The notes beneath the pieces were generated by a model, which worked only from the letters and a program-made list of their open reading frames with translations, was not told where the DNA came from and did not search any database. The position numbers and the translations under genes are program-made. Positions 1 through 64,000 of a stretch of DNA of 64,000 bases are shown here, piece after piece (position 1 is the stretch's first letter; the number at the start of each line of letters is the position of its first letter). The stretch lies in assembly GCA_044350705.1 (NCBI GenBank), contig JBILHA010000001.1:49809-113808 (forward strand), in the 5' to 3' direction. The DNA is from Candidatus Kapaibacterium sp. (GTDB lineage: Bacteria; Patescibacteriota; Patescibacteriia; UBA9934).

Positions 1-873
1 GCGCTTTATGCAGCACGTGCAAATTTAAAGCCTGTTCTTTTTGCGGGTTTGCAACCGGGAGGGCAGCTTACGCAGACTTCTGAGGTAGAGAATTGGCCAG
101 GTGAGGTCAATGGAATTTTGGGTACAGAGCTCATGGAGAAGCTCCGTGCACAAGCAGAACGATTTGGATCAGAGATTATTTCCAATGTTGTCACTTCGGT
201 CGATTTCTCCTCACATCCGTATAAAGTACAATCTGCAAGTGGAAAAGAAGTGTTTGCGGAGAGTGTCATTATTGCAACCGGAGCAACGGCAAAATGGTTG
301 GGTGTTCCTGGAGAAGAGCGATTGATGGCAAAAGGTGTTTCTGCGTGTGCAACGTGTGATGGATTTTTCTTCCGAGGAAAAGAATTGATTGTTGTAGGTG
401 GGGGAGATAGCGCCATGGAAGAAGCTACGTTTTTAACTCGCTTCGCAACGAAGGTAACCATTGTGCATCGAAGTTCTGAGTTTAAGGCTTCGAAGATCAT
501 GCTTGAACGTGCACGGAAGAATCCTAAAATTTCTTTTATTACTGATACTGTTCTTGATGAAATTTTGGGTAGTGAAAAGGTTGAGGGTGTACGCTTGAAG
601 CATGTGGGAACGGGTGAGGTTTCTGAATACAAAACTGATGGAGTGTTCGTTGCCATTGGCCACAAACCAAACGTCGATCTTTTTTCCGGTGCCATTACGC
701 TTGATGAGAAGGGATATATTGTTACCGAAGGAAAGTCGACACGTACGAATATTCCTGGGGTTTTTGCGTGTGGAGACGTGATGGACTCGGCATATCGCCA
801 GGCAATTACCGCTGCGGGATCGGGATGCGCTGCGGCACTTGATGCTGAGCGGTGGCTTGCGAGTCGTGAGTAA
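1..873 (+). CDS. trxB: thioredoxin-disulfide reductase, 5' end truncated by the window edge
   Basis: Frame 1 is open from nt 1. CATC redox motif, GGGDSAMEE NADPH fold, C-terminal GDV..SAYRQAITAAGSG. Confidence 0.9.
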   Translation, partial: ALYAARANLKPVLFAGLQPGGQLTQTSEVENWPGEVNGILGTELMEKLRAQAERFGSEIISNVVTSVDFSSHPYKVQSASGKEVFAESVIIATGATAKWLGVPGEERLMAKGVSACATCDGFFFRGKELIVVGGGDSAMEEATFLTRFATKVTIVHRSSEFKASKIMLERARKNPKISFITDTVLDEILGSEKVEGVRLKHVGTGEVSEYKTDGVFVAIGHKPNVDLFSGAITLDEKGYIVTEGKSTRTNIPGVFACGDVMDSAYRQAITAAGSGCAAALDAERWLASRE

Positions 874-1017
874 AAGATGTGTACGATGGTGCTCTTGCGA
901 AGGCGTGTACGATCTCATTTTTTGATGAAGCGTACGGATGTTTTTGAAAAGAATGAGATGTTTGACTGAGTATATTTTTCTTGATGTACTTGGGATCCAC
1001 ATTCTTAAAGATTTTTT

Positions 1018-1332
1018 ATGGATACAGAGATGAAAAACTTTTTTGTGGCGTTTGAAGAGCGCTTGAATGATAAATTTCTTCGAATTGAGCAGCGTTTTAC
1101 TGGGATAGAAGGACGCTTTGATGGACTTGAACGAAGAATAGATGGGTTGGAGCAGAGAATGAGCGAATTGGATCAGAGAATAGATAGATTAGAGCAAAAT
1201 CAGCATGACATGCAGGAGCAGATTTCTTATCTCGTTGATCATTTTGGAAAGTTTGAAGATGACGTGAGGACACTTCTTCGATCGCATGATGTTCGTCTCA
1301 CGAATCTTGAAGCGAGGGTGCAATTTGTTTAG
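1018..1332 (+). CDS. hypothetical coiled-coil protein with 11-residue repeats
   Basis: 104 aa ORF with repeats IEQRFTGIEGRFDGLERRIDGLEQRMSELDQRIDRLEQ. No family recognised. Confidence 0.45.
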   Translation: MDTEMKNFFVAFEERLNDKFLRIEQRFTGIEGRFDGLERRIDGLEQRMSELDQRIDRLEQNQHDMQEQISYLVDHFGKFEDDVRTLLRSHDVRLTNLEARVQFV

Positions 1333-1766
1333 GTACTTTTTTGTTTGACTTGAATGCTCCCTGCGATGCTTATCGCTCCGGCGATGATGACAACATTTTT
1401 TAGAATATATTGTCCGACGAGTGTTGGCACAAACGGGGCTGACCAGCTTACTTCTGGAAGAATGATGAGTGGAAGAGCGGTTGTTGTCATGTGAAAGCCA
1501 AGGAGTGGGATAACGATGCGTGTAGCTTTTGGTATGAGGAATAATATACCGATGAGCATTTCAAGCGCGCCAAAGAGTATGAGAAATGTAGGGAATTCCA
1601 TGAACGGAATGGTTTGTTCGAAGAGGCTTTGTACAAGTGCTTCTGCGGGGGAAAGTGAGAGAACTTTGAGGATTCCAAACCAGAAAAAAACGATAAATAT
1701 TGCGATGCGCATGCTTTTTGGCGCGTAGTATTTGCAGTGTTGAATGACTGCATGTTCGAATTTCAT
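1329..1766 (-). CDS. small polytopic membrane protein (DoxX-like?)
   Basis: 145 aa with about 4 hydrophobic segments. Alternative start at 1712 (MRIAIFIVFF...). Family assignment is weak. Confidence 0.45.
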   Translation of the reverse strand: MKFEHAVIQHCKYYAPKSMRIAIFIVFFWFGILKVLSLSPAEALVQSLFEQTIPFMEFPTFLILFGALEMLIGILFLIPKATRIVIPLLGFHMTTTALPLIILPEVSWSAPFVPTLVGQYILKNVVIIAGAISIAGSIQVKQKST

Positions 1767-1775
1767 ATGGATGCA

Positions 1776-3041
1776 TTATACGCCTTTGAGATAATTTTTC
1801 TTTTGGAGTTCTTTTGGAAGATAGTCTTGCGCAGCATCTTCTTGTGAAGAAAAGTTTGGCGTGTATTTATACCCTTTGCCGTAGCCCATATTTTTCATCA
1901 GTGACGTTGGTGCATTTCGGAGGTGAAGTGGCACGGGGAGATTGGGAAGATGTTTGATGTCTTCTTGGACATTTGTGTATGCGGTGTAGAGTGCATTTGA
2001 TTTTTTTGCGTTTGCAAGATACGCGACGCATTGTGCGATATTCACGCCGCATTCTGGCATGCCTACCGCATGCGATGCTTGATGTGCGGCAACGGCTTGT
2101 ACGAGTGCTTGCGGATCTGCGAGACCGATGTCTTCGCTTGCAAAACGGATAAGACGACGGGTTATGTAAAGTGGATCCTCGCCTGCTTCGAGCATGCGGC
2201 CAAGCCAGTAAAGTGCAGCGTTTGCATCGCCTCCTCGCATGGATTTATGCAGTGCGGAAATGATGTTGTAGTGTTCTTCGCCACCTTTATCGTAGAGGAG
2301 GGTGTTTTTTTCTATGATGCGCGCAACGATTTCTTGATTAATATTTTTGCTGAGATTGTTTTCTGCTTCGAGGACGTTTGCAATGAGTTCTAACATGTTG
2401 AGGCCATTTCGTGCATCGCCGTTTGCGAGGGTTGCGAGGAAGAGCAGTGCTTCATCGGTGATAGTGAGTTTTAGTTTTCCTAGACCTTTTTCTTCGTTTG
2501 TGACTGCACGTTTGAGAATGGCGGCGAGATCTTCTGGGGAGATTTGGGAGAGTGTGAGTACGCGCATGCGTGAAAGAAGTGCGGCGTTTACTTCGAACGA
2601 TGGATTTTCTGTGGTTGCGCCGATGAGTGTGACAATGCCTTGTTCAACGGCGGGAAGGAGGGCGTCTTGTTGGGATTTGGTAAAGCGGTGGATTTCGTCG
2701 ATGAAAAGTATGGTTCGTTCGGCGTAAAACATGCGACGGTCGTCGGCGTCTTTGAGAATGGCGCGTACATCGGCGACTGTTCCGTTTACGGCACTGAAGG
2801 GGATGAATTTTGCTTTGACGTGATTGGCGATAATTTTTGCGAGCGTTGTTTTTCCTACTCCCGGAGGTCCCCAGAATAACAATGAAGGTACTTCGCCCTT
2901 CATGAGGAGCGTGCGGAGGTATTTTCCTTCCCCAATAACGCCTTTTTGTCCTTCGTATTCTTCGAGTGTTGTGGGGCGCATGCGATCGGCGAGGGGAGTA
3001 TGGAGACGTTTTTTATTTTGCTCCGACGCGAAGAGATTCAT
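1776..3041 (-). CDS. rarA: replication-associated recombination protein A (AAA+ ATPase RarA/MgsA)
   Basis: Walker A GPPGVGKTT, Walker B LFIDEIHRF, MgsA C-terminal helical domain. Confidence 0.9.
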   Translation of the reverse strand: MNLFASEQNKKRLHTPLADRMRPTTLEEYEGQKGVIGEGKYLRTLLMKGEVPSLLFWGPPGVGKTTLAKIIANHVKAKFIPFSAVNGTVADVRAILKDADDRRMFYAERTILFIDEIHRFTKSQQDALLPAVEQGIVTLIGATTENPSFEVNAALLSRMRVLTLSQISPEDLAAILKRAVTNEEKGLGKLKLTITDEALLFLATLANGDARNGLNMLELIANVLEAENNLSKNINQEIVARIIEKNTLLYDKGGEEHYNIISALHKSMRGGDANAALYWLGRMLEAGEDPLYITRRLIRFASEDIGLADPQALVQAVAAHQASHAVGMPECGVNIAQCVAYLANAKKSNALYTAYTNVQEDIKHLPNLPVPLHLRNAPTSLMKNMGYGKGYKYTPNFSSQEDAAQDYLPKELQKKNYLKGV

Positions 3042-3100
3042 ACCTGAGAAGTGTATGGTTTTTGTTCGGTATGTATAGAGGGAGCTGTGAATGAGGGGTA

Positions 3101-4000
3101 TTATTTTCCTTTTTTTATTTTTGCTACAAAGAACCCCTCACTCTCAGCGGTTGGCAGAATGATGGTCCCGAATTTGGTAGGACGGATGGGGGAGACGGGG
3201 AGCGTCATGGGTTCTATGTGCATGGAAGGGTGCTCATCGATAAACCATTTCATTTGCTCCTCGTTTTCTTCAGGGGCGAGGGTGCAGGTTGAATAGACGA
3301 GTGTGCCGCCAGGTTTGAGCATGCGAAAGGCGCTTCGCAGGAGGCGGCGTTGGAGTTTGGCATGTTCGGTGATGTTTTTTTGCGACCAGAACGTAAATGA
3401 GCGCGGATCGCTTAAATCAATGCGTCCTTCTGCGGTGCAGGGGACATCGGCGAGAATGGCATCAAACGTTTCGGGGTATTCGTGATGTAGGGTAGTGCTG
3501 TCGACATTTTTTGCTTGAGCATTCACTCCCTGGATAGTGATCGTGTTTTGCAGCTTTTGGAAGCGGACGGAATTATCCTCGCAGGCGATGAGGGTTCCTC
3601 TATTTTCCATGAGAGCGGCAAGTTCTGAGGTTTTACTTCCTGGGGCGGCGCAAATATCGGCGACGATTTGTCCGGGCAAAGGGGCAAGAATTAAGGGGGG
3701 AATCATGGAGGCGATTCCTTGAAGATAGACGTGACCAGCTTTGGTGAGATGATGATCGAGCAATTGCTCATCAGTTCGGTTTTTTATGCGAAGTGCATGG
3801 GGTACGTTTTTGATGCGTTCAAAGGCGATTCCTTCTTCGCGATAGACATCCATGACTGCATGGTCAGTTGTTTTGAGGGTATTGATTCGAAGAGTCGGAA
3901 ATGGCTTCGTACTAAAAGCTCGTAGCATGGTGGCTACGGTTTGAGGGCCGAATTGTTTCGTAAGGCGTTCCAGGAGGGGTTGGGGAAGCGTGCGAGCCAT
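3101..4000 (-). CDS. RNA m5C methyltransferase, NOL1/NOP2/Sun (RsmB/RsmF) family, no NusB-like N-domain
   Basis: DICAAPGSKT SAM motif, DAILADVPCTAEG, TLVYSTCT catalytic Cys motifs. Start taken at internal Met (MARTLPQ) because the upstream extension overlaps the next gene. Confidence 0.8.
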   Translation of the reverse strand: MARTLPQPLLERLTKQFGPQTVATMLRAFSTKPFPTLRINTLKTTDHAVMDVYREEGIAFERIKNVPHALRIKNRTDEQLLDHHLTKAGHVYLQGIASMIPPLILAPLPGQIVADICAAPGSKTSELAALMENRGTLIACEDNSVRFQKLQNTITIQGVNAQAKNVDSTTLHHEYPETFDAILADVPCTAEGRIDLSDPRSFTFWSQKNITEHAKLQRRLLRSAFRMLKPGGTLVYSTCTLAPEENEEQMKWFIDEHPSMHIEPMTLPVSPIRPTKFGTIILPTAESEGFFVAKIKKGK

Positions 4001-4030
4001 AGGAAGAAAAATGCCGTACACTAGGCGTAT

Positions 4031-4369
4031 ATGATATCTCTTTCCCCTCAAGATTTGAAGGCGAAGCTGGATGGCGGAGTTTCGCTTACTTTGGTAGATT
4101 TGCAAACCGTTGAAGGATACGCTCACCGGCATATCCCCGGTGCAGTACATATGGATCCTTCTTCTCTCTGTGGAGAGGACTGTGAAAAGCTTTTGAAGGA
4201 TAAGGATGCGGATATTGTGCTTTATGGAGAGTTTGATGAGCTTGGTAAGGGCGCTCAGGTGGCAGAAGTGCTTGAACGGGCGGGATATAGTAAGATTTCT
4301 CGCCTTTTGGGGGGTATGATGGGCTGGATGGAGGCGGGTTACGGGATCGAGGGTGGGTCAGAGTCTTAG
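4031..4369 (+). CDS. rhodanese-homology domain protein (apparently lacks the catalytic Cys)
   Basis: 112 aa with rhodanese-like fold signature (LVDLQTVEGYAHRHIPGAVHMD ... IVLYGEFDELGKG) but no Cys in the CRxGx[RT] position. Confidence 0.6.
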   Translation: MISLSPQDLKAKLDGGVSLTLVDLQTVEGYAHRHIPGAVHMDPSSLCGEDCEKLLKDKDADIVLYGEFDELGKGAQVAEVLERAGYSKISRLLGGMMGWMEAGYGIEGGSES

Positions 4370-4411
4370 TTCTTTTGCGAAAAATAGCGGTTCCCATTAT
4401 GCTACTTCCAT

Positions 4412-7276
4412 ATGTACGACCATGGGAATATTGATGGGAAGTGGCAGAAAAAATGGGAGGATGCAGGAATTTTTCACGCAAAGCTCGATGATGCACGAGA
4501 GAAGTATTATCTCCTCGTAGAATTTCCGTATCCTTCTGGAGCTGGCCTTCACGTAGGGCATCCCCGAAGTTATACCGCGCTTGATGTGATTGCACGTAAG
4601 CGTCGCATGGAGGGGAAGAATGTGTTGTATCCCATTGGTTGGGACGCGTTTGGTTTGCCAGCAGAAAATCATGCGATAAAAACGGGTACTCATCCAGCCA
4701 TAAATACTGCGGAAAATATCAAAACTTTTAAGAAGCAGATTCAGTCGCTTGGTATTTCTTTTGATTGGTCGCGAGAAATTGATACTACCGATCCCAAATA
4801 TTATCGTTGGACACAGTGGATGTTTAACGAATTTTTCCGACAGGGTTTGTGTTATAAGGCAAAGATGCCGATTAATTGGTGTCCAAGTTGCAAAATTGGT
4901 TTGGCAAATGAAGAAGCTGCAGGTGGTGTATGCGAACGCTGTGGAGGGCCTGTAGAGAAAAAAGAAAAGGAGCAATGGATGATTGCCATGACGAAGTATG
5001 CTGATCGTTTGCTTGAAGATTTGAAAACGGTTGATTATCTTCCAAAAATTAAAAAAGAACAGGAGGAGTGGATTGGACGAAGTGAAGGTGCGGAAATTGA
5101 TTTTCGTCTTGAAGAAATCAGCGAAACGATTACGGTATTCACTACCCGTCCCGATACAATTTTTGGCGTAACCTATATTGTTCTTGCGCCTGAACATCCG
5201 CTTGTTGCGCGATTGGTGACCGATGATCAGCGTTCGCATGTTGAAGTATATATTTCTTCTGTTGCTTCAAAGACTGATGACGAACGTGGAGATGCTACCC
5301 GTGAGAAAACGGGAGTGTTTACTGGAGCGTATGCGGTAAATCCGGTGAATGGCGAGCGTGTTCCGGTCTGGATTGCGGATTATGTTCTTGGTGGTTATGG
5401 AACGGGTGCGGTTATGGCGGTTCCTGCGCATGACGTACGCGACTTCGCATTTGCTACGACGTATGAGTTGCCGATTCGTCCTGTTGTTGCAAAGTATTTT
5501 ATGGAAAGTGAAAATCCTCCTCGTGAAGGTTTTCCTACGGTTCGCAGAAAAAATGTTCACGCCATTGTTCGTCGTGCTACCGATGGCGCAGTGCTCATGC
5601 TTCGTTGGAAGGCGAACCAGCGCGCAAGCGGTGCATATCCGCACACGTTTATCGTGGGTGGTATTGAAGAGGGTGAAGATGCACGCGAGGCGGTGCTTCG
5701 TGAGATTGCTGAAGAAACGGGATTGCACCGCGTGCGTTTCGTTTCTGAAGTTCCCGCGATTGTGCATTCGGAATATTTCGCAGGACACAAAGAGCAGAAT
5801 CGATATGCGGAAATTTCCATTCTCTGCTTTGAGGCTGATGGAGATGAAGCATTCGACGTTGCTCCTGAAGAACTCGAGAAGCATGATCCGATTTGGGTTC
5901 TGCCTTCTGATGTTGCTTCAACGGTAAATGTTGCTGAAGGTCCGTATATTTGGGCGCAGGCAGAAAAACCGTTTGCCATGACCGATGCGGGATATGTTAC
6001 AAATTCCGATTTTCTCAACGGACTTTCTACGGAAGATGCAAAGAAGCGTATTGTTGAAGTTCTTGCTGAACGTGGGTGGGGTAGAGCAAAAACAACGTAT
6101 CGCTTGCGTGACTGGGTTTTCTCCCGTCAGCGTTATTGGGGTGAGCCTATTCCGCTTATTCAATGTAAGAACGGATGTTCGCCTGAGACGAACGGCTGGG
6201 TGACGGTTCCCGATGAAGCATTGCCGGTAACGCTTCCGAATGTGGAACGTTATGAACCCACGGATACGGGTGAGTCTCCGCTTTCGGTTATTTCTGATTG
6301 GGTGAATACCACATGTCCTCAATGCGGAGGAGACGCCGTGCGAGAAACGGATACTATGCCGAACTGGGCAGGTTCGAGTTGGTACTTTTTGCGCTATGCT
6401 GATGCGCACAATGATGCGGCATTTGCAAGTAAAGATGCGCTTGCGTATTGGCTTCCTGTTGATTTGTACAATGGAGGCATGGAGCATGCGACGCGTCATT
6501 TGTTGTATGCGCGCTTCTGGACAAAAGTGTTGTTCGATCGGGGGCATTTGCCGTTTTCCGAGTTTTGTCAGCGTCGCGTTGCGCACGGCATGATTCTTGC
6601 GGAAGATGGAACGAAGATGTCGAAGTCGAAAGGAAATGTGGTGAATCCAGACGATGTCGTGAAGGAGCATGGCGCAGATACGTTGCGCGTGTATGAACTT
6701 TTTATTGGTGCGTTTGATGAAGTTGCTTCGTGGTCAACGAATAGCTTGATTGGCGTTCGTCGATTCCTTGATCGCATTACTCGACTGCAAGAAAAAGTTG
6801 GAGGGGAAGATACTGTAGAGATTCAACGTGTTTTGCAAAAGACGTTGCAGAAAGTTACTGATGATATTGAGGGCATGCGGTTTAATACGGCGGTTGCCGC
6901 GCTCATGGCATGTTTGAATGAGTTGCAGTCCGCGCCTTCGCTTTCTCAAGACGCATTCAAGCTTTACTTGCGTATGCTCGTGCCTTTTGCGCCTCACGTT
7001 GCGAATGAGTGTTGGGAGAACATTGGCGGTGAAGGTTTTGTTGAAGCACAGGCATGGCCAGTAGTTAATGCATCGTTGTTGGTTGATGAAGAAGTTACCT
7101 ATGCGGTACAGGTTAACGGAAAAGTGCGTGCGACGCTTGTACTTCCCGCTGACGCACCCGATGACATGATTATTGCTGCAGCAAAAGCAGATGAATATGT
7201 TGCAAAATATTTGGGAGGACAAGAGCCGAAAAAAGTTATCATCATCCCTAAGAAGATTGTGAGTTTCGTGGTGTAG
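4412..7276 (+). CDS. leuS: leucyl-tRNA synthetase with inserted Nudix hydrolase domain
   Basis: HVGH, TTRPDT editing motif, GTGAVMAVPAHD, YRLRDWVFSRQRYWGEPIP, KMSKSKGN. 954 aa, versus about 800-860 for typical bacterial LeuRS. Residues about 360-520 form a Nudix fold with box GGIEEGEDAREAVLREIAEETGL. Confidence 0.95.
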   Translation: MYDHGNIDGKWQKKWEDAGIFHAKLDDAREKYYLLVEFPYPSGAGLHVGHPRSYTALDVIARKRRMEGKNVLYPIGWDAFGLPAENHAIKTGTHPAINTAENIKTFKKQIQSLGISFDWSREIDTTDPKYYRWTQWMFNEFFRQGLCYKAKMPINWCPSCKIGLANEEAAGGVCERCGGPVEKKEKEQWMIAMTKYADRLLEDLKTVDYLPKIKKEQEEWIGRSEGAEIDFRLEEISETITVFTTRPDTIFGVTYIVLAPEHPLVARLVTDDQRSHVEVYISSVASKTDDERGDATREKTGVFTGAYAVNPVNGERVPVWIADYVLGGYGTGAVMAVPAHDVRDFAFATTYELPIRPVVAKYFMESENPPREGFPTVRRKNVHAIVRRATDGAVLMLRWKANQRASGAYPHTFIVGGIEEGEDAREAVLREIAEETGLHRVRFVSEVPAIVHSEYFAGHKEQNRYAEISILCFEADGDEAFDVAPEELEKHDPIWVLPSDVASTVNVAEGPYIWAQAEKPFAMTDAGYVTNSDFLNGLSTEDAKKRIVEVLAERGWGRAKTTYRLRDWVFSRQRYWGEPIPLIQCKNGCSPETNGWVTVPDEALPVTLPNVERYEPTDTGESPLSVISDWVNTTCPQCGGDAVRETDTMPNWAGSSWYFLRYADAHNDAAFASKDALAYWLPVDLYNGGMEHATRHLLYARFWTKVLFDRGHLPFSEFCQRRVAHGMILAEDGTKMSKSKGNVVNPDDVVKEHGADTLRVYELFIGAFDEVASWSTNSLIGVRRFLDRITRLQEKVGGEDTVEIQRVLQKTLQKVTDDIEGMRFNTAVAALMACLNELQSAPSLSQDAFKLYLRMLVPFAPHVANECWENIGGEGFVEAQAWPVVNASLLVDEEVTYAVQVNGKVRATLVLPADAPDDMIIAAAKADEYVAKYLGGQEPKKVIIIPKKIVSFVV

Positions 7277-7309
7277 GATGAAAAGGAATGGTGATTTCAG
7301 GTGATGTAC

Positions 7310-7336
7310 AAAAGGCGCTATTCATGGCGCCTTTTT
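7310..7336 (+). terminator. intrinsic terminator after leuS
   Basis: aaaaggcgc-tattcat-ggcgcc followed by a T-run. Confidence 0.6.
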
Positions 7337-7378
7337 GGTTACGTCATGGTTTAGAATGCGTTATCGCTGTTTTTTTAC

Positions 7379-9772
7379 ATGTCGTTTGCGGAGATTCGCC
7401 CAGGGATGTTGTTTGCTTTCATGTGTGGGGGATTCATTCTTGGTATTGCGTTTGCATCTTTTGATGCGCCATGGTGGGTAGGGGGTGGGGTGTTGGGTTT
7501 GGGGTGTTGGGTGTGGTCTCGTCTCTCGCGAAATTCTGACGTGAGAAGGAATTTTGTGTATGTTTTTTTCTCAATCATTTTTTCTTTGTTGGGCTCTTGG
7601 CGTTATCAGGTTATTCAACCAACCCTGCACTCGGTTTCTATGATTGCAGATAAAGAAATGCGAACTCTTGAAGGAACGATCGTTCGTATTCAGGAAAGTG
7701 AATATGGTATTCGTTTAACGCTCAACGATATTGTTGCGCAGGGAAGGAAATTTGAGGATCGCATTTTGGTACGCGTTCCTCTTTTTTCAGAAAGTAGCTT
7801 AGGGGAGCGGGTGAGTATTGATTGTGCGCTGAAGCGGCCGGAACCTTTTGAAGGGTTTGCCTACGATCGGTATCTTGCGGCGAAAGACATTCAAGCGACG
7901 TGTTCAACGCGGGAAGTGCCTTTTGTTCTTGAAGATGAGCGGGGTATCTGGATGGCTTTTTTGCGTACCGTGTATGGGATAAATAGGTTCTCGATCGCAA
8001 TGATTGATCGCGTATTTCCCGATCCTCATGCGCAGTTATTAGCAGGGCTTTTGTTAGGTGATGATGCGTTTTCAGAAGTGTGGAGTGAGCGATTTTTACG
8101 GACGGGAACGTCTCATATTGTTGCGGCGAGTGGATCAAATGTTGCGCTTGTGGTGATGCTCGTGCTTGGAGGCATGTTTCGTGCGTGTATTTCTCGTAAA
8201 TATGCAACGGCGTTCGCGCTCTTTGGCATTTTGTGTTTTGTTTTTTTGGCTGGTGCAGAATCTGCGGTGACGCGTGCAGGAATTATGGCGTCATTTGTCG
8301 TGATATCGCGAGTCTTGGGAAGGGCATCTTCCGTGAGAAATGTTTTGTTGTGCACGGTGTGTATCATGCTTTTTGATGAGCCTCGTATTTTGCGTGACGA
8401 TATTGGTTTTCAACTTTCTGTTTTGTCGACGATTGGGCTTATTTTCTGGGCAAATACTTTTATTGAGTATGTTTCGTTTGTTCCTGAGCGATTCGGACTT
8501 CGTGAAGGGTTTGCGACAACATTGGCTGCGACCTTAGCTACTTTGCCGGTGACGCTTTTTAGCATGGGGCAGATTTCATTCGTAGGGCCACTTGCAAATT
8601 TGCTTGTTTTACCGCTTTTGCCCTTGGCGATGGGACTTGGCACCTTGGCGACTATTGTAGGTATGGTTCATGGAGAAATTGGTCGTTGGATTGCGTTTCC
8701 TGCGTGGTGGATTTTGGATACGATTCTCATGATCTTGAGAGAACTTTCGAGTTTGTCTTTTGTGTATGTGGAAGTGGTGTGGTGGAAAGTAGTGTTTGGG
8801 GTGTTGGGGGTAGGGGGTGGGGTGTGGATTATGCACCTCGTTTTGAGGGTGCTTCATGTCGACCGCTTGCTTGCCTTTCGTGGGAAGAATCTTCAAGAAG
8901 AGCATAGGAAAGAAGACAAGGTGAATGCAGGAGCTGTCCTTGTCCCATGTCTTTTTGTTGTTCTTTTTTTCATATCTTTTGCGCAACATGTTATACGCGA
9001 TGGATGGTTTTCTTCTTCGGTGCGTGTATGGGTTTTTGATGTGGGACAGGGCGACGCAATTTTTATTGATACTCCAGAAAAAGATGTTGTTATTGATGGG
9101 GGGCCATCACCTATTCTTCGAGAGAAAATCGGCATGATGCTTCCGTGGTTTGATCGGCATCTTGATTATGTTTTTGTTACGCACCCTCACGCAGATCATG
9201 TGGTCGGTTTAGTTTCTTTACTTGAGCATTATGGAGTTTCACTTGTGGGAGAGAGTGGACAGGGGTGCTCCTCGTCGGATTGTCGAGCTTTTGATGAGGT
9301 TGTTCACATTTCATCGGCTATTTTGGCGGGAGAAGTTTTTGAACTTGCGCACGGTATTACTCTTCGCGCAGTTTGGCCGCAAGAAAATTATGGGAATAAA
9401 AAACTTTCTGATCCGAATGATGGCTCTTTGGTTTTTGTTTTAGAGACTCCGCATGGGTCTATGCTTCTTACGGGGGATGCGGGTATTGAAGAAGAGCATC
9501 TTTTTATTCCATTACTGCCAGAGAACATTGAGGTATTAAAAGTTGGACATCACGGGAGTAGCACATCTACCTCGTTAGAGCTCCTTGAGGCTATTCGTCC
9601 AGAGTACGGGATTATTTCTTTAGGCGAAGATAATTCGTACGGCCATCCGCATGAAGAGGCGATACAGCATCTTTTAAAATATCATGTAGAGTTTTTTCAA
9701 ACGAATCTTTCCGGAGATATGAAAGTAGAGTTTGGAGAAGAGGGAGTTGAGGTGACATCGTGGCGGTTATAG
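7379..9772 (+). CDS. comEC: DNA internalization competence protein ComEC/Rec2 (membrane domain + metallo-beta-lactamase domain)
   Basis: N-terminal polytopic competence domain. C-terminal MBL domain VWVFDVGQGDAIFIDTPEKDVVIDGGP ... THPHADHVVGL ... GHHGS. Confidence 0.85.
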   Translation: MSFAEIRPGMLFAFMCGGFILGIAFASFDAPWWVGGGVLGLGCWVWSRLSRNSDVRRNFVYVFFSIIFSLLGSWRYQVIQPTLHSVSMIADKEMRTLEGTIVRIQESEYGIRLTLNDIVAQGRKFEDRILVRVPLFSESSLGERVSIDCALKRPEPFEGFAYDRYLAAKDIQATCSTREVPFVLEDERGIWMAFLRTVYGINRFSIAMIDRVFPDPHAQLLAGLLLGDDAFSEVWSERFLRTGTSHIVAASGSNVALVVMLVLGGMFRACISRKYATAFALFGILCFVFLAGAESAVTRAGIMASFVVISRVLGRASSVRNVLLCTVCIMLFDEPRILRDDIGFQLSVLSTIGLIFWANTFIEYVSFVPERFGLREGFATTLAATLATLPVTLFSMGQISFVGPLANLLVLPLLPLAMGLGTLATIVGMVHGEIGRWIAFPAWWILDTILMILRELSSLSFVYVEVVWWKVVFGVLGVGGGVWIMHLVLRVLHVDRLLAFRGKNLQEEHRKEDKVNAGAVLVPCLFVVLFFISFAQHVIRDGWFSSSVRVWVFDVGQGDAIFIDTPEKDVVIDGGPSPILREKIGMMLPWFDRHLDYVFVTHPHADHVVGLVSLLEHYGVSLVGESGQGCSSSDCRAFDEVVHISSAILAGEVFELAHGITLRAVWPQENYGNKKLSDPNDGSLVFVLETPHGSMLLTGDAGIEEEHLFIPLLPENIEVLKVGHHGSSTSTSLELLEAIRPEYGIISLGEDNSYGHPHEEAIQHLLKYHVEFFQTNLSGDMKVEFGEEGVEVTSWRL
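7473..7516. repeat. G-rich element, copy 1 (TAGGGGGTGGGGTGT + TTTGGGGTGTTGGG) inside comEC
   Basis: Exact 13-mer TAGGGGGTGGGGT shared with 8811-8823 and 50928-50940. Confidence 0.7.
8794..8827. repeat. G-rich element, copy 2 inside comEC (sub-motifs in swapped order)
   Basis: TTTGGGGTGTTGGGGG + TAGGGGGTGGGGTGTGG. Confidence 0.7.
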
Positions 9773-9840
9773 GCATGTCCTCGAAGTTGCAAAAAAGCGT
9801 TCTTTTCTTTATCCTTTGTGCAAATTCTTTACCTTTTTGT

Positions 9841-10308
9841 ATGGCGGATATTCAACGTACTTTGGTTCTTGTAAAGCCAGATGCAGTACAGCGTGAGCTT
9901 GTTGGGGAAATTGTAGGTCGCTTTGAGCGCAAAGGTTTGAAGATGGTGGGCATGAAGCTTACGCATCTTGATGCCGCAACGCTTGAAGAGCATTACGGAC
10001 ATTTGAAGGAGAAGCCTTTCTTTCCTTCTCTCGTGCAGTTCATGATGCAAACTCCTGTTGTTGCAATGGTGCTTGAAGGACTCGATGTTATTGAAGCGGT
10101 TCGCAAAGTTGTTGGTGCGACAAATCCTCGCGTTGCAGATGCAGGAACGATTCGCGCGGATCTTTCCATGAACGTTCCTTCGAACATTATTCACGCATCT
10201 GATTCTCCTGAAGCGGCTGAAGTTGAAGTGAAGCGTTTCTTCAAGTCAGAAGAGCTCTTCTCTTACGAGAAACTTACGGATCGTTTCCACTTTGGAGAGG
10301 GCGTTTAA
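9841..10308 (+). CDS. ndk: nucleoside diphosphate kinase
   Basis: RTLVLVKPDAV ... NIIHASDS catalytic His region. Start taken at MADIQRT. Confidence 0.9.
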   Translation: MADIQRTLVLVKPDAVQRELVGEIVGRFERKGLKMVGMKLTHLDAATLEEHYGHLKEKPFFPSLVQFMMQTPVVAMVLEGLDVIEAVRKVVGATNPRVADAGTIRADLSMNVPSNIIHASDSPEAAEVEVKRFFKSEELFSYEKLTDRFHFGEGV

Positions 10309-10327
10309 GGTTTTCTGTGGAAAACTC

Positions 10328-10355
10328 TTGCCATGTGAAAAAAATGTGGTAGAGT
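10328..10355 (+). promoter_or_regulatory. sigma70-like promoter (TTGCCA-N16-TGgTAGAGT extended -10)
   Basis: Hexamers read directly. Lies just downstream of ndk in a convergent intergenic region. Confidence 0.4.
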
Positions 10356-10439
10356 AAATATATCAGTATGCAATTTGGCATGTATAAGTCATTCGCAGTC
10401 ACATTTACCTCACGCATTTGTGTGGTACTTTGTGATGTT

Positions 10440-10535
10440 CGGGTGGCTTTGCAGCATGCATAGCATTTTCTTGAAAGAGAATTTGTTACAACAGGTTGAA
10501 AAAAGCCACCCGGAGCAATTCGGGTGGCTTTTCTT
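10440..10535 (+). promoter_or_regulatory. candidate attenuator: antiterminator segment (cgggtggcttt) duplicating the 3' half of the downstream terminator aaaaagccacccg-gagcaatt-cgggtggctttt
   Basis: The exact 11-nt copy of the terminator 3' arm 60 nt upstream can pair with the terminator 5' arm. The hairpin plus T-run is bidirectional. Confidence 0.4.
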
Positions 10536-10977
10536 GTGTGGTCTTGTGCGGTGAGGTTCGTGAGACTCTCATGAATCTTCCGCGCAAGGGCACTCGATGT
10601 ACCTGCGCAACCTGCCATCAACCTTGAGACGAGAGGGATCCCTCCATGAGCACTCGTTCCTCCGATGACACGACCGTCACCTCCTTCGTTCCCGCGACTG
10701 TTCCTGTTGCGACCGCCTCCTCGACGTTCATGTCTCCGCGCAACGAGCGCCTTCCGGGTGACCGCACCCAGGCGCATCCGGTGACGCCGGATATCGATCA
10801 GATGGCGATGGCCAATCGTCAGATGGCGATGGTCGATCGTCTCCGGTTCTTCTGTGGTGTCGGCTGAGGTGTTCGGGGTGGGGCTTCTCAGAAAACAAGT
10901 GAGAGGCCGTTCAGGTCTCTCGTGCCAAGTGACTCTGTCGCCCTTCCCCCTTCGTGAGCCCTTGTGCTCGCTCACGT

Positions 10978-11026
10978 CCCCGCCACCTCGAGGCCTTGCC
11001 GCTTCGGTGGCGGGTCTTCATTTTTA
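10978..11026 (+). terminator. GC-rich hairpin + T-run (plus-strand intrinsic terminator), overlapping the stop of the convergent minus-strand gene
   Basis: ccccgccacc ... ggtggcggg followed by tcttcattttta. Confidence 0.55.
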
Positions 11027-11860
11027 TGCGGATTTGAATGTACCTGTTGTCATCCTTCGATCTTTTGCTTTTCTCTTGAGGAGCTTGGTGACAATGAACC
11101 GTTCTGCCGAAGTTGCGTCGCGGGTTTTGAGAAAATGTACGAGTGCAGCGCCAAGTTCATTTTGGAATTCCTGGTTCTGTTCGGGGAAAAGCATCACCAT
11201 ACGCTCTGCGATGCGACGAGTGAGGAATTCGTCTTGAGGAGAGAGTTTTTCCGTGAGGTTCATGAGCATACGTTGCGCATGACGTTCTACGTTTTCTTCG
11301 ATCTTTGCAATGTTGCCGTACTGACGGTGTAGCTCTTCTCCGGTAAGTACAGGAATGCCTTCTATGCTTTTTTGAGATGTCCACGCTGTATCAGGGACGA
11401 TTTCGGTATCTGCCATGAGTTCGAAAGGAACCTCGTCATTTCCTATATGGAGACTTCCCTGGAGGATGAGCGCGCGTTGACCCACGCGTTTTGGCTCGCC
11501 AAAGGTGATATGTGCAGGGTTTACTTCTTGGAAATAGCGGAGAATTTTTTTGAGGTCATCATGCTTTTTTAGAGCAATATCAATGTCGTCGGGAATTTTA
11601 GGTAGAGGCTCGTGACGTTCGGTAGCATGGAGCGCGAGTGCCGTACTCCCGATTATTTTATAAGGAATCTGGAGTTCGCGTAAGAGAAGATCGATCATCC
11701 GCAATCCTTTTTCTAATGCGAGAAGCTTTTCATGATCTTTGTCCCGTATAAGTTCTTCCGTCGTTTCTTCAAGGGGAAATTCTTTATGATCATCACGATC
11801 ATGCGCATGTTCCCCTGGACGACGTTTCATTTCCGGCATGCTTCCTCGTAGTTCAGGCAT
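11024..11860 (-). CDS. putative nucleotidyltransferase (Pol-beta superfamily fold, KNTase/Lnu-like NT domain + helical domain)
   Basis: IIGSTALALH ... DDIDIAL matches the hG[GS]...DhDh minimal nucleotidyltransferase signature. Acidic N-terminus. No partner gene. Confidence 0.45.
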   Translation of the reverse strand: MPELRGSMPEMKRRPGEHAHDRDDHKEFPLEETTEELIRDKDHEKLLALEKGLRMIDLLLRELQIPYKIIGSTALALHATERHEPLPKIPDDIDIALKKHDDLKKILRYFQEVNPAHITFGEPKRVGQRALILQGSLHIGNDEVPFELMADTEIVPDTAWTSQKSIEGIPVLTGEELHRQYGNIAKIEENVERHAQRMLMNLTEKLSPQDEFLTRRIAERMVMLFPEQNQEFQNELGAALVHFLKTRDATSAERFIVTKLLKRKAKDRRMTTGTFKSA

Positions 11861-13204
11861 ATGTTCAAGAAAGAAAAAATATCTGTTAGTATTCTAGCAA
11901 AGAATATGCCATCTACACTTCGTATTACGGGCGGAAAAGCACTTTCAGGAGAGATTACGGTTGCAGGTGCAAAAAATGCTGCATCAAAAATGATTATTGC
12001 GACTCTTCTTACTCCTCATGAGGTAACCCTCACGAATGTTCCTTTGCAACAAGAGACGGATATTGCTTGCGAATTGGTAAAGACCTTAGGCGGAGCCATT
12101 TCTCTTGAAGATCATACCCTTCGTCTTTGTGTGGAAGAGATTGCTTCTACCTCTGCGATGCAGCTATCAAGAAAAAATCGTTTGGCTATTTTAGCGCTCG
12201 CTCCACTTCTTCACCGAAAAGGCGAAGCTTTTGTCCCTACATTAGGGGGGGACAAGATTGGTCCTCGTCCTGTGAATTTTCATTTAGATGCTTTAGAGAA
12301 AATGGGGGCAAAGATTGAGGCGGATGCTGATGGCTATCGCGCAACCGCACCTGGAGGACTTAAGGGGACGGTTATTGAACTCCCGTATCCTTCTGTGGGA
12401 GCGACGGAGACGGTGCTTTTTGCGGGGGTTCTTGCAAAAGGTCGCACTGTTCTTCGGAATGCTGCTATTGAGCCTGAGATCGTAGACCTCATCATGATGC
12501 TTCAAAAAATGGGAGCTATTATTGAGCTCCGTGCTGGACGCGAGATCATGATTATTGGCGTTAAGGAACTTCATGGTTGCGTGCACCGTGTATTGCCTGA
12601 TCGGCTTGAGGTTGCTTCTTTTGCGGCGCTTGCTTTAGGAACGAGGGGGGATATTTTTGTGCGCGGTGCGAAGCATCGCGATATGATCACTTTTTTAAAT
12701 GCGGTGCGTCAGTTGGGGGGAGAATATGAGGTTACGGGAGAGGGCATTCGTTTTATAGGCCGATCTTCCTATCGCGGCATGCAGGTAGAAACCGATACTG
12801 CTCCTGGATTTTCCACGGATTGGCAGCAGCCGTTTTGTGTTTTGCTTACTCAAGCAGAAGGAACTTCGGTTATGCATGAAACGGTGTATGAGGAGCGTTT
12901 TGGTTATACCGATGTTTTAAAGAAAATGGGTGCAGATATTACGCTTTTTGAAAATTGTTTAGGTGAGATCAGATGTCGTTTTCGAGATCATAACTATAAA
13001 CATGCGGCGATTATCAAAGGGCCAACGCCTCTTCATGCGACCGATATGGCTGTTCCTGATATTCGAGCTGGACTTGCATATGTTCTTGCGGCACTCATTG
13101 CTGAAGGAACTTCTACCTTAACGGGCGTGGAACATTTAGAGCGCGGATATGAAGATCTTTATGGGAAGCTTCGCAGTATTGGTGCGCAGATAGAGGTAAG
13201 CTAA
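11861..13204 (+). CDS. murA: UDP-N-acetylglucosamine 1-carboxyvinyltransferase
   Basis: LRITGGKALSGEITVAGAKNAASK and typical MurA length. Alternative start at 11906 (MPSTLRITGG). Confidence 0.9.
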   Translation: MFKKEKISVSILAKNMPSTLRITGGKALSGEITVAGAKNAASKMIIATLLTPHEVTLTNVPLQQETDIACELVKTLGGAISLEDHTLRLCVEEIASTSAMQLSRKNRLAILALAPLLHRKGEAFVPTLGGDKIGPRPVNFHLDALEKMGAKIEADADGYRATAPGGLKGTVIELPYPSVGATETVLFAGVLAKGRTVLRNAAIEPEIVDLIMMLQKMGAIIELRAGREIMIIGVKELHGCVHRVLPDRLEVASFAALALGTRGDIFVRGAKHRDMITFLNAVRQLGGEYEVTGEGIRFIGRSSYRGMQVETDTAPGFSTDWQQPFCVLLTQAEGTSVMHETVYEERFGYTDVLKKMGADITLFENCLGEIRCRFRDHNYKHAAIIKGPTPLHATDMAVPDIRAGLAYVLAALIAEGTSTLTGVEHLERGYEDLYGKLRSIGAQIEVS

Positions 13205-13264
13205 AGAATTGCCATCTTCAGGAAGGAAGCCCGGTTGACTAAAAGATCTTACCGCTGAATTTAT

Positions 13265-13945
13265 ATGTTTTTAAATCTCATTCTTGCTTCTCCGCTTATT
13301 GCCCTTGCGTACGCTACGGCTATCATTCTTTCTCTTACGGTGCATGAATTTGCTCATGCTGCAGTAGGGAAGTGGCGGGGTGATCGTACTGCAGAACATA
13401 TGGGGCGTCTTACCTTGAATCCTTTGGCTCATATGGATTTCCTGGGTACTCTTATGTTGTTTACCGTGGGTTTTGGATGGGCAAAGCCCGTTCCCTTTGA
13501 TCCTCGTCGTTTGCAAAATCCTTTGTTAGATGGCGTGGTTATTGCTCTTGCAGGTCCTGCTTCCAACCTTCTCTTAGCTGTTGCCGCAGGCATGGCTTTC
13601 CAATGGTTGTATATAGGGGGAATGCTTTCTTTTGAGAGTGTTTTGCCTGTATTTCTTGTGCTCCTTATTTTGGTAAATCTTATGCTCATGTTCTTTAATT
13701 TGCTTCCTATTCCTCCCTTGGATGGGTCTCATGTTATCGATGCGGTGCTTCATAAGGCTTCCTGGCATAAGGCTCGAGTACTTTTTGAGGCATATGGCTC
13801 CCAGCTTCTTCTTGCCTTGGTGATTATTTCGCTTTTGACTCCTCTGGATCCCTTTAGATTCATTACCGAACCTGCATTTTTTGCTTGCGATCTGCTCTCT
13901 GAGTCGTCGTGTTTGGGGGTTTTGGGAATGTATTTAAGCCCCTAA
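13265..13945 (+). CDS. site-2 protease family zinc metalloprotease (peptidase M50, SpoIVFB-like)
   Basis: HEFAHA zinc motif in a TM helix and [11 protein letters not shown] motif. Polytopic. Confidence 0.7.
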
Positions 13946-13958
13946 TCCTTTGGTCCCA

Positions 13959-13988
13959 TTGACCAATATTTGGCTACCATGCTACTAT
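13959..13988 (+). promoter_or_regulatory. sigma70-like promoter of the str operon (TTGACC-N18-TACTAT)
   Basis: Hexamers about 15 nt upstream of the rpsL ATG. Confidence 0.5.
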
Positions 13989-14003
13989 TTTGGCACTTTT
14001 TGT

Positions 14004-14447
14004 ATGCCAACTATTAACCAGCTCATCCGTAAGGGTCGCAAGAGTGTAAAGGCGAAATCCAAGTCGCCTGCTATGCAGTACACGCTCGATTCCTTGCACC
14101 GTAAGCGCACCGAGCTTTCTAAAGGCGCTCCCTTTAAGCGTGGCGTTTGTGTAAAGGTCACTACCATGACCCCAAAGAAACCAAACTCTGCACTTCGTAA
14201 AATTGCCCGTGTTCGTCTTTCTAACGGCACGGAAGTTACTGCCTACATTCCTGGCGAAGGTCACGGATTGCAGGAGCACTCCATTGTGATGATTCGCGGA
14301 GGTCGTGTAAAAGACCTTCCGGGTGTTCGTTACCACATCGTTCGTGGTCGTTATGACGCAACGGGTGTTGAAGGCCGCAATCGTGGTCGTTCTCTTTACG
14401 GAACTAAGCGTCCAAAGGCAGGAAAAGCAGCTCCTAAGAAGAAATAG
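14004..14447 (+). CDS. rpsL: 30S ribosomal protein S12
   Basis: [13 protein letters not shown] ... [10 protein letters not shown]. Lys-rich C-terminal tail. Confidence 0.95.
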
Positions 14448-14590
14448 TTGTCAGAATTTGTTTCGACGGATGAGCGTTGCTCGTCCGTCTTCTACAGCTT
14501 CTGAAGCTGCTCATTTCTTAAGTCGTTGAGTACCGATTCCGCTCGGGAAGGATTGCAAGATATTCGTCTTGTGACACATCGACATTTTCT

Positions 14591-15064
14591 TTGTTTATGC
14601 GTGGTAAGCGCGCTGGTTCGCGTGAGATTGCTCCCGACAATAAGTATGGGAGTGTTTTAGTTGCAAAGCTTATTAACTACGTCATGCGTGACGGTAAGAA
14701 GGCTACGGCAACGCGTGTGGTTTATGATGCCCTTGATATTATCGAGGCTGAGGCAAAGCGCGGTGCTGTAGAGGTTTTTGACGAGGCGCTTAAGAACGTT
14801 ATGCCTGCGGTTGAAGTGAAGTCGAAGCGTGTAGGTGGTGCAAACTACCAGGTTCCTATGCCCGTGCGCGGTGAGCGCAAATATGCACTTGCTTATCGCT
14901 GGCTTTTGCTTGCTGCACGAGGCAAGAAGGGTCGTCCTATGTGTGAAAAGCTTGCAGAAGAGCTCATGCTTGCTGCAAAGGGAGAAGGTGAAGCGGTGAA
15001 AAAACGTGCAGAAGTACAGCGTATGGCTGAAGCAAACCGCGCTTTCGCCCACTTTGCTCGCTAA
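14591..15064 (+). CDS. rpsG: 30S ribosomal protein S7
   Basis: Typical S7 sequence; position after rpsL. Confidence 0.95.
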   Translation: MFMRGKRAGSREIAPDNKYGSVLVAKLINYVMRDGKKATATRVVYDALDIIEAEAKRGAVEVFDEALKNVMPAVEVKSKRVGGANYQVPMPVRGERKYALAYRWLLLAARGKKGRPMCEKLAEELMLAAKGEGEAVKKRAEVQRMAEANRAFAHFAR

Positions 15065-15086
15065 TTTCGTCTAATCTTTTGCACAT

Positions 15087-17177
15087 ATGAATCGCGACTA
15101 TCCTTTGGAACGGGTGAGAAATATCGGTATTATCGCCCACATTGACGCAGGAAAGACCACTACTACTGAGCGTGTTCTTTTCTATACCGGAAAGAAGCAC
15201 AAAATTGGTGAAGTGCACGAAGGTGAAGCGACCATGGACTGGATGGAGCAGGAACAGGAGCGCGGTATTACTATCACCGCTGCTGCAACGACCTGTTTTT
15301 GGAAGGATCACCGCTTGAACATTATCGATACTCCTGGTCACGTAGACTTTACTGTTGAAGTCGAGCGTTCTCTTCGTGTGCTTGATGGTGGCGTTACCGT
15401 GTTCGATGGTGTTGCCGGCGTAGAGCCTCAGTCTGAAACTGTTTGGCATCAGGCGGATAAATATCGCGTGCCACGTATCTGCTACATCAACAAGCTTGAT
15501 CGTACCGGTGCAGATTTCTATAAGGACTTGGATTCTATTCACAAGCGCCTTACGCCAAATGCGCATCCTATCCAGTTGCCTATTGGTACTGAAGCGAATT
15601 TCGTAGGACTCGTTGATCTCTTTACTCGTCGCGCTTACATCTACAAAGATGACGCAGGTAAGGTTATCGAAGAGACGGATGTTCCGGCTGATTTGCAAGA
15701 AAAGGTTGAAAAGTATCGCGGTCAGTTGATTGAAGCAATCGTTGAACAAGATGAGAAGCTCATGGATCGTTACTTTGCAGGTGAAGAGATTGCTGTTTCC
15801 GAGCTGAAGGCGGCTCTTCGTAAGGGGGTTGTTGCCATGAAGATCTTCCCTGTACTTTGTGGATCCTCTCTTAAAAATAAGGGTGTACAGCAGATGCTCG
15901 ATGCCGTCGTAGAGTTCTTGCCTTCTCCTTTGGATCGTCCTGCGCTCGTAGGTACCGACCCGGATGATGCAGAAAAAGAAATTCCCGTGCCTTCTTCTGA
16001 TGCCGAGCCTTTTGCTGCATTGGCATTTAAGATCGCTGCAGATCCTTTCGTTGGCAAGCTTGCGTTCTTCCGTGTTTACTCGGGTACGCTTCAGGCAGGA
16101 TCTTATGTTCTTAATACCTCAACCGGTGAGAAAGAGCGTATCTCTCGTATCGTCCGTCTTCATGCGAATTCTCGTGAAGAAGTGGAGCAGGTGTTTGCAG
16201 GAGAAATTGCAGCTGCAGTAGGTTTGAAGGCAACGGCAACGGGTCATACTCTTTGTGCTCCCGAGCGTCCTGTACTTCTTGAAACCATTAACTTTGCAAA
16301 GCCTGTTATCTCTCAGGCGGTTGAGCCAAAGACAAAGGCTGACCAGGAAAAGATGGGCGTAGCACTTTCTCGACTCATGGAAGAAGATCCTACCTTCCGT
16401 GTACACACCGATACTGATACCAACCAGACGATTATTTCGGGTATGGGAGAACTCCACCTGGAAATCATGGTTGATCGTATGAAGCGTGAGTATGGTGTTG
16501 AGGTAACGGTAGGTAAGCCTCAGGTAAGCTACCGTGAAACCATCCGTGGTTCCGCAGAGGGTGAAGGTAAGTATGTGAAGCAGTCTGGAGGTCGCGGTCA
16601 ATACGGCCATGCCTGGATTCGTGTTGAGCCTAATACCGATGCTGAACACCCTGAGCAGTTCATGTTCCAGGAAGAGATTAAGGGTGGCGCTATTCCTCGT
16701 GAGTACATTCCTGCGATTGAAAAGGGTGCTCGTGAGGCGGTAGATCGTGGTGTGCTTGCAGGTTTCCCGCTCATTGGCGTGAAGGCTACGGTATACGATG
16801 GTTCTTACCACGATGTAGACTCGAATGAAGCGGCATTTAAGATGGCCGGCTCCATGGCAATTCAAGATGCTATCAAGAAAGCACAGCCTGTTCTTCTTGA
16901 ACCTATCATGAAGGTAGAGGTAGTCACTCCTGAAGAGTCTCTTGGTACGGTTGTGGGCGACCTCAACTCTAAGCGTGGTCAGATCCAGGAAATGGGTGAT
17001 CGTGGAAACGTCAAAACCGTTCGCGCTCTCGTTCCTCTTGCGGAGATGTTCGGTTACGCAACAAACCTCCGTTCTCTTACGCAGGGTCGCGCATCTTCCA
17101 CCATGGAATTTGCAGAGTACCAGGAAGTTCCTCGTAACGTTGCAGACACTATCATTAAGGAGCGTTCTGCTAAGTAA
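15087..17177 (+). CDS. fusA: elongation factor G
   Basis: [22 protein letters not shown] and full five-domain length. Confidence 0.97.
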
Positions 17178-17208
17178 CTTTTAGCCTCTTTACGTGATAA
17201 AAAGAAAA

Positions 17209-17237
17209 TAGACCCACAAGGGTCTGTTTTCTTTTTT
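17209..17237 (+). terminator. intrinsic terminator after fusA
   Basis: gaccc-acaag-gggtc followed by a T-run. Confidence 0.6.
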
Positions 17238-17240
17238 GTA

Positions 17241-17855
17241 TTGCATCCGTACCATACGGGGCATATGGATTCTGGAGGCCAATTTGAGCGACTCATTCGT
17301 TTAGTACAAGATACCGGCGAGCGCGTAGTAGTTTCCTTAGGATTAGGAAAGGATCCGGTGGTGCTTCTTCCGCTTTCTACCTACGAAAAGCTTGTACAAG
17401 ACAAGGAAAAGGGAGAAAAGAGGGAGGAACGTGCCTTCGTTGCTCCTGTGTCTCAGCCGTCTGCACCTTCTTCCTCTCCCCCCTCTTTTTCGCTTCCCCC
17501 TCTTTCTCAGCATCTTTCGGCGGGTCCTCGAACCTCATATCGTGCTCCTGATCTTTCCCCAGAAGACTTTTCTCATGAACCTGCTGACGTATGGGATGGA
17601 GAAGGGGGAGGGGATTATGACGCAGAGCGTATTTTTGCTTCTGCAGCTGTTCAGAATGGTTTTAAGCCTCCTTCTTCCTCTTCAGAGGCGGTTCACCCCA
17701 CTCCAAATCGACTTCAGGCATCTATTTCTCGTGCATCTGCAGCGTATGGAAGGCTTCAACAAGAAGGGTGGCGCGTGGGAAATGGGGGGCAGAGATTGCC
17801 TATTCAGGGTGGCGCACTGAAGGATGAGGAGCGTTTCTCGCTTGGCATGGGATAG
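17241..17855 (+). CDS. hypothetical protein, N-terminal Phd/YefM-like fold?, Pro/Ser/Gly-rich disordered tail
   Basis: QFERLIRLVQDTGERVVVSLGLGKDPVVLLPLSTYEKL resembles the antitoxin Phd/YefM pattern. The rest is low complexity. Inserted between fusA and tuf. Confidence 0.45.
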   Translation: MHPYHTGHMDSGGQFERLIRLVQDTGERVVVSLGLGKDPVVLLPLSTYEKLVQDKEKGEKREERAFVAPVSQPSAPSSSPPSFSLPPLSQHLSAGPRTSYRAPDLSPEDFSHEPADVWDGEGGGDYDAERIFASAAVQNGFKPPSSSSEAVHPTPNRLQASISRASAAYGRLQQEGWRVGNGGQRLPIQGGALKDEERFSLGMG

Positions 17856-17965
17856 GTTTCTTGCACTTTTTTTTGACTTCTGTTACAATTTTGCGGCAAT
17901 TATTTTTAACTTTCCTTTGTCATTCTTTTGCTCTTTGAGTGACAAAGGGTGTCAAATTTCGTCTT

Positions 17966-19159
17966 ATGGCAGAAGCATTTGTACGTGCAAAGCCGCACGT
18001 AAACGTGGGTACCATTGGTCACGTTGACCACGGTAAGACCACCACGACTGCAGCTCTTACCGCAGTATCCGCAGCACGCGGTCTTGGTAAGGTTAAGTCC
18101 TACGCAGATATTGCGAAGGGTGGAACGGTTCGTGATGCATCTAAGATCGTTACCATTTCTACTTCTCACGTAGAATACTCTTCTGATAAGCGTCACTACG
18201 CTCACGTTGACTGTCCAGGTCATGCTGACTACGTAAAGAACATGATCACCGGTGCTGCTCAGATGGATGCAGCTATCTTGGTTGTTTCTGCTGCTGACGG
18301 TCCAATGCCTCAGACGCGTGAACACATTCTTCTTGCTCGTCAGGTTGGTGTTCCTTACATCGTTGTTTTCCTTAACAAGGTTGACCTTGTTGACGATCCA
18401 GAGCTTTTGGACCTCGTTGAACAGGAAATCCGTGATCTTTTGAACAAGTATAAGTTCCCTGGAGATACCACCCCAATTGTTCGTGGTTCTGCTTCCAAGG
18501 CTCTTGAAAACCCTGGAGATGCTGAAGCTTCCAAGTGTATCGTTGATCTTATCAACGCTCTTGATGAATACGTTCCAGATCCAGTTCGTGAAACCGACAA
18601 GCCATTCCTTATGGCTGTTGAAGATGTCTTCTCTATTGAAGGCCGTGGTACCGTTGCAACCGGTCGTATCGAACGTGGTCAGGTAAAGATCAACGATGAA
18701 GTTGAAATCGTTGGTATCCGCGATACCCAGAAGGTTGTCGTTACGGGTATTGAAATGTTTAACAAGTCTCTTGATTCCGGTATGGCGGGAGACAACGCAG
18801 GTATTCTTCTTCGTGGTATCAAGAAGACGGATATCGAGCGTGGTCAGGTACTTGCAAAGCCAGGTTCCGTTACTCCTCATACCAAGTTTGAGGCTGAAAT
18901 TTACGCTTTGACCAAGGAAGAGGGTGGACGTCACAAGCCATTCTTTAAGGGTTACAAGCCTCAGTTCTACATCCGTACTACGGACGTAACTGGTGAAATT
19001 ACCCTTCCAGAAGGAACCGAAATGGTTATGCCTGGAGACACTGTTAACGCGGTTGTTACCCTTACCAGCACCGCAGCACTTGAAGAAAAGACCCGCTTCG
19101 CTATCCGTGAAGGTGGCCGCACTGTTGGTGCAGGTGTTGTAGTAAAAATTATTGAGTAA
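17966..19159 (+). CDS. tuf: elongation factor Tu
   Basis: [30 protein letters not shown]. Confidence 0.97.
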
Positions 19160-19222
19160 TGGAAAAGGAAGAGGATCGTGCTCTTTGCACCTCCTCTTCT
19201 TTCCCTTTCGTACCTTCTTTCT

Positions 19223-19564
19223 ATGTCCGACACTTCTAAAGCGCAGAAACACGAAGAAAAAGAGCAGCGCATTCGCATTAAGATCCGTGCATACGATTAC
19301 AAGTTGATCGATGCAGCAACCGTAACGATCATTAATACCGCGAAGCGCAGTGGCGCATCAGTTATTGGTCCCGTACCACTTCCTACCGAGATTCGCCGCT
19401 ATACCGTGAACCGCTCAACGTTCATCGATAAGAAATCTCGTGATCAGTACGAGATGCGTGTCCATAAGCGCATTATCGATATCGTGAACCCAACCGAGCG
19501 TACGATTGATTCTCTTATGAGCCTCAATCTTCCCGCAGGTGTGGACGTGGAAATTAAGATGTAA
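19223..19564 (+). CDS. rpsJ: 30S ribosomal protein S10
   Basis: [16 protein letters not shown] ... typical S10. The GTG at 19178 preceded by AAGGAAGAGGA is an alternative start that would add 15 hydrophobic residues. Confidence 0.85.
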
Positions 19565-19833
19565 TCATCGCGTAAGTCCTTGCGGGCTTGCGCATAGTCG
19601 AAGAGATATTCTTCTCTTCTCCTGTGCGCAGTTCCGCACTGCAGTTCCTATGACGAACCAGAAAGAAAGATTCCACTTTGGAAAAACCTCTCTGCGCTTC
19701 GCACGGAATTCCTCCTGAACAATAAAGCTTGCATTCCATACCATCTTTTCATTATCCCATTGCGTATCTTCACGTTTTGTAAAGATATCTTTGGCGTAGT
19801 TCTGTATACATTTTGTATACATGTGATGGGCTG

Positions 19834-19857
19834 GAAGCGAATGCTTCCTGCTTTTTG
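19834..19857 (+). terminator. hairpin + T-run about 55 nt upstream of rplC (terminator or L4-type attenuator candidate)
   Basis: ggaagc-gaat-gcttcc followed by tgcttttt. Confidence 0.45.
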
Positions 19858-19910
19858 TTCTTACTAAGACTTGATCGTTCCTCTGCGCCATGCGTAAGAA
19901 CGGAGAAAAT

Positions 19911-20531
19911 ATGAAGTATCTTTTGGGAAAAAAGATGCACATGGGCCAGCTCTTTAAAGAGAATGGCAGCATTGTGCCGGTGACATACGTGGAGGTATTG
20001 CCATGTACGGTTGCTGCGATCAAAAAAGATTTGCAGGGTCGTGCAGTTGCTGTTCTTGGTACGGGTGAGGGAAAGAACCTCAATCGTGCGCAAGAAAAGC
20101 AGTTTGCAAACATGGGTCCTTTCGCACGAACCGAGCAGGTTCGCATTGAGGAGGGTTCTGTAGAAGTAGGTACTGTTTTTACCGCAGAAGCATTTGCTCC
20201 TGGTGAAATGGTGAATGCGGTGGGTGTTACGAAGGGTCGTGGTTTCCAGGGTGTCGTTAAGCGCCATGGATTCGGAGGTCATCCGACTACTCACGGTCAC
20301 AAAGATCAGGTTCGTAAGTCCGGTTCCATCGGTGCGGGTGGTATCCAGCGCGTCTTCAAAGGTATGCGTATGGCCGGCCGCATGGGTGGAGATCAGGTTA
20401 CGATCAAGAATTTGGAAGTTATTTCGGTAGATGTAGAAAAGAATCTTGTTGCAGTTAAAGGAGCGCTTCCAGGCGCACGCGGCACGGAAGTGACGTTAAT
20501 GGGTACTGATGGAAACGTATGGCGCAAGTAA
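19911..20531 (+). CDS. rplC: 50S ribosomal protein L3
   Basis: GGAG Shine-Dalgarno then MKYLLGKKMHMGQLF. Confidence 0.93.
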   Translation: MKYLLGKKMHMGQLFKENGSIVPVTYVEVLPCTVAAIKKDLQGRAVAVLGTGEGKNLNRAQEKQFANMGPFARTEQVRIEEGSVEVGTVFTAEAFAPGEMVNAVGVTKGRGFQGVVKRHGFGGHPTTHGHKDQVRKSGSIGAGGIQRVFKGMRMAGRMGGDQVTIKNLEVISVDVEKNLVAVKGALPGARGTEVTLMGTDGNVWRK

Positions 20532-21151
20532 AACTCTATACTTGGCAGGGTGCAGACGCGGGAATGCTTGAGCTTCCTAGCAGTTTGTTCGCGGTTGCAG
20601 TAAAGCCAGCTGTTGTGCACGAGGTTATCGTTGCGCAAGAGGCAAACAGCCGCGTTGTCAGTGCTCACACGAAGGATCGCTCTGAAGTTTCTGGTGGTGG
20701 TAAAAAGCCATGGAAGCAGAAGGGAACAGGTCGTGCTCGTCATGGATCCACTCGTTCTCCTATCTGGGTAGGGGGTGGTGTCGCACATGGTCCTCAGGCA
20801 GATCGTAATTTCTCAAAGAAGGTAAACAAGAAGATGAAGCGCGTAGCTATTGCAATGCTTCTCTCGGATCGTGTTGCCGCTGATGCATTCATTGCGGTGG
20901 ACACCCTTGTTCTTCCTGAAGCAAAGACGAAACTCGTCGCTTCTCTGCGTAAGGCTCTTCCTTGTGCTGAGAAGAATGCGCTCGTTATTCTTGGTTCTTC
21001 TGAACAGGCAATGCAGCGTGCAATTCGCAATCTTGCGAATACCCAAGCAATTGGTGCACGCAGCGTAAATCCTCGTGATCTTGCAAAATTTGGTGCAGTT
21101 ATTGCATCGAAGGCTGCTATTGCTGAAATGGAAGAGACGTTTACCGGCTAA
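20519..21151 (+). CDS. rplD: 50S ribosomal protein L4
   Basis: GGGKKPWKQKGTGRAR motif. Overlaps the rplC stop. Confidence 0.93.
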   Translation: MAQVKLYTWQGADAGMLELPSSLFAVAVKPAVVHEVIVAQEANSRVVSAHTKDRSEVSGGGKKPWKQKGTGRARHGSTRSPIWVGGGVAHGPQADRNFSKKVNKKMKRVAIAMLLSDRVAADAFIAVDTLVLPEAKTKLVASLRKALPCAEKNALVILGSSEQAMQRAIRNLANTQAIGARSVNPRDLAKFGAVIASKAAIAEMEETFTG

Positions 21152-21157
21152 TGTCTT

Positions 21158-21511
21158 ATGCCCGCAACGAAAAAAACTACAAAAAAAGTTGAGCAGGAAG
21201 TAAAGCGCTCTACGAAAGCTCTTTCAGAGCTTGCACGTACGGTTGCTCTTTCTCCTCTCATGACCGAGAAGGCCGCTCATCTTTCCGGATCCTCTGTGTA
21301 CGCATTCCGTGTTGCAGTTGATGCAAACCGTGTTGCCGTGCGACAGGCGTTTAAAGAAATGTATGGCATTTTGCCTACTCGTGTGAATATTGTGCGTGTA
21401 CATGGGAAAGAAAAGCGCTTTGGCCGTACTCTTTCTCGTCAGTCTGACTGGAAGAAGGCATATGTTGCCATTCCTTCCGGCACTACTCTTGATCTCTTTG
21501 CCACGGCCTAA
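21158..21511 (+). CDS. rplW: 50S ribosomal protein L23
   Basis: L23 core with Lys-rich N-extension. Operon position. Confidence 0.85.
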   Translation: MPATKKTTKKVEQEVKRSTKALSELARTVALSPLMTEKAAHLSGSSVYAFRVAVDANRVAVRQAFKEMYGILPTRVNIVRVHGKEKRFGRTLSRQSDWKKAYVAIPSGTTLDLFATA

Positions 21512-21519
21512 CATTATCT

Positions 21520-22371
21520 ATGCCGACGAAAATTTATAAACCAACATCTGCCGGCCGCCGCAATTCTAGCGTGCAGCTGTTTACTGATGTTACGGCAAAG
21601 ACTCCTTACAAAAAGCTTGTTGTGGCGCAGAAGCAGCAGGCTGGACGTGGTGCAGGTGGAAAAATCACCGTGCGTCATCGTGGAGGTGGAGCTCGCCGCC
21701 ATATTCGTGTGATTGACTGGAAGATGGATAAACTCTCCGTTCCAGGAAAAGTACAGACGATCGAATATGATCCAAATCGTGGTGCGCGTATTGCTCTTAT
21801 TGCATACGCTGACGGCGAAAAGCGCTACGTTCTTGCGGCGCATGGATTGCAGGTAGGCTCTACGATTGTTTCTTCTCAGGAGCGTGGTGAGCCAAATGCA
21901 GGAAGTCGTTTCCCGCTTGAAAAAATTCCTGTAGGTATGGAGGTGTTCAATATTGAACTCCAGCCAGGACAGGGAGGAAAGGTAGTGCGTGGTGCAGGCG
22001 CTTCCGCAATGCTTCTTGCAGTGGAAGGTGACTATGCAACGCTGAAGATGCCATCTGGTGAAGTGCGCATGGTGCCCAAGGCATGCATGGCGACTATCGG
22101 ACGTGTTTCTAACCCTGATTGGAATCAAGTACGTTGGGGTAAGGCAGGTCGTATGCGTCATAAGAGTATTCGTCCAACCGTGCGTGGTAAGGCGATGAAC
22201 CCGGTTGATCACCCACACGGAGGTGGTGAAGGTCGTAACGCAATTGGTCTCAAGTATGCAAAGACTCCACAAGGTAAGCATGCTCACGGCGTGAAGACGC
22301 GTTTGTCCAAGAAGCCTTCTAATAAATTCATCGTTCGCCGCCGCAACCATGATAAGGGCCGCACTGCATAA
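21520..22371 (+). CDS. rplB: 50S ribosomal protein L2
   Basis: MNPVDHPHGGGEG motif. Confidence 0.95.
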   Translation: MPTKIYKPTSAGRRNSSVQLFTDVTAKTPYKKLVVAQKQQAGRGAGGKITVRHRGGGARRHIRVIDWKMDKLSVPGKVQTIEYDPNRGARIALIAYADGEKRYVLAAHGLQVGSTIVSSQERGEPNAGSRFPLEKIPVGMEVFNIELQPGQGGKVVRGAGASAMLLAVEGDYATLKMPSGEVRMVPKACMATIGRVSNPDWNQVRWGKAGRMRHKSIRPTVRGKAMNPVDHPHGGGEGRNAIGLKYAKTPQGKHAHGVKTRLSKKPSNKFIVRRRNHDKGRTA

Positions 22372-22377
22372 AGATCT

Positions 22378-22686
22378 ATGACTCGTAGTTTAAAAAAGGG
22401 GCCATTCATTGCTCCTCATCTTGCAAAGAAAGTTGCAAAGCTCCGCCCAGGTGACAAAACGGTGGTCAAGACGTGGTCTCGCGCCTCTTCTATCACTCCA
22501 GCAATGGTTGGATTCACCTTCGCGGTACATAACGGAAAGGATTTCATCCAAGTACGTGTTGTTGAAAATATGGTTGGACACAAGCTCGGTGAGTTTGCTC
22601 CAACGCGTAAATTTGTTCGTCACGCCGGTAAGACCGCTGCAGCTGCAGCTCCTGCCGCAGCAGCAACAAATAAGGTAAGTCGCTAA
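22378..22686 (+). CDS. rpsS: 30S ribosomal protein S19
   Basis: [10 protein letters not shown] ... Ala-rich C-terminal tail. Confidence 0.93.
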
Positions 22687-22696
22687 TTCATCTTCT

Positions 22697-23047
22697 ATGG
22701 AAGCTATTGCTAAGGCAAAACACATCCGCATCGCTCCACGCAAGACTCGTCTTGTCGTGGGATTGATCCGCGGACTTGCGATCTCAGAAGCTCGCAAGCA
22801 ACTTCTTCTTTCCAAGAAGGCGGCGGCTAAGCCAGTGCTCAAAGCACTTGATTCTGCTGTTGCAAACGCTGAACACAATTTGAAGCTTGATGCTTCTTCA
22901 TTCGTGGTTACGCGTGCGCAGGTTGACGAAGGTATTAAGATTAAGCGTTTCACTCCTCGTGCGCAGGGTCGGGCAACTCCGATTCGTTTGCGCAGCTCCC
23001 ACATCACGATTGGTGTAGGTCCGAAGACGGTGAAAGCGAAGAAATAA
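22697..23047 (+). CDS. rplV: 50S ribosomal protein L22
   Basis: Typical L22; operon position. Confidence 0.9.
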   Translation: MEAIAKAKHIRIAPRKTRLVVGLIRGLAISEARKQLLLSKKAAAKPVLKALDSAVANAEHNLKLDASSFVVTRAQVDEGIKIKRFTPRAQGRATPIRLRSSHITIGVGPKTVKAKK

Positions 23048-23057
23048 GCAAATTCCT

Positions 23058-23810
23058 ATGGGTCACAAAGTCCATCCAAAAGTATTTCGCTTGAACACCG
23101 TCTTCACTTGGGATTCCAAGTGGTTTGCGCGCGGACGTCAGTTCGTCACGCAACTTCAAGAGGATGTTGAGCTCCGCGCATTTCTTCGAAAGGCGCTTAA
23201 AGATGCGGGTTTGAACGATATCGCTATCGAACGAACTCCTAAGCACGTTACGATTACGCTTCGCGCTGCAAAGCCTGGTGTCATCATTGGTCGTCAGGGT
23301 GCGGGTATCGAAGATCTCAAGAAAAAGCTTATGCTTACCTTCTACCGAGGTCGTCGCGTTACCCTCAATCTCAACGTACAAGAGGTTGCAAATCCTGCTC
23401 TTGCTGCATCGGTAGTCGGTCAGCAGATTGCTCAGGATCTTGAAAAGCGCATGCCATTCCGTCGCTCCATGAAGATGACGATTGAGCGTGTGATGAAGGC
23501 TGGGGCAAAGGGTGTGAAAATCACCGTTTCCGGTCGTCTCAACGGTGCGGAAATTGCTCGTACCGAAACTCTTTCACAGGGAAGTATTCCTCTCCATAAC
23601 CTTCGTGCTGATATCGATTTTGCACGTGAACGTGCAAATACGGTGTACGGCGTGATCGGTATTAAAGTATGGATCTATCGTGGTGATGTTTTTGAAGGAG
23701 AACAGCGCACGGAACCTGCAGCGCAATCCGCAGAGCAGGGTGGACGAGATCGTCATGGTGATCGCCGTGGTGGTCGTCGATCCGGAGGAGCTTCTTCATT
23801 CCGCAAATAA
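23058..23810 (+). CDS. rpsC: 30S ribosomal protein S3
   Basis: KH domain. RG-rich C-terminal tail GGRDRHGDRRGGRRSGG. Confidence 0.93.
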   Translation: MGHKVHPKVFRLNTVFTWDSKWFARGRQFVTQLQEDVELRAFLRKALKDAGLNDIAIERTPKHVTITLRAAKPGVIIGRQGAGIEDLKKKLMLTFYRGRRVTLNLNVQEVANPALAASVVGQQIAQDLEKRMPFRRSMKMTIERVMKAGAKGVKITVSGRLNGAEIARTETLSQGSIPLHNLRADIDFARERANTVYGVIGIKVWIYRGDVFEGEQRTEPAAQSAEQGGRDRHGDRRGGRRSGGASSFRK

Positions 23811-23820
23811 CTGAAGCCTT

Positions 23821-24234
23821 ATGTTGATGCCTAAGAAAATGAAGCACCGCAAGTGGCATAAGCGCCATAAGCAGGGTGATCGCGTAGCTACGCAGAAGGT
23901 TGATGTCGCTTTTGGAACGTATGGCTTGAAGGCCATTACTGAAGCATGGGTTACTGCTCGCCAGATTGAGGCAGCTCGCCGTGCAATGACTCGTTCCATT
24001 AAGCGTGGCGGAAAAATCTGGATTCGTATTTTCCCTGATCATCCCGTTACTAACCACGGCGCTGAAGCTCCGATGGGTAAAGGTAAGGGTGGCGTTGATT
24101 ACTTTATGACTCCTGTGCGTGCCGGAACCGTTATGTTCGAAATGGACGGTGTAACGGAAGAAGTCGCACGTGAAGCACTTCGTCTTGCGGCATATAAGTT
24201 GCCTATGAAGACGAAGATCATTGCTCGAACGTAA
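23821..24234 (+). CDS. rplP: 50S ribosomal protein L16
   Basis: [11 protein letters not shown] ... typical L16. Confidence 0.93.
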
Positions 24235-24235
24235 T

Positions 24236-24436
24236 ATGCGCTTTAAAGAATTACTCCAAAAAGATCTTTCCGAACTTCGCTCCATGCGTGGTGATCTCCA
24301 GGTCAAGCTTGAACAGCTTACCCGTCAGCTCACGGTGCGTGGCGTAAAGAACGTGCGTGAAATTCGCGTACTTCGAAAAGATATCGCTCGTATCGAGACG
24401 CGTATTACCGCGCTCTCAAGCGCATCTCGCGCATAA
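24236..24436 (+). CDS. rpmC: 50S ribosomal protein L29
   Basis: MRFKELLQKDLSELRSMRGDLQ ... Start 2 nt after the rplP stop. Confidence 0.85.
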   Translation: MRFKELLQKDLSELRSMRGDLQVKLEQLTRQLTVRGVKNVREIRVLRKDIARIETRITALSSASRA

Positions 24437-24442
24437 CCTTGT

Positions 24443-24703
24443 ATGACGACTAAGACTCAAGAAAAATCAACCACCCGCCGCCGCCTCAATGGTGTTGTCA
24501 CTTCTGCGAAGATGACTAAGACCGTATCGGTGCAGGTAGATCGCACGGTTCTCCATGCGAAATATCAGAAGCGCTACGCGGTGAGTAAGAAGTATCTTGC
24601 CCACAATGAACTCGAAGGAGTGCAGGTAGGGGATAAGGTGATTATTGAAGAGACCCGCCCACTTTCTGCGCAAAAGCGCTGGCGTGTGGTTGCGAAGGCC
24701 TAA
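24443..24703 (+). CDS. rpsQ: 30S ribosomal protein S17
   Basis: Typical S17. Confidence 0.9.
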
Positions 24704-24712
24704 TAACAACCT

Positions 24713-25084
24713 ATGCTACAACATCGATCCATGATCGCGGTGGCTGATAACTCTGGCGCAAAAAAGCTCCAAGTTATCCGTGTCCACGGCGGCTATAAGA
24801 AACGCTATGCGCGTTTGGGGGATGTGGTGACCGCGGTCGTAAAAGAGGCTGCTCCCCACAATCCTGTGAAGAAAAGTGACGTGGTACATGTGGTAATTGT
24901 TCGTACGCGCAAGGAAACTCGCCGTGCTGACGGTTCCTACATTCGTTTCGACGAAAATGCTGGCGTCATTATTACGAAAAATACTAAGGATCCAAAAGGA
25001 ACGCGTATCTTTGGACCTATTGCTCGCGAAGTGCGTGCAGCAGGATTCAATAAGATCGTTTCTCTTGCTCCCGAAGTGCTCTAA
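24713..25084 (+). CDS. rplN: 50S ribosomal protein L14
   Basis: VADNSGAKK ... typical L14. Confidence 0.95.
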
Positions 25085-25093
25085 GACTCCTTT

Positions 25094-25429
25094 ATGAACG
25101 CAAAGATGAAAATCAAGGTTGGCGATGTCGTGCGTGTCATGGTAGGACGCGCGAAAGAGCAAGGAGGCGATCGCGGTAAGGAGGGGAAGGTCATCCAAGT
25201 CTTCCCAGAACTCCGCACCGTCGTGGTAGAAGGTGTTCGCAGCCGCACGAAGCACGTGAAGGCTCGCGGAGAACAGAAAGGACAGAAGGTACAATTTTTC
25301 GCTCCCATTCCTGCAGCTAATGTTTCCCTCGTAGGAAAGAATGGCACCGGTCGAGTAGGATTTGAGCTGAAAGATGGCAAGAAGACGCGTGTGCTTCGTG
25401 CAAAGAAAAAGGTTGAACAGCTTGGCTAA
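25094..25429 (+). CDS. rplX: 50S ribosomal protein L24
   Basis: KIKVGDVVRVMVG KOW motif. Confidence 0.9.
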   Translation: MNAKMKIKVGDVVRVMVGRAKEQGGDRGKEGKVIQVFPELRTVVVEGVRSRTKHVKARGEQKGQKVQFFAPIPAANVSLVGKNGTGRVGFELKDGKKTRVLRAKKKVEQLG

Positions 25430-25432
25430 TGT

Positions 25433-25981
25433 ATGTCTATTCTCAAAGAAAAATTTCAGACTGGCGTTGCAGAGACCTTGCGTTCTACCTTTGGCCTCAA
25501 AAACGTGCATGAGACTCCTCGTATCCTCAAGGTCACTCTCAACGCACGTGTAGGTAAGGGACGTGACGCAAAATTTGCAGACATCATTGTTGATACCCTT
25601 CGTCGTATTACTGGTCAGCAGCCAGTAAAGACGACTGCCCGTAAATCCATCGCAGGTTTTAAAATCCGTGAAGGCATGGTGCTGGGTGCAAAGGTGACTT
25701 TGCGCGGCAATCAGATGTGGCACTTCCTTGATAAGCTCACCAACGTGGCATTTGCTCGTATCCGTGACTTCCGTGGAATTCCTGAATCTGCTGTTGATCG
25801 CGATGGTAATTTCAACTTCGGTTTTACCGAGCACACCGCTTTTCCTGAGGTGCGCCCAGACGAAGTAGAATCACTTCATGGTTTGCAGATTACGATCACG
25901 ACAAATGCAGGTTCTCATGAGCGTGGCCTCGCTTTGCTCAAGGGACTCGGGTTCCCCTTTGTTTCCAAGTCATCTAAGTAA
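25433..25981 (+). CDS. rplE: 50S ribosomal protein L5
   Basis: Typical L5. Confidence 0.93.
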   Translation: MSILKEKFQTGVAETLRSTFGLKNVHETPRILKVTLNARVGKGRDAKFADIIVDTLRRITGQQPVKTTARKSIAGFKIREGMVLGAKVTLRGNQMWHFLDKLTNVAFARIRDFRGIPESAVDRDGNFNFGFTEHTAFPEVRPDEVESLHGLQITITTNAGSHERGLALLKGLGFPFVSKSSK

Positions 25982-25984
25982 AGT

Positions 25985-26170
25985 ATGGCGACACAAAATC
26001 AAATTGCGAAGTCGCAAAAGACTCCAAAGTTTTCTACGCGTATTAACCTACGCTGCTGGAAATGTGGTCGTAAGCGTTTCTTCATGCGCAAATTCGGTCT
26101 CTGCCGTATCTGCTTCCGTGAGCTTGCAAACGTCGGTGAGATCCCTGGTATTCGTAAGGCTAGCTGGTAA
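25985..26170 (+). CDS. rpsN: 30S ribosomal protein S14, zinc-binding Z type (61 aa)
   Basis: CWKCGRK ... CRICFRE paired Cys motifs. Confidence 0.9.
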   Translation: MATQNQIAKSQKTPKFSTRINLRCWKCGRKRFFMRKFGLCRICFRELANVGEIPGIRKASW

Positions 26171-26175
26171 ATCCT

Positions 26176-26574
26176 ATGATGACCGATCCAATTTCCGACA
26201 TGCTCACTCGTGTGCGTAATGCTGCTATGGCACGTGCACACGTAGTGGAAATGCCAATGTCGAAGATGAAATTCGCTATTGCGAAAATCCTCGAATCTCG
26301 TGGGTATCTTACTGCCGTAGAAACCGTTACAGACAAGAATACTTCTCGCGAAGTACTGCGTCTTACGCTTGCTTACGCAGAAGGCATGCCTATTGTTTCT
26401 GACTTGAAGCGCATTAGTAAGCCAGGCCGACGCGTTTACATTAAGGCGGATGATCTTCGCCCTGTACGCTCAGGATATGGTGTTTCCATCGTCTCTACTC
26501 CAAATGGATTGATGACGGGAGATGATGCGCGCAAGCGCCGCCTTGGAGGTGAACTTATTTGCGAAGTCTACTAA
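26176..26574 (+). CDS. rpsH: 30S ribosomal protein S8
   Basis: MMTDPISDMLTRVRNA. Confidence 0.95.
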   Translation: MMTDPISDMLTRVRNAAMARAHVVEMPMSKMKFAIAKILESRGYLTAVETVTDKNTSREVLRLTLAYAEGMPIVSDLKRISKPGRRVYIKADDLRPVRSGYGVSIVSTPNGLMTGDDARKRRLGGELICEVY

Positions 26575-26583
26575 AAGAGTCTT

Positions 26584-27138
26584 ATGTCTCGTATTGGAAA
26601 AAAGCCGGTTGTCCTTCCACAGGGCATTACCGCAACGGTTGCGGACGCAGCCGTGACCGTGAAAGGTCCCAAGGGAGAGTTGACGCTTGCGGTGCATCCT
26701 CATGCACACGTCGTGCTTCGTGATGAAGAAGGGGTATCTGCACTTCATGTAAGCGTTGATGATCCTGAAAAGGATGATCGTGCAATCTGGGGTACGATGC
26801 GCGCCCTTTTAGCACAAATGGTAAGTGGTGTTTCTGAAGGTTTTCAAAAGTCACTTGAGCTCAACGGCGTTGGTTTCAAGATGAACCTTAATGGTAACAA
26901 GCTTACTTTCTCTGTTGGTTTCTCTCATGATATTACGTACGAACTTCCTGCGGGAGTTTCTGCAAAGATTGAGGGAAGCGTGCTTACTCTTGCGGGTGCT
27001 GATGCACAGGCGGTAGGACGTGTAGCGGCGGAGATCCGTGCATTTAAAAAGCCTGAACCTTATAAGGGCAAGGGATTCCGTTATACGGATGAAATTGTTC
27101 GTCGTAAGGCGGGTAAGGCTGCAAAGGGTGATAAATAA
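26584..27138 (+). CDS. rplF: 50S ribosomal protein L6
   Basis: MSRIGKKPV ... two-domain L6. Confidence 0.93.
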   Translation: MSRIGKKPVVLPQGITATVADAAVTVKGPKGELTLAVHPHAHVVLRDEEGVSALHVSVDDPEKDDRAIWGTMRALLAQMVSGVSEGFQKSLELNGVGFKMNLNGNKLTFSVGFSHDITYELPAGVSAKIEGSVLTLAGADAQAVGRVAAEIRAFKKPEPYKGKGFRYTDEIVRRKAGKAAKGDK

Positions 27139-27144
27139 TGTTTT

Positions 27145-27501
27145 ATGACGAAGAAAGAAATTCAAGCAAAGCGCGCTCGTTCAGAGCGTCGCGCAGCTCG
27201 TGTCCGCGCAGTTATTCGCGGCACTGCAGAACGCCCACGTTTGTCGGTGTTCCGTTCTCAAAAACATATTTCCGCCCAGGTTATTGATGACGTTGCAGGT
27301 CGCACCTTGGTTTCTGCACAGGATCTTAAACTTGAGAAGCTTTCTCCTTTGGAGCGCGCTCAGCAAGTGGGAAAGCTTGTTGCAGAGAGTGCAAAGAAAG
27401 CAGGCATTACGACGGTCGTTTTCGATCGTGGAGCATACTTGTTCCATGGTCGTGTAAAGGCGCTCGCAGAGGCTGCTCGTGAGGCTGGTCTTCAATTCTA
27501 A
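27145..27501 (+). CDS. rplR: 50S ribosomal protein L18
   Basis: Typical L18. Confidence 0.9.
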
Positions 27502-27505
27502 TCCT

Positions 27506-28126
27506 ATGGCAGAACAAGAAAACATTCAGAATGCAGCTCCTGCAACGCAGGCTGCAGCTCCTCAAGCTGGTGGTTTCCAGCGAGGTAACGATCGCCGTGG
27601 TGGTCGTGGACAGGGTGGGCAACGTGGCGGTGGTCGTGGAGACCGTCGTGGCGGCCGTTCTCAGGAGCGTGACCCTCGTGAATTTGAACAGAAGACGCTT
27701 GAGCTTTCTCGCGTTACCCGTGTGACCAAGGGTGGTAAGCGCATGCGCTTCCGCGCGACGGTTGTTGTGGGTGACAAGAAGGGTCGTGTAGGCTTCGGAG
27801 TGGCAAAGGGCGCTGACGTGGCTATGGCGCTTGATAAAGCGTCACGTCAAGCAAAGAAGCGCTTAGTGCAGGTTCCTTTGCATAAGGGAACAATTCCTCA
27901 CGAGGTTGCTGCTAAGTTTGGTGCTGCAATGGTGATCATTAAGCCAGCTCCACAAGGTACTGGACTTAAGAGCGGTGGTCCTGCACGTATCGTGCTTGAA
28001 CTTGCCGGAGTACCGAATGCGGTTTCCAAGATTCTTGGTGGTAAGAATAAGATTAACAACGTAAAAGCTGCATTTGCTGCGCTGAAAATGTTGCGCAAAG
28101 AGAAGGCTTCTACGCCTTCCGCATAA
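27506..28126 (+). CDS. rpsE: 30S ribosomal protein S5 with RGG-rich N-terminal extension
   Basis: S5 core (RVTKGGKRMRFRA ...) preceded by GGFQRGNDRRGGRGQGGQRGGGRGDRRGG. Confidence 0.9.
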   Translation: MAEQENIQNAAPATQAAAPQAGGFQRGNDRRGGRGQGGQRGGGRGDRRGGRSQERDPREFEQKTLELSRVTRVTKGGKRMRFRATVVVGDKKGRVGFGVAKGADVAMALDKASRQAKKRLVQVPLHKGTIPHEVAAKFGAAMVIIKPAPQGTGLKSGGPARIVLELAGVPNAVSKILGGKNKINNVKAAFAALKMLRKEKASTPSA

Positions 28127-28135
28127 TCCTCTTCT

Positions 28136-28573
28136 ATGACGCTTTCATTACATGATCTTCGCCCTGGATTTGGCGCGAAGAAAGACAAGAAGCGCGTAGG
28201 TCGTGGCCTTGGTTCCAAGGGTACTACGGCAGGACGCGGACAGAAGGGTCAGTCTTCTCGTGCGGGTGCAAGTGGTTTGCAGCGTATTGGTTCACGCCAT
28301 CTTATGCTTGCTACGCCAAAGCTCCGTGGATTTAAGGCACTTTCTTCTGGAGCACAGGCGGTTAATCTCGCGGATATCGCGGGCGCGTTTGTTGCGGGTG
28401 AAGTAGTTACTCCACGCACGTTGTCTAAAAAGGGATTGGTTCGCGATGCAAAACAGGATGTAAAAATCCTTGGCGTTGGCGAGCTCTCTCACGCAGTAAC
28501 GGTAAAAGGATGCCGTGTTTCGGCTACTGCACAAGCAGCTATTGAAAAAGCTGGTGGAAAGATTGAAGCCTAA
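28136..28573 (+). CDS. rplO: 50S ribosomal protein L15 (no L30 gene between S5 and L15)
   Basis: Typical L15 N-terminus KRVGRGLGSKGTTAGRGQKGQ. Confidence 0.93.
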   Translation: MTLSLHDLRPGFGAKKDKKRVGRGLGSKGTTAGRGQKGQSSRAGASGLQRIGSRHLMLATPKLRGFKALSSGAQAVNLADIAGAFVAGEVVTPRTLSKKGLVRDAKQDVKILGVGELSHAVTVKGCRVSATAQAAIEKAGGKIEA

Positions 28574-28584
28574 CCTCTCGTATT

Positions 28585-29838
28585 ATGGCCAGTGCATTGG
28601 TGCGTCTTTGGAAAGAGCCGGAAATTCGCAAGGGACTCCTCTTTATTCTCTTTGCGGTTACGGTATTTCGCGTTGTTGCCCATATTCCGGTTCCTGGTAT
28701 TGATGCCTCGAGCCTTGCAGCACTGCTTAATCAGAGTCAGCTTCTTGGTTTGCTCAACGTCTTTGCGGGAGGTACTTTGAGTAACTTTTCTGTCGTTGCA
28801 CTTGGCGTTGCTCCTTACATTACCGCATCGATTATCTTCCAGCTCCTTGGAATGATTTTTCCTTCGGTGGAAGAAATGCAAAAAGAAGAACAGGGACGTC
28901 GAACGCTTAATCGTTGGACGCGCGTTGCTACGGTTCCTCTTGCTGCATTGCAGGCATACAGCTTGATGGCTCTTCTTGGACAGCAGGGGATCTTTGGTGG
29001 AGTTGCCTTTACCTCTTGGCAGTGGGTTGTTGCAATCGCAACAATGACTGCGGGTACCGTGTTCCTTATGTGGCTTGGAGAGCTCATCTCTGAGCGCAAA
29101 ATGGGAAATGGTATCTCCATTCTCATCTTTGCGGGTATCGTTGCTTCGTTCCCTGCGTTCATTGCAAATGCAGCTGCTACGTATACGCCTTCTGAGTTGA
29201 TAGACATGCTTCTTTTTGCAGCATGTACTCTTCTTACGGTAGTAGGGGTGGTTTTCGTGAATGAGGCACAGCGTAATATTCCCGTGCAATATGCGCGTGG
29301 TGGATCAGGGAAGGTTTCTTCCAATCTTCCGCTTCGCGTGAATTTGGGAGGAATGATCCCTATTCTCTTTGCGATGTCGCTCGTTGTTACTCCTGGTCTT
29401 TTGGCGCAGTTCTTCGTGAATGCAAATACTGCCTGGGTTAGTGCTGCGGCACAGTGGATCATTGCTTTTACTAGCAATACGCTTGCCTACAGCCTTGTTC
29501 AGTTCTTCCTGGTTATTCTCTTCACCTTCTTCTACGCGTCTATTGTTTTCCGCCCAGAACAGGTTAGTGAGAATCTGCAAAAGCAGGGAGGCTTTATTCC
29601 GGGCGTACGGCCAGGGGAGGCTACGACAAAATACCTTCAGTGGGTGATGAATCGCATTCTCCTCATCGGTGCTGTATTTCTCGCGGTATTGGCAGTGTTG
29701 CCTTATATCGTGCAGGGTATTACCGGAAATCCGCTTCTTGCGGTGGGAGGAGCTTCGGTGCTCATCGTGGTTTCGGTGGTTATTGATGTGGTAAAGCAGG
29801 TAGAAGCCCAGCTTTCCATGCGCTCCTACGATGCGTAG
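28585..29838 (+). CDS. secY: preprotein translocase subunit SecY
   Basis: 10 TM segments. SecY plug and hinge motifs. Confidence 0.93.
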   Translation: MASALVRLWKEPEIRKGLLFILFAVTVFRVVAHIPVPGIDASSLAALLNQSQLLGLLNVFAGGTLSNFSVVALGVAPYITASIIFQLLGMIFPSVEEMQKEEQGRRTLNRWTRVATVPLAALQAYSLMALLGQQGIFGGVAFTSWQWVVAIATMTAGTVFLMWLGELISERKMGNGISILIFAGIVASFPAFIANAAATYTPSELIDMLLFAACTLLTVVGVVFVNEAQRNIPVQYARGGSGKVSSNLPLRVNLGGMIPILFAMSLVVTPGLLAQFFVNANTAWVSAAAQWIIAFTSNTLAYSLVQFFLVILFTFFYASIVFRPEQVSENLQKQGGFIPGVRPGEATTKYLQWVMNRILLIGAVFLAVLAVLPYIVQGITGNPLLAVGGASVLIVVSVVIDVVKQVEAQLSMRSYDA

Positions 29839-29854
29839 AGGTATTCCTAAAAAA

Positions 29855-29896
29855 AGAGACACCATCCTTTACCGGGTGGTGTCTCTTTGGTTTTTG
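29855..29896 (+). terminator. intrinsic terminator between secY and adk
   Basis: agagacacca ... tggtgtctct followed by ttggttttt. Confidence 0.55.
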
Positions 29897-29946
29897 CGGG
29901 ATGAAATGCTGGATGAAAATTGTGAAATGCTTTACACTGTACCCGT

Positions 29947-30498
29947 ATGTACAAAATTCTCCTCTTGGGTCCACAGGGTTCGGGAAAGGGTACGCAGGCT
30001 GAGCGCTTGAGTCAGCGCCTTGGCATTCCTACGCTTTCCATGGGGCAGCTTTTGCGGGATGTTATTGCGGAGGAGGGGATTTTGGCAGATCGTATTCGTG
30101 AAACAGTGCATGCGGGAGGATTAGTTTCTGATGATATTGCGATTACGATTCTTGATCGAAAGATCCAGGAACTTGGAGCGAAGGATGGATACATTCTTGA
30201 CGGCTTTCCTCGTAATGAGGCGCAGTTGAAGGCGTATGATGCATATGACCACCCGACGCATGTCGTGGTTATTGAAATTCCTCGCGATATTTCGCTTGAT
30301 CGTATTGCGCATCGGTCGCGTGTTGAACAGCGCGTTGATGATACTCCCGAGGTCATTGCGCATCGCTTAGATGTGTATGAGCAGGAGTCGATTCCTATGC
30401 TCGCATATTATGAGCCTCGAGGTATTGTTCGTCGGGTTGATGGTATGGGCACGGTTGATGAGGTAGAGCAGAGAATTAAAGATGCGGTTGGAGCATAA
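29947..30498 (+). CDS. adk: adenylate kinase, short-LID type
   Basis: GPQGSGKGTQ P-loop. 183 aa with no zinc-LID insertion. Confidence 0.9.
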   Translation: MYKILLLGPQGSGKGTQAERLSQRLGIPTLSMGQLLRDVIAEEGILADRIRETVHAGGLVSDDIAITILDRKIQELGAKDGYILDGFPRNEAQLKAYDAYDHPTHVVVIEIPRDISLDRIAHRSRVEQRVDDTPEVIAHRLDVYEQESIPMLAYYEPRGIVRRVDGMGTVDEVEQRIKDAVGA

Positions 30499-30506
30499 AA
30501 CAGGTT

Positions 30507-31286
30507 ATGGCCCTTATTAAGACACAACAGGATATTGATGCGATGCGCGAAGGCGGAGCGCTGCTTTCGCGCGCGCTTCAAAAAGCGGTTGATGCGGTAA
30601 AGCCCGGAGTCACCATGCGCGAGCTTGATGCCATTGCTGAACAAGAGATTTTGGCTGGGGGCGGAAAGCCTTCCTTTAAAGGGTATAAAGCGGGAGGGAA
30701 GATCCCCTTTCCTTCGACGGTTTGTATTTCCGTAAACGATGAAGTGGTTCATGGGCTTGGTACGCGTGACATTGTTTTACAAGAAGGTGATATTGTGGGT
30801 TTGGATATTGGTTGTTGGTATAAGGACTTGTGTACCGATATGGCGGTTACGGTTCCTGTGGGAAAGATTTCTCAGGAGCGTAAAACCTTATTGAAGATTA
30901 CGCGAGATGCGATGTATGCAGGCGTTGATGCGGCAATTGTGGGAAAGACAACGCACGATATGGCTGCTGCTATTGAGAGCACGGTTCCCCAAAAATATGG
31001 CATTGTGAAATCTTTGGTTGGCCATGGTGTTGGACACGCGGTTCATGAATCGCCGCATGTGCCAAACTTTGTAAGCAAGGCCTTTCCGAAGACCCTTCTT
31101 CGTACGGGAATGTGTTTAGCGATTGAACCTATGGTTACTCGCGGCACGGATGACGTTTATATTTCTTCGGATGGCTGGACGATTGTTACTGCAGATGGGA
31201 CCGATGCTGCGCATTTTGAGGTGACTATTGCACTCACTGAGCAGGGTCCTGAAATTTTGACGCCACAGCCGGAAATTGGTGTGTAA
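30507..31286 (+). CDS. map: methionine aminopeptidase type I
   Basis: Pita-bread fold motifs, HGVGHAVHE. Confidence 0.92.
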   Translation: MALIKTQQDIDAMREGGALLSRALQKAVDAVKPGVTMRELDAIAEQEILAGGGKPSFKGYKAGGKIPFPSTVCISVNDEVVHGLGTRDIVLQEGDIVGLDIGCWYKDLCTDMAVTVPVGKISQERKTLLKITRDAMYAGVDAAIVGKTTHDMAAAIESTVPQKYGIVKSLVGHGVGHAVHESPHVPNFVSKAFPKTLLRTGMCLAIEPMVTRGTDDVYISSDGWTIVTADGTDAAHFEVTIALTEQGPEILTPQPEIGV

Positions 31287-31312
31287 GGTGGGTGTAGGGT
31301 CTGTAAAATTTT

Positions 31313-31537
31313 ATGCATGAAGAGCGCGATCAACAAAAAGATGAACAATGGATTCGGGATGTTTGCACGAGACTTGTGCCTTCCGAGACGTTGTATGTAC
31401 GTCATGAATACTATGATGGGGGATATGAAGTTCGTGTTGGCTCGTATACGTTTTTTATGGAGTATGAGGTGCTCGATCATGCGGATGAAGATTGGGTTCG
31501 ACAACTTTTAATCAAAGGAGGGTATTCTCTTGAGTAG
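31313..31537 (+). CDS. hypothetical small protein
   Basis: 74 aa ORF occupying the position where infA/rpmJ normally sit. Not IF-1. Confidence 0.35.
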   Translation: MHEERDQQKDEQWIRDVCTRLVPSETLYVRHEYYDGGYEVRVGSYTFFMEYEVLDHADEDWVRQLLIKGGYSLE

Positions 31538-31539
31538 CT

Positions 31540-32004
31540 ATGAAAAAAGGTGATGTTTGGGGGTTTATTAGTCTCATCCTTATTCTCGGAGCTCTTGCTG
31601 CACTTTTTGTATTTTCTCCTGAGCGACGAGAGATTATTTTTCAGCCTTTAGAAGTGCCTGGTAGTGCGTTGGTACTTGTAGAAGCACGGAAAGAGGGGGT
31701 GATTGTTGATGCAGTTTTGGGTAAGTCTGGCTTTGTTACGCTTCATCAGCGTATTGGCGATGCGCCTGGACCTCTTGTGGCAACCTCGTCTCTTTTAGCG
31801 AAAGGTATTCACTCCGCACTTGCCCTTTCTGTGACTGGTGGACTTCAGGAGCTTGATAGCTATGTGCTGCTTATGGTTGCTGATGATGGAGATGGGGTCT
31901 ATGAAGCTGGAGTAGACCTTCCGGTTATGGTCAATGGTACGGTTATCCGTGTTCCGGTGGTGTTAGAAGGTGAAGAAGAGGGAATGGGGGAGGTTGAGGA
32001 ATAG
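31540..32004 (+). CDS. hypothetical membrane-anchored protein
   Basis: N-terminal TM helix and acidic C-terminus. No family recognised. Confidence 0.4.
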   Translation: MKKGDVWGFISLILILGALAALFVFSPERREIIFQPLEVPGSALVLVEARKEGVIVDAVLGKSGFVTLHQRIGDAPGPLVATSSLLAKGIHSALALSVTGGLQELDSYVLLMVADDGDGVYEAGVDLPVMVNGTVIRVPVVLEGEEEGMGEVEE

Positions 32005-32007
32005 CGC

Positions 32008-32409
32008 ATGAAATACTTGGGTATCGATTACGGTACGAGAAAGATCGGACTCGCTCTTGGGGAGTCTGTTTCGCGTACCGCGATGCCGCTTGAAGTTTTT
32101 GTTGGTGGGGATGATGCGGTAGAGCGTATTTGTGCCTTAGCGCAGCAAGAGCATATTGATGCATTTGTCGTCGGGATTCCTGTACCTTTTCATACAGGAC
32201 AGCCGCGTACCCAATTTGATCGTGCTCAACGTTTTGCGGATGCTTTGGAAAATATGTCGCGACTCCCTGTATACAAAATTGATGAAGTATTTACTTCTCG
32301 AGAAGCACAGCGTATTCAGGATGAATACGGAAGTCGTGTTCCGGAAGATGCTCTTGCGGCCATGATGCTCGTACAGGAATATTTTGATAATCATCTCTCC
32401 TCTTCGTAG
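32008..32409 (+). CDS. ruvX: Holliday-junction resolvase-like nuclease RuvX/YqgF
   Basis: MKYLGIDYGTRKIGLALG ... RNase H-like fold motifs. Confidence 0.85.
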   Translation: MKYLGIDYGTRKIGLALGESVSRTAMPLEVFVGGDDAVERICALAQQEHIDAFVVGIPVPFHTGQPRTQFDRAQRFADALENMSRLPVYKIDEVFTSREAQRIQDEYGSRVPEDALAAMMLVQEYFDNHLSSS

Positions 32410-32428
32410 GAGAAGCGTGTGGAGGAGT

Positions 32429-33202
32429 ATGTGGTTTTCTCAAAAAACGGAAGCGATTATCTTGACCGTCCATCCCTGGAAAGAAGCGGATAAGCGGTAT
32501 GTTGCGCTGACTCGTGATTGCGGAAAGGTTGAGTTTATTGGACGCGGTGCACGGAAGGGGAAGGCAAAGCTTGCGGCGCATTTAGAGCCTTTTGCTCGCG
32601 TGCAACTGGAACTTGTTGTTGGTCGTCGGCAAACGACCGTTATTGGCGTTGAGCGTCTCGAGCATTTTTCTGGAATTGCGTATTCGCTTGAACACCGATT
32701 GGTTGCACAAGCGGCATCTTCCTTGCTTGATAAGACGTTGTATGTTGATCAGGTAGATGCGCATTTGTATTCAGAACTTTCCTCGTTCCTCCTTTTTTTG
32801 CATGGAACGGAAACGCTTTCTTCTGCTCGTGGCGCATTTGTTCTTGGAGGCTTTTTACTTCGCCTTATGCGACATTTGGGATACGAGACAGAATTGCATG
32901 CGTGTTTAGGGTGCCAAGATGCTATTCAGCCGCTTTCGTTTCGTTGGCATGATGCACGGGGAGGGCTTGTGTGCACAACGTGTTTACTTGATAAGCAAAA
33001 AGAGTGGGTAACTGCGCGAAGAATTGATGAGGAAATCGTCACATTGTTGCGTTTTGCGCGCGATGCGGGATATGAGGATTTAATGAAGGCTGGGCTTCGG
33101 GGGGAGCATTTGGAGCATTTTTCATCATGTGTTCATGATTTGTTGAGAATTCATGTTCCTGGGTATGTAGATAGGCCGTATTGGGAGATGGTTGTTGTGT
33201 GA
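32429..33202 (+). CDS. recO: DNA repair protein RecO
   Basis: OB-fold N-domain. C4 zinc finger CLGCQ ... CTTC. GGAGGAG Shine-Dalgarno. Confidence 0.85.
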   Translation: MWFSQKTEAIILTVHPWKEADKRYVALTRDCGKVEFIGRGARKGKAKLAAHLEPFARVQLELVVGRRQTTVIGVERLEHFSGIAYSLEHRLVAQAASSLLDKTLYVDQVDAHLYSELSSFLLFLHGTETLSSARGAFVLGGFLLRLMRHLGYETELHACLGCQDAIQPLSFRWHDARGGLVCTTCLLDKQKEWVTARRIDEEIVTLLRFARDAGYEDLMKAGLRGEHLEHFSSCVHDLLRIHVPGYVDRPYWEMVVV

Positions 33203-33247
33203 TGGGAGTGAGGGGAGTGATGGGAGTAAAGGGAGTAGGGGGAGTGG
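33203..33247. repeat. five tandem 9-bp G-rich repeats (RRDGGGAGT); G-quadruplex-capable (six GGG runs)
   Basis: gatgggagt gaggggagt gatgggagt aaagggagt agggggagt ggg, read directly. Confidence 0.7.
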
Positions 33248-33298
33248 GTTGATGGTTGACGCTTGATGGATGGATTGCGGGGAATGGAATAACGGGGG

Positions 33299-33326
33299 TT
33301 GCGTGTGTTTTTAACTGTGTTATAGT
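33299..33326 (+). promoter_or_regulatory. promoter-like element for the asnS leader (TTGCGT-N16-TgtTATAGT)
   Basis: Hexamers. Placement about 10 nt before the predicted leader start. Confidence 0.4.
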
Positions 33327-33334
33327 GATTTTAG

Positions 33335-33528
33335 AGACGCTTGAGGCGATTTGAACACCGCCGAGTCCGGGAAAGAAATTCTTTGTCGTAAGATGAGAAG
33401 AGTAGAATCCTGCGGGTTGCGCCCGTTAGCGCGTAGAAGAGTACAAAGTAAGGTGGCACCGCGGAGAAATTCGCCCTTACATGATCGTGATGTTTGAACA
33501 TCGTGATTTTGTAAGAGCGATTTTTTTA
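33335..33528 (+). promoter_or_regulatory. T-box riboswitch-like leader upstream of asnS
   Basis: F-box CCGTTA (33423-33428). Two AGTA boxes. T-box sequence AGGTGGCACCGCGG (33451-33464). Terminator cgcccttaca ... tgtaagagcg + T7 (33472-33527). AAC followed by A is present in the stem I region. Confidence 0.6.
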
Positions 33529-33579
33529 ATTCATATTTGAGACGCTGGACCCCGGGTCGATACCGGGTGACGCATTCGT

Positions 33580-34881
33580 ATGTATACCTCTATTGCACAT
33601 CTCAAAGATTTCGTTGGACAAGAAGTGACGCTTAAGGGCTGGGCATATAACTTCCGTTCAAGTGGAAAGATTTATTTTCTTCAGCTTCGTGATGGATCTG
33701 GATTTGTTCAGGTTGTGTTTAGTGCGGGTGATTTGACTCAGGAAGTTTGGGAGCAGTTAAAGGGAGTGACGCTTGAATCTTCTGTTGAAGTGAAGGGTAT
33801 TGTGAAGGCGGAGCCACGTGCACAGGGTGGTTTTGAAGTGCAGGGAACCGCATTTGTTCCTTTTCATATCAATACTGAGGAATATCCTGTTGGTAAGAAG
33901 GAGCATGGACCGGAGTTTCTTTTTGATAACCGTGATTTGTATCTTCGCTCGCAAACACCTTGGGCGGTACTTCGTATTCGTGATCGCGTTTTCTTTTCTA
34001 TTGAACAATTCTTCCACGAAGAGGGATTCATTCGTTTTGATACGCCGGTTCTTCAGCCAACAAGCTGTGAAGATACGACCCAGTTGTTTACCGTTGATTA
34101 TTACGGAACGCCGATGTACTTATCGCAGAGCGGTCAGCTTTATAGCGAGGCCGGTATTATGGGATTTGGAAAGGTGTATGACTTTGGTCCGGTATTTCGT
34201 GCAGAGAAGAGTAAGACTCGTCACCATTTGAGCGAACTTTGGATGATGGATGCGGAAATGGCGTTTTACGATCAGAACATGAACATGGATGTGCAGGAAA
34301 AAATGGTGAAGCGTATTGTTGCGGATGTGTTGCGTGATTGTCAGCAAGAGCTTCAGATTTTGGAGCGTGACACGACGCTTTTGCAAAAGCTTGTAGACAC
34401 GCCGTTTATTCGTAAGACGCATGCTGAAGTAAAGGCAGAGCTTGCGGCTGATGGTCTTACCGTTGATGCACTTGATGACATGAGTACGGAAGAGGAGATT
34501 TATCTTGGTGAGAAGTATAAACTTCCGGTGTTCATTCAAGATTATCCTGCGGCAGTGAAGGCGTTTTACATGAAGCGCTTTACGGATGATGCCGGCGTGC
34601 TTCGTGCACGTTGTGCTGATTTAATTGCTCCTGAAGAAGGACGAGAAATTATTGGAGGAAGTCAGCGTAATGAGCATTATGATGAGTTGAAGAAGGAGAT
34701 TATTGATCGTGAATACCCCCTTGAAGAATACGAATGGTATTTGAACACAAGAAAGTTTGGATCGGTGCCGCACAGCGGATTCGGTATTGGTCTTGAACGT
34801 ACGGTTCGTTGGATTACTGGTGTTCATCATATTCGCGAAACGATTCCGTTCGCACGCATGTTGAATAGAAATCGTCCGTAG
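33580..34881 (+). CDS. asnS: asparaginyl-tRNA synthetase
   Basis: Class IIb: FRAEKSKTRHHLSELWMMDAEMAF. C-terminus EEYEWYLNTRKFGSVPHSGFGIGLER is AsnRS-like. Confidence 0.88.
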   Translation: MYTSIAHLKDFVGQEVTLKGWAYNFRSSGKIYFLQLRDGSGFVQVVFSAGDLTQEVWEQLKGVTLESSVEVKGIVKAEPRAQGGFEVQGTAFVPFHINTEEYPVGKKEHGPEFLFDNRDLYLRSQTPWAVLRIRDRVFFSIEQFFHEEGFIRFDTPVLQPTSCEDTTQLFTVDYYGTPMYLSQSGQLYSEAGIMGFGKVYDFGPVFRAEKSKTRHHLSELWMMDAEMAFYDQNMNMDVQEKMVKRIVADVLRDCQQELQILERDTTLLQKLVDTPFIRKTHAEVKAELAADGLTVDALDDMSTEEEIYLGEKYKLPVFIQDYPAAVKAFYMKRFTDDAGVLRARCADLIAPEEGREIIGGSQRNEHYDELKKEIIDREYPLEEYEWYLNTRKFGSVPHSGFGIGLERTVRWITGVHHIRETIPFARMLNRNRP

Positions 34882-34970
34882 GAAAAAATGGTTAAGTGGT
34901 TAACGTGGTTTTAGATCACATAACACTTTTATCAATTAACCATCTTAATCCATTCCACCATTTAAACATT

Positions 34971-36284
34971 ATGAAAAATCGAACATTAGTTAAGCAGTTG
35001 CCTGAACATTTGGGACAAGAAGTAACGATTGCTGGATGGCTTTCGAACTTGCGCGATAAGAAGCATTTTGGATTTGCGATTTTGCGTGATCGAACAGGTT
35101 TGGCGCAGGTTGTTTTGGACGCGCCGCATCTTGAGCAACTTAAGGGGTTGCAGCTTGAAACGGTGATTAAAGTGAAGGGACTTGTGAAAGAAAAGCAGTC
35201 CAAGGACCCTTCGATGAAAGAAGTTGAGGTGCAATGTGTGGAGCTTGAGATTTTGTCGCCGGTAACGGAGCCGGTGCCTGTTGAAATTGCAAAGCCGGAT
35301 CTTGATTCTCAACTTGATACGCTTCTTGATAATCGCGTGATCACGCTGCGTCACCCCAAGCAACGCGCGATATTTAAGATTCAGGCGGCGCTTGTGAAGG
35401 GATATCGATCGTACATGGATCGCCAAGGATTTACGGAAATCTTTTTCCCTATTTTGGCAGGTGCGGCCAGTGAAGGCGGTGCAGAATTTTTCAAAGTTGA
35501 CTACTACGGACGTGAGGCAACGCTTACGCAGTCGGCACAGCTGTATAAGCAAATTACCATGGGCGTTTATGAGGGAGTTTACGGTTTGTCGTATTCTTTC
35601 CGCGCAGAAAAGTTTGCGACATCTCGTCACCTCACAGAGTTTAACCAGTTCGAGTTTGAGATGGGATTTGTGGAAGATATGGAGGAGGTGATGGCGCATG
35701 CAGAAGGTTCGATTCGCGAAATGGTAGCAACGGTTGCGCGTGATTGTGCTGAAGAAATTGCGCTTCTTGGTGTCACGCTTCCGCCGCTTGGTGAACGCTT
35801 CCCACGTATCTCGCTGAAAGACGCGCTCTTGGCGTATAAGGAAGAAGGGGGAGTTGATGAGACGAGTGAGCCGGATTTGTCGCCAGCGGGGGAGCGATGG
35901 CTTTCGACTGAATGGGGTCCGAAGCACCACAATTGTGGATTTATCATTGTGACGGATTACCCAACGTCGAAGCGTCCGTTTTATGCGCTTCGTGACCCGA
36001 AGGATCCGACGAATACCATTACCTTTGACTTGATTGGTTTTGGGAGTGAGATTATTTCTGGTGGTATGCGCGTGAATCGTTATGAGGATCAGGTACAGGC
36101 GATTAAAGATAAGGGATTGGATCCGGCGCAATTTGAGGATTACCTCATGATGCACAAGTACGGCATTCCTCCAGAAGGGGGATTTGGTATGGGATTGCAG
36201 CGTTTGACGCAGAACTTGCTTGGTCTTGCGAATGTGAAAGAGGCAACCATTTTCCCTCGCGATGTGCAGCGATTGAGACCGTAG
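34971..36284 (+). CDS. aspS: aspartyl-tRNA synthetase, archaeal/eukaryotic short type
   Basis: No GAD insertion. FRAEKFATSRHLTEFNQFEFEMGF. C-terminus GIPPEGGFGMGLQRL ... FPRDVQRLRP. Confidence 0.88.
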   Translation: MKNRTLVKQLPEHLGQEVTIAGWLSNLRDKKHFGFAILRDRTGLAQVVLDAPHLEQLKGLQLETVIKVKGLVKEKQSKDPSMKEVEVQCVELEILSPVTEPVPVEIAKPDLDSQLDTLLDNRVITLRHPKQRAIFKIQAALVKGYRSYMDRQGFTEIFFPILAGAASEGGAEFFKVDYYGREATLTQSAQLYKQITMGVYEGVYGLSYSFRAEKFATSRHLTEFNQFEFEMGFVEDMEEVMAHAEGSIREMVATVARDCAEEIALLGVTLPPLGERFPRISLKDALLAYKEEGGVDETSEPDLSPAGERWLSTEWGPKHHNCGFIIVTDYPTSKRPFYALRDPKDPTNTITFDLIGFGSEIISGGMRVNRYEDQVQAIKDKGLDPAQFEDYLMMHKYGIPPEGGFGMGLQRLTQNLLGLANVKEATIFPRDVQRLRP

Positions 36285-36307
36285 GTTTGTTACTCTCATG
36301 GTGTTAT

Positions 36308-36352
36308 AAAAATACTCCCCTTATACCTTTTGGTATTTGTGGGAGTATTTTT
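36308..36352 (+). terminator. intrinsic terminator after aspS
   Basis: aaaatactccc ... gggagtattttt. Confidence 0.55.
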
Positions 36353-36488
36353 GTACTTCAGATCTTTTCCACATCTCTCTATTCGTAAATATATTCAATG
36401 CACGATATGCTGAGGATTGTTAAAATGATGTGATTTTGTGTTTGATTATTAATGTAAAATTCTGTTTTCAGAAAGAGGTCCTCAACCG

Positions 36489-37004
36489 ATGGATGTTCAA
36501 GGAAGTTCGACTTTTGAACGATTGCAGAAGGGCGGCAGAAAAGTTGCTGAGATGTTTGTATTAATGACCGCTCTTGCTTCTGCAATGTCTTCTGAAGACG
36601 CGCATGCAAAGGGGGGAAGCGATCAGCGGGAACAGCAACATGAAAAGGCTCAAGATTCCAAGGAGTTTGTCATTAAAGATGGAAAAAATCAATTTACGAT
36701 AGAATTTTTAGGGGCAAATGTAGCAAAAGTATTAGCGGAACAACGCATAACCTTTAACGAAGTTGAGGGAACTTTCTTGCTTCATGCAGATAGTCCTGTC
36801 CCGGGGGAGGTTTTGAAACTGGAATTTCCGGAAGTCAATGGAGTTCGCACTCTTAAAGTTGAAGTTTCTGTGAATACGATTGCCTTGCCTAATCGTCCAG
36901 AGAGAACCACTGTCGTCATTACGGTTAACAATAGTGATGGTTCTATTGAGGAGGGAAGAATTGTCGGGGGTAAACTTGTTGAGATGGGTCCTAAAGCGAA
37001 ATAA
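36489..37004 (+). CDS. hypothetical secreted protein
   Basis: Shine-Dalgarno AAAGAGG. Signal-peptide-like FVLMTALASAMSS. No family recognised. Confidence 0.45.
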   Translation: MDVQGSSTFERLQKGGRKVAEMFVLMTALASAMSSEDAHAKGGSDQREQQHEKAQDSKEFVIKDGKNQFTIEFLGANVAKVLAEQRITFNEVEGTFLLHADSPVPGEVLKLEFPEVNGVRTLKVEVSVNTIALPNRPERTTVVITVNNSDGSIEEGRIVGGKLVEMGPKAK

Positions 37005-37025
37005 CTTAATAAGACGTATACCTCT

Positions 37026-37307
37026 ATGCCTATTGTTCAGTCATCTGCGAGTTCAAATTTAGAGAAAATTCTTGAGCTTTTAAAGACTTCCGATCTTTCC
37101 TTGGAAGATAGTGAAGACTTTTCGCATGCCCTCCGCTTTGCTGACGAAGCTCATCTTGAGCGCATGTTTCAATTGTTTTCAGAAGACGGTTCTTCGATTG
37201 AACGCGTATATAAAAATTATCAAACGAAACGCTCTCTTTTGGAGTCTGGAGATTCTGCTCAATTGGAAGCCCTTCTGCAGGAAGAGAATTCTCTATTGGA
37301 GGAATAA
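37026..37307 (+). CDS. hypothetical acidic protein
   Basis: 93 aa ORF followed by a strong terminator. Confidence 0.35.
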   Translation: MPIVQSSASSNLEKILELLKTSDLSLEDSEDFSHALRFADEAHLERMFQLFSEDGSSIERVYKNYQTKRSLLESGDSAQLEALLQEENSLLEE

Positions 37308-37324
37308 TTTCGCTTTCCAGCAAG

Positions 37325-37353
37325 GCCCGCCTGATGAAAAGGGCGGGTTTTTG
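37325..37353 (+). terminator. intrinsic terminator
   Basis: gcccgcc-tgatgaaaa-gggcggg followed by ttttt. Confidence 0.65.
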
Positions 37354-37385
37354 CTTTTTGTGTTACTCTTTTCTTCAGAAAGGGT

Positions 37386-38081
37386 ATGTCTTTTTCGGTT
37401 GAACAAGAATGTTATTCAGGACCGCTGGCGCTTCTTTTGGAGCTTATTGATGAGCGGAAGCTTGAAATTACGCAGGTAAGCTTGGCGCAAGTCGCCGATG
37501 CTTTTTTGGCGCGTATTAAAGAGGCTGAAGTTCCTGAAGAGGAAATGGCGGAATTTTTGGTAGTTGCCGCGCGCCTGATTTATTTGAAGAGTAAAGAGTT
37601 GTTGCCGTATTTGCAGTTTGCTGATGAAGAAGAGGCGGCTGATAGATTGGAGGATCGATTGCGTGCGTATCGGGAGTTTGTAGACGCCGCAAAGCGATTG
37701 CAGGAGCGATGGGGGAGGGGGGTGATGTTTCTCAGACCGTACGTTCGCGCAAAGCGGGAAGAAGGTTTTCGTCCATCGGGAAATGTTACGCCAGAGAAGT
37801 TACAGGAAGCATTTCAGATGATTGTGCGAAGACTCGCGCCGTTTTTTGCTTTGCGTGAGCAGAAGGTGACGCGTACCGTTTCGGTGGAGGAGCGTGTACG
37901 GGTGTTGCGTGAAGTGCTTCTTGCAAGAACGAAGCTCCAGTTTCATGAGTTGGTTGCAGGTGTTGAAGAACGAGCTGATGTTGTGGTGAATTTTTTGGCG
38001 CTGCTTGAAATGTTGCGAAGGCATGAGGTGAGTATTGTGCAGGAGGGGTCGTTTGGGAGTATTGTGATTGAGAAAAGATAA
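37386..38081 (+). CDS. scpA: segregation and condensation protein A
   Basis: ScpA N-terminus LLELIDERKLEITQVSLAQVADAFL. Confidence 0.85.
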   Translation: MSFSVEQECYSGPLALLLELIDERKLEITQVSLAQVADAFLARIKEAEVPEEEMAEFLVVAARLIYLKSKELLPYLQFADEEEAADRLEDRLRAYREFVDAAKRLQERWGRGVMFLRPYVRAKREEGFRPSGNVTPEKLQEAFQMIVRRLAPFFALREQKVTRTVSVEERVRVLREVLLARTKLQFHELVAGVEERADVVVNFLALLEMLRRHEVSIVQEGSFGSIVIEKR

Positions 38082-38089
38082 GACGGATT

Positions 38090-38656
38090 ATGACGGATAT
38101 GACGGATACTGGAAATTCCCTCTTTTGCCGCTTGCAGGCGCTTTTGTTTGCTTCACCGAAGCCGCTTTCGGTTCGGCAGATTGCGGGATATGTTGGTGGT
38201 TCTCCTGATGAAGTAGAGGGGATTTTGCAAGATCTTTCTCGACACATGAATACCGAGGCGTCGGGTATTCATGTGGTGCATGTGCCGGAGGGGTATCAGT
38301 TTGTGACGAATCCTTCGTGCGCACTTGTTGTTGCGCGACTTACGAAAGAAGAAGCGGGGGAGCTTTCTCGTCCTTCACTTGAGACGCTGACGGTGATTGC
38401 GTATCGCGGTCCGCTTACGCGACCGGAGATTGAGGCGATTCGTGGCGTCCAGTGTTCGCTTATTTTGCGTAATCTCCTCATTCGTGGTTTGATCGTGGAA
38501 CGGGAGGATGCGGCGCGTGGTGAGCCTGTGTATACTTTGTCCGGTGATACGTTGCGTTATCTTGGTATGCACTCTGAAAAAGAATTGCCGGACTATGAAA
38601 CTTTTCATCATGATACGCGTTTAACGAAACTTGTAGATGCCTTGGAGGGTCTATGA
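38090..38656 (+). CDS. scpB: segregation and condensation protein B
   Basis: Tandem winged-helix ... ETLTVIAYRGPLTRPEIEAIRG. Confidence 0.85.
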   Translation: MTDMTDTGNSLFCRLQALLFASPKPLSVRQIAGYVGGSPDEVEGILQDLSRHMNTEASGIHVVHVPEGYQFVTNPSCALVVARLTKEEAGELSRPSLETLTVIAYRGPLTRPEIEAIRGVQCSLILRNLLIRGLIVEREDAARGEPVYTLSGDTLRYLGMHSEKELPDYETFHHDTRLTKLVDALEGL

Positions 38657-39618
38657 TGCATAAAGTAGCGGGTGAGCTTGTGCTTGCACTTTTGCTCTTA
38701 CAGGTTACGAAAACTGATGCATCGGTATTTATGCCGACGTTTGCACGTGCCGCTATGCCGCATGTTGCAGGATTTTCCCTTTCCTTGGACATTCCCCGTC
38801 TTCCGGTCGCGGGAGAACGGAGTCTTGCGCCTCGAAAGACTGATTTAGCTGCGGTCAGCGTGGAGACGAGTGCCCAAAGCGTTGCGGTGTTTGATGCGGC
38901 CTCCGGAGCGCTTTTATATGCGGAAGAGCCAGATACGGTGCGGTCTATTGGGAGTATTTCTAAACTCATGACGGCGCTTGTTTTTCTTGATACCGCCCCT
39001 GATCTCTCCTCTTGGGTGACTGTTATTTCTGATGACTACGCAGGAGGAGGGAGGGCGTATTTGGCGTATCACGATCCGGTGCGCTTAGGGGATGTACTTA
39101 CCGCGAGTCTTGTAGGATCGGATAATACGGCCACTGAAGCGCTTGCGCGTCTTTCCGGTCTTTCTCGAGAGGAATTTATTACGCGTATGAATCTGAAGGC
39201 GCAAGACCTCGGTTTGCGCTCTACTTCTTTTGTGGATCCGAGCGGCCTTTCGGCTGCGAATCAGTCAACTGCTCGTGAAGTGTCTTCGATTCTTGCAGAA
39301 GCAGTAAAACGTGAAGCTATTACGAGTCGTACCCAGCTTGCGGCAGCATCGGTCGTGCAGTCTTCAGGGTATAGCGTTTCGATTCCTTCTACGAACGAGC
39401 TTCTCGGCTCCTCTTTTACCGAGGCCGGATTCTCTCTTTTGGGTGGAAAGACCGGCTTTATTCCTCAGGCCGGTTACTGTTTTACGGGCGCTTTTGTCTA
39501 TCGCGGGCACCCTATTTTTACAACGGTTTTAGGAGCTGATGCTAAAGACAGTAGGTTTACGGATGCTGCGAATGTCACCGATTGGGTAACAAAAGTTTAT
39601 ACGTGGCCAGTCTTTTAA
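38653..39618 (+). CDS. D-alanyl-D-alanine carboxypeptidase (peptidase S11, PBP5/6-like)
   Basis: SxxK (SISK), SDN (GSDN), KTG (GGKTGF) motifs. N-terminal signal/TM. Confidence 0.8.
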   Translation: MMHKVAGELVLALLLLQVTKTDASVFMPTFARAAMPHVAGFSLSLDIPRLPVAGERSLAPRKTDLAAVSVETSAQSVAVFDAASGALLYAEEPDTVRSIGSISKLMTALVFLDTAPDLSSWVTVISDDYAGGGRAYLAYHDPVRLGDVLTASLVGSDNTATEALARLSGLSREEFITRMNLKAQDLGLRSTSFVDPSGLSAANQSTAREVSSILAEAVKREAITSRTQLAAASVVQSSGYSVSIPSTNELLGSSFTEAGFSLLGGKTGFIPQAGYCFTGAFVYRGHPIFTTVLGADAKDSRFTDAANVTDWVTKVYTWPVF

Positions 39619-39619
39619 T

Positions 39620-40093
39620 ATGCTTCCTTCTTGGCTTGAAGTGGTGTTATTGGGTATTGCTCCTATTACTGAGTATCAGCTTGCTATTCCTGTTGCCCTC
39701 ACGAAATATGAGTATCCTTGGTATATTGCTTATTCTTTAGGAGTGATAGGCTCTTTTTTGCCTTTTTTTCCTCTCTATTTTGGATTTGAATTTGTTCGTA
39801 ATCATGTAGCTCGTTTATTCCCTCGTCTTGTAAAGCCATTTGATTTAGCGATTGAGCGAGCTGAGCGTAAGCTGCGTGGGGATTATGAAAAATATGGCGC
39901 GATGGCACTTTTTCTCGCTTTGGTTGTTCCTTTTCCCCTTACGGGTGTTTGGACCACTACGCTTGCGGCGGTTGCATTAAAAATACCGATTCGCAGTGCT
40001 GCGCTCGGTATCTTTTTGGGACTTTTAAGTGGGGCGGCTCTCGTTACTCTTGCATCGCTCGGAGTCATTCATTCTCCTTTGTTTACGGAATGA
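39620..40093 (+). CDS. hypothetical polytopic membrane protein
   Basis: 157 aa with 4 hydrophobic segments. Family uncertain. Confidence 0.45.
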   Translation: MLPSWLEVVLLGIAPITEYQLAIPVALTKYEYPWYIAYSLGVIGSFLPFFPLYFGFEFVRNHVARLFPRLVKPFDLAIERAERKLRGDYEKYGAMALFLALVVPFPLTGVWTTTLAAVALKIPIRSAALGIFLGLLSGAALVTLASLGVIHSPLFTE

Positions 40094-40559
40094 TGTAGTA
40101 CATCAGCGCCAGAACGAAGGCGGTTTGTCCAGCGATTGCGTAAGATAATTTCGTGTCTCCATATCTTCGGGAGATGCAATCATGGAAGAAGAAATGGATT
40201 TTAAAGATTGTTCTGAGTGGCTTATTTTTCGGGAAGATCTCTTTGAGTCCAACGAGGAGATCGGGAAGAATGCTCCCCATTACCGCTGCTGAAAATGCTA
40301 TGTTTGTTGTGGTATCCGTTGGACGTCCGGAGACCACGCTCATCAAGAGGATGATTGCAATGACCGCATCAACGGTAACGTAGGCAATCCCGAGACGGGC
40401 TTTTTTTTCTTTTCGATACTTATCTGCGAGGTTGTTGTCCCCATGGGGAATCATATCAACCAAGAGGTGGGAAACGAGGCCAATGCTGAATCCAATGGCG
40501 GGATTTCCTACAAGAGATCCAATGGCGGCACCGATTGCAGCATGAGTGGTCAGTGTCAT
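40083..40559 (-). CDS. membrane-bound metal-dependent hydrolase-like protein (YdjM/DUF457-like)
   Basis: HAAIGAAIG ... HLLVDMIPHGD histidine-rich TM pattern. Start at internal Met so it does not overlap the tRNA promoter. Confidence 0.45.
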   Translation of the reverse strand: MTLTTHAAIGAAIGSLVGNPAIGFSIGLVSHLLVDMIPHGDNNLADKYRKEKKARLGIAYVTVDAVIAIILLMSVVSGRPTDTTTNIAFSAAVMGSILPDLLVGLKEIFPKNKPLRTIFKIHFFFHDCISRRYGDTKLSYAIAGQTAFVLALMYYIIP

Positions 40560-40585
40560 AGAGACTGGGGAGAGTATAACACGAT

Positions 40586-40614
40586 TTGGCAAAAAAGGGG
40601 AGGGGTGATATAGT
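40586..40614 (+). promoter_or_regulatory. sigma70-like promoter for the initiator tRNA (TTGGCA-N17-TATAGT)
   Basis: Hexamers 15 nt upstream of the tRNA 5' end. Confidence 0.5.
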
Positions 40615-40629
40615 ATGGGCACCTTCCAA

Positions 40630-40706
40630 CGCAGGGTGGAGCAACCAGGCAGCTCGCCGGGCTCATAACCCGGAGGTTACAGGTTCAAATCCTGTCCCTG
40701 CAACCA
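40630..40706 (+). tRNA. tRNA-fMet (initiator, anticodon CAU)
   Basis: C1xA72 mismatch. Three consecutive G-C pairs closing the anticodon stem (GGG/CCC). T-loop GGTTCAAATCC. CCA encoded. Confidence 0.9.
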
Positions 40707-40740
40707 CAAAAACCTCTCATTTGTTGAGAGGTTTTTGTTA
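40707..40740 (+). terminator. intrinsic terminator after tRNA-fMet
   Basis: aacctctca-tttgt-tgagaggtt followed by tttt. Confidence 0.65.
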
Positions 40741-40762
40741 TGCATGACGTATTTCGTCTATT

Positions 40763-40791
40763 AAAAAAATCCGAATTTCTTCGGATTTTTT
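40763..40791 (-). terminator. intrinsic terminator after the minus-strand tRNA pair (bidirectional hairpin)
   Basis: A-run, atccgaa-tttct-tcggat, T-run; abuts the tRNA-Met 3' end. Confidence 0.6.
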
Positions 40792-40868
40792 TGGTGGCTG
40801 GGGCCGGGATCGAACCGGCGACCTAAGGCTTATGAGTCCTTCGCTCTAACCAACTGAGCTACCCAGCC
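40792..40868 (-). tRNA. tRNA-Met (anticodon CAU; elongator, or Ile2 if lysidinylated)
   Basis: Cloverleaf GGCTGGG ... CTCATAA ... GGTTCGATCC ... CCCAGCCACCA. Confidence 0.85.
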
Positions 40869-40872
40869 AAAG

Positions 40873-40959
40873 TGGTGCCTTGGGAGGGACTCGAACCCTC
40901 AATCCATTGCTGGAAACGGATTTTGAGTCCGTCGCGTATACCAATTCCGCCACCAAGGC
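40873..40959 (-). tRNA. tRNA-Leu (anticodon CAA)
   Basis: 87 nt with long variable arm. Anticodon loop CTCAAAA. T-loop GGTTCGAGTCC. CCA encoded. Confidence 0.88.
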
Positions 40960-41069
40960 TCATCTCTCTCTTTTTCAAGAACAGGCAGAATATTAGCATT
41001 CTTTTTTTCTTCTCGCAAGGGAGGAATTGTGTGGACGGCGACCTGTTTTTTGATAGAGCCCATGGTACC

Positions 41070-41858
41070 ATGTCGAGGTCTATGGCGCAGGTAGTCTCGG
41101 TGGTCAACCAAAAAGGAGGGGTGGGAAAGACCACTACTTCCATGAATTTAGCTGCCTTTCTCTCGCATTTTGGTAAGCGTGTTTTGCTTGTTGATTTAGA
41201 TCCGCAGGGAAATGCAACGAGTGGATTTGGACATAGTCCTGCGGAAGTGGAGGGTACGTATGAATTGCTCGCAGGTCTCAAGAAGGCTGAGGAGGTTATT
41301 TTGACTACGCCCCATGAAGGACTTCATCTTATTGCTGCAAATCCTAACCTTGCCGGTTCACAAGTGGAATTAGTTAATGAATTTAATCGTGAGAGAAAAT
41401 TGAAGCAAGCTTTGGAGAGCATTGTAGATCGGTTTGATTATGTGATTATCGATAATCCTCCTTCCCTTGGTCTTCTTACGATCAATGGTTTAGTTGCGAG
41501 TGATAGTGTTCTTGTGCCGGTGCAGGCAGAGTATTACGCTCTCGAAGGCTTGGGGCAGCTTTTGCAAACCGTTCAACTCGTGCGTCAGCACCTTAATGAA
41601 AATCTTGATATTCGTGGCGCGGTTATTACCATGTTCAATCCTGTTGCGACGCTTTCTCGTCAGGTGCTTGAAGAGATGTATCGTCATTTTCCAGGAAAGA
41701 TTTATCGGTCAGTCATTCCCCGTAGCGTTCGTCTTGCTGAGGCCCCGAGTTTTGGGAAGACTATTTTGCACTATGATCCTTATTCAAAAGCTGCAAAGGC
41801 CTACGAGCGCTTGGCGCGAGAGTTTTTAGAAAAAGAGGGCGAAGGGGTTGTGGCATAA
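41070..41858 (+). CDS. parA: chromosome partitioning ATPase ParA/Soj
   Basis: Deviant Walker A NQKGGVGKTT. 263 aa. Confidence 0.9.
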   Translation: MSRSMAQVVSVVNQKGGVGKTTTSMNLAAFLSHFGKRVLLVDLDPQGNATSGFGHSPAEVEGTYELLAGLKKAEEVILTTPHEGLHLIAANPNLAGSQVELVNEFNRERKLKQALESIVDRFDYVIIDNPPSLGLLTINGLVASDSVLVPVQAEYYALEGLGQLLQTVQLVRQHLNENLDIRGAVITMFNPVATLSRQVLEEMYRHFPGKIYRSVIPRSVRLAEAPSFGKTILHYDPYSKAAKAYERLAREFLEKEGEGVVA

Positions 41859-41870
41859 TGGGCACCATCT

Positions 41871-42848
41871 ATGCAAAGCGACAAACCTAAAATTGGTCTG
41901 GGCCGTGGTCTTGGAGCACTTATCGGTCCTGCAGCGGGAACGCCGATGACTTTTCATGCTCCTTCTCCTGCTTCATCTGAAGAAGCTCCTCAGTTATCTC
42001 CTGTGGATGTAGCCTCTTTGGCTTCTGCTTCTTCTGGGCCTGTAGAGACTCTTCCTTCTGGGCAGATTCACACTCTTGATCCAGAAAAGATTCGCGTGAA
42101 TGCTGAGCAACCTCGTACGATTTTTGCAGATGATGCTCTCGATGAACTTGCCGAGAGCATTCGCGAGCATGGTATTTTGCAGCCTTTGGTTGTTACCGAA
42201 ACAGGACCGGGAGAATTCGAGCTTATTGCTGGTGAACGCCGTTTACGTGCTGCAAAGCGCCTGGGACTTTCCCAAGTGCCTGTTGTTGTACGTCCCTACG
42301 CCGCTCTCAAAGATAAGCTTGTTTTGGCGCTCATTGAAAATATTCAGCGTCAGGATCTTAATGCGGTGGAAGAGGGGCGAGCATATCGACGCCTTTCAGA
42401 AGAATATGGTCTCTCCCACGAAGAGATTGCGCAGAGGGTGGGGAAGAGTCGTTCTGCAGTTACGAATGCGATGCGCCTTTTGGATCTTGAAGGTGATATG
42501 CTCTCTGCCCTTGAAGAGGGAAGGATTACGAAGAGCCATGCGCGCACTCTCCTTGCAGAGCCTGTCCCTACGCTTCGCCGCACGCTTTTTTCCAAGATGC
42601 TGGGGGGAGGGGTGACGGTGAGAGAGGCTGAGGCAAGGGCTGGTACTCGAGGACGGTCCGGTTCCTTGCAGGGGATGAAAGATGCGAATGTTGTTGCGCT
42701 TGAATCAGCGCTGCGTGAAAAATTGGGAACAAAAGTTACCCTTGAACATCGCGGGGGCCCAGGAAAGATCGCCATTAATTACTATTCTAAAGAAGATTTG
42801 CGTCGTATTGTCGAGATTATTTCTGGAAAGATTGAAGAGGAGGCGTAA
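41871..42848 (+). CDS. parB: chromosome partitioning protein ParB/Spo0J
   Basis: ParB box GERRLRAAK; HTH LIENIQRQDLNAVEEGRAYRRL. Confidence 0.9.
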   Translation: MQSDKPKIGLGRGLGALIGPAAGTPMTFHAPSPASSEEAPQLSPVDVASLASASSGPVETLPSGQIHTLDPEKIRVNAEQPRTIFADDALDELAESIREHGILQPLVVTETGPGEFELIAGERRLRAAKRLGLSQVPVVVRPYAALKDKLVLALIENIQRQDLNAVEEGRAYRRLSEEYGLSHEEIAQRVGKSRSAVTNAMRLLDLEGDMLSALEEGRITKSHARTLLAEPVPTLRRTLFSKMLGGGVTVREAEARAGTRGRSGSLQGMKDANVVALESALREKLGTKVTLEHRGGPGKIAINYYSKEDLRRIVEIISGKIEEEA

Positions 42849-42863
42849 GGGAAGATAGTCCAT

Positions 42864-42889
42864 AAAACCGAGCATGTGTGCTCGGTTTT
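42864..42889. terminator. bidirectional terminator between parB and rel
   Basis: aaaaccgagca-tgtg-tgctcggtttt. Confidence 0.6.
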
Positions 42890-42892
42890 ATG

Positions 42893-44428
42893 TTATGACT
42901 GTTTTCGAACGGTTCGTTGCATAAAAGATGACCAAAGGCTTTGTCGGGTTCCTTTTAGCGCATCTTTAATTTTCTGTTTTGCATGGCGTGTTTTTACAAA
43001 CTGTAGCCACTGTTCATTGGGATATTTTCTGTTTTTATCGATGATGATTTCGCAGAGATCTCCTGAGCGAAGTGCCGTGCTCAGTGGCTTCATTTCATTA
43101 TTTACTTTTGCCTGTGCTGCCTTATTTCCGATCTCGGTGTGAATGGCATAGGCAAGATCGATCGGCGTTGAATCTTCTGGAAGGTCAATAACGTCTCCTC
43201 GAGGCGTGAAGACGAAGATGCGATCTCGGAACATGTCGAGCTTGAAGTCATTGAGCTCACGCATGAAGTCCGCAGTAGAAAGTTCCTTTTGGATAGCAGC
43301 GAGCTCCTCCATCCAGTGTACTTGACGATCGGCCGCTGTTTTTCCTTCCTTGTATTTCCAGTGTGCTGCAATACCGTATTCATTCTCTTCGTGCATTTGT
43401 AGCGTGCGAATTTGAAATTCGAGAATAGACCCGGATTCATCGAACACGGTGGTGTGGAGTGATTGATATCCGTTCGGTTTTGGTTGGGCGATATAGTCTT
43501 TGATTCTTCCCGGAAGCGGAGTGAATAGCCCGTGTAACACTCCCAGGGCTGCATAGCAGGAAGGAATGTCAGGAACGATGATGCGCAAAGCTACGATATC
43601 GTAGACTTTGCTCATATCTCCCTTATATCGATCCAGTTTCTTTTTGAGGCTGTAGCAATGTTTCACTCGTCCGTGGACTTCAATTGTGGGTACGGCATGC
43701 TTTTTTAACTCGCCTTCTACTTCCTTTAATGCTTTATCCATGGAAGGGCCGAATTTTTTTACTCGTTCTTCAAGGAGGTGTTGCGTCCAGCTATAACTTT
43801 TCGGATCGAGATATTTGAACGCGTAGTCCTCGAATTGTCCGCGGTACTCTCCCATACCCAATCGGTTGGCGATAGGGGCGTAAATTTCGAGTACCTCTTG
43901 TGCAATACGTTTACGTTTTTGTTCAGGAAGTGCGTAGAGGGTTTCAAGATTGTGTAAACGATCAGCAAATTTGATAAAAATCACTCGAACGTCTTCGGCC
44001 ATTGCCACGAACATTTTTCTTAAGTTTTCCGCATAACGCTCTTCGCCGCGATATTTTACTTTTCCTAACTTGGTTATGCCGGCCACCATGTGATGCATGT
44101 CATCTCCAAATTCGTTTTTTATATCTTCGAGGGTACGCTCGGTATCTTCGGGAACATCGTGGAGCAGACCAGCGGCGATAACATTGCTGGGGAGTTTTAG
44201 CTCGATTAACTTTTTTGCTACTTGCGTACAGTGAGAAAAATAGGGCTCCCCTGTATGCCGCGTTTGTCCTTTATGTGCCTCATCGGCGTAGGTATATGCC
44301 TTTTTGATAAGCTCAATATCGGCCGGTGTATACCGGCTATCAAGAAGGTTTATGAGTTCTTCTACGGGGATGGGCATGTGGTTTTTAACATACTCTTCCC
44401 AAAGCTGATCGTAAAGAGGTCTGTGCAT
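42893..44428 (-). CDS. rel: (p)ppGpp synthetase/hydrolase Rel, short form (HD + synthetase + TGS, no ACT domain)
   Basis: HD motif LLHDVPED. Synthetase motifs RIKD ... GYQSLHT. TGS domain IFVFTPRGDVIDLPEDSTPIDLAYAIHTEIG. Ends about 200 aa short of long Rel. Alternative start at 44377. Confidence 0.88.
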   Translation of the reverse strand: MHRPLYDQLWEEYVKNHMPIPVEELINLLDSRYTPADIELIKKAYTYADEAHKGQTRHTGEPYFSHCTQVAKKLIELKLPSNVIAAGLLHDVPEDTERTLEDIKNEFGDDMHHMVAGITKLGKVKYRGEERYAENLRKMFVAMAEDVRVIFIKFADRLHNLETLYALPEQKRKRIAQEVLEIYAPIANRLGMGEYRGQFEDYAFKYLDPKSYSWTQHLLEERVKKFGPSMDKALKEVEGELKKHAVPTIEVHGRVKHCYSLKKKLDRYKGDMSKVYDIVALRIIVPDIPSCYAALGVLHGLFTPLPGRIKDYIAQPKPNGYQSLHTTVFDESGSILEFQIRTLQMHEENEYGIAAHWKYKEGKTAADRQVHWMEELAAIQKELSTADFMRELNDFKLDMFRDRIFVFTPRGDVIDLPEDSTPIDLAYAIHTEIGNKAAQAKVNNEMKPLSTALRSGDLCEIIIDKNRKYPNEQWLQFVKTRHAKQKIKDALKGTRQSLWSSFMQRTVRKQS

Positions 44429-44431
44429 GAT

Positions 44432-44806
44432 ATGATTTCCCTATCTATGACTGTGAATGGGATGGCTCAAATTCAAGAGGTTTTTTCTGATGCGAAGGCA
44501 TACGGAGCGCGGTTGGCCCAGATGCTTGCTGCTTCTGCGCTTCCTCGGGAGGCGCAGGATGCTTGGGCGGCTCTCGTGCCTTCCATGACCTTTTCGCAAT
44601 TGCAGCATTTTGAAGTGCTTTTACGGGCTCATATGGAAGGGGAGATTCATCATGCGCTTGAGGATGCTTTTTTAGAAATTCGCGCCGAGATCACGAAGCA
44701 TGATTTAGCGATTGCGGGTGCTACGCATCAGGCTCATGTGTCGCTTGATGCGCTCGAGCATCAACTCGATGCTTTAGAACGCGCAGGAGGTAAGCGAAGC
44801 GTATAG
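44432..44806 (+). CDS. hypothetical helical protein
   Basis: 125 aa ORF with AAGAGG Shine-Dalgarno. Immediately upstream of the giant ORF on the same strand. Confidence 0.35.
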   Translation: MISLSMTVNGMAQIQEVFSDAKAYGARLAQMLAASALPREAQDAWAALVPSMTFSQLQHFEVLLRAHMEGEIHHALEDAFLEIRAEITKHDLAIAGATHQAHVSLDALEHQLDALERAGGKRSV

Positions 44807-44813
44807 CGCATGT

Positions 44814-47800
44814 ATGGCGAAAAAAAAGAAACTTCAGCGAGAAGGATCAACTTCTCCAGAGCAAGAAATCATTTCTCCTGAGATGAAATTTCTTCAAGAA
44901 GCTTTGGTGCGAGCGCGAGAAGCTGCTGCTTTTGCGATGCGGTCTAAAGATGTTACCGGTGTTAGTTCTTCTATCCGGAAGATGTATGAGTCGAGAAGAG
45001 GGCAGCTTGAACAAGATGCTTTGGAACTTGCCGAATACATGAAATTAGGAAAGACTTTAGATCCTTCTTCTTTCAGGTTTCACTATAATAAGTTCATGTT
45101 ATATGCAGATCGCGTGCTTCACGATCCGAGTTTGCAGCAATTAGGGGAAGATTTTTTTGGAGTGCCCACGTCTGCAGAGGGGGCATCTCAGCAAGAGCAA
45201 GATGTTGATCGTCAGGAGGGGAAGAGGGTTGCTCGGGAAGAGCGCAGTTCTGATGCGCAGAAGATACGAAGAGAGCTTGATCGCGTGCAGGGAGTTGTTG
45301 CTGATATTCACGGGATGGAGAGGCGTGCTCAGGCGTTGCTTGAGCAAGCTTTACAGGGCCCTTTTGCGGGGGATGAAAGTTTTATAGCCCGTTTACGGGA
45401 GCATTTTTCTCAGCTTACGCTCCAGCGAGAGAATGCTGGGCATTTGTACGCGGATGTAGAGGAGCGAGGACGCTCATTGTCGCCTGAAGAACGTGCCTCT
45501 TTTCTTGAAGAAGTGCATGCCCTTTCTTTTGTGGAATTTCAGCAGAAAGCAGGCGAGATCCTGCGAGATCTGCAGCAAGAGATCGCTTTGCAGCGTGGTC
45601 TCTTGCATGATCGTATTGACGTACTTTTTCAATCATTTTCTGAGCAGAAAAAGCAAAAAGCAACGGCGCTCATGAAGCAAGTTAAAGCTGCCGAAAAGCA
45701 GCAAAATGATCAACGTCTTTTTGCGCTTTTTGAAAAACTTCAAGATCTTTCACGTGAAGAAGATGCAAAGGGAGAGGAAGTTCCTGAAAATGCAGACTTG
45801 CTCGTCTCCGCGCCTGTCGAGAAAAGTGCTGCCTCAGGGGGTGTTGAGAACGTGCCTTTGTTTGCCAGTTTGCGTTTTGGGAAGTCGGGAATGGGCATTC
45901 CCGAGACTTTTTTCCAAGATCCTGCGCTCCGTGCTCGTATACGCGCTGCGGAGGAATTTGATGCTCCTGAGCAGGAGCCGGAAGTGAAGCAGCGACGAGA
46001 GCGGAAAGAGATCCCTTCCGAAGACCGTCAGCTCCTTGAGGCGTTTTTGGAAAAAGACTTTGAGGAAACCGTTGAAACATATGGAGAGGCCGAGCTTGTG
46101 GCGGTTGCGCGAGTGCTTGTTCGCGCGCGCAAGAAGAGATTTATTGCTTCCGACGCGCTGCTTACGCGGGCGAGGGAGCGATTTTCTTCGTTGATGGGGG
46201 GATGGGCTCCTGAGGCCGCTCTTGCGGCGTATGATGAATATCAAGCGACGCTGACTCTGCGCGGGGAGGAAGGGCGTGCTTCCTCCGCTGATTCTCCAAG
46301 GGAAGATCGAGTAGGGGCAGAGTCTTCTGACGGGGAGATTGATTCTCTTGTTTTTCAAGAGGATGATGCAGCGATGCGGGTGGATTTTGCTCTTCACGTG
46401 CAAGATGCTGAGATTTCATCTGAGGAAGTAGAGGAGCGAAAGAAGCGTGTTACCAGTATTTTACAGAGTCTTTCTTCGCGTACTTTATGGAAACCAGATC
46501 TTGTTCTTTCTGGTGATGAGCAAGCGCTTGCAGCCATGGATCTTGATGCAGAGCGTCGTAATTATCTTCGCGCACAGCTTTTCTTAAATGGTACTGAGGA
46601 AGGGTTGTTTTTCCAGCGCATTTTGGCCCAGGCTCGAAATGAAGCTGCTGTTCGCGAGCGGATGATTTCTCTTCTTTTGGAAGTGCAGGGTCTTACTCCC
46701 ACGCAGCGGCGTATGGTTTTTGAGCAAGAACTCTTACCCACCCCGGTTGTGGTAGAGGAAGAGCAGGAGGGGTCTTCGCCTGAGGCTCGCGAAGAAGAGG
46801 GCTCTCCGGCTGATCAGACGCCAAAGCCTGAAGAGGCGCAGCAGGATGAAGCTCCTTCTTCAGAGGGGCGCGCATCTGTTTCAGGAGGATCGGGAAATGT
46901 TCCCCCTCCACCTTCTGAGCCAGGACCTGTACCGCCGTTTGAAGAAGGAGAAAGAGGAGAGCGGGGGAAGAGGGAGGAGAAGGAGTCTCTTTTTGCGCGT
47001 ATGCGGAAGTGGACGAAGGAGCGTGCGCGCGAATTTGAGGATACTGATATTTATCGCGTGCATATTAAGGGAGAAAAGACGCTTCGTGAATTGCGAGGAG
47101 ATGCGCCTACGCTTTCTCCGAAGGTTATGCTTGCGGCAGGTATTGGGTCTGCAGCGATGAGTTATTTTGGTGCGGCTTTTCCGGTTGATGCCTTACGGTA
47201 TGCAACACAGCGTCACTTTGTAGGAAAGGAACGTGATGAAATGTCTCGAGCATTCCATGAGGCATTTGCGCGGCGAAGGAGGGAAGGGGAAGTGAGTGAT
47301 CAAGAACGGGTACGCGAGCGTCAGCAGGCGCTTCGATCTCGTGTCGAATCATCTCGTTATCTCACCCATGCCCAGAAACAGGATTTGCTCGATCAACTTT
47401 TTGCTCAAGAAGAGACTCTCGCAGCTCAAGTTTCTCCTCGGCATGAGTATCTCACTAGAGAGGTTGGGCGTATTTTGGAGCATGCTATTCGTACTCGTGT
47501 TTCGGGTGAGAAGGTTGTGAAAGAGGGGCTGAATACGACGTTTATGCTTACTGGCTTCCATATGCTTCGGGCGCCGGCATATGGTGCGGTGTCCATTTAT
47601 GAGCGTTGGAATCGGTTGACGCGTGAGAGGCCTGAATCATCTGCTGGAGAACGTTTGCGGTCTACGTTCGCAGGAGGTTTCCAGGATTGGTGGAGTCGTG
47701 CAAAGGGGGAGAGCGGCCGTATGGCGCAGGCTGCAGCCTTTGGTACTGCGGCACGATTTGTCGGCATGAGCATGGTTGGATACGAGGCTTTGGGGGGTTC

Positions 47801-48416
47801 AGGTATCTCGGAGCTGTTTGCTGCTTGGGAACGGAAAGAATCTCTCTATCCATCGCAGGATTCCGATCTTTCCGGTCGTTCTTTGGAGGAGCTTGCTTCA
47901 GGGCAGCGTGAACAGGTGTCTTTGCCCCAGAAGGAATCGAATTCCGCGGGAGTCTCAATTCCGGAACCTTTGTTTAGCGATGTTTTTTCTGATGACGTGC
48001 GTGCAGAGGGGAGCGCGGGACTCTCTCAGCTTGAAGCTCCCCTTTCCGAGAACGCTTCTTCCGAGATTGTTCTTTCGCCTGACCGTATCCCTTCCGAAGC
48101 TCTTGTGAGCAAGGGGGATGGGATTACCCAAGTTCTTCTTTCGGGTATTGAGGCGCGTCCCGATCTTCTGCGTGCCGCTGATCAATCCGTACTTCAGGAT
48201 GATTATGCCTCCGCTCTCTTTTTGAAGCGTCTTGCTGCCAAGGAAGGATTGTTGGATTATTGGGTGAACGATCAAGCGATCGGAGAATTAGCGATTGTGC
48301 CTACCTATGATGCTGCTGGTGAGCTTCATATTTCTTTCTTAAACCCTGAAAGTGGGAGTGCTTATTCTCTCGAGGAATTGAAAGAAATGGGGTGGCTTAC
48401 CAAGGCCTCTCATTAA
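44814..48416 (+). CDS. large hypothetical protein (1200 aa, charged/low-complexity, ORFan-like)
   Basis: Long uninterrupted ORF rich in E/R/A. Pro/Gly-rich linker with PPPPSEPGPVPP. Two short hydrophobic segments. No recognisable domain. Confidence 0.55.
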   Translation: MAKKKKLQREGSTSPEQEIISPEMKFLQEALVRAREAAAFAMRSKDVTGVSSSIRKMYESRRGQLEQDALELAEYMKLGKTLDPSSFRFHYNKFMLYADRVLHDPSLQQLGEDFFGVPTSAEGASQQEQDVDRQEGKRVAREERSSDAQKIRRELDRVQGVVADIHGMERRAQALLEQALQGPFAGDESFIARLREHFSQLTLQRENAGHLYADVEERGRSLSPEERASFLEEVHALSFVEFQQKAGEILRDLQQEIALQRGLLHDRIDVLFQSFSEQKKQKATALMKQVKAAEKQQNDQRLFALFEKLQDLSREEDAKGEEVPENADLLVSAPVEKSAASGGVENVPLFASLRFGKSGMGIPETFFQDPALRARIRAAEEFDAPEQEPEVKQRRERKEIPSEDRQLLEAFLEKDFEETVETYGEAELVAVARVLVRARKKRFIASDALLTRARERFSSLMGGWAPEAALAAYDEYQATLTLRGEEGRASSADSPREDRVGAESSDGEIDSLVFQEDDAAMRVDFALHVQDAEISSEEVEERKKRVTSILQSLSSRTLWKPDLVLSGDEQALAAMDLDAERRNYLRAQLFLNGTEEGLFFQRILAQARNEAAVRERMISLLLEVQGLTPTQRRMVFEQELLPTPVVVEEEQEGSSPEAREEEGSPADQTPKPEEAQQDEAPSSEGRASVSGGSGNVPPPPSEPGPVPPFEEGERGERGKREEKESLFARMRKWTKERAREFEDTDIYRVHIKGEKTLRELRGDAPTLSPKVMLAAGIGSAAMSYFGAAFPVDALRYATQRHFVGKERDEMSRAFHEAFARRRREGEVSDQERVRERQQALRSRVESSRYLTHAQKQDLLDQLFAQEETLAAQVSPRHEYLTREVGRILEHAIRTRVSGEKVVKEGLNTTFMLTGFHMLRAPAYGAVSIYERWNRLTRERPESSAGERLRSTFAGGFQDWWSRAKGESGRMAQAAAFGTAARFVGMSMVGYEALGGSGISELFAAWERKESLYPSQDSDLSGRSLEELASGQREQVSLPQKESNSAGVSIPEPLFSDVFSDDVRAEGSAGLSQLEAPLSENASSEIVLSPDRIPSEALVSKGDGITQVLLSGIEARPDLLRAADQSVLQDDYASALFLKRLAAKEGLLDYWVNDQAIGELAIVPTYDAAGELHISFLNPESGSAYSLEELKEMGWLTKASH

Positions 48417-48425
48417 GTAACCTGT

Positions 48426-48465
48426 AAAAAAACTTCGTCCCTGTTATCGGGACGAAGTTTTTCTT
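48426..48465. terminator. bidirectional terminator; the topA stop codon sits in the loop
   Basis: aaaaaaacttcgtccc-tgttat-cgggacgaagttttt. Confidence 0.65.
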
Positions 48466-50720
48466 TTTCGAAAGGTTTTTTTAGGTGATCCTGCTTTTTT
48501 TACCAGGAGTTCTATTGCCTGTTCGAGGGTAACGCTTGTCGGTTCTATTTTTTTTGGAATCGTTGCATTTATTTTTCCATCTGTTACATAGGGGCCGAAT
48601 TTCCCGTCTTTTACGAGAATTTCTGCTCCTGTTTCTGGATGCTTGCCAAGATTTGCGAGGGGAGTAAGCATCTTTTGTTTTCGTTCCTTTGCTTCGCTCA
48701 TGATGCGGAGAGCCTCTTCTAGGCTTACTGTACGTGGGTCAACGCCTGGAGGAAGGGATGCATTTACTGTTCCTGCTTTGAGATACGGGCCGAAGCGTCC
48801 ATCGTTTGCGATTATTTCTTCTCCTTCCGCGTTCTTTCCTAGTATCCGTGGAAGTACCAGAGCCTGCAGTGCATCTTCTAAGGTTACGGTATCTACCATT
48901 GCTTCTTTGGGAAGGCTTGCACGACGTGGTTTTTCTTTTCCCTCTTCCTCCTCACCAATTTGTACATACGGGCCGAAGCGCCCTGTTTGTACGTAGACCG
49001 GTAGTCCAGAGGCGGGATCTTCTCCGAGAAGGCGCTTCTTGTTTATTGCTTCCCGCGTCAGTTCTTTGGTTTTTTCTTCGATGGCATTATGAAAGGGACT
49101 GTAGAAGCTTGAGAGTACGTTGTGCCATTCCTGTGTTCCTTCCGCAATTTCATCGAGTTTGTTTTCCATGGATGCGGTAAACTCGTAGTTTACGATGTCA
49201 GGAAAATGATCTTTCAGAAGATCTGAGACGATAAATGCGATATCTACTGGCTGTAAGCGGTTATTATCATCACGCATGATATAGCCGCGATCCGTAATGG
49301 TGGCTATGGTAGGCGCATACGTAGAAGGACGTCCAATTCCGTGCTCTTCAAGTGCCTTTACGAGTGTTGCGTCAGAATACCGGGCAGGAGGCTCGGTAGT
49401 ATGTTTTTCCGAGCGTACTTCAGTGGGGGATCCAATCTCCTCCTTTTCTTTGAGATCGGGGAGGATTTTATCATCAGCAGCTTTCCATACCTTCATGTAC
49501 CCAGGGAATACTACAGTCGCTCCTGTGGCGCGGAAGGTCATGTCTTCGGCGGTGAGATCGATTCCTGTACGGCGAATGCGTGCAGGAGGCAGCTGTGAGG
49601 CAAGGGTACGGCGCCAAATGAGGTCATAGAGCTTTTTCATGCCTGGTTCAGCGTCTGATGCCTTGAATGCTTCTCCCGATAGTGAAATGTCTGTTGGGCG
49701 GATTGCCTCGTGGGCTTCTTGAGCACCTTTTTTATTTGTTTTATAGCGTACTGCTCCTTTGGCAAATTCTGTGCCAAAATTTTGCGCGACGTAGGCTTGG
49801 GTCGCCGTGAGGAATTCTTCGCTGAGGTTGGTGGAGTCGGTACGCATGTAGGTAATGCGCCCGGTTTCGTACAGGCGTTGTGCGAGCGTCATGGTTTGTT
49901 TGGCGCTCATGCCAAGGCGGTTGTACGCTTCTTGTTGAAGTGTAGAGGTGGTGAGAGGTACGGGACTCTTTTTCTGTACCTCCTTCTGTTCTACCGATGA
50001 AACGACGAAAGATGCTTTTCGTGCGGCTTCGGCAATGCGGTTTGAGATTTCTTCATTGTTTAGTTCTGTTTTTTCAAGTGATTTTCCACTCAGGGCAGAC
50101 AGCTTTGCTTCAAAAGGACTGCCATCTTTTTGAAAGGTGGCATCAATGGTCCAATAATCCTGGGAAACGAACGCTTGTCGTTCGCGTTCTCTTTCCACGA
50201 TCATGCGTACTGCGACGGACTGTACACGTCCCGCAGAAAGACCTCTGCGAATTTTTTTCCACAGGAGCGGAGAGAGCTCGTAACCCACCAAACGATCAAG
50301 AATGCGACGTGTTTGTTGTGCGTCGACAAGCTTTGTATCTATCGTGCGTGCTTCTTTGAGTGCTCGATCAATGGCTGATTTGGTGATTTCGTGAAAGGTG
50401 ATTCGTTTTGCTTTTTCTGGTTTCATTTTCAGTACTTCTGCAATGTGCCATGCGATTGCTTCCCCTTCTCGGTCTTCGTCAGTTGCAAGATAGATTTCAT
50501 CGGCTTTTTTTGCGGCGTCCTGGAGCGCTTTTACCTTTGCTTTTTTTTCTGCCGGAACTTCATATGTCGGCTCAAAGCCGTTTTTTACATCTACCCCGAG
50601 TTTTCTCGCAGGAAGATCTCGAATATGCCCAAACGAGGAGAGGACTTCATAGCCTTTCCCAAGGAATTTATTAATGGTTTTTGCTTTGGTTGGTGACTCA
50701 ACAATGAGAAGAATGCTCAT
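48444..50720 (-). CDS. topA: DNA topoisomerase I
   Basis: TOPRIM MSILLIVESPTKAKTI. Catalytic Tyr region. C-terminal GRFGPY repeat domains. Confidence 0.92.
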   Translation of the reverse strand: MSILLIVESPTKAKTINKFLGKGYEVLSSFGHIRDLPARKLGVDVKNGFEPTYEVPAEKKAKVKALQDAAKKADEIYLATDEDREGEAIAWHIAEVLKMKPEKAKRITFHEITKSAIDRALKEARTIDTKLVDAQQTRRILDRLVGYELSPLLWKKIRRGLSAGRVQSVAVRMIVERERERQAFVSQDYWTIDATFQKDGSPFEAKLSALSGKSLEKTELNNEEISNRIAEAARKASFVVSSVEQKEVQKKSPVPLTTSTLQQEAYNRLGMSAKQTMTLAQRLYETGRITYMRTDSTNLSEEFLTATQAYVAQNFGTEFAKGAVRYKTNKKGAQEAHEAIRPTDISLSGEAFKASDAEPGMKKLYDLIWRRTLASQLPPARIRRTGIDLTAEDMTFRATGATVVFPGYMKVWKAADDKILPDLKEKEEIGSPTEVRSEKHTTEPPARYSDATLVKALEEHGIGRPSTYAPTIATITDRGYIMRDDNNRLQPVDIAFIVSDLLKDHFPDIVNYEFTASMENKLDEIAEGTQEWHNVLSSFYSPFHNAIEEKTKELTREAINKKRLLGEDPASGLPVYVQTGRFGPYVQIGEEEEGKEKPRRASLPKEAMVDTVTLEDALQALVLPRILGKNAEGEEIIANDGRFGPYLKAGTVNASLPPGVDPRTVSLEEALRIMSEAKERKQKMLTPLANLGKHPETGAEILVKDGKFGPYVTDGKINATIPKKIEPTSVTLEQAIELLVKKAGSPKKTFRKRKTSSR

Positions 50721-51804
50721 ACGGCACAAGGGTGTAGCGCCCGTTTTTTAACGCAAGATATCCTTCAATTTCCCAGATATTGAGAATTCCTGCAACTTCA
50801 GACGCTTTTTCTTGCGCATATTCTACCAGGGAATCAAAAGATCGTGGTTGCTGGAGAAGATTCCAGAGTTTTTGTTGAAGCGGTGAAAGAGGAGGGGGAG
50901 GTGATGGGGGAGTAGGGGTGGAGGGTGTAGGGGGTGGGGTTTGGGGTATGGGTATCTCGAGAAAATCATGAATAGACGTGCAGAGTCCCGCTCCTTCTTT
51001 TATGAGTGCATGACACCCCTCGCTTACGGGGCTCGTAATGGGCCCGGGTATGGCAAACACCTCTCTATTTTCCTTGAGTGCCTGATATCCCGTAATGAGA
51101 GATCCACTTTTTTTCTTTGCTTCCACGATGAGTGTTCGTTCGGCGATTCCTGCGATGAGTCGATTTCTGATGGGGAAGTGATATTTTTGTGGATGAAAAG
51201 CAGGGGGTCTCTCGCTTATGATTCCCCCGTTCCCTTCGAGGATCCTTTTTGCGATTTCTTGTTCTCGAGAGTTGAGCGCAAGGTGGCCTCCTGCAAGAAC
51301 TACCAGGATGTTGCCTCCTGCAGCGTGTGCACCTCGAATGGCATGTTCATCTATGCCGTAGGCGAGTCCTGAAATTACCCCTCTTTGTTGGAGGGCTACT
51401 GCCTTTCCAAACTTCCACGCCTGTTCTTTGCCGTATGCTGATGCTTCACGAGCTCCTACGATTGCGCACCACGTAATTCCTGGACAAATTTTACCCTTTA
51501 AAAAGAGTACGAGGGGAGGATCGTGAATTTCCTTGAGCAGGGGAGGGTATCTTGTGTCATTTCTTGCAATACAAGTCACGCCGTTTTCCTCGATTTCTTT
51601 TTTGTATGTTTCAGGAGCTTGTATGGTTCTCCAGGAGAGAAAACTTTTCCTCCACTGAATATGTTTTGGGAACCACTCCTCTAATGCTTCGGCAGAAGCG
51701 ATGAAAAGATGAGAGCGATCGTGTACTCGATGTGCGACTTCTCGCGCGATGCTTGGCGACCAGTGCGGAGAAAAAGTAAGTGCAATGTCGTGAATGAGAC
51801 TCAT
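50698..51804 (-). CDS. dprA: DNA processing protein DprA/Smf
   Basis: Rossmann-like DprA core IVGAREASAYG ... GLAYGIDEHAIRGA. Pro-rich linker and C-terminal winged-helix extension. 3' end overlaps topA (smf-topA arrangement). Confidence 0.85.
   Translation of the reverse strand: MSLIHDIALTFSPHWSPSIAREVAHRVHDRSHLFIASAEALEEWFPKHIQWRKSFLSWRTIQAPETYKKEIEENGVTCIARNDTRYPPLLKEIHDPPLVLFLKGKICPGITWCAIVGAREASAYGKEQAWKFGKAVALQQRGVISGLAYGIDEHAIRGAHAAGGNILVVLAGGHLALNSREQEIAKRILEGNGGIISERPPAFHPQKYHFPIRNRLIAGIAERTLIVEAKKKSGSLITGYQALKENREVFAIPGPITSPVSEGCHALIKEGAGLCTSIHDFLEIPIPQTPPPTPSTPTPPSPPPPLSPLQQKLWNLLQQPRSFDSLVEYAQEKASEVAGILNIWEIEGYLALKNGRYTLVPYEHSSHC
50891..50953. repeat. G-rich element, copy 3, antisense to the dprA Pro-rich linker
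   Basis: ggagggggaggtgatgggggagtaggggtggagggtgtagggggtggggtttggggtatggg. Confidence 0.7.
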
Positions 51805-52379
51805 GCTTCACGGGAGTTTTTGAGGGCATGAATGGTCTGTTGAGGCATCTTACCATGAAGCAGGGAAATGCTTGCTTCGTAGGTTTTTTCCAAAATAAGC
51901 GGAATGTTTTTTTCGTCTGCAGGAGGAAGCTTTTGGAGCACCCAATCTTCGAGGGGGATTTGTGGAGGTTGCGTTCCCACGCCGATACGGATTCTTGTGA
52001 ATTGCTGTGTTCCTATGCTGTTGATAATGGACTTCAGGCCATTATGTCCTCCTGCACTTCCTTCTTTGCGTATGCGGATGGTTCCTACGGGAAGCGTGAC
52101 GTCATCTGAGATCACGATTACGTGGTGAGTCTCAATATGAAAGCGGTGGAGAAGGGCGGCGACTGCTTTCCCGGAGAGGTTCATGTAGGTTTGCGGTTTT
52201 GCGAGGATCACCTTCGTTTGGTCGACGTGTGTTTCCGCGACTTCTGCGGATACTTCGGCTTTTTTTTTCCAGGATGCCTGTAATGTGTGTGCTATCTCAT
52301 CCACGGCGAGAAATCCTATGTTGTGACGAGTTTTGAAGTATTTTGGCTCTGGATTACCTAAGCCAACAATAAGAAACAT
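51801..52379 (-). CDS. pth: peptidyl-tRNA hydrolase
   Basis: MFLIVGLGNPEPKYFKTRHNIGF. Confidence 0.9.
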   Translation of the reverse strand: MFLIVGLGNPEPKYFKTRHNIGFLAVDEIAHTLQASWKKKAEVSAEVAETHVDQTKVILAKPQTYMNLSGKAVAALLHRFHIETHHVIVISDDVTLPVGTIRIRKEGSAGGHNGLKSIINSIGTQQFTRIRIGVGTQPPQIPLEDWVLQKLPPADEKNIPLILEKTYEASISLLHGKMPQQTIHALKNSREA

Positions 52380-52381
52380 AA

Positions 52382-53755
52382 TTAATATGTGGTGTGTGAT
52401 TTTCTTCCGGTTTCTACGCGAATGCGAATGGGTGTTCCTGTGAAGTCGTAATAATCTCGAAGAAGGTTTTCTAAGAACCGGAGATAGGAATCTGCGAGAG
52501 CGTCTTTTCTTGAGAGGTTTACAAAAAGGGTAAAGGTAGGTGGATTTACTCGAGATTGGAAGAATTTCACCACGCGCGGGTGCTTTACGCCTTTTCCTCG
52601 ACTTGGTTTGTGACGTGCAATGGCGCGAGAAATAAAGCTTTTTGCTTCATCGTCTGAAAGTTGGGTAAAGCGTGTTGCGAAGACGTGATTTACGAGCTCG
52701 TAAATATCTTTTGCGCGCTGTCCGGTGAGTGCGGAGGTAAAAAGAACGGGCGCATGTTTTAACTGCGGAAGAAAACCGCGTACGATTTTTTCGTATTCAT
52801 TCACGCTTGTGGGAGTTTTTTTCGGTATCAGGTCCCATTTGTTTGCAATGATGATCGTAGAAATGCCTTCTTCTGCAAGAAGTCCTGCAAGGTGACGATC
52901 TTGTGCGGTGATGCCTCGGGTAATATCAAGAACGAAAAGCGCAACATCAGATCTTCCAATGGTGTCGAGCGTTTTGTCTACACCCACTTTTTCAAGATGA
53001 GTTCCTGAGCGCATCATGCTTGCATGCTTTCTTACGCCTGCCGTATCGATGAATTGGTAGATATGTCCTTCGTGTTCTACGGTTACATCGTTTGGTTGGC
53101 GGGTTGTGTGGGGCATGTTTGCAGTAATGAAGCGCTTTTCTCCGAGGAGCGCATTGAGAAGCGTTGATTTTCCTACATTAGGCTCTCCAAATACGGCTAC
53201 GCGCATGGGACTGACGGTGGTGATGGGCGCGGGGGGAATGTGAGCTTTGGTAAGTACTTCCGTTGCTTCTTCGAGAGCGTCTCCTACACCTGTTCCTTGT
53301 TTTGCGCTTACAGGGAGAGGAAGAGCGAGCGGCCATGCTTTCCAATGCGGTTCGTTAATTGATGCTCGTAAAGCCGCGGTATCTGCTTTATTTCCAAGAA
53401 CGATAACGGGCTTTTTGAGGATCTTCAGGCGTTGCGCGATACTGAGGTCATCCGGTGACGGAGGCGTTGTGAGATCCACGACGAAAAAGATCGCATCTGC
53501 TTCTTTGATCGCAATCTCTGCCTGTTCGATAATGTTTTTTTCTATTTCGTTGAGACGGTTTGCATCTAGTCCTCCGGTATCAATGAGGCGTATGACGTGT
53601 CCACGCCAAATACAATCTGCCTCAAAACGATCGCGCGTTGTGCCGGGAATGTCAGAAACGAGTGATTTTTGCTCTTCAATCATGCGATTAAAGAGCGAGG
53701 ATTTTCCTACGTTTGCGCGACCAATGAGCGCGATGCGGGGGATATTAGCGGACAT
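52382..53755 (-). CDS. der: ribosome biogenesis GTPase Der/EngA
   Basis: Two GTPase domains (GRANVGKSSLFN, GEPNVGKSTLLN) + KH-like C-domain. Confidence 0.9.
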   Translation of the reverse strand: MSANIPRIALIGRANVGKSSLFNRMIEEQKSLVSDIPGTTRDRFEADCIWRGHVIRLIDTGGLDANRLNEIEKNIIEQAEIAIKEADAIFFVVDLTTPPSPDDLSIAQRLKILKKPVIVLGNKADTAALRASINEPHWKAWPLALPLPVSAKQGTGVGDALEEATEVLTKAHIPPAPITTVSPMRVAVFGEPNVGKSTLLNALLGEKRFITANMPHTTRQPNDVTVEHEGHIYQFIDTAGVRKHASMMRSGTHLEKVGVDKTLDTIGRSDVALFVLDITRGITAQDRHLAGLLAEEGISTIIIANKWDLIPKKTPTSVNEYEKIVRGFLPQLKHAPVLFTSALTGQRAKDIYELVNHVFATRFTQLSDDEAKSFISRAIARHKPSRGKGVKHPRVVKFFQSRVNPPTFTLFVNLSRKDALADSYLRFLENLLRDYYDFTGTPIRIRVETGRKSHTTY

Positions 53756-55349
53756 AGGAAGAAGACATGACAAGAGTTCCTGAATTTTCACCGAGAATGA
53801 CTACGAAATCCGCACTTGTTTCTGTGCGATAACTTTCGATGCTCGTTGCTTCCCATATCGCATCGGGAGCTATTTCTTTCGCGACAAGCGCGCCTGCACT
53901 GGTCATGACGATATCTGCATTTAAGTAATCTTTTAATGCGGCAAGCTCTTTATCTTTTTTTCCTCCGGTAAAATCAAAGATGGTTGTTGTCGTCCAGTTG
54001 GTATTTGTTGCATTTCCTATTGCGGAAATTCCATAGCCAGAGCTTTGGAGAAGTTGTGCCGTTTGTGATGCGAGGCCAACTTGTTTTGTGCCATTTTGTA
54101 TTTCAACCGTCACGCTTGGGAGCGGTGCGCTTTGAGGGGCGGTGCTCAGTGTTGTGCTACTTCCTGATGAGGAGAAGATATTGTCTGCGAGTTGTTTAAA
54201 TTCGCTCCAATCTTCTTTTCGAGGCCAGAGCACGTAGGCATTTCCGAGGTAGCTGTTGTAGACGAGTCCGCTGCTTGCATCAATGACATGTGAAGCGATT
54301 GCATCGGTTTTTACCTTATCGGCATATTTCGCCAGGCTCATCATGTCCCACACGGTCATGTTGGTTGTAACGTTGTTTCGCACGACGTCGACAATATTTT
54401 GGAGTTTTCCAGGATTGAGTAATACGCCTAATGAGAGCGCCTTTTCTTTCCAGGCAAGCAATACTTTTTGCTGTCGGGCTGCGCGTGCAAAATCTGATCC
54501 TTCTCCATTGTTTCCTTTGCGAGAGCGCGCATATTTTAACGCGCTTTCACCATTCATGTGGGTGATCCCTTCGGTAAAAGAGAGTACTTCATATCTACAG
54601 CCGTATCCTGACTGTGTACTCGGGGAAGATGGTTCTTCAGATTCGTCGTTTGATTCTTCCGTTGTCGGTGTTGCGGAGGTGCATACGGCATCTTCCATGC
54701 CGTGAATAGGATATTGATAATCAGTAAATGCCGTTTCTACATATACATCAATTCCTCCAATGGCATCGATGATTTCAGAGAAGCTCGAGAAATCTACTTT
54801 TACCGTGTAGTCGATTGTTTCATCCATGATGGATTCTACGGTTTCCGTAATCGCTTCAATGCCTGATCCTGGAGCATCTTGTTCAGCGTATGCATTCACC
54901 GCATTTATTTTGGTATATCCATGCCCCTGTACAAGAAGCGTGAGATCGCGAGGAATAGATATCATACCGACCTCTCCCGTGGAGGGTTTGAAGCTTCCGA
55001 GAATCATGGTGTCCGTTAGTTCAGCTCCTGCATGTCCTGCGCCTCCAATTCCCAAGAGGAGTACATTAATGCGGTCATCTGCTGCGGCATCGGTTGATCG
55101 ATCATTTGCTCCTACGAGATGTCTGAGCGAGGTGAAAAAGGATCGCCCTCCTTCTATTTCACTGGGAGAAGTATGCGCGATACCATAAGAAAATATTCCA
55201 ACACCAAGCACGCTTATTGCAAGTGCAAAAAGACTCAGGCGAAGTCCGTAACGAGGTTTCTTGTGAGTAGGCTCATGAGAAACTGGCTCGTTTTGAGGAG
55301 AGAATTCTCGCTGTGGTTTGAGGAAATCTACTGATTCGTGCTCGTGCAT
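53745..55349 (-). CDS. LytR-CpsA-Psr (LCP) family cell-envelope phosphotransferase with C-terminal extension
   Basis: N-terminal TM. LCP core NVLLLGIGGAG ... ISIPRD. Confidence 0.78.
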   Translation of the reverse strand: MHEHESVDFLKPQREFSPQNEPVSHEPTHKKPRYGLRLSLFALAISVLGVGIFSYGIAHTSPSEIEGGRSFFTSLRHLVGANDRSTDAAADDRINVLLLGIGGAGHAGAELTDTMILGSFKPSTGEVGMISIPRDLTLLVQGHGYTKINAVNAYAEQDAPGSGIEAITETVESIMDETIDYTVKVDFSSFSEIIDAIGGIDVYVETAFTDYQYPIHGMEDAVCTSATPTTEESNDESEEPSSPSTQSGYGCRYEVLSFTEGITHMNGESALKYARSRKGNNGEGSDFARAARQQKVLLAWKEKALSLGVLLNPGKLQNIVDVVRNNVTTNMTVWDMMSLAKYADKVKTDAIASHVIDASSGLVYNSYLGNAYVLWPRKEDWSEFKQLADNIFSSSGSSTTLSTAPQSAPLPSVTVEIQNGTKQVGLASQTAQLLQSSGYGISAIGNATNTNWTTTTIFDFTGGKKDKELAALKDYLNADIVMTSAGALVAKEIAPDAIWEATSIESYRTETSADFVVILGENSGTLVMSSSYVR

Positions 55350-55497
55350 ACCGCTATGAAGAAGTATACCTTATCAGAAAGGCGTGAAAATAGGGAGAGA
55401 GTAAGGTGTTGGAGGAGAAAGTGGATAGCGGGAGGGATGGGGAGTGGGGGTGTGTTATTCTGAATAAAATTCTTTTTCCTCCTTAATATAAGGAAAT

Positions 55498-56286
55498 ATG
55501 CCTTCCAATTCTTCCTCGTTTTGGCCACAGTGGGACGATCAACCCGTATTTACGGTTTTACTTGCACTTCTTCTTGCTGCCGGAGTCGTGTGGGCAGGAG
55601 CATCTGCGGGTAAGGCATTTCAAGAAGCGCAGCGTGTGGGGTATGGTGAACAGATGTCGCCCAGTATTTCGGTCAATGCAGAAGGAACTGCGGTAGTAAA
55701 GAATGACATTGGTACGGTTGATATCGGTATTACAAAGACCGCTTCTACTGCCACGGAAGCTCAGACGACCGCAACGGAGGCGATGAATGCTTTAACAAAT
55801 GCTCTTCGTCAATTAGGCATTCCTTCTGAGGATCTTCAAACTTCCTCGTACAATGTTTATCCGCAGTACGATTATAATAATTCTCCTGCGCAGATTGTAG
55901 GATATGAAGCGAGCCAGATGCTTACCGTGAAGGTCCGCAATAGTGAATTGGTGAGCTCGGTACTGGGGAAAGCGGGAGAGATGGGCGCTACCAATATAAG
56001 CAGCCTTCGTTTTGAGGCAGATGACGATACTCAGGCGGTACAAGAGGCCCGTGAAGAAGCGATTGATCGTGCGCGTGAACAGGCACAAGCTACTGCTGAC
56101 GCTATGGGAGCCCGTTTGGGAGAAGTCATCTCCTATTCTGAAAGTCGAGGAGACATGGGCTATCCGTATGCGCACTCTTATGCAGAGGCTGCAATAGATA
56201 GTGCAATGGGTGGTGTAAATCCGAGTGTTCAGATGGGTCAGAGCGAGGTGCAGTTGTACGTTTATCTTACGTACAGCATTGAATAA
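55498..56286 (+). CDS. SIMPL/DUF541 domain protein
   Basis: N-terminal TM. DUF541 pattern across about 230 aa. Confidence 0.65.
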   Translation: MPSNSSSFWPQWDDQPVFTVLLALLLAAGVVWAGASAGKAFQEAQRVGYGEQMSPSISVNAEGTAVVKNDIGTVDIGITKTASTATEAQTTATEAMNALTNALRQLGIPSEDLQTSSYNVYPQYDYNNSPAQIVGYEASQMLTVKVRNSELVSSVLGKAGEMGATNISSLRFEADDDTQAVQEAREEAIDRAREQAQATADAMGARLGEVISYSESRGDMGYPYAHSYAEAAIDSAMGGVNPSVQMGQSEVQLYVYLTYSIE

Positions 56287-56292
56287 TGATGG

Positions 56293-56332
56293 ATATTCCT
56301 CCGCTTCTGAAAAGAAGCGGAGGATTTTTCGT
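56293..56332 (+). terminator. intrinsic terminator
   Basis: tcctccgcttc-tgaaaa-gaagcggagga followed by ttttt. Confidence 0.65.
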
Positions 56333-56347
56333 TTATACTATTCCCAT

Positions 56348-57616
56348 ATGGCAGATCGTATCTCACACATTCATGCTCATGAGATTCTTGATTCCCGGGG
56401 TAATCCTACGGTGCATGTGCAGATTACCTTGAAAAGTGGTCGTACCGGGGTCGCATCGGTTCCTTCTGGAGCTTCAACCGGGTCACATGAAGCGCTTGAG
56501 CTTCGCGATGGAGACAAGAAGCGTTACCGAGGTTTGGGGGTGAGAAAAGCCATTGATCGCATTCATGATCGAATTTTTCCGATCCTTCGAGGAATGGATA
56601 TTGCTGATCAACGAGGTTTGGATGACGCGATGCGGATTTTGGACGGAACGGCAAATAAGCGTTCGCTCGGCGCCAATGCAATTCTTGGCGTTTCTCTTGC
56701 GGCTGCACATGCTGGGGCAAAGAGCGGCGGTTTGCCGCTTTATGAATATTTTCGTGAGACGTTTGGTTTGCGCTATAAAGGCTTTAAGCTTCCTACGCCA
56801 CTCATGAATGTTTTTAATGGAGGTCGCCATGCAGATACGAATCTCGACATGCAGGAATTTATCGTTATCCCTCATGGATTTACTTCTTTTTCTCGAAAAC
56901 TTCAGGCAGGGAGTGAGATTTTTCATGCACTCGGAGAAGTGTTGCGAGAAGACGGTCTTGATACGGATGTAGGAAATGAAGGGGGATATGCTCCTGATGT
57001 AGGAAAGACTGAGAATGCCTTGGAATATTTAGCGGCTGCAGTAAAACGTGCGAAATATAAACTAGGGAAACAGATAGGTTTTGGTATTGATGTTGCTGCA
57101 AGCGAGTTTTATGATGAGCGATCGCAGAAATATATTCTTCATACGGATCGTCGGAAAATGACTGCTCCGCAGATGATTAAACTCTATGAAGCATGGACGG
57201 TGAAGTATCCCATGATTTCTCTTGAAGATGGTCTGGCGGAAGATGATTGGGAACATTGGAAGATGCTTACGCGCCAGCTTGGAGATGATGTACTCCTTAT
57301 TGGTGATGATTTGTTTGTTACCAATGTGGAACGCTTGCAGAAAGGAATAGATGAAGGGGTGGCAAACACTATCCTTATTAAGCCAAATCAGATCGGAACG
57401 CTTACGGAAACGATAGATGCGATTCTTCTTGCTCAGCAGCATGCGTATAAAGTAGTCATTTCTCATCGTTCCGGTGAAACGACAGATACTACTATTTCTG
57501 ATATCGCGGTTGCGGTGAATGCGGAATACATTAAAGCGGGCGCTCCTTCTCGTTCTGAGCGTCTTGCAAAATACAATCGGCTTTTAGAGATTGAGGAAGA
57601 ATTGCATACGAGATAA
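56348..57616 (+). CDS. eno: enolase
   Basis: ILDSRGNPTV ... SHRSGETED-type motif (SHRSGETTD). Confidence 0.95.
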   Translation: MADRISHIHAHEILDSRGNPTVHVQITLKSGRTGVASVPSGASTGSHEALELRDGDKKRYRGLGVRKAIDRIHDRIFPILRGMDIADQRGLDDAMRILDGTANKRSLGANAILGVSLAAAHAGAKSGGLPLYEYFRETFGLRYKGFKLPTPLMNVFNGGRHADTNLDMQEFIVIPHGFTSFSRKLQAGSEIFHALGEVLREDGLDTDVGNEGGYAPDVGKTENALEYLAAAVKRAKYKLGKQIGFGIDVAASEFYDERSQKYILHTDRRKMTAPQMIKLYEAWTVKYPMISLEDGLAEDDWEHWKMLTRQLGDDVLLIGDDLFVTNVERLQKGIDEGVANTILIKPNQIGTLTETIDAILLAQQHAYKVVISHRSGETTDTTISDIAVAVNAEYIKAGAPSRSERLAKYNRLLEIEEELHTR

Positions 57617-57650
57617 AAAACACCCCGTCTTTTCAAAGACGGGGTGTTTT
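57617..57650. terminator. bidirectional terminator between eno and lexA
   Basis: aaaaaacaccccgtctt-ttcaa-agacggggtgtttt. Confidence 0.65.
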
Positions 57651-58266
57651 AAAAGCGTCTGAGGACGGCTCGTACAATGCCTTGGATGTTGATGTCACCA
57701 TAGACATAGATAGGCTCCATGGTGCTGTTTGCGGGTTGGAGACGGATGCGACCCGGTTCTCGGTAGAAGCGTTTGAGGGTAGCATATGCGTTATCAAGGA
57801 GGGCGACGACGATATCTCCATTTTTTGGAGAAGGATTTCGTTCTACGATGACATAGTCTCCATCAAAGATGCCGTCTTCAATCATGGAGCGTCCTTTTAC
57901 TTTCAGCACATATGAGTTCATTGCATCGACTACAAAATCTGCAGGAACTCCAATGGCATCTCTTTCCTCAATTGCTTCAATAGGCTCTCCTGCGGTAATG
58001 AGTCCTGCGAGGGGGAGCATGACTGACATGGGGATGAGTTGTTCGGTTTCAACCACCTCGATAGACCGTGCGATGCCGTGTTCTCCTGTATTAATCACCC
58101 CCTTTTCGCAAAGGGCCTGGATGTGTTGATGTACGGTTGCGGGGGAAGAGAGGCCGAGTTGTGCGGCTATCTCTCGATATGAAGGGGTATAGCCATTCTC
58201 TTTTACGAAAACTTCAATAACCTCAAGCACTCGGCGTTGCTGTTTGGTAAGTGGAGGGAGAGACAT
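57649..58266 (-). CDS. lexA: LexA repressor
   Basis: N-terminal winged HTH. C-terminal S24 peptidase with Ala-Gly cleavage region and Ser-Lys dyad (KVKGRSM ... K). Confidence 0.85.
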   Translation of the reverse strand: MSLPPLTKQQRRVLEVIEVFVKENGYTPSYREIAAQLGLSSPATVHQHIQALCEKGVINTGEHGIARSIEVVETEQLIPMSVMLPLAGLITAGEPIEAIEERDAIGVPADFVVDAMNSYVLKVKGRSMIEDGIFDGDYVIVERNPSPKNGDIVVALLDNAYATLKRFYREPGRIRLQPANSTMEPIYVYGDINIQGIVRAVLRRF

Positions 58267-58283
58267 ATGCACGTAGTATATAC

Positions 58284-58314
58284 GAACAAAATACGAACAT
58301 CCACAGATTGTGGA
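58284..58314. promoter_or_regulatory. candidate LexA operator(s): GTTC-N7-GTTC direct repeat (lexA strand) plus palindrome TCCACAgatTGTGGA
   Basis: cgaacaaaatacgaac read on the plus strand gives GTTCgtattttGTTC on the lexA strand, 17 nt upstream of its ATG. The palindrome lies at 58300-58314. Confidence 0.4.
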
Positions 58315-58364
58315 CAAGTTCAAAGGAAAACATTCTCGGTCTCCTTTACACTGCGACTCAATAT

Positions 58365-59396
58365 ATGAAAAAGGCGGTTGAGGCACCTCTTCTTGGACAT
58401 CCCGATAAAGTTTGTGATCTTTTGGTTGAGTCGATTGTTGATGAATATATTCGTCGTGATCCTTTTTCGCAACTTGATATTCAAGCGCTTGGTACCAATG
58501 GAATGGTTATGGTGGGGGGAGTAGTCGAGTCACAAGCTGATTTTGCGGTTATCGATATTGTTCGAGACGCGTACCGTACTGTTGGGTATGAAGATACTCC
58601 TGAATTTTTTGTAAATGTTGAAAAGCCTCGACCGGAACCTCGTCGGCAAACGAAGCGAGAAGGTGCGCAAGGTACTGCGATTTTATATGGGTATGCTACG
58701 AATAAGACGCGTGAAATGCTTCCTCCTGCGGTAGTGTATGCGCGCGCGATCGCTTCACGCATTGATGACCTCCGTTTTTCAGACCCCCGCTTTTCCTGGT
58801 TGCGTCCTGATGGAAAGGTGCAGCTGGTTATGGATGATGATCGTGTTTCTCATGTGACGGTTATTGCATCTCACCGTCAGGATATGGATGTACATCAGGT
58901 GCAGGGGTTACTTTTTGAACATGTCCTTGTCCCTATTCTTGGCTCTTCTGACGGGGTTCAATTATTTATTAATCCTGCCGGGGCATTCACTACAGGCGGT
59001 TTTTCTTTGAACGCAGGTGTTTCTGGCCGTAAGGTTCTCGCTGATTTATATGGAGGCCTTTTGCCGCACGGGGGCGTTTCTTTGGCGGGAAAGGATCCGC
59101 TTAAACCTGCGCGTGCTGGGACCTATATGGCTCGCTATGTTGCAAAACAGCTTGTTCAAGAAGGGGTTTCTGATCAGGTGTTAGTTCAGGTGGTGTACAC
59201 TGCGGGTCTTGCGACTCCATCATTCGTACAAGCGGTTACCAGTGCTGGAGAGGATGTTTCTGGACTTGTGCATGAGCGGTATGATTTTCGTCCTGAAGCC
59301 ATTGTAGAACGTTTCCATTTACGTCGCCCGGTATACGCGGGTATGCTCAGAAGTGGCAGCTTGGGTGTGAACGCCTTGCCGTGGGAAAGCGTTTAA
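58365..59396 (+). CDS. S-adenosylmethionine synthetase-like protein (divergent, short, several conserved Asp replaced)
   Basis: GHPDKVCD, WLRPDGK, GGVSLAGKDP ... ARYVAKQLV align with MetK. The GAGDQG motif reads GAQGTA, GDCGLTGRK reads NAGVSGRK, KVDRS reads KPARA. 343 aa. Confidence 0.7.
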   Translation: MKKAVEAPLLGHPDKVCDLLVESIVDEYIRRDPFSQLDIQALGTNGMVMVGGVVESQADFAVIDIVRDAYRTVGYEDTPEFFVNVEKPRPEPRRQTKREGAQGTAILYGYATNKTREMLPPAVVYARAIASRIDDLRFSDPRFSWLRPDGKVQLVMDDDRVSHVTVIASHRQDMDVHQVQGLLFEHVLVPILGSSDGVQLFINPAGAFTTGGFSLNAGVSGRKVLADLYGGLLPHGGVSLAGKDPLKPARAGTYMARYVAKQLVQEGVSDQVLVQVVYTAGLATPSFVQAVTSAGEDVSGLVHERYDFRPEAIVERFHLRRPVYAGMLRSGSLGVNALPWESV

Positions 59397-59418
59397 CCCT
59401 GCTATACTTCTTCTATCT

Positions 59419-60294
59419 TTGTATATGGAACATCCTTCTTTGCCCCCGACCCCCTCATCGTCTTCACTTTCACAGCCGGCGGATGCTCGCCAGGTTCTTT
59501 TGCCGGTTCTCGCAGGAATCGCACTTCTTGCTGTTGGAGTATTTGTCTATTTTCAATTTTTTTCTCAAGATCCAAAGAGCGCTTTTCACGAAGAGCCTTC
59601 AGGAGAGGTGCAGGAGGGCGCGGATGAAGCGTCTGAAAAAGACGCCGTATATCAGGCGGATTATGATGAAGGATATTCTGCGGGATATGCGGATGGCCGT
59701 TCAGTGAATGGTGAGTTCTATGATAGCTATGACGAGCCTGCTACGCTTGAGCGTCAAGACGGATATTTTGAAGGGTATTTCGCGGGTTTTCTTCGTGGCT
59801 GTGAAGAGGGTGACTTCGACTGTTCTGCGATAGAGAATTATCGCATTGATTATGATGCAGGATATGATGCGGGGTACCTTGATGGTTACGAGGAGTTTGG
59901 AACATTTTTTGATTCTTACGCTGAGCCATTAGAAGAGTATCGGCAGCGAGCCTATCTTACCGGATATTTTGATGGCTTTCTTGGAGGATGCGAGGATGGG
60001 GGATTTGATTGTTCTGAGGTACAAGCGCATCGAGATGTTTATGATGCGGCCTATGAGGTTGGATATGCGGATGGGGAATCTCCTTCCGCGGAATTTCTTG
60101 ATTCCTATGCAGAACCTCTTCGTGAAGATTTTTTAGGAAGTTACAACGAGGGCTATTTTGATGGTTTTCTGGACGGTTGTTATGAAGGTAATTTTGATTG
60201 TACCGAAGTTTCTCAGTATCGAGATCAGTTAGCGCAGGAAAATGCTGAAAATGCGAATAGTGCAGGGGAAGAGTCTGTACCTGAGGTACACTAG
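59419..60294 (+). CDS. hypothetical membrane-anchored protein with three acidic Tyr/Gly-rich repeats, each with a Cys pair
   Basis: N-terminal TM then three repeats of about 60 aa containing GY(F/L)(E/D)GF(L)xGCxEGxFDC(S/T). Confidence 0.5.
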   Translation: MYMEHPSLPPTPSSSSLSQPADARQVLLPVLAGIALLAVGVFVYFQFFSQDPKSAFHEEPSGEVQEGADEASEKDAVYQADYDEGYSAGYADGRSVNGEFYDSYDEPATLERQDGYFEGYFAGFLRGCEEGDFDCSAIENYRIDYDAGYDAGYLDGYEEFGTFFDSYAEPLEEYRQRAYLTGYFDGFLGGCEDGGFDCSEVQAHRDVYDAAYEVGYADGESPSAEFLDSYAEPLREDFLGSYNEGYFDGFLDGCYEGNFDCTEVSQYRDQLAQENAENANSAGEESVPEVH

Positions 60295-60298
60295 AGCC

Positions 60299-61018
60299 AT
60301 GAATATTGGAGGCATTTTTCTTACTGCATTTTGTGCCATTGCTGCGTCCCTTATCAGCATTCATTTTTTTATTGATCCTGAACCTGAAATGCGTAAGCTT
60401 GTAAGTGCGGATGGACAATTTTCTCTTGAAGGGAAGGTCTATGAGGCGCAATCCCTTTCTCTTCACCAGCAGCAGGTTGAGATAGTCTCTCCTCTTTTGG
60501 CTCCGCGATACACGCTTTCTCCGCAAGAGACGCGTTTTTCCGAACCCATTCTCGGTTCTTTTTCTTCTTCGGAAGGCGCTGATCAGTGGTATTTTTTTGA
60601 TGAACGAGGATTTTGGATACCGCTTGTTCAGCAAGAGGAAGGAGAAAGGGTGCGAGTTAAGGTTTCTTCAGCGGGTACATACGCTCCGGGAAAAGCTTTA
60701 TCGATCGAAGTTCCTACGTTTATTGATGTGGTAAGTGCGCTTCGTTCTCGTGTTCCTGAACATGCAGTCTCGTATGTCATTCGCTTAATAGCGCGTCCTC
60801 ATCAAGGCGCTCCAATTCTACTTTCAGATGCGGTGGAAAGAGGGGGGTGTGGTGGACTTCCCACGGTAAGTGAACAAACCGTAACGACGCAGGAAGAGCG
60901 CACCGTGCAGGTACTTGTTAATGACGTATTCTCCGAGACGACGTTTACTTTTTATATGGAGATTGGAGTTACTCCGAATGGTTGTCCTGAGGATATGCCT
61001 CTTCAGGTAATTTTGTAG
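60299..61018 (+). CDS. hypothetical membrane-anchored protein
   Basis: N-terminal TM. No family recognised. Confidence 0.4.
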   Translation: MNIGGIFLTAFCAIAASLISIHFFIDPEPEMRKLVSADGQFSLEGKVYEAQSLSLHQQQVEIVSPLLAPRYTLSPQETRFSEPILGSFSSSEGADQWYFFDERGFWIPLVQQEEGERVRVKVSSAGTYAPGKALSIEVPTFIDVVSALRSRVPEHAVSYVIRLIARPHQGAPILLSDAVERGGCGGLPTVSEQTVTTQEERTVQVLVNDVFSETTFTFYMEIGVTPNGCPEDMPLQVIL

Positions 61019-61333
61019 ATGTTATACTCATCACTGAATTATCTTTTTTCTATGCCAGCTTCTTCTCGCAAAACCTCTTCTCGTAAAGCTCCCGCTTCTG
61101 TGCAACGTATTACGCGTGCAGCGGTTTATCCGGTAAAGCAAGCCCATGGCGGTGTTTGTCATAGCTGTAACGCCCTTCCTGCAGGAAGTATTGAAGTTGC
61201 TGCGATTCTTTTAGTGCTTGTTTTTTCTCTTTCTGCTGTTTTGTTTACTTCGGTCTACGCTACGAAGGTGCAAACATCTAAAGTGCAGGCGCTCGAAGCA
61301 CAGTTGTCCACTTATCAGCCCGAGCAAAAATAG
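61019..61333 (+). CDS. hypothetical small single-TM protein (FtsL/FtsB-like topology?)
   Basis: Basic N-terminus, one TM, then C-terminal coiled coil KVQALEAQLSTYQPEQK. Alternative start at 61052. Confidence 0.3.
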   Translation: MLYSSLNYLFSMPASSRKTSSRKAPASVQRITRAAVYPVKQAHGGVCHSCNALPAGSIEVAAILLVLVFSLSAVLFTSVYATKVQTSKVQALEAQLSTYQPEQK

Positions 61334-61335
61334 CT

Positions 61336-61962
61336 ATGCGAGGATTTTTTTCTCTTCTTTTTGTTGGAGGATGTCTTTTATTGGTAGGCGCTGGGTGTGC
61401 TGCGAGCCCCCTTGCTCTTACTCCCCGCGAGGAAGTATCATCTCCAGACGAAAATACAGAAATAACTCCTTCCGCACCTATGCCACAATGGTCATATCAG
61501 GGACAGCTTCCTCAGGAGAGAATTACAGGAAAGATCGCTCGCATTTCAACAAAATACGGAGATATTTCCATTCGTCTTTTTGCAGATACTGCTCCGCTTA
61601 CGGTTTCCAACTTTGTTTATCTCGCTGAGAGTGACTATTTCAATGGTCTTATTTTTCACCGACGTGAGGAAGGGTTCGTTATTCAGGGCGGAGATCCTCA
61701 GGGGAATGGAACTGGCGGCCCTGGGTATACGTTTGAGGATGAATTAAATGATGACTATACCTACAAGCGAGGTATTGTTGCTATGGCGAACCGTGGTCCT
61801 GATACGAACGGAAGCCAATTCTTTATCATGCTTGATGACGCTCCTCTTCCTAAAGCCTATTCCATCTTTGGTGAGGTTATCGAGGGTATGGAGGTTGTTG
61901 ATCAAATCCGTCGAGGAGATGTTATGACCGAAGTGACTATTGTTGCTGACGCCCAGGAATAG
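61336..61962 (+). CDS. peptidyl-prolyl cis-trans isomerase, cyclophilin type (lipoprotein signal)
   Basis: Lipobox LLVGAGC. Cyclophilin motifs FHRREEGFVIQGGDP, GSQFFI. Confidence 0.85.
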   Translation: MRGFFSLLFVGGCLLLVGAGCAASPLALTPREEVSSPDENTEITPSAPMPQWSYQGQLPQERITGKIARISTKYGDISIRLFADTAPLTVSNFVYLAESDYFNGLIFHRREEGFVIQGGDPQGNGTGGPGYTFEDELNDDYTYKRGIVAMANRGPDTNGSQFFIMLDDAPLPKAYSIFGEVIEGMEVVDQIRRGDVMTEVTIVADAQE

Positions 61963-61980
61963 GTCTGGTATCCTCTTGGC

Positions 61981-63375
61981 ATGGCCACGCATTTTACCAA
62001 GCACAGCTTTTATCGATACGCAAAGTGTCCTTCCTGGATTGGTCATGACGCTCGTCATGATCATCCAGAAGATGCTTTGCGTATTCGTTTGCAGGAAGAT
62101 GGTCTTCTTCCTGAAGTGGAGCGTTTGTTGTTGCAGCAGCGGGGGACGATGGTGGTAGAGGTTGTTGCGGATGATTTGGACGAAGCGATGCAGCAAACGC
62201 TTCGATATATGAAAGAAGGAGCGCAGACTATTTATCGTCCGGTGCTCATGATAGACCATGCGGTTGCGCGTCCTGATTTTTTAGAGCGAGTGCAGGGCGC
62301 TTCTTTCTTTGGGAGATATTATTATGTTGCGTGCGATATTAAGCGCTCCCGCTCTTTGAAGCCCGAGTACAAATTGCAGGGTTGCTTTTATGCTGATGTG
62401 TTAGAGATGATTCAGAAAACGAAGCCTGTACAGGGGTATGTCATGAATAGCAAGGGGCAGATTCACTCCTATCTTCTTGCGGAAGCTGAGGTGGAGTATC
62501 AGCTTTCCAAGGATACCATTCTTCGTATTCTCTCTGGAGAAAGTGAGCCGCATTTTCTCACGTCTGATTGCAAGCAGTCGCCCTGGTTTTCTGCTTGTAA
62601 AACTGAAGCGGTAGTCTGTGATGATATTTCTCGCATTAATCGTATTTGGCGGAGTGAGGCTGATATTCTACGTGGTGCAGGATTTGGTACCCTGAGCGCA
62701 TTTGCGCAAACTCATCCAGATCTTATTTTCGGGAAGATAGCTGGTATTTCTCAGGAGCGCCTTCGCTTTTTGCATATGCAGGCGCGCGCGCTTTTTACGG
62801 GTGAAGTTACGCTGGTGCGGCCTGTTGATCTCCCCCCTTCTCATCAATGTATTGTTATTGACGTTGAAAGTGATCCTCTTCGTGATTTGGATTATTTATT
62901 TGGTGTTTTAGTCGTAGAGGGGGATAAGGCTGAATATCATAGTTTTTTGGCGGAGCGTCCTGAAGATGAGCGGCAAGCATGGGAGCGTTTCATTGCGTTT
63001 ATTCGATCGTACGTTGGTTATCCTCTTTATCATTACGGATGGTCTGAACAGGATATTTTTCGTAGGCTTGGAGAGAAATATGGTACTGATCCCGAGGTGC
63101 GTTCTCTCCTTGCGGATCAGGGGGTAGATTTGCTGGTTTGCCTTCGAGATAGTGTGATTTTTCCTCTTTCCTTTTATTCTCTTAAAGATATTGCCCAGTA
63201 CCTAGGTTTTTCTTGGCGGCATGATGAAGCTTCCGGTCTTAATTCGGTTTTGTGGTATGAGCGTTGGCTTACTCAAGGAGATAAAACTGCGCTTCAAGAT
63301 GTCATGATGTATAACGAAGATGATGTTCGTGCTACGCTCCACGTCCTACGATGGGCTGAGCGGCAACGCGTATGA
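61981..63375 (+). CDS. RecB-family nuclease, TM0106-like (PD-(D/E)xK domain + RNase H-like exonuclease domain)
   Basis: N-terminal PDFLERV ... YVACDIKR (D, E, D-x-K). C-terminal IVIDVESDP ... YHYGWSEQ ... DSVIFP ... YNEDDV (DnaQ/YprB-like). Confidence 0.55.
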   Translation: MATHFTKHSFYRYAKCPSWIGHDARHDHPEDALRIRLQEDGLLPEVERLLLQQRGTMVVEVVADDLDEAMQQTLRYMKEGAQTIYRPVLMIDHAVARPDFLERVQGASFFGRYYYVACDIKRSRSLKPEYKLQGCFYADVLEMIQKTKPVQGYVMNSKGQIHSYLLAEAEVEYQLSKDTILRILSGESEPHFLTSDCKQSPWFSACKTEAVVCDDISRINRIWRSEADILRGAGFGTLSAFAQTHPDLIFGKIAGISQERLRFLHMQARALFTGEVTLVRPVDLPPSHQCIVIDVESDPLRDLDYLFGVLVVEGDKAEYHSFLAERPEDERQAWERFIAFIRSYVGYPLYHYGWSEQDIFRRLGEKYGTDPEVRSLLADQGVDLLVCLRDSVIFPLSFYSLKDIAQYLGFSWRHDEASGLNSVLWYERWLTQGDKTALQDVMMYNEDDVRATLHVLRWAERQRV

Positions 63376-64000
63376 TGTTTTCTTTCGGCATTCCTAAAAA
63401 GAATATCCAGCCTCCTTCTTTTTCTTGGCGTCCTTTTATTGTTATGGGCGTCATGTTGTTTGCTGCCTTTGGTTTGAGAATTTATCAGTGGATACAAGGA
63501 CCGGAAGTTCCTACTGCTGATGTTCCTTCGGTGGCGTGGGAGGATGTGGGAGGTGGTACAAAGGGGGACGGGGAGAGTGTGCGTGCAAATGAGGAGAGCG
63601 AGACGGGTGATGAAGGTGGAGAGGGAAGTGGAGAGGGTGAGGTTCCGGTCGTCAGTGATGAACCTGTTGTAGCGCCAGAAGATACGCCTTCTTCTGCGGT
63701 GCTTCCCGAGGCCATTAATCTCGCGGTTCCTTTTACTTCTCAGGCTCCCCATGGTATTTGGGATGAATTTACTGAAGAGACTTGTGAGGAAGCTTCTTTT
63801 GCAATGGTCGCGGCCTATTATGCCGGTCTTCCTCGGGGAAACATGGATCCTGCCGCGGTTGAGACCGATCTACGTGCAATGGTGGCAAAGCAGGAAGAGC
63901 TCGGTTTTGGAGTGAGTATTTCTGTTGCACAATTTTCTACGTTTTCAGAGGCTTACAATGGCACCTCTGTGCGTGTAATAGAAGATCCTACCGTTGATGA
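63372..64000 (+). CDS. membrane-anchored protein with C39-like (YvpB-type) papain-fold domain, 3' end truncated by the window edge
   Basis: Open frame to the window end. TM, acidic Gly-rich linker, then PFTSQAPHGIWDEFTEETCEEASFAMVAAYY resembling Peptidase_C39_2. Confidence 0.35.
   Translation, partial: MMFSFGIPKKNIQPPSFSWRPFIVMGVMLFAAFGLRIYQWIQGPEVPTADVPSVAWEDVGGGTKGDGESVRANEESETGDEGGEGSGEGEVPVVSDEPVVAPEDTPSSAVLPEAINLAVPFTSQAPHGIWDEFTEETCEEASFAMVAAYYAGLPRGNMDPAAVETDLRAMVAKQEELGFGVSISVAQFSTFSEAYNGTSVRVIEDPTVD

Follow-up and report, generated by a model that had tools for sequence, protein, structure and literature searches.

A G-rich word shared by comEC and dprA as a probable by-product of strand-biased low-complexity tracts

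G-rich tracts in comEC, dprA, and elsewhere

The 64-kb window, by which we mean the whole stretch of DNA that was analyzed, carries a comEC gene on the plus strand (7379-9772; DUF4131, Competence, and Lactamase_B domains) and a dprA gene on the minus strand (50698-51804; 368 aa; DNA_processg_A, PF02481). A 13-mer, TAGGGGGTGGGGT, is found in exactly three exact copies in the window, at 7479, 8811, and 50928, all on the plus strand; two of them lie in comEC in the sense orientation and one lies antisense in dprA. All three share the 14-mer GTAGGGGGTGGGGT, the only 14-mer of the window with three occurrences, and for the comEC copies at 7479 and 8811 the identity extends to an 18-mer. Near copies are present on the same strand at 20769 (one mismatch) and 42601 (two mismatches), and GTAGGGGGTGG occurs four times in the 64 kb, each time on the G-rich strand.

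The dprA copy (50928-50940) is part of a plus-strand G-run cluster at 50879-50953 that is antisense to the linker codons and comprises eight runs of at least three G (47 G and 1 C in 75 nt; G4Hunter maximum, 2.64). An earlier reading of this DNA, made from the sequence only, had placed a 63-nt G-rich string at 50891-50953 on the plus strand, antisense to the Pro-rich linker of dprA; this string was located there and indeed holds the exact 13-mer. Read on the minus strand, the tract encodes PQTPPPTPSTPTPPSPPPP, and the linker reads ...IPQTPPPTPSTPTPPSPPPPLSP..., with codons made up almost completely of C, A, and T. In the protein, it corresponds to a hypervariable Pro/Ser/Thr linker that joins the Rossmann-like domain to the C-terminal domain. 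The length and sequence of this linker differ in each close relative in our DprA alignment (A1), and in distant relatives it is short. At the DNA level, the tract is identical in three independent assemblies (100% over 17-21 kb around dprA). A 1200-aa open reading frame (ORF) without a Pfam match lies between relA/spoT and topA (44814-48416, plus strand); relatives keep it in the same place, with a length of 1162 to 1375 aa.

In comEC, tract 1 (7466-7516, plus strand; 13-mer at 7479-7491) encodes PWWVGGGVLGLGCWVW in an N-terminal membrane helix, and tract 2 (8791-8833, plus strand; 13-mer at 8811-8823) encodes VVFGVLGVGGGVWIM in the last helix of the Competence domain. Both copies of the word are used in the same reading frame, GTA GGG GGT GGG GTG (VGGGV), within WWVGGGVLGLGCWVW and VVFGVLGVGGGVWIM. 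The two tracts share three modules of 18, 15, and 12 nt in permuted order, and tract 1 shows an imperfect 7/14-nt periodicity as detected by TRF. In the ComEC alignment (A2), both tracts map to the membrane helices with the lowest conservation and cause no net insertion. A strain of 96.7% nucleotide identity (L253) carries an extra, imperfect 21-nt in-frame unit in tract 1, which there reads VGSGVLG followed by VGGGVLG; the two units differ at 3 of 21 positions. Since this unit is in frame, the tracts can be considered length-unstable without loss of the frame. Across the alignment of about 14.7 kb, no other coding indel spans more than one codon. In one relative (L129), a stretch of 20 nt at the orthologous tract 2 site is identical to the window. 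Conservation of the tract 2 word at the DNA level was considered for this relative and rejected, because equally long runs elsewhere point to ordinary homology: the same comEC gene pairs have identical runs of 17-23 nt at other places, and 47-52% of their identical residues share a codon. An ortholog from another relative uses an alternative spelling for VGGGV (GTG GGG GGT GGA GTT). The leucyl-tRNA synthetase gene at 4412-7276 (plus strand) has a NUDIX match (PF00293) inside the synthetase domains, as it does in two relatives (L130 and L131).

Elsewhere in the window, a copy with one mismatch, GGGTAGGGGGTGGTGT, lies in the gene for ribosomal protein L4 (rplD) at 20766-20781 on the plus strand, where it encodes a conserved WVGGGV motif. 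Looser G-rich relatives had been reported near 33203-33247 and 55429-55455, and both are present. The first is an intergenic 9-nt tandem repeat (GAKGGGAGT-like; 5.3 copies by TRF) at 33199-33246 on the plus strand, with its start at the recO stop codon and a T-box-like asnS leader 130 nt downstream of it; it is G-rich (G4Hunter, 1.80) but its sequence is unrelated to the 13-mer. The second is an intergenic G-run cluster at 55421-55458 on the plus strand (G4Hunter, 2.28), between the divergent LytR_cpsA_psr (minus) and SIMPL (plus) genes, and at this place no G-run cluster is kept in the relatives L126 or L128. The T-box proposed for asnS is only a sub-threshold Rfam match (33374-33481, plus strand; E = 2.9e-6), with 35.8 bits against a gathering score of 93 bits, but the canonical T-box sequence AAGGTGGCACCGCG is present. 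The leader at 33374-33481 keeps a terminator-like hairpin besides the T-box sequence and may be a shortened T-box. With Rfam at gathering thresholds, no match overlaps any tract.

Beyond the source genome, the word was found in a relative's assembly (GCA_964414795.1, L177), in a Wzy_C/O-antigen-ligase-like gene, where it encodes ELGILGVGGGVLGVV. This gene shares 22-23 nt with the comEC sites, the genes themselves not being homologous, and in the source genome's own Wzy_C ortholog the word is absent. GCA_964414795.1 (L127 and L177) is titled "uncultured Gammaproteobacteria bacterium," but its gene order and proteins match the CPR-like genome studied here, and the label is probably wrong. When public metagenome contigs were scanned for the 14-mer, the matches listed were scattered single matches in unrelated metagenomes. 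Likewise, an 18-nt degenerate pattern that fits all three sites was scattered over many phyla among at least 120 matches in public genome contigs. Among the matches listed, several Thermoanaerobaculia MAGs and filamentous cyanobacteria (Moorena, Symploca, and Oscillatoria) contain this pattern many times per genome, which suggests that these organisms have G-rich repeat families of their own.

Strand asymmetry and G-run clusters

The plus strand of the window contains 17536 G versus 13061 C, with a positive skew in all 2-kb bins, also where the genes lie on the minus strand. For the curated gene list, the GC3 skew on the coding strand is +0.286 in plus-strand genes and -0.376 in minus-strand genes, so that the skew at synonymous sites follows the chromosome strand rather than the gene strand. 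Given these opposite signs, G and T are enriched on the plus strand whichever the orientation of the gene. The amino acid composition differs as well: Gly and Val are more frequent in plus-strand genes, and Pro, Thr, Ile, Lys, Asn, and His are more frequent in minus-strand genes. Among Val-GGG codon pairs in plus-strand genes, 9 of 17 are GTA-GGG. The window is contained without any difference in a 462-kb JGI metagenome contig, and its sequence also recurs in a 532-kb contig and in Logan assemblies. On the JGI contig, the skew is negative about 130 kb away (122-143 kb in the coordinates of that contig) and positive at 261-334 kb. From this change of sign we infer two replichores, in which the plus strand of the window would be the leading strand. 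Three tRNA genes (one plus, two minus) lie just upstream of parA/parB at 40630-40959 of the window, where the skew keeps its sign, and parAB thus does not sit at the skew switch. The same contig has a high-GC island at about 131-137 kb (L252, 9000-15000; 56-63% versus about 48%). It includes a 696-aa ORF without a Pfam match that adjoins six tandem T4SS_pilin (PF18895) genes, an arrangement kept in a relative (L254).

Canonical G-run clusters, defined as at least four runs of G3+ with loops of 1-7 nt, number seven on the plus strand and zero on the minus strand of the window, with 0.4-0.6 expected under Markov models of order 1, 3, and 5; by this rule, all five sites named in the sequence-only reading are clusters. 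G4Hunter gives the same picture (24 plus versus 2 minus at a score of at least 1.5, and 6 versus 0 at a score of at least 2.0), and the named tracts score highest, the maxima at the four strongest being 2.48, 2.92, 2.64, and 2.28. The periodicities that TRF detects in the tracts are 7, 9, and 14 nt and are imperfect (79-90% matches), and no G run in the tracts is longer than 5. In relatives, clusters are likewise in excess on one strand, but at different positions; L126-L128 have 0, 1, and 0, and L130/L131 have 3 and 6. A protein of 196-206 aa encoded between fusA and tuf, without a confident Pfam match, has G-run clusters of its own in several relatives; the site in the window is 17589-17613, and L131 has three clusters (20869-21146). 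An excess of G4 motifs on the leading strand, in step with GC skew, has been reported across bacteria (Quadrupia catalogue, PMC12581993).

Origin of the recurrent word

The recurrence of TAGGGGGTGGGGT exceeds chance under every null that we ran. At up to two mismatches, there are 5 matches in the window versus 0.67 expected, and 0 of 100 shuffles reach 5. A three-way word of at least 14 nt was obtained in 0 of 5000 mononucleotide shuffles and 0 of 5000 dinucleotide shuffles of the whole tracts, and in 3 of 20000 permutations of G-runs and spacers as tokens (P about 1.5e-4); these tests on the three-way word are post hoc. For the 18-mer common to both comEC tracts, P is about 2e-3 under the same token shuffling. 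A control is provided by the 12-mer TTCTCAGGAGCG, which is not G-rich and has four plus-strand copies (21873, 27658, 30869, and 62748), all in one frame and encoding SQER in unrelated genes (L2, S5, methionine aminopeptidase, and an RNase_H_2-like protein). Extended to a 13-mer with a final T, it still has three copies, and the window contains four 13-mers with at least three copies where a Markov-3 model predicts 0.25. Because this SQER word and other 13-mers recur similarly, shuffling nulls understate the recurrence in this codon-biased genome. This calls for caution in annotation, since exact short repeats in small genomes that are strongly skewed and codon biased fail standard shuffling nulls without being elements.

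We favor, with a probability of roughly 0.6, the view that the 13-mer is a by-product of strand-biased, G-rich low-complexity tracts in weakly constrained segments and not a discrete element. Strand-biased low-complexity sequence in such segments is an already known kind of feature. The tracts are located in weakly constrained membrane helices, an inter-domain linker, and intergenic spacers, and comEC tracts 1 and 2 and the dprA tract coincide with the least conserved columns of the protein alignments. The membrane helices at these places need only small or hydrophobic residues, and the dprA linker is disordered. Presumably, segments of this kind have drifted toward the codons favored on their strand. 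In sense-strand genes, the tracts use G/T-only codons, giving Gly, Val, Trp, Leu, Cys, and Phe (e.g., VGGGVLG), and in antisense genes they use C/A-rich codons, giving Pro and Thr (e.g., TPPPT). The tracts have probably lengthened and shortened via slippage or short tandem duplication, with the risk of frameshifts presumably holding G runs at 5 or fewer. Runs of four or five G spaced by T, TA, or TGT, combined with recurrent VGGGV and with GTA-GGG pairs, could then make the same 13- to 18-mers recur. There appears to be no obligatory DNA word, since VGGGV is recoded in a relative, the source genome's own Wzy_C gene is without the word, and the match in L129 is ordinary. If the tracts arise in this way, one type of G-rich DNA yields Gly/Val membrane helices on one strand and Pro/Thr linkers on the other, and mutational strand bias creates quadruplex-prone, length-unstable spots inside comEC and dprA.

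Several observations do not fit easily with the word being a by-product. The three-way 14-mer and the two-way 18-mer are improbable even under token shuffling, and 22-23 nt including the word are found in a non-homologous gene of a relative. GGG accounts for only 16% of Gly codons in plus-strand genes, so that general codon bias does not predict GGG-rich tracts. Neutral drift alone would not give 62% G, as intergenic DNA is only 25% G. Peptide and codon bias cannot explain the dprA copy, which lies in another frame and on the other coding strand. The exact three-way recurrence is only partly explained, and the dprA copy is the part that remains unexplained. The scope of these counts in the source genome is about 93 kb (the 64-kb window plus 8 kb and 21 kb) of a genome of roughly 0.5 Mb. 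Judging by this size and by the best named homologs, which are Patescibacteria/Uhrbacteria proteins, the organism probably belongs to the Patescibacteria/CPR.

Possibly, the word has been copied between G-rich tracts, either by short-patch ectopic gene conversion or by template switching at quadruplex-stalled replication forks, in which case all three copies, together with that in the relative's Wzy_C gene, would share descent at the DNA level. The recurrence in excess of all composition and token nulls argues for such copying, as do the three permuted modules that the comEC sites share, the 22-23 nt in the non-homologous Wzy_C gene, and the single orientation of all copies. However, the identity is confined to the low-complexity core, concerted change of two tracts is seen in no relative, the word in comEC tract 2 is vertically inherited (L129 has the same 20 nt in the orthologous position), and the SQER control reaches a comparable recurrence without copying. 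We consider copying unlikely on balance.

A regulatory G-quadruplex had also been suggested, and of this suggestion the motif stands, with no indication of a regulatory role. At the sequence level it is supported that the tracts are quadruplex-prone by motif rules (canonical motifs of four G3+ runs; G4Hunter, 2.3-2.9), with no sign of positional selection. That they are selected elements acting on the replication, transcription, or translation of comEC, dprA, or their neighbors is similarly unlikely. It would be consistent with the short loops, with a frequency more than 10-fold over expectation, with the location of one tract (55421-55458) in a divergent promoter region, and with the predicted stabilization of comEC mRNA in the ViennaRNA G4 model (-25.5 versus -11.2 and -35.7 versus -10.2 kcal/mol). 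In contrast, orientation is tied to the chromosome strand and not to transcription, the G runs being in the sense strand of comEC and in the template strand of dprA; the positions are unconserved in relatives with the same gene order; and the tracts occupy the least constrained parts of the proteins. Moreover, this type of strand bias generally correlates with GC skew (PMC12581993).

Less probable still is a combination of these ideas, in which GGGTAGGGGGTGGGGTGT would form quadruplexes, be specific to the clade, and owe its presence on one strand to active propagation or maintenance. Such a word would spread via template switching or gene conversion between stalled G-tracts, or be kept by selection, and would insert wherever VGGGV (in helices) or TPPPT (in linkers) is tolerated. 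If true, its propagation would explain why the word is present in genes that are not homologous, in two genomes with ortholog identities of only about 55%. A word that is propagated or selected would constitute a small dispersed element in organisms thought to be dependent on DNA uptake.

A role of the tracts as contingency loci, with frameshifts turning comEC or dprA on and off, is very improbable. The sequence-only reading had considered a recombination or phase-variation substrate; slippage or recombination is supported by the 21-nt unit of L253, but an on/off switch is not. The length of comEC tract 1 does differ between strains, but the variant is in frame, 21 nt long, and imperfect (3/21 differences between units). 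G runs are at most 5, and the tracts contain neither a long perfect homopolymer nor a short-unit repeat with a unit length other than a multiple of 3. Over 21 kb including the dprA tract, three independent assemblies show no difference, and among the strains and assemblies compared there is no frameshifting length variation, the in-frame 21 nt being the sole variant.

Equally remote is the idea that the core acts like Chi or KOPS, as a polar motif oriented with replication. The core is G-rich and all four GTAGGGGGTGG copies are on the G-rich strand, but known polar motifs have a length of 5-8 nt and occur at a far higher density, and no 6- to 10-mer of the window is over-represented relative to a maximal-order Markov model. 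NTA-GGG dicodons in plus-strand genes account for the orientation bias of TAGGGG. As a candidate in its own right, the TAGGGG enrichment (17 versus 1) was dismissed: it reflects NTA-GGG dicodons in one frame and is no commoner than other NNGGGG contexts. Two further candidates were also dropped. Insertion of a mobile mini-element was rejected as the tracts add no length relative to the orthologs, and for a diversity-generating retroelement target or a CRISPR array no reverse transcriptase, template repeat, or spaced array was seen.

The least tenable proposal, refuted on density and strand distribution, is that the word serves as a DNA uptake signal sequence and has become enriched because the ComEC machinery takes up DNA with a sequence bias. 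It had been put forward as an uptake-sequence-like element on account of its presence in two competence genes. Known uptake sequences inside genes occupy poorly conserved protein segments, and the present sites resemble them in this respect. However, the density check that had been suggested genome-wide gives 3 copies in the 64 kb and 0 in a further 29 kb (8 kb adjoining the window on the left and 21 kb from another part of the contig), i.e., 3 copies in 93 kb, which is far below the rate of about 1 per kb of known uptake sequences. Both orientations, or inverted pairs at gene ends, were not found: the exact and near copies are all on the plus strand, with three of them within coding sequence, and no two form a pair. 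The 13-mer and its 11-mer core are absent from about 110 kb of syntenic DNA of six relatives (L126-L131), homologous loci included, whose DprA and ComEC proteins are 52-60% and 58-63% identical to those of the source, respectively. The link to competence genes does not hold up either, as the nearest extra copy is in ribosomal protein L4 and the relative's copy is in a Wzy_C gene. The scattered singletons over many phyla among the matches listed from public collections also speak against an uptake signal.

Comparison with known systems

The uptake sequences of Pasteurellaceae (USS) and Neisseriaceae (DUS) share with the present word that a short exact sequence lies inside genes, including competence genes, in weakly conserved segments. 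The word described here differs in a density lower by well over an order of magnitude, in its single orientation, in relatives that are without it, and in having no terminator-like inverted pairs. The G4 upstream of Neisseria pilE is a recombination-initiating quadruplex at a single conserved noncoding site tied to one recombination system. It resembles our tracts in its G3-4/T-loop sequence and similar composition, whereas here several tracts are found, mostly coding and unconserved.

Cryptically simple or low-complexity coding sequence shows the same imperfect short periodicities, unconserved segments, and in-frame length polymorphism between close strains, although the present tracts consist of irregular combinations of G-runs and spacers rather than a clean microsatellite. 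In Borrelia and other strongly skewed genomes, replication-strand asymmetry shapes codon and amino acid usage. The opposite signs of the GC3 skew, with Gly and Val on one strand and Pro, Thr, Ile, Lys, and Asn on the other, are shared with that type of asymmetry. Here, however, it takes an extreme local form, with whole helices built from G/T-only codons and a linker from C/A/T-only codons. Finally, as in the pattern described in the Quadrupia catalogue (PMC12581993), G4 clusters lie nearly all on the strand with G excess, and relatives with the same skew behave likewise. What sets the present case apart from that pattern is that the genome is tiny and probably of the CPR type, that the clusters reside mostly in coding low-complexity segments, and that one exact word recurs among them.
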